A stretch of DNA of 5,062 bases from a virus: IMG/VR virus record IMGVR_UViG_3300045988_002830, positions 1-5,062 of that record, one strand, 5' to 3'. Under the pieces are notes generated by a model that saw only the letters and a program-made list of their open reading frames with translations, did no database searches and was not told the DNA's origin. The position numbers were made by a program, and so were the translations under genes. Numbering within the stretch: position 1 is the first letter of the stretch; each line of letters begins with the position of its first letter. Positions 1 through 5,062 of this stretch are shown piece after piece.

Positions 1-99
1 ACGCACATCGGGGTGTCACCGGAACCAGTTACATCAAGTAAGTAACTGGTTCCGGACCTTCCCCGTGCGAACATCGCTGATATACATAGAAAAAAAAAC
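1..99. repeat. Terminal redundancy copy 1 (identical to 4964..5062); circularisation artefact of a circular genome
   Basis: Direct by-eye comparison: acgcacatcggggtgtcacc...tacatagaaaaaaaaac is present at both ends, including the identical A9 run followed by c. Confidence 0.95.
2..69. other. Long imperfect palindrome / cruciform-capable stem-loop in the intergenic region; candidate origin-of-replication or packaging signal (present twice in the window because of the terminal redundancy, second copy 4965..5032)
   Basis: Perfect 14-bp inverted repeat ccggaaccagttac (19..32) / gtaactggttccgg (42..55) around a 9-nt loop atcaagtaa. It is extended by outer pairing cgggg (9..13) / ccccg (61..65) and cgcac (2..6) / gtgcg (65..69). 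It is not adjacent to a U-run in the right orientation on either strand, so it is not a simple terminator. Confidence 0.7.
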
Positions 100-124
100 C
101 ATTTTACCGACGTGGGTAAAATGG
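90..124 (-). terminator. Rho-independent terminator for the minus-strand (gene-sense) transcripts downstream of VP3
   Basis: Perfect 10-bp stem ccattttacc (99..108) / ggtaaaatgg (115..124) with 6-nt loop gacgtg. On the minus strand the stem is followed immediately by T9 (complement of a90..a98). It lies 44 nt after the VP3 stop. On the plus strand the same stem is preceded by A9 and followed only by TTTG. Confidence 0.6.
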
Positions 125-167
125 TTTGAGAGGGATGGAAACCATCACATGTATTTGTGATTAGTAC

Positions 168-614
168 TTACCCGTTGTTGCTGGGAGAAGACGGCTTCTC
201 ATCAACGACAGGAGCAGCTTCAGGCGCTTTAGGCTCTGGAGCTTTAGTCTCTTCAGACGCAATAAAGCCAAGTTCTTCAAGTTTACTTCTCTGCTCAGGA
301 TCATTAAGCGCATTGAGAAATTCTGCAGGAGAATTACTAAATGACGCACGAATGTGCGACGGCAAACTTTCAAAATACTCTGTAGCACGAGCAACAGAAT
401 TCTGAGCAGTCTGAAAATCTGTGACGTTAGAAAAGTCGCCAAATTGAATCGGACGCTTCGGGGAAAAAGGATCAGTCAAAAAACCGGTCTCTGCATACTT
501 TTGCAAGATGTTGTCGATCATCGTCTCATCTTTAAAATGCTGTTGCGTCATCGACGGTTCAGTAAAGACGATACCTTCGGCAGTGGCGTTTGTGTGATTA
601 ATTTTGAACTTCAT
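168..614 (-). CDS. VP3: Internal scaffolding protein VP3 (148 aa from ATG 614; ORF track begins at GTG 641, in-frame TTG also at 629)
   Basis: Last gene before the non-coding region, as in gokushoviruses. ATG 614..612 preceded by tatGGAGcttatATG (SD GGAG, 5-nt spacer). Motifs EPSMTQQHF, FGDFSNVTDFQTAQN and LPSHIRASFSNSPAEFL match the conserved VP3 blocks I recall. Pro/Glu/Lys-rich C-terminal tail. Stop TAA 168..170. Confidence 0.75.
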   Translation of the reverse strand: MKFKINHTNATAEGIVFTEPSMTQQHFKDETMIDNILQKYAETGFLTDPFSPKRPIQFGDFSNVTDFQTAQNSVARATEYFESLPSHIRASFSNSPAEFLNALNDPEQRSKLEELGFIASEETKAPEPKAPEAAPVVDEKPSSPSNNG

Positions 615-676
615 ATAAGCTCCATACAAAAAAGTCCTCACACTACGCGAGGACTGATTAGAAGAATCTAAGTGTT

Positions 677-722
677 GCGGCCGCGTCTGAAATTAGACTT
701 CGGACTGAGCAGGCGCGGCCGC
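677..722. repeat. GC-rich inverted repeat (two NotI-containing arms gcggccgcgtctga / gcaggcgcggccgc, 12/14 complementary) flanking a 19-nt loop; spans the VP5 stop codon and the VP5-VP3 junction
   Basis: Arms 677..690 and 709..722 seen directly. Local GC is far above the A-rich genome background. No T-run follows on the gene-sense strand, so it is not a canonical terminator. Confidence 0.5.
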
Positions 723-983
723 TTTTACGTCATCGATCGTAGATACGAAAGCGGTTGCAGAAGCAATCTGGGTCGGGACGGAGGCTACAAGCTCTCCAGT
801 TTCATCAGAATACTGACCAATTTCATACAAGAAAAAATCATCGGGATGCTGACCTACAGTCGTACGGCTGTCACGAACGAGATCAGAAAAAGACCGAGAA
901 GCATCAGCTGCGCTGCGGCTGAAAAACGGCGTATTAAAAACCTGAAGTTTCGAATCGAAAACGGAAAAAACCTTAAGGATCAT
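693..983 (-). CDS. VP5: VP5-like small non-structural protein (96 aa), candidate ssDNA synthesis/packaging factor (phiX174 C analogue)
   Basis: ATG 983..981 overlaps the VP4 stop 982..980 in an ATGA arrangement (translational coupling). Position directly after Rep and size match gokushovirus VP5. The N-terminal KVFSVFDSKLQVFNTPFF...PDDFFLYEIGQYSDETGE resembles the conserved VP5 N-terminus as I recall it. Acidic, Ala/Ser-rich C-terminus. Stop TAA at 693..695. Confidence 0.55.
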   Translation of the reverse strand: MILKVFSVFDSKLQVFNTPFFSRSAADASRSFSDLVRDSRTTVGQHPDDFFLYEIGQYSDETGELVASVPTQIASATAFVSTIDDVKAAAPAQSEV

Positions 984-1897
984 GACTGATTCTCTTCCAT
1001 AACGCGTCTCAATTTAGCAGCTTTCAGCTCTTGGACGCGTTCACGAACTGAAAGACGTTGAGGCGAAGTCTCGCCAGTATCTTCAAAATCGCGACCTCGC
1101 TTTTCGCGAAGACGCTTAATCTCTTCAAAGCGAACGACATCAGAACGCTCAAGCAACCTATCGAAATAAGCCGGAGGCGACATCATTATCTTCTCGCTAA
1201 GAATAAGACGATCATTAGTATAAATATCAGTCATGTACTTTTCACAAAAGTCATGACCAATTCCGGGCTTTAGCGAACAATGACAAAACTCAGCAACTTT
1301 GCCATCGTAATGTTCAAGCTTCAAAGGGCCTGTAATCTTCTTTGTCACATAACGAGCAACGTAAGCTGCAGTCTCAAAATTTACTGCGCCAATTGAACTA
1401 AAACCAAACGGCCAAAGTTTCTCAAGCGTACGACTACGATATAAGTTATTGCCTCGACGAATCGACCAGAGCTGTTTATCAACAAAGGTCACACCAAAAA
1501 TAATTGCATGATAGTGAGGACGGCCAAGCTTATCGCCATATTCGCCACACATAAAAAAGCGAAGCTGTTGACCAAAACGGCTCATGAAGTATTTACGCAT
1601 GCGCTTCACGAACAGCTGAAAATGCTCGTAATGAAGTGAGCCATCGGCAGGCAAATGAGCATCATCATAAGTCAGCGTAAGAAACATGTTGTTCTTATGT
1701 GACCTAGCTTCGACTACACATCGAGCAGCCCATTCGCGAGATTTCGCAAGACGGCAACCGATGCACTGACCGCAAGGAATTTTGAATTCGCTAAAAGGAA
1801 TCGCTTTTGACGGATCGAAAGTAACTGCGTTACTACGTCCGTCCTTTGTTTTCTGACCAGCAAGTCGATAAGCAGTTATCGGATGAAAGCACCGCAT
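980..1897 (-). CDS. VP4: Replication initiation protein VP4 (HUH rolling-circle endonuclease, phiX174 A-like), 305 aa
   Basis: N-terminus MRCFHPITAYR and CGQCIGCRLAKSREWA zinc-finger-like box are typical of the gokushovirus Rep N-terminal domain. RCR motif I FLTLTYDD, motif II (HUH) RPHYHAIIFG and motif III AAYVARYVTKK (catalytic Tyr plus Lys) are present. ATG at 1897..1895 has no obvious SD. Stop TGA at 982..980. Confidence 0.93.
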   Translation of the reverse strand: MRCFHPITAYRLAGQKTKDGRSNAVTFDPSKAIPFSEFKIPCGQCIGCRLAKSREWAARCVVEARSHKNNMFLTLTYDDAHLPADGSLHYEHFQLFVKRMRKYFMSRFGQQLRFFMCGEYGDKLGRPHYHAIIFGVTFVDKQLWSIRRGNNLYRSRTLEKLWPFGFSSIGAVNFETAAYVARYVTKKITGPLKLEHYDGKVAEFCHCSLKPGIGHDFCEKYMTDIYTNDRLILSEKIMMSPPAYFDRLLERSDVVRFEEIKRLREKRGRDFEDTGETSPQRLSVRERVQELKAAKLRRVMEENQS

Positions 1898-2115
1898 GAG
1901 GCACGCACTTCAGCAGAAAGTTCACGAAGAATCGTCGCGCGAGTAGAGCGCGGACGACAAGCAAAAGAAATTAAAGTGCGCTCTCTACCATCTGACTGCT
2001 TCTGACGAAGCGACCACAAAACATGCTTCAAGCGACCGTAGTAAACAGTATCTCCAGGCACGACCCAACACTCGCCAAAATCTTGGAGAAAGATCATAAA
2101 TCGCTTAGTAGCCAT
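1876..2115 (-). CDS. Hypothetical protein, 79 aa (MATKRFMIFLQDFGECWVVPGDTVYYGRLKHVLWSLRQKQ...), unknown function; 3' end overlaps VP4 start by 22 nt
   Basis: ATG at 2115..2113 has a near-ideal SD (minus strand GGAGGttgcgATG, 5-nt spacer). The ORF track starts 4 codons earlier at a TTG (2127). It is co-oriented with and sits in the variable slot between the small basic protein and Rep. I recognise no family. Confidence 0.4.
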   Translation of the reverse strand: MATKRFMIFLQDFGECWVVPGDTVYYGRLKHVLWSLRQKQSDGRERTLISFACRPRSTRATILRELSAEVRASCGAFIR

Positions 2116-2205
2116 CGCAACCTCCAAATGTCAAAAATGTTAAATTTGCTCAACTTGGTGAATATGTTAACAATGACTACTATGTCGAGAAACAAGGATT
2201 AACCC

Positions 2206-2328
2206 TTAAATGCGAAAACCACCGCGCATCGGAGTAGCACGAGTATTCAAAGTCTTCGTGCGTGATGCGCCTTTACGGAAAATACGCTTAGATGCTTTAC
2301 GAGAAAGCTTGTGACGACGACGAGACAT
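2206..2328 (-). CDS. Small arginine/lysine-rich putative DNA-binding protein (40 aa, MSRRRHKLSRKASKRIFRKGASRTKTLNTRATPMRGGFRI), J/ORF8-like
   Basis: Internal ATG at 2328..2326 has a strong SD (minus strand GTGAGGTttatATG, 5-nt spacer). 14 of 40 residues are R/K and none acidic, like the phiX174 J and gokushovirus ORF8 small basic proteins. The ORF-track version 2206..2430 starts at a TTG without SD and adds a hydrophobic N-terminus, so it is judged less likely. Stop TAA at 2206..2208. Confidence 0.55.
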   Translation of the reverse strand: MSRRRHKLSRKASKRIFRKGASRTKTLNTRATPMRGGFRI

Positions 2329-2430
2329 ATAAACCTCACTTTTTAAAAAACTTCTTAATGGCCTTGAAGGCCTCCCAAACAGCTGAGCCAGAGCGCAGCA
2401 GAACATCAACAAACTTAAGAATAGTATCAA

Positions 2431-3051
2431 TCATTTCGCAAGATGCGCAGCACCAACAGCGGAATTCGTCACCGGCGCTGTGGAATTAAATGGATTTATC
2501 AAATTCATCCACTGGCCAAAAGACCAAGCACCTTTGTGGTCCTTCATGTAATCAAAAACCATTTTTTGCTTCTCAGAAGCAATAGCAGAATTCTGAGTCA
2601 TGAATTTCGCTTGCTTTAAATTCTCTTCTTGAATCTTATTAGCAATCTCTTGACCTTTAGTCTGCGACCACATTAGATTTGAAGAAGAATCAGCAGCTAC
2701 AGACTGCGCACGCTTCAAACCTGCATCAGCTTGCAGAGCAGAATTCTGAACATAAGTTTGATCTTTCAAAGCATCTTTCAAACTCTTCTCAGAACGTTGC
2801 GTATCAGTGCGCGCACCAGCCTCCATAGCGCCGGCAATATCAGGAGGAACGATCACAGGAGCGTTACCAGAAGCGCCTTGACCACCGGCAGAAAGAATCG
2901 GATTGAGACCTGCTTTTCTCAAATCTTCAACTTCCCACTGATGACGATTTTTTATCACTTCTTTCTGATGCTTCCAACCAAAATATGCAGACATAGCAGA
3001 ACTGGACAAATTAGCAGCACCACCTATCGCTTCAGCCCAAGGAAATCCCAT
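2431..3051 (-). CDS. VP2: Minor capsid / DNA pilot protein VP2 (206 aa)
   Basis: ATG at 3051..3049 preceded by AGGAcggtgatATG (SD AGGA, 7-nt spacer). Position immediately downstream of VP1 is as in gokushoviruses. Contains the VP2-typical DLRKAGLNPIL(S/A)GG motif plus a Gly/Ala-rich segment and Gln/Ala-rich low complexity. Size is in the VP2 range. Confidence 0.8.
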   Translation of the reverse strand: MGFPWAEAIGGAANLSSSAMSAYFGWKHQKEVIKNRHQWEVEDLRKAGLNPILSAGGQGASGNAPVIVPPDIAGAMEAGARTDTQRSEKSLKDALKDQTYVQNSALQADAGLKRAQSVAADSSSNLMWSQTKGQEIANKIQEENLKQAKFMTQNSAIASEKQKMVFDYMKDHKGAWSFGQWMNLINPFNSTAPVTNSAVGAAHLAK

Positions 3052-3052
3052 A

Positions 3053-3115
3053 TCACCGTCCTAAAGCAAAAATAACAACAGTACCAACAGCGGCAAGCCA
3101 AATAAATAAAGCCAT
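3053..3115 (-). CDS. Candidate 20-aa hydrophobic mini-ORF (MALFIWLAAVGTVVIFALGR) between VP1 and VP2; possible translational-coupling leader for VP2 or tiny membrane peptide
   Basis: The minus-strand sequence reads TAAGGAGTTGTTATG. This is a canonical Shine-Dalgarno (TAAGGAG) immediately after the VP1 stop, 5-nt spacer, then ATG at 3115..3113. It has 20 sense codons and stop TGA at 3055..3053, one nt before the VP2 ATG (TGAtATG). The peptide is entirely apolar and about one TM-helix long. Caveat: the coding strand is T-rich, which biases any frame toward F/L/I/V. Confidence 0.3.
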   Translation of the reverse strand: MALFIWLAAVGTVVIFALGR

Positions 3116-3124
3116 AACAACTCC

Positions 3125-4789
3125 TTAGAAGTGATCAACCAAGCCAGGTACCGAATACACAGGCATCGGACGAGCACACTTCAAACGAATGTAAGAATCA
3201 AAAAGGAACTGCGGTTCATTCTGAACGGCGATTACGCGGCTGACGGGGGGATCGTCTCGAATAAACTGAGCACTCAACGTAGGCAAAGAGTTGAACTTCT
3301 GCGCTAAATGCCAGCTGTCCAATGGCTGCGGATCTGTCGAGCGGAATTTACCTGTGATTTGGCCAGGGTAATAACGATACTCTGCATAGCGTTCCTGATA
3401 GCCAAAAACCTTATCGTCATCAGCAGTACCCTGCGCGTAGATCTCTTTATTGAGAACAGCTTGCTCGCCAAGGTGAGCGAGGACAGGCCAATAAAAATCA
3501 AAGCGACCTTGACGCGACCACATACGATTTAAACCTTGCTGATAAGTAAGATCAGCACGGACGTTCACAAAGCCAAAGACGTAGCCATGTTCGACAAAAG
3601 ACTTCGAGAAACCATGAAAGCTATCAGCGACAACACCATACGCCGCCAAATTACCTTGCGGGGTAGTGTCATTAGTAGACGAAGTTTGCTGGACAGGATT
3701 AATCGAAATGCGAGCTGATGAGCCACCAAGATACTCAGGACGTTGCAAACGAGCATCAGGCGAGATTACACCGAAGTGAGAACGAAGAATTTCTGTGTAA
3801 CGCGTACCACCGCGTGCGTCGCGCTCATAGAGCTTCTGAATCTGAAAAGCTTGACGCAAGTCGTTAATAGAAATTGGAGTTGCTTTCGAAAGATCAGCTG
3901 TAAAACCATCAGAAGTAATACCATACTTACCCGCGAAACTAGAGATCTGGCTCGGATGAGAATCCGTGGCGGTAAAAGCTCCTTGAAAAGGTATAGGGTC
4001 AGAGCCAGCCCAAGCGGCATCCTTCCTGCCAATTGAAAAAGGAACGGTTTCTTTAAAAAGAACTTTATCAGACCAGTTACTCACGCTACCAATGCCACCG
4101 TCAACGTGATAAGAGCCTACCTGTCTATAAAAAGAAACATCACCAGAAACGGGAATTGAACCACCGAGAGAAATTTCAACACCAGGGCCTTTCTGTGGCC
4201 ACGGTAGGCATGATGTGAAATAGTCGTGACGCTTACCACGATGGGCCAACTTATAGTCAGCCAGATTGTCTGGACCATCACCAGTCGGAACTTTCAAAGA
4301 TTCTTGAAGGTTCTCATCTCTAAACCACTCATTGAAAATGAGATTATAAGCGCGGAAAGGAAGTGCGTTTACTTTCAAAGCTTTATCGACATTCGTCGGA
4401 AGACCGAAATAATCCCAAAGCGTTTGATTAGGAACTTTCGTGCCAGAAACAGTAGGAATCAAAAAGTCTGTTGAATCATTTGGATTCTTCTGCTCACCAT
4501 TAAACTTCTGCCAATTATCCCAAACCAGCCGATTGGGAACAAAAAAGAAGAAAGTCTCCAAATACAGGTTGTCCATAAAGGGCACAATCGGAGTAGCCAA
4601 TCGAGCAAACAAAGTAGCTGTCAGCTTAAAGCTATCTCCGGGAAGCACTTCATCAACGTAAAAAGGTACAAGAAAACCAGAATCAAAAGTAGTCTTGTAT
4701 CCATGTGATCTGTCAAAAACAGATCGAGGAATTTGAGTAGAAGGAATCTGAGAGAACAGATGCTGAGTAGAACGATTAACAGAAGACAT
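3125..4789 (-). CDS. VP1: Major capsid protein VP1 (Microviridae F-like jelly-roll capsid), about 554 aa from ATG 4789; ORF track extends to an in-frame TTG at 4831 (568 aa)
   Basis: Long ORF, the only size consistent with a capsid protein. The N-terminal region MSSVNRSTQHLFSQIPSTQIPRSVFDRSHGYKTTFDSGFLVPFYVDEVLPGDSF matches the conserved gokushovirus VP1 N-terminus (SQ.PS..I.RS.FDRSH..KTTFD.G.L.P...DEVLPGD.F) as I recall it. The conserved block normally begins about 20 aa after the Met, which favours ATG 4789 over the TTG at 4831. Stop TAA at 3125..3127. Confidence 0.92.
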   Translation of the reverse strand: MSSVNRSTQHLFSQIPSTQIPRSVFDRSHGYKTTFDSGFLVPFYVDEVLPGDSFKLTATLFARLATPIVPFMDNLYLETFFFFVPNRLVWDNWQKFNGEQKNPNDSTDFLIPTVSGTKVPNQTLWDYFGLPTNVDKALKVNALPFRAYNLIFNEWFRDENLQESLKVPTGDGPDNLADYKLAHRGKRHDYFTSCLPWPQKGPGVEISLGGSIPVSGDVSFYRQVGSYHVDGGIGSVSNWSDKVLFKETVPFSIGRKDAAWAGSDPIPFQGAFTATDSHPSQISSFAGKYGITSDGFTADLSKATPISINDLRQAFQIQKLYERDARGGTRYTEILRSHFGVISPDARLQRPEYLGGSSARISINPVQQTSSTNDTTPQGNLAAYGVVADSFHGFSKSFVEHGYVFGFVNVRADLTYQQGLNRMWSRQGRFDFYWPVLAHLGEQAVLNKEIYAQGTADDDKVFGYQERYAEYRYYPGQITGKFRSTDPQPLDSWHLAQKFNSLPTLSAQFIRDDPPVSRVIAVQNEPQFLFDSYIRLKCARPMPVYSVPGLVDHF

Positions 4790-4907
4790 GTACTTATCCA
4801 ACAGCAATAAATAAAAAAGCGACCAGTTCAAAAAGTCCTCTCATTGAACCGGTCGCCTCGCGGTCCTAAAGCAAAGGCTCCAAAAGCTTTAACACCGTAT
4901 AACAAAG

Positions 4908-4935
4908 CATATACCACAAAACAACCAGAAAGCAA
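4908..4935 (-). promoter_or_regulatory. Candidate sigma70-like promoter upstream of VP1 (minus strand -35 TTGCTT, 16-nt spacer, extended -10 TGgTATATG)
   Basis: Minus-strand reading GATGTTTGCTTTCTGGTTGTTTTGTGGTATATGCTTTG. The -35 hexamer (4935..4930) is 4/6 and the -10 hexamer (4913..4908) is 4/6, with a TGn extension. Located in the only intergenic region, 75-120 nt upstream of the VP1 start candidates. Pattern match only. Confidence 0.25.
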
Positions 4936-4963
4936 ACATCCGAGCTGTGCGTTGGGTACCCGC

Positions 4964-5062
4964 ACGCACATCGGGGTGTCACCGGAACCAGTTACATCAA
5001 GTAAGTAACTGGTTCCGGACCTTCCCCGTGCGAACATCGCTGATATACATAGAAAAAAAAAC
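4964..5062. repeat. Terminal redundancy copy 2 (identical to 1..99), includes second copy of the palindromic hairpin (4982..5018)
   Basis: Exact 99-nt match to the window start. Confidence 0.95.

Follow-up and report, generated by a model that had tools for sequence, protein, structure and literature searches.

The window analysed here, a stretch of DNA of 5,062 nucleotides, begins and ends with the same sequence, as a whole-window repeat comparison showed positions 1-99 to be 100% identical to positions 4964-5062. This exact terminal redundancy of 99 nt identifies the window as a circular genome of 4963 nt carrying an assembly overlap. The nearest GenBank records are human-associated gokushoviruses with 81-85% nucleotide identity. 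Gokushoviruses are among the most abundant ssDNA phages in gut, marine, and intracellular-bacterial settings. Every real gene is located on the minus strand of the window, namely those for the major capsid protein VP1 (3125-4791/4831; Pfam Phage_F, 1.6e-191), VP2 (2431-3051), the small Arg-rich, J-like protein ORF8 (2206-2430), VP4 (980-1897), VP5 (693-983), and the scaffold VP3 (168-641). Based on Pfam and sequence motifs, VP4 is a HUH rolling-circle Rep, which is presumed to act on the hairpin described below. The packaged strand of the Microviridae is the coding-sense strand, and the viral strand is therefore the reverse complement of the window.

The VP3 stop and the VP1 ATG delimit the largest non-coding region of the genome (~339 nt). 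The initial annotation took it for the single intergenic region, which is not the case, since further non-coding gaps separate VP1 from VP2, ORF8 from VP4, and VP5 from VP3. Between the VP3 stop and the VP1 ATG, the region contains, in this order, the VP3 terminator, the hairpin, a conserved promoter-like block, and a leader hairpin. The hairpin lies between the VP3 terminator (127-96, minus strand) and the VP1 upstream region, as initially annotated. The VP3 terminator was called by a terminator scan as an intrinsic terminator with a 13-bp stem and a T-run (96-127, minus strand). It is found immediately upstream of the hairpin on the viral strand and bounds the transcription unit.

Several other features were observed in the genome. 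In comparison with close relatives (L001-L064), the VP3 terminator (window 87-127, minus strand) exists in two unrelated sequence versions at one position. The version AAACCATTTTACC..GGTAAAATGGTTT is present in this genome, L035, and L056, and most relatives contain GATCGCCCGCTTGCGGCGATC; judged by sequence, this swap looks like a cassette-like replacement. The VP1 leader includes a 13-bp hairpin, GCGACCGGTTCAA...TTGAACTGGTCGC, followed by TTTTTT (4813-4856, minus strand). This terminator- or attenuator-like structure is situated between the promoter-like block and the VP1 ATG (4791), and relatives keep a stem and T-run in the VP1 leader with differing stem sequences. The block itself, TTGTGGTATATGCTTTG (4880-4900, minus strand), lies upstream of VP1 and is invariant in 43 relatives. 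It resembles an extended -10 element (TGnTATAT), and a sigma-70 scan made no call there. Elsewhere, a GC-rich inverted repeat, GCGGCCGCG...CGCGGCCGC (677-722), overlaps the 3' end of VP5 and forms the second strongest fold of the genome (-16 kcal/mol). A terminator-like hairpin with a T-run is located between VP5 and VP3 (655-633, minus strand).

The core of the hairpin (19-55, minus strand) is a perfect 14-bp inverted repeat (19-32/42-55) enclosing a 9-nt loop (33-41), exactly as initially described. On the viral strand, the 5' arm (55-42) reads CCGGAACCAGTTAC, the loop TTACTTGAT, and the 3' arm (32-19) GTAACTGGTTCCGG. Owing to the 99-nt redundancy the hairpin is seen again at 4982-5018 (minus strand), which does not represent a second copy. 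A TGACAC box (13-18, minus strand) at the 3' base of the stem is a candidate Rep binding ("bind") site. A lineage-specific outer flank comes next (2-12, minus strand; CCCCG..GTGCG on the viral strand), for which folding predicts pairing with 61-69. Its partner is the outer 5' flank (56-69, minus strand), which reads CGCACGGGGAAGGT on the viral strand.

Folding of positions 1-75 as ssDNA yielded -24.4 kcal/mol for the viral strand and -24.6 kcal/mol for the window strand, with z-scores of -7.5 and -8.2, respectively, and none of 200 shuffles was as stable. In a 70-nt sliding fold of the viral strand, where the genome averages -6.5 (sd 3.1) and the next best structure reaches -16.0, the hairpin scored -24.3, which confirms its initial description as the strongest secondary structure in the genome. 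No match for the hairpin was found in Rfam. A function as an intrinsic terminator was rejected, in agreement with the initial annotation, because no T-run follows the hairpin on either strand and the terminator scan calls only the neighbouring, separate VP3 terminator hairpin (127-96, minus strand).

The composite stem of roughly 24 bp that had been proposed stands in part. The predicted fold does contain nine outer pairs (GGGG/CCCC and CGCAC/GTGCG, with G65 in common), giving a total of about 23 bp, but the outer pairs do not covary. Among 43 distinct close relatives the outer flanks show the uncompensated changes CCCC>CTCC and GTGCG>GCGCA, and the composite stem was consequently rejected as a conserved feature. 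In distant relatives, the outer flanks are unrelated. The outer 2-12/61-69 pairing is accordingly regarded as a thermodynamic prediction only. In most close relatives the 5' flank is GCGCACGGGTACACA, which lengthens the core stem to 16 bp. Furthermore, the hairpin of close relatives (L001-L064) is flanked by a direct repeat, with GCGCACGGGTAC upstream and CG(T/C)(G/A)CGGGTAC downstream, equivalent to window positions ~56-75 and 4940-4963. The repeat, perfect in L003, L017, L042, L059, and L063, may function in the manner of iterons. The window has CGCACGGGGAAGGT as an altered form of the upstream copy.

The hairpin sits at the centre of the contig break of the window. A minimum of eight related IMG/VR contigs (L008, L009, L014, L018, L027, L032, L048, and L054) are broken likewise, the motif occurring both at position 59 and once more close to the end. 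This shared break seems to reflect the assembly graph breaking at the palindrome and not a biological feature.

The viral-strand loop TTACTTGAT includes ACTTGAT, which in phiX174 forms the core of the site cleaved by the gene-A protein, CAACTTG^ATATT. The initial annotation had named the loop as atcaagtaa, which is the non-viral strand. As the genes lie on the minus strand, the relevant loop is TTACTTGAT, and an oligonucleotide containing atcaagtaa would present the wrong strand for nicking. In the phiX174 record, the viral-strand origin is annotated at A4306 within CAACTTG^ATATTAATAACACTATAGACCAC, and G4 (GQ153923) and alpha3 contain the same 30-mer with two spacer changes. Compared over the decamer, the loop and the phiX174 site agree at 7 of 10 nt (TTACTTGATG and CAACTTGATA). 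For a 9-nt loop read on one specified strand, a particular 7-mer would occur by chance with a probability of approximately 2e-4. Both ACTTGAT and the hexamer CTTGAT occur only once in the genome when both strands are considered. CTTGATA is also present in the rolling-circle origin of pC194 (PMC7072734). By analogy with phiX174, the predicted VP4 cut in ACTTG^AT separates the G at window position 35 from the A at 34 (minus strand). The predicted VP4 substrate element would be GGTCCGGAACCAGTTACTTACTTGATGTAACTGGTTCCGGTGACAC, or GGTCCGGAACCAGTTACTTACTTGATGTAACTGGTTCCGGTGACACCCC as viral-strand ssDNA. Counter-selection of extra viral-strand ACTTGAT copies was also considered as an argument; in relatives, however, such additional copies occur at about the same frequency on either strand, and the argument was therefore not used.

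The Rep itself also points to phiX174. VP4 matches Pfam REP_ORF2-G2P (1e-24) and, weakly, Phage_GPA, and BLASTP aligns it with phiX A over the HUH region at 1e-7. It possesses all three motifs of this Rep class, FLTLTY, HYHAIIF, and Y179-V-A-R-Y183-VTKK, the latter two having the phiX A counterparts HFHAVHF and Y343-V-A-K-Y347-VNKK; both proteins thus possess a two-tyrosine Y-x-x-x-Y centre. The Reps of Bullavirinae and Gokushovirinae have been reported to be monophyletic (PMC6668415).

The hairpin is conserved across gokushoviruses. All six GenBank relatives keep it, two of them with a compensated change from C:G to A:T. The element is present in about 75 IMG/VR relatives. Among 80 IMG/VR loci chosen by Rep similarity only, it was found in all close relatives with a complete contig. 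In distant relatives, whose Reps are 41-52% identical, ACTTGAT is located in a hairpin loop in 19 of 22 cases. One-base loop variants within a hairpin occur in L071 (TCTTGAT) and L080 (ACTAGAT); L066 possesses the 5' arm and ACTTGAT, and its sequence past CTTGAT differs near the end of a short contig. The stem sequences of distant genomes are entirely different from each other, yet complementary. The type members of the three classical genera were included: Chp2 presents the loop TCTACTTGAT in a 14-bp stem (CTAGCGTATAACAG-tctacttgat-CTGTTATACGCTAG), and phiMH2K and SpV4 contain TACTTGTT variants in stems of 10-11 bp. In the latter two (phiMH2K, L089, 3300-3340; SpV4, L090, 515-550), the loop is TACTTGTT(G/A)TA instead of TACTTGAT, and the boxes are TCACAG in phiMH2K and TGACGA in SpV4. 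On the level of sequence, this suggests a co-variation of Rep and origin between the TACTTGAT and TACTTGTT lineages.

The initial annotation had named covariation of the stem in relatives as a test, and such covariation was observed. As MAFFT misplaced the gaps in the 5' arm of the divergent hairpins, a covariance-model alignment was used in its stead. It shows double-sided compensatory changes in 14 of 16 stem pairs. In total, 93.4% of the cells are paired, compared with 76.3% in shuffles, and none of 500 shuffles reached any observed measure. Sliding the partner columns by 1-3 positions lowers the pairing to 25-34%. The covariance-model alignment includes minus-strand matches of the palindrome, and base counts were redone on 33 distinct viral-strand rows. 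In these, each position of the loop A-C-T-T-G-A-T is identical in 32-33 of 33.

A scan of IMG/VR with the pattern TACTTGATRTA-N11-12-TGACAC, in which the 5' arm is unspecified, retrieved at least 120 contigs, almost all of them 4.0-6.4 kb in length. Among the matches listed, gokushovirus VP1 and VP4 are encoded at 116 of 119 loci. The three loci without gokushovirus genes also have no stem, and are thus chance matches. A perfectly complementary 5' arm of at least 6 bp was found at 115 of the 119 listed loci. Over these 119 loci the 5' arm averages 9.7 bp, compared with 3.1 bp for a random upstream control (95th percentile 5), and comprises 81 distinct sequences. Of the 116 gokushovirus genomes among the matches listed, 112 carry the motif on the coding strand. 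Throughout the listed matches the element is non-coding and lies a median of 130 nt past VP3, irrespective of gene order. The latter is VP1-VP2-ORF8-VP4-VP5-VP3 in the genome described here and VP1-VP2-VP3-ORF8-VP4-VP5 in Chp2 and most others.

Besides the loop, the TGACAC box is the second conserved part of the element. Measured from CTTGAT, its start is exactly 14 nt downstream in some 20 divergent genomes; in two genomes the distance is 15 nt. Its bases are identical in 28-31 of 33 distinct relatives at each position, with Rep identities ranging from 41 to 97%. A bipartite origin scheme, consisting of a nick and a bind site, is known for phiX174 and pT181, and the fixed CTTGAT-N14-TGACAC spacing agrees with this nick-plus-bind scheme (PMC5714925). 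The box would accordingly be the Rep binding site. Bullavirinae origins contain AGACCAC at an equal distance from the nick core, with GAC alone being common to both. TGACAC and the phiX GACCAC match in only 3-4 nt, for which the chance at a fixed position is about 1 in 64. In some distant relatives (L068, L069, L070, L075, and L084), a further small hairpin, GGTGAC-N4-GTCACC, directly adjoins the main one on its 3' side and incorporates the TGAC box. This second hairpin covaries, reading GGTGG..CCACC in L075 and GGTGGTC..GACCACC in L084.

Taken together, the hairpin is in all likelihood the viral-strand (double-strand) rolling-circle origin and VP4 nick site of this gokushovirus and of the Gokushovirinae generally, as far as can be judged from sequence comparison. 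This assignment is based on an invariant, strand-specific loop identical to an established Rep cleavage core, a stem that covaries freely, the fixed spacing of a further invariant box, a VP4 catalytic centre nearly identical to that of phiX A, and the uniqueness of the motif in the genome. The initial suggestion of a Rep (VP4) nicking origin thereby gains support from the ACTTGAT loop, its single occurrence, and its conservation across the subfamily. In the proposed mechanism, the inverted repeat would extrude or breathe in the supercoiled replicative form, rendering the loop TTACTTGAT single-stranded. VP4 would dock on the TGACAC box, cut the viral strand at the predicted bond, ACTTG^AT, and become linked to the 5' phosphate. 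A host polymerase would then extend the 3' OH. After one round, the second tyrosine would cut the regenerated hairpin, and the displaced strand would be ligated into a circle. By analogy with phiX174, the Rep-origin complex is probably also used by the procapsid for packaging. Some observations speak against this assignment. The architecture differs from that of phiX174, whose origin is located within gene A and forms no hairpin, and the loop agrees with the phiX decamer at only 7 of 10 positions. The four genomes with an inverted element, described below, and the short match between TGACAC and the phiX GACCAC are further points against it.

A conserved loop and a covarying stem on the packaged strand are also expected of a complementary-strand origin. 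If the hairpin served exclusively as such a minus-strand origin, a host primosome, primase, or RNA polymerase would prime the conversion to the replicative form there, as modelled by the phiX174 n' site, the G4 ori(-) hairpins, and plasmid sso elements, and VP4 would nick elsewhere. The hairpin has the appropriate features, being intergenic and exposing a conserved loop on the packaged strand, and no other candidate for a minus-strand origin was identified in this genome. Reekeekee- and roodoodoo-microviruses contain intergenic hairpins beside Rep with an identical loop and compensatory stem substitutions, which the authors tentatively tied to minus-strand initiation (PMC9865509). Nevertheless, this explanation appears unlikely. 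The invariant loop is the Rep cleavage core of phiX and pC194, a coincidence of about 2e-4; a host-factor site would not be expected to be identical across Chlamydia, human-gut, and marine phages; and the genome offers VP4 no second CTTGAT. It is possible that the hairpin has a dual role as both viral-strand and complementary-strand origin. Covariation of the stem fits an RNA structure equally well, and a hairpin placed between the VP3 terminator and the VP1 upstream region could act at the level of RNA or transcription at the edge of the transcription unit, for instance by stabilising 3' ends, as a site for RNase III, or as an attenuator. This is considered very improbable, as the hairpin is downstream of a strong intrinsic terminator and hence probably little transcribed, has neither a T-run nor an Rfam match, is inverted relative to the genes in four genomes, and displays a loop that matches a DNA nick site.

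The initial annotation had also offered a packaging element as a separate alternative. A single-strand signal dedicated to packaging or to recognition by the capsid, acting independently of Rep nicking, could account for the hairpin being the strongest structure on the packaged strand and for its subfamily-wide conservation. The conserved bases, however, match a Rep substrate and not a capsid motif, and the position of the element is not tied to VP1, as it stays by VP3, upstream of ORF8/VP4. Moreover, the packaging substrate of phiX174 is the origin-Rep complex itself, and we know of no separate pac site in Microviridae. For these reasons a separate packaging signal is disfavoured and seems very unlikely. 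A recombination site for lysogeny (attP or a dif-like XerCD target), as described for enterobacterial gokushovirus prophages, was taken into account as well. The element is palindromic and non-coding, and some gokushoviruses are known as prophages (PMC10707117). Yet such a site is extremely improbable here: the window contains no 28-bp dif-like motif with up to 3 mismatches allowed, a scan of 185,579 species-representative genomes detected no integrated relative, and the element also occurs in the strictly lytic Chp2 and SpV4. The sole match in the 185,579 genomes was a free 4.8-kb contig, which itself carries the element.

In four genomes (L108, L127, L167, and L186) the whole element, comprising the stem, the TACTTGATGTAAC loop, and the GGTGACAC box, is found on the strand opposite to all genes. 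These inverted elements are located in the usual VP3-ORF8 gap, and the four genomes do not form one clade. VP1 of L186 is 76-79% identical to that of L100 and L208, both of which have the normal orientation. The origin model requires antisense packaging in these four phages. A more far-reaching and rather doubtful interpretation is that the element represents the ancestral Microviridae origin. It and the 30-bp phiX174 origin would be homologous throughout, in nick box, 14-15-nt spacer, and GAC box, the 5' arm having been lost in phiX-like phages on absorption into gene A, and the orientation of the element alone would set the displaced and packaged strand. If true, L108, L127, L167, and L186 would be negative-sense microviruses, a polarity not known in the family.

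HUH Rep origins and the CTTGAT nick core are already well known. Full-text literature searches found no description of a gokushovirus origin or of this hairpin, an older remark being possible. As far as these searches show, the new aspect is the presence, subfamily-wide, of a phiX-type nick box on a covarying intergenic hairpin with a TGACAC box. The assignment of a rolling-circle origin to an element of ~45 nt with an exact predicted cleavage bond would make it directly testable with one oligonucleotide and purified VP4. The element would allow thousands of metagenomic microvirus genomes to be oriented and circularly permuted, and their packaged strand to be called, from sequence alone. It would also supply the cis part for gokushovirus phagemids, including those for Chlamydia, for which genetic tools are scarce. 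Furthermore, it would link the unstructured, intragenic origin of phiX174 with the hairpin origins of plasmids and CRESS-DNA viruses.

Compared with known systems, the element shares most with the viral-strand origin of phiX174, G4, and alpha3, a 30-bp sequence inside gene A that is cut by gpA at CAACTTG^ATA. The heptamer ACTTG^AT on the viral strand is common to both, and the Reps are homologous two-tyrosine HUH enzymes, with YVAKYVNKK in phiX A and YVARYVTKK in VP4. In Bullavirinae as well as here, GAC follows CTTGAT by 15 nt, and the bipartite logic of a nick site and a bind site would be common (PMC5714925). The phiX174 origin has no hairpin, is embedded in the Rep coding sequence, and contains an AT-rich spacer, whereas the element described here is intergenic and its spacer is the GC-containing 3' arm of a covarying stem. 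No flanking inverted repeat was found at the origins of phiX, G4, or alpha3. The bases 5' of the core also differ, being TT or CT here and CA in phiX174.

Double-strand origins of the pC194/pUB110 family share the nick-region core CTTGATA, with pC194 reading TTCTTTCTTATCTTGATAATAAGGGTAAC (PMC7072734), but belong to plasmids, depend on another Rep family (Rep_1), and are devoid of the hairpin and TGACAC arrangement. The nick position of pC194 is CTTG^ATA. The origins of pT181-type plasmids and of CRESS-DNA viruses (geminivirus, circovirus) likewise place the nick site in a loop on a stem whose sequence is free to vary, and are likewise intergenic with an adjacent Rep-binding element, for which the box is the candidate here. 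Their Reps are of other lineages, as VP4 belongs to the phiX/G2P-type family. CRESS-DNA viruses are nicked at TAATATT^AC within the nonanucleotide NANTATTAC, compared with the loop TTACTTGAT of the present element, and as regards iterons, only the lineage-specific direct repeat GCGCACGGGTAC was seen here. The primosome assembly site of phiX174 and the G4 ori(-) are also intergenic hairpins on the packaged strand, but host PriA or DnaG recognises them, they have no link to Rep, and no Rep cleavage motif is conserved in them. The hairpins of reekeekee- and roodoodoo-microviruses are likened to the present element by their published description (PMC9865509).

What the first reader, a model, noticed from the sequence alone, without database searches (positions are those of the whole stretch)
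3053..3124. A textbook SD (TAAGGAG) drives a 20-codon all-hydrophobic mini-ORF whose stop overlaps the VP2 start (TGAtATG)
Immediately after the VP1 stop the gene-sense strand reads TAAGGAGttgttATG. This is the best ribosome-binding site in the genome, yet it initiates only a 20-aa peptide (MALFIWLAAVGTVVIFALGR). That peptide terminates one nucleotide before the VP2 ATG. Two non-exclusive readings follow. (i) It is a translational-coupling device that sets the VP2:VP1 ratio: the pilot protein is needed at about 12 copies against 60 capsid subunits. (ii) It is a genuine single-pass membrane peptide. Gokushoviruses have no recognisable lysis gene (no phiX174 E homologue), so any conserved tiny TM peptide is worth testing as a lysis or membrane-targeting factor. 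Caveat: the T-rich coding strand makes hydrophobic codons likely in any frame.
Basis: partly seen in the sequence, partly recalled or inferred. Interest (0 to 1): 0.6.

Follow-up and report, generated by a model that had tools for sequence, protein, structure and literature searches.

The report
Unannotated 20-codon membrane-peptide gene before VP2
A tiny, never-annotated gene for a 20-residue greasy membrane peptide sits between the capsid and pilot genes of a group of human-associated gokushoviruses; evolution has kept it as a protein, yet a few natural genomes have lost it, so it is a real but non-essential accessory gene and only a candidate for the missing lysis function.

Summary
On the minus strand the VP1 stop lies inside TAAGGAG, the only such site in the genome. 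Five bases later ATG (3115) opens a 20-codon ORF, MALFIWLAAVGTVVIFALGR. Its TGA lies one base before the VP2 ATG (3051).

The ORF behaves as a protein-coding gene.
- All 43 distinct junction sequences aligned (window, GenBank and IMG/VR relatives), and 29 contigs from an anchor search, keep it without indels.
- Variation is codon-periodic (changes 43/12/89 by codon position).
- pN/pS is about 0.25 in this frame and 0.7-2.3 in the other two.
- No polar or charged replacement occurs at residues 2-19.
- Stop-to-start spacing is always 1-2 nt.
- Codons 17-19 are almost invariant even at silent sites, and they carry VP2's own AGGA ribosome site.

Three relatives at separate places in the tree lack the ORF precisely, with the strong ribosome site directly before VP2. 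It is therefore dispensable.

Unrelated 28-39-residue membrane mini-ORFs fill the same slot in other gokushovirus lineages. In one lineage the mini-ORF follows a LAS-type peptidase-fold gene.

Best reading: an accessory membrane micro-protein translationally coupled to VP2. A role in lysis is plausible but untested. The peptide is absent from a 15-billion-protein collection.

The parts
3125..4789 (-). VP1 major capsid gene. Its TAA stop (3127-3125) is the first three bases of the ribosome site for the mini-ORF.
   Evidence: Pfam Phage_F, E = 1.5e-191. ORF list. Sequence read.
3121..3127 (-). Shine-Dalgarno TAAGGAG, 5 nt upstream of the mini-ORF ATG.
   Evidence: It is the only TAAGGAG on the sense strand, and every other gene has a 3-5-nt match. 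It is kept in nearly all relatives; the variants are TGAGGAGG, TAAGAGG, TAAGGAT and TAATGAGG.
3053..3115 (-). The mini-ORF: 20 codons plus TGA, encoding MALFIWLAAVGTVVIFALGR, one uninterrupted hydrophobic helix-length segment.
   Evidence: Translation. Intact, without indels, in 43 distinct junction sequences and in 29 contigs from the anchor search. Parsimony omega about 0.24 and pairwise pN/pS 0.28 in this frame only. Codon-periodic variation. No polar or charged replacement at residues 2-19.
3059..3062 (-). VP2's own weaker Shine-Dalgarno AGGA, 7 nt before the VP2 ATG, embedded in mini-ORF codons 18-19.
   Evidence: Codons 17-19 (GCT TTA GGA) are 43/43, 43/43 and 40/43 identical even at synonymous positions, whereas other four-fold sites vary freely.
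3049..3055 (-). Termination/initiation junction TGA-T-ATG: the mini-ORF stop, a 1-nt spacer and the VP2 start.
   Evidence: In relatives the stop is TGA (25), TAA (16) or TAG (2), always 1-2 nt before the VP2 start.
2431..3051 (-). VP2 (DNA pilot protein), the downstream cistron of the coupled pair.
   Evidence: Annotated as VP2 or DNA pilot protein in the six GenBank relatives. Its frame is +1 or +2 relative to the mini-ORF, depending on the genome, so no fusion protein is possible.

Best explanation
The mini-ORF is a real, translated, previously unannotated micro-gene. Its product is a 20-residue peptide that is essentially one hydrophobic helix, long enough to span or embed in the cytoplasmic membrane.

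It is translated from the strongest ribosome-binding site of the genome, in the late VP1-VP2 gene block. Ribosomes finishing it terminate 1-2 nt before the VP2 start codon. VP2 is therefore probably made partly by termination-reinitiation and partly from its own weaker AGGA site, which lies in the last codons of the mini-ORF.

Selection acts on the peptide. It keeps a hydrophobic residue (T at codon position 2) at every position, rather than merely keeping the frame open. Natural genomes that have precisely lost the ORF exist. The peptide is therefore an accessory factor, not an essential one.

Most likely it is a membrane-active helper of late infection. It could tune the timing or efficiency of cell exit or membrane permeabilisation, as a holin or phiX174 protein K does.

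Shown here: the coding status, the selection, the coupling architecture and the dispensability. Inferred: membrane insertion, actual reinitiation, and the role in exit.
For: **Conservation and selection**
- The ORF is intact in all 43 distinct junction sequences aligned (window, five GenBank records, 37 IMG/VR contigs) and in 29 clade contigs from an anchor search that allowed spacing of 55-85 nt. There are no indels. The start is ATG (42) or GTG (1), and one genome has a stop one codon early.
- Nucleotide diversity by codon position is 0.091/0.027/0.177.
- Parsimony counts give 87 synonymous and 56 non-synonymous changes on 15.3 and 41.7 sites. Omega is about 0.24, binomial p = 1.6e-17. The other two frames give 0.74 and 2.28.
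- Pairwise pN/pS is 0.28, against 0.94 and 2.08 in the other frames.
- pN is 0.060, comparable with the VP1 C-terminus (0.050) and lower than the VP2 N-terminus (0.105).
- None of 17 distinct replacement states at residues 2-19 is polar, charged or proline. Neutral expectation is 28%, p = 0.004.
- Polymorphic sites number 9/4/14 of 18 per codon position. Fisher test of position 3 against position 2 gives p = 0.002.

**Expression signals**
- The ribosome site is unique and the strongest in the genome.
- Codons 17-19 are nearly invariant at silent sites, as expected for VP2's ribosome site.
- Stop-to-start spacing is always 1-2 nt.

**No rival non-coding signal**
- RNA folding z = +1.08; there is no terminator, promoter or Rfam match.

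**Same slot in other lineages**
- Unrelated 28-39-residue single-segment hydrophobic ORFs with the same layout occupy this slot in other lineages. The layout is a ribosome site at the VP1 stop and an ORF end at the VP2 start.
- In L060, L072, L344, L345 and L347 a conserved membrane protein of about 30 residues follows a LAS zinc-peptidase-fold gene in this slot.
Against: - There is no direct evidence of translation, membrane insertion or any phenotype.
- Three genomes (L036, L297, L300) lack the ORF and appear otherwise complete. Whatever it does can be dispensed with, unless those genomes are defective and complemented by co-infecting relatives.
- At 20 residues with no extramembrane domain, it is shorter than any lysis protein I know of.
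- Most relatives come from one IMG dataset (3300045988). They are related, recombining sequences, so parsimony counts are inflated and p-values are optimistic.
- Synonymous diversity is about half that of the flanking genes (0.21 against 0.44-0.52). Some nucleotide-level constraint is therefore superimposed on the coding signal.
- The host of this clade is unknown.
Confidence: 0.6

Rival explanations
1. Pure translational device. The ORF is only a leader cistron that attenuates or couples VP2 translation, and the peptide itself is a by-product with no function.
For: - The stop lies 1-2 nt before the VP2 start in every genome.
- The deletion variants put the same strong ribosome site directly on VP2. 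Functionally, then, the ORF sits between VP2 and what may once have been VP2's own ribosome site.
- The ORF is dispensable in nature.
Against: - A by-product peptide should evolve neutrally. Instead omega is about 0.24 in this frame only, position 2 is nearly frozen, and no replacement is polar or charged.
- The length is fixed at exactly 20 codons in about 50 genomes.
- VP2 keeps its own ribosome site, which appears to be under constraint, so it is not strictly dependent on coupling.
Confidence: 0.1
2. A partner of VP2. The peptide acts with the pilot protein, for example helping it insert into or assemble at the membrane, or travelling with it as a minor component of the virion or DNA conduit. 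Cis-coupled translation would give co-localised synthesis.
For: - Tiny hydrophobic ORFs in several gokushovirus lineages are always adjacent to VP2. They lie before it in this clade and in L073, L104, L153, L165, L324 and L325. They lie immediately after it in L049-L055 and L085.
- Coupling ties their synthesis to VP2.
Against: - Adjacency may simply reflect the fact that the VP1-VP2-J junctions are the few places in a compact genome that tolerate insertions.
- The VP2 N-terminus is the normal Gly/Ala/Ser-rich type seen in genomes without a mini-ORF.
- Deletion variants exist.
- There is no structural evidence.
Confidence: 0.15
3. The essential single-gene lysis protein of these phages: a functional analogue of phiX174 E or of the levivirus Sgl proteins that blocks a membrane step of cell-wall synthesis.
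For: - Gokushoviruses lack a recognisable lysis gene (PMC7062461). Protein E is confined to Alphatrevirus (PMC12596118).
- The window has no peptidase.
- It is a small single-segment membrane peptide, strongly expressed with the late genes.
- The diversity and patchiness of the slot's mini-ORFs resemble the de novo, fast-evolving lysis genes of RNA phages (my own knowledge).
Against: - Three relatives lack it, and no substitute hydrophobic ORF is visible in L036.
- At 20 residues with no soluble domain and no proline, it is unlike E.
- It has no match in Pfam or PHROGs.
- Cultured gokushoviruses (EC6098, phiMH2K, Chp2) lyse their hosts without such an ORF at this junction.
Confidence: 0.1
4. 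Not coding at all. The stretch is a T-rich spacer, translational enhancer or nucleic-acid structure between VP1 and VP2, and the ORF is an accident of composition.
For: - The stretch is 48% T, and two of its three frames read as hydrophobic in the window.
- An open 19-codon frame occurs by chance 36% of the time.
- Synonymous diversity is lower than in the flanking genes.
Against: - Three-base periodicity of variation and frame-specific omega.
- Start and stop are kept in every genome that has the stretch.
- The second hydrophobic frame is closed by a stop in most relatives.
- The region folds no better than shuffled sequence (z = +1.08), and there is no terminator, promoter or Rfam match.
Confidence: 0.03

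Closest known systems
phiX174 lysis protein E (Microviridae amurin, inhibitor of MraY)
   Same: - It is a small membrane-anchored protein of a microvirus that has no wall-degrading enzyme.
- The open question it would answer, how gokushoviruses lyse, is the one E answers for phiX174.
   Different: - E is 91 residues, lies in an alternative frame inside scaffold gene D, and depends on a transmembrane proline.
- This peptide is 20 residues, free-standing between VP1 and VP2, and has no proline.
- It has no sequence match.
- It is naturally dispensable.
phiX174 protein K (small non-essential membrane-associated protein reported to affect burst size; from my own knowledge)
   Same: It is a small, hydrophobic, non-essential accessory protein of a microvirus. 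This fits the pattern seen here: selection where the ORF is present, but tolerated loss.
   Different: - K is 56 residues and overlaps genes A and C.
- It has no sequence similarity to this peptide.
- The role of the present peptide is untested.
Single-gene lysis proteins of ssRNA phages, e.g. the 37-residue LysM/SglM that blocks MurJ (PMC12506998)
   Same: - They are very short single-segment membrane proteins.
- As a class they are highly diverse and unrelated in sequence, and arise at different genome positions. The mini-ORFs of the gokushovirus VP1-VP2 slot show the same pattern.
   Different: - They belong to a different virus realm.
- The known examples are about 35 residues or longer.
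- They are essential for lysis in their phages.
Holin partner of an endolysin. Here: the LAS-peptidase-fold gene plus a membrane protein of about 30 residues, found in the same slot of L060, L072, L344, L345 and L347.
   Same: - Same genomic slot.
- Same size class.
- Same layout: the ORF ends at the VP2 start, with VP2's ribosome site in its last codons.
   Different: - The window has no peptidase gene.
- The 20-residue peptide has no charged C-terminal tail.
- It does not share the NWExIxLxxTNIxALFV motif of that family.
Translationally coupled upstream cistrons and leader peptides in bacterial and phage operons
   Same: - Strong ribosome site.
- Short ORF.
- Stop within 1-2 nt of the next start.
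- The downstream ribosome site lies inside the upstream coding sequence.
   Different: Here the encoded peptide is itself under purifying selection for hydrophobic character. That is not expected of a pure coupling leader.
Ibs-type type I toxins of enterobacteria (18-19-residue hydrophobic membrane peptides; from my own knowledge)
   Same: Comparable length and near-total hydrophobicity. They show that a peptide this short can be membrane-active.
   Different: - Those are chromosomal toxin genes repressed by antisense RNAs.
- No antisense promoter or RNA family match was found here.
- There is no sequence similarity.

Membership tests
Protein-coding gene under purifying selection | Start, stop and frame conserved across diverged relatives | tested here: met
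   All 43 distinct junction sequences and the 29 anchor-search contigs keep the frame with no indels. The start is ATG or GTG, and the stop is TGA, TAA or TAG.
Protein-coding gene under purifying selection | Excess of synonymous over non-synonymous change in this frame only, with codon periodicity | tested here: met
   Omega is about 0.24 (p = 1.6e-17), against 0.74 and 2.28 in the other frames. Changes by codon position are 43/12/89. pN/pS is 0.28.
Single-pass membrane peptide | Uninterrupted hydrophobic stretch of about 18-20 residues, maintained in evolution | tested here: met
   GRAVY is 2.0-2.5. It is the most hydrophobic window in the genome. None of 17 replacement states is polar or charged.
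Single-pass membrane peptide | Demonstrated insertion in the membrane | not testable with these tools
   This needs fractionation or a reporter fusion. The peptide is also below the 30-residue minimum of the structure predictor.
Translationally coupled upstream cistron | Stop codon overlapping or within a few nt of the downstream start, conserved | tested here: met
   The spacing is 1 or 2 nt in every genome carrying the ORF.
Translationally coupled upstream cistron | Downstream translation depends on upstream translation | not testable with these tools
   VP2 also has its own AGGA under apparent constraint. No conserved structure that would sequester the VP2 start was found.
phiX174 E-type amurin | Sequence homology to protein E | tested here: not met
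   No Pfam or PHROGs family matched at E <= 1, apart from a chance-level hit.
phiX174 E-type amurin | Embedded out of frame in the scaffold gene; transmembrane proline essential | tested here: not met
   The ORF is free-standing between VP1 and VP2. No proline occurs in any variant.
phiX174 E-type amurin | Inhibits MraY and causes lysis | not testable with these tools
   An experiment is needed.
Holin of a holin-endolysin cassette | Adjacent to a cell-wall hydrolase gene | tested here: not met
   No peptidase or lysozyme domain was found in the eight ORFs scanned, which include every major gene of the window. This feature is met in other lineages (L060 type).
Holin of a holin-endolysin cassette | Membrane segment(s) plus a charged cytoplasmic C-terminal tail | tested here: not met
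   The peptide ends ...FALG(Q/R/N/H/C), with at most one charged residue.
VP1 read-through extension or mini-ORF-VP2 frameshift fusion | Conserved frame relation with the neighbouring gene | tested here: not met
   The ORF is in frame with VP1 in most genomes, but L030, L038 and L269 break that relation. VP2 is +1 or +2 depending on the 1- or 2-nt spacer.

The most novel reading that the evidence does not exclude
The VP1-VP2 junction is the general exit (lysis) locus of gokushoviruses. It would be filled in different lineages by independently evolved membrane mini-proteins, with or without a LAS-type peptidase. The 20-residue peptide of this clade would then be the smallest phage lysis or holin-like effector known. 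It has been missed because gene callers ignore ORFs this short.
Probability: 0.2. Interest if true: 0.8.

Novelty: new variant of a known kind. Interest (0 to 1): 0.55.

Why it matters
How gokushoviruses leave their hosts is an acknowledged gap. They are among the most abundant ssDNA phages of the gut and the oceans. They lack phiX174's protein E, and only some carry a peptidase (PMC7062461, PMC3394797, PMC12596118).

This work turns a 63-base stretch, left unannotated in the six GenBank relatives examined, into a concrete testable candidate. It is a conserved membrane micro-protein expressed from the best ribosome site of the genome.

The same slot carries other membrane mini-ORFs in other lineages. 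In one lineage the mini-ORF follows a peptidase-fold gene.

The finding also illustrates how length cut-offs hide real genes. None of the four peptide variants looked up occurs in a collection of 15 billion predicted proteins.

The natural deletion variants temper the claim. Whatever the peptide does, the phage can live without it.

Tried and rejected
- **Origin by tandem duplication of the VP2 ribosome site and start region.** Alignment scores are no better than shuffles (p = 0.5 and 0.24). Not supported.
- **RNA or DNA structure, terminator, promoter, known RNA family.** Folding z = +1.08. The MFE pairs the ribosome site with VP2 codons 3-5, but that pairing is lost in relatives with FGW instead of FPW. 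No terminator, promoter or Rfam match.
- **Read-through extension of VP1.** The ORF is in frame with VP1 in the window. The relation is broken in L030, L038 and L269, and TAA is a strong stop.
- **Frameshift fusion to VP2, or a signal peptide for VP2.** The frame relation differs between genomes (+1 or +2).
- **Family searches with the 20-mer and six analogous peptides.** Pfam and PHROGs gave nothing meaningful.
- **tblastn of the peptide against all fetched loci, looking for relocated copies.** Only weak similarity was found (local E = 0.02) to the mini-ORF that follows VP2 in L049-L052, which shares an IW(H)WL...G...LG pattern. Homology is not established.
- **Genome-wide count of mini-ORFs with both a ribosome site and a membrane segment.** Density is 0.34 per kb in intergenic sequence and 0.18 per kb in alternative frames inside genes, but the intergenic count is dominated by this clade. 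Outside the clade the signal is suggestive, not statistical.
- **Stricter automatic screen.** It recovered only part of the manually verified cases.
- **Cultured gokushoviruses as a test bed.** EC6098, phiMH2K and Chp2 have hairpins, not mini-ORFs, in the VP1-VP2 gap.
- **Literature searches**. No description of this ORF was found.

Full report
**What the window is.** The window is a complete gokushovirus genome read on the minus strand.
- VP1 is at 4789-3125 (Phage_F, E = 1.5e-191).
- VP2 is at 3051-2431.
- A 32-codon ORF overlaps the VP2 stop.
- A 40-residue basic J-like gene follows.
- The remaining genes are VP4 (1897-980), VP5 (983-693) and VP3 (from about 614).
- Six GenBank records, all human-associated gokushoviruses, share 83-86% nucleotide identity. 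None annotates anything between VP1 and VP2.

**Check of the observation.**
- TAAGGAG is at 3127-3121. Its TAA is the VP1 stop.
- Five bases later, ATG at 3115 opens a 20-codon ORF, MALFIWLAAVGTVVIFALGR.
- TGA is at 3055-3053, followed by one T and then the VP2 ATG at 3051.
- TAAGGAG occurs once on the sense strand, and all other genes have 3-5-base matches. 'Best ribosome site in the genome' is therefore correct.
- The ORF is the most hydrophobic 20-residue window in all three sense frames.
- The composition caveat is valid. The stretch is 48% T and a second frame is also hydrophobic. That frame carries a stop in most relatives.

**Is it a gene?**

Relatives were collected in two ways.
- A VP1-based scan of IMG/VR gave 80 loci.
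- An anchor search used TAAGGAG, 55-85 free bases, then the VP2 start, so indels and frame breaks could be seen.

Conservation of the ORF:
- In the clade with about 79-92% VP1 identity, 43 distinct junction sequences and 29 anchor-search contigs (about 11 of them new) all keep exactly 63 bases between start and stop.
- The start is ATG in 42 and GTG in 1.
- The stop is TGA (25), TAA (16) or TAG (2).
- One genome has a stop at codon 20.
- The stop is always 1-2 nt before the VP2 start.

Pattern of variation:
- Nucleotide diversity is 0.091/0.027/0.177 at codon positions 1/2/3.
- Polymorphic sites number 9/4/14 of 18 per position.
- Parsimony on a tree built from the flanks gives 87 synonymous and 56 non-synonymous changes on 15.3 and 41.7 sites. 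Omega is about 0.24, p = 1.6e-17. The two other frames give 0.74 and 2.28.
- Pairwise pN/pS is 0.28, against 0.94 and 2.08 in the other frames.
- Amino-acid divergence (pN 0.060) is like that of the VP1 C-terminus (0.050) and lower than that of the VP2 N-terminus (0.105).
- Every replacement at residues 2-19 stays within A, V, I, L, F, G, S, T or C. None of 17 states is disruptive, against 28% expected (p = 0.004).

A T-rich non-coding spacer cannot produce this pattern. Silent third-position T's vary freely, while second-position T's, which make the residues hydrophobic, are frozen.

The region has no significant fold (z = +1.08), no terminator, no promoter and no Rfam match.

Caveats:
- The sequences are related and recombining.
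- Most come from one dataset.
- Parsimony counts on an imperfect tree are inflated, so the p-values are optimistic. The direction and frame-specificity of the signal are robust.

**A second layer of constraint.**
- Synonymous diversity in the mini-ORF (0.21) is half that of the flanks (0.44-0.52).
- Codons 17-19 (GCT TTA GGA) are 43/43, 43/43 and 40/43 identical. The other Ala, Gly, Thr and Val codons vary at the third position.
- These codons contain AGGA, 7-8 nt before the VP2 start. VP2 therefore keeps its own moderate ribosome site inside the mini-ORF.

**Natural knock-outs.**
- Three contigs lack the ORF precisely.
- L036 reads TAAGGAGTTGATT-ATG-GGA-TTT.
- L297 and L300 read TAATGAGGTTGAT-ATG-GGA-TTC.
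- In all three the strong ribosome site sits directly in front of VP2.
- L036 has all the other genes and no substitute hydrophobic ORF.
- In a VP1 neighbour-joining tree, which has no support values, the three fall at separate places inside the clade. L297 is 90% identical to L280 and L034, which carry the ORF.
- An earlier, smaller tree placed L036 basal, so for L036 ancestral absence is not excluded.
- In several members the ORF is flanked by the 8-base direct repeat TGATATGG. This offers a simple route to precise excision.
- Conclusion: the gene is maintained by selection where present, but it is dispensable. Alternatively, those genomes are defective and complemented by relatives.

**The same slot elsewhere.**
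- Of 123 more distant gokushovirus loci, 82 have VP2 starting within 20 nt of the VP1 stop, leaving no room for an ORF.
- Several lineages carry unrelated single-segment hydrophobic ORFs with the same layout: a ribosome site at or overlapping the VP1 stop, an ORF ending at or overlapping the VP2 start, and often VP2's ribosome site in the last codons.
- Examples are L073 (30 residues), L104 (32), L153 (38), L165 (28; a prophage in a Bacillota MAG, also with TAAGGAG on the VP1 stop), L324 (about 34) and L325 (39).
- In L049-L055 and L085 a similar mini-ORF lies immediately after VP2. It is followed by a homologue of the window's 32-codon ORF and then the J-like gene.

*The L153 type.*
- It is the sister lineage of the window's clade.
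- It is a prophage integrated next to lexA, in chromosomal contigs of up to 921 kb.
- A contig labelled 'uncultured Veillonella sp.' has 96% identical flanks but lacks the 38-residue ORF. That lineage therefore shows the same presence/absence polymorphism.

*The peptidase module.*
- In L060, L072, L344, L345 and L347 the slot holds two genes.
- The first encodes a protein of about 100 residues whose AlphaFold model (pLDDT 90) matches the hedgehog-N/LAS zinc-peptidase fold. It has the invariant H...D...HxH residues.
- The second, directly after it, encodes a conserved membrane protein of about 30 residues with the motif NWExIxLxxTNIxALFV. It ends at the VP2 start.
- This looks like an endolysin plus a holin-like partner. 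It is probably the M15-type peptidase noted earlier in some microviruses (PMC3394797).
- It shows that exit functions can reside in this slot. It does not show that the 20-residue peptide is one of them.

**Mechanism.**
- Shown: the ORF is coding and under selection for a hydrophobic helix. It has the strongest ribosome site. It terminates at the VP2 start. VP2 keeps its own site. The ORF can be lost.
- Inferred: abundant synthesis late in infection, insertion in the cytoplasmic membrane, and partial termination-reinitiation feeding VP2.
- On the Hessa scale as I recall it, the summed insertion free energy of the consensus is about -2 kcal/mol. This figure rests on my own knowledge, not on a tool.
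- My preferred function is an accessory membrane-active role in cell exit: timing or efficiency, like a holin or phiX174 K.
- The main alternatives are a VP2 partner, a pure coupling leader, and an essential lysis protein. The last is weakened by the natural deletions and by the absence of such an ORF in cultured gokushoviruses that nevertheless lyse their hosts.
- For phiMH2K, the annotators had already pointed to a different, 109-residue membrane ORF (OrfN) as E/K-like.

**Novelty.**
- Four peptide variants were looked up exactly, and none is in a collection of about 15 billion predicted proteins. The 32-residue ORF after VP2 and the 38-residue L153 peptide are present there as 'hypothetical protein'.
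- No Pfam or PHROGs family matches.
- Literature searches found no description. They confirmed that the gokushovirus lysis gene is regarded as missing (PMC7062461) and that protein E is confined to Alphatrevirus (PMC12596118).
- The kind of thing is known: a small viral membrane peptide and a coupled short cistron. This instance and its extreme shortness are new.

**Verdict.**
It is a genuine conserved membrane-peptide gene with coupling architecture. Its lysis role is unproven and, if real, not essential.
- Interest is moderate to good, because the finding gives a concrete, cheap experimental handle on an open question.

Noticed in passing
window 2336-2434 (-): A 32-codon ORF, MIDTILKFVDVLLRSGSAVWEAFKAIKKFFKK, has its ATG overlapping the VP2 stop (ATGA). 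It reads as an amphipathic helix with a lysine-rich tail. It is conserved in L036. Small ORFs that look related occupy the same place in L085 and L050-L055. It is recorded in the protein collection as 'hypothetical protein' (17 cluster members). It is another unexplored small late gene and an alternative membrane-active candidate.
   Followed up: partly
window 2206-2328 (-): A 40-residue arginine/lysine-rich ORF, MSRRRHKLSRKASKRIFRKGASRTKTLNTRATPMRGGFRI, with GAGG 5 nt upstream. It is the J/VP8-like DNA-binding protein. The six close GenBank relatives do not annotate it.
   Followed up: partly
L036:1986-2013; L297 and L300, directly after the VP1 stop: Three relatives lack the mini-ORF exactly, with the ribosome site directly on VP2. 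In several members the ORF is flanked by the 8-base direct repeat TGATATGG, which could mediate precise excision.
   Followed up: yes
L060:4536-5010, L072, L344:1354-1771, L345:1087-1509, L347:796-1213: Between VP1 and VP2 there is a two-gene module. The first gene encodes a protein of about 100 residues with a LAS/hedgehog-N zinc-peptidase fold (pLDDT 90; invariant H, D and HxH). The second encodes a conserved membrane protein of about 30 residues (NWExIxLxxTNIxALFV) that ends at the VP2 start. This is a putative endolysin plus holin-like cassette. The peptidase family has more than 200 mostly unannotated relatives.
   Followed up: partly
L337-L340 (for example L339, from a 921-kb contig), L153, L157: The sister lineage is a gokushovirus prophage integrated beside lexA in a bacterial chromosome. 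One contig is labelled uncultured Veillonella sp. Its 38-residue membrane ORF between VP1 and VP2 is present in some copies and cleanly absent in others with 96% identical flanks.
   Followed up: partly
L049:4372-4444, L050-L052, L055, L085:3886-3970: In these lineages a 23-39-residue hydrophobic ORF (MGSLTIWHWL..., MNDLSLWHWLVVF...) lies immediately after VP2 instead of before it. It has GGAGG in the last VP2 codons. It bears a weak resemblance (IW(H)WL...G...LG) to the window's peptide. Homology is not established.
   Followed up: partly
L075 and L079 (VP1-VP2 gap); L054: Non-hydrophobic small ORFs of 49-57 residues occupy the same junction and share a motif (YHP...L.(E/D)(I/L)A...D.ML). The VP1-VP2 junction appears to be a hot spot for small accessory genes of several kinds.
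   Followed up: no
L341 (EC6098) 3519-3572; L342 (phiMH2K) 1603-1683; L343 (Chp2) 1699-1803; also L060, L074, L085: Cultured gokushoviruses and several metagenomic ones carry a G+C-rich hairpin in the VP1-VP2 gap instead of an ORF. In EC6098 the hairpin is followed by a T run, like a terminator.
   Followed up: no
window 1876-2127 (-): An ORF of about 80 residues just upstream of, and overlapping, the VP4 start (...MATKRFMIFLQDFGECWVVPG...). It has a recognisable counterpart in L036 (...MATAAFRITLKDFGVCWLIPG...). It has no Pfam match and is unannotated in the relatives.
   Followed up: no
window 4828-5037 (-): A 69-codon ORF upstream of VP1 with a hydrophobic stretch. In L036 the reading frame ends earlier, although a block (GTSYLLDVTGSGDTPM.VRVPNA) is conserved. 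The conservation may therefore be at the DNA level, for example an origin or regulatory region, rather than coding.
   Followed up: no
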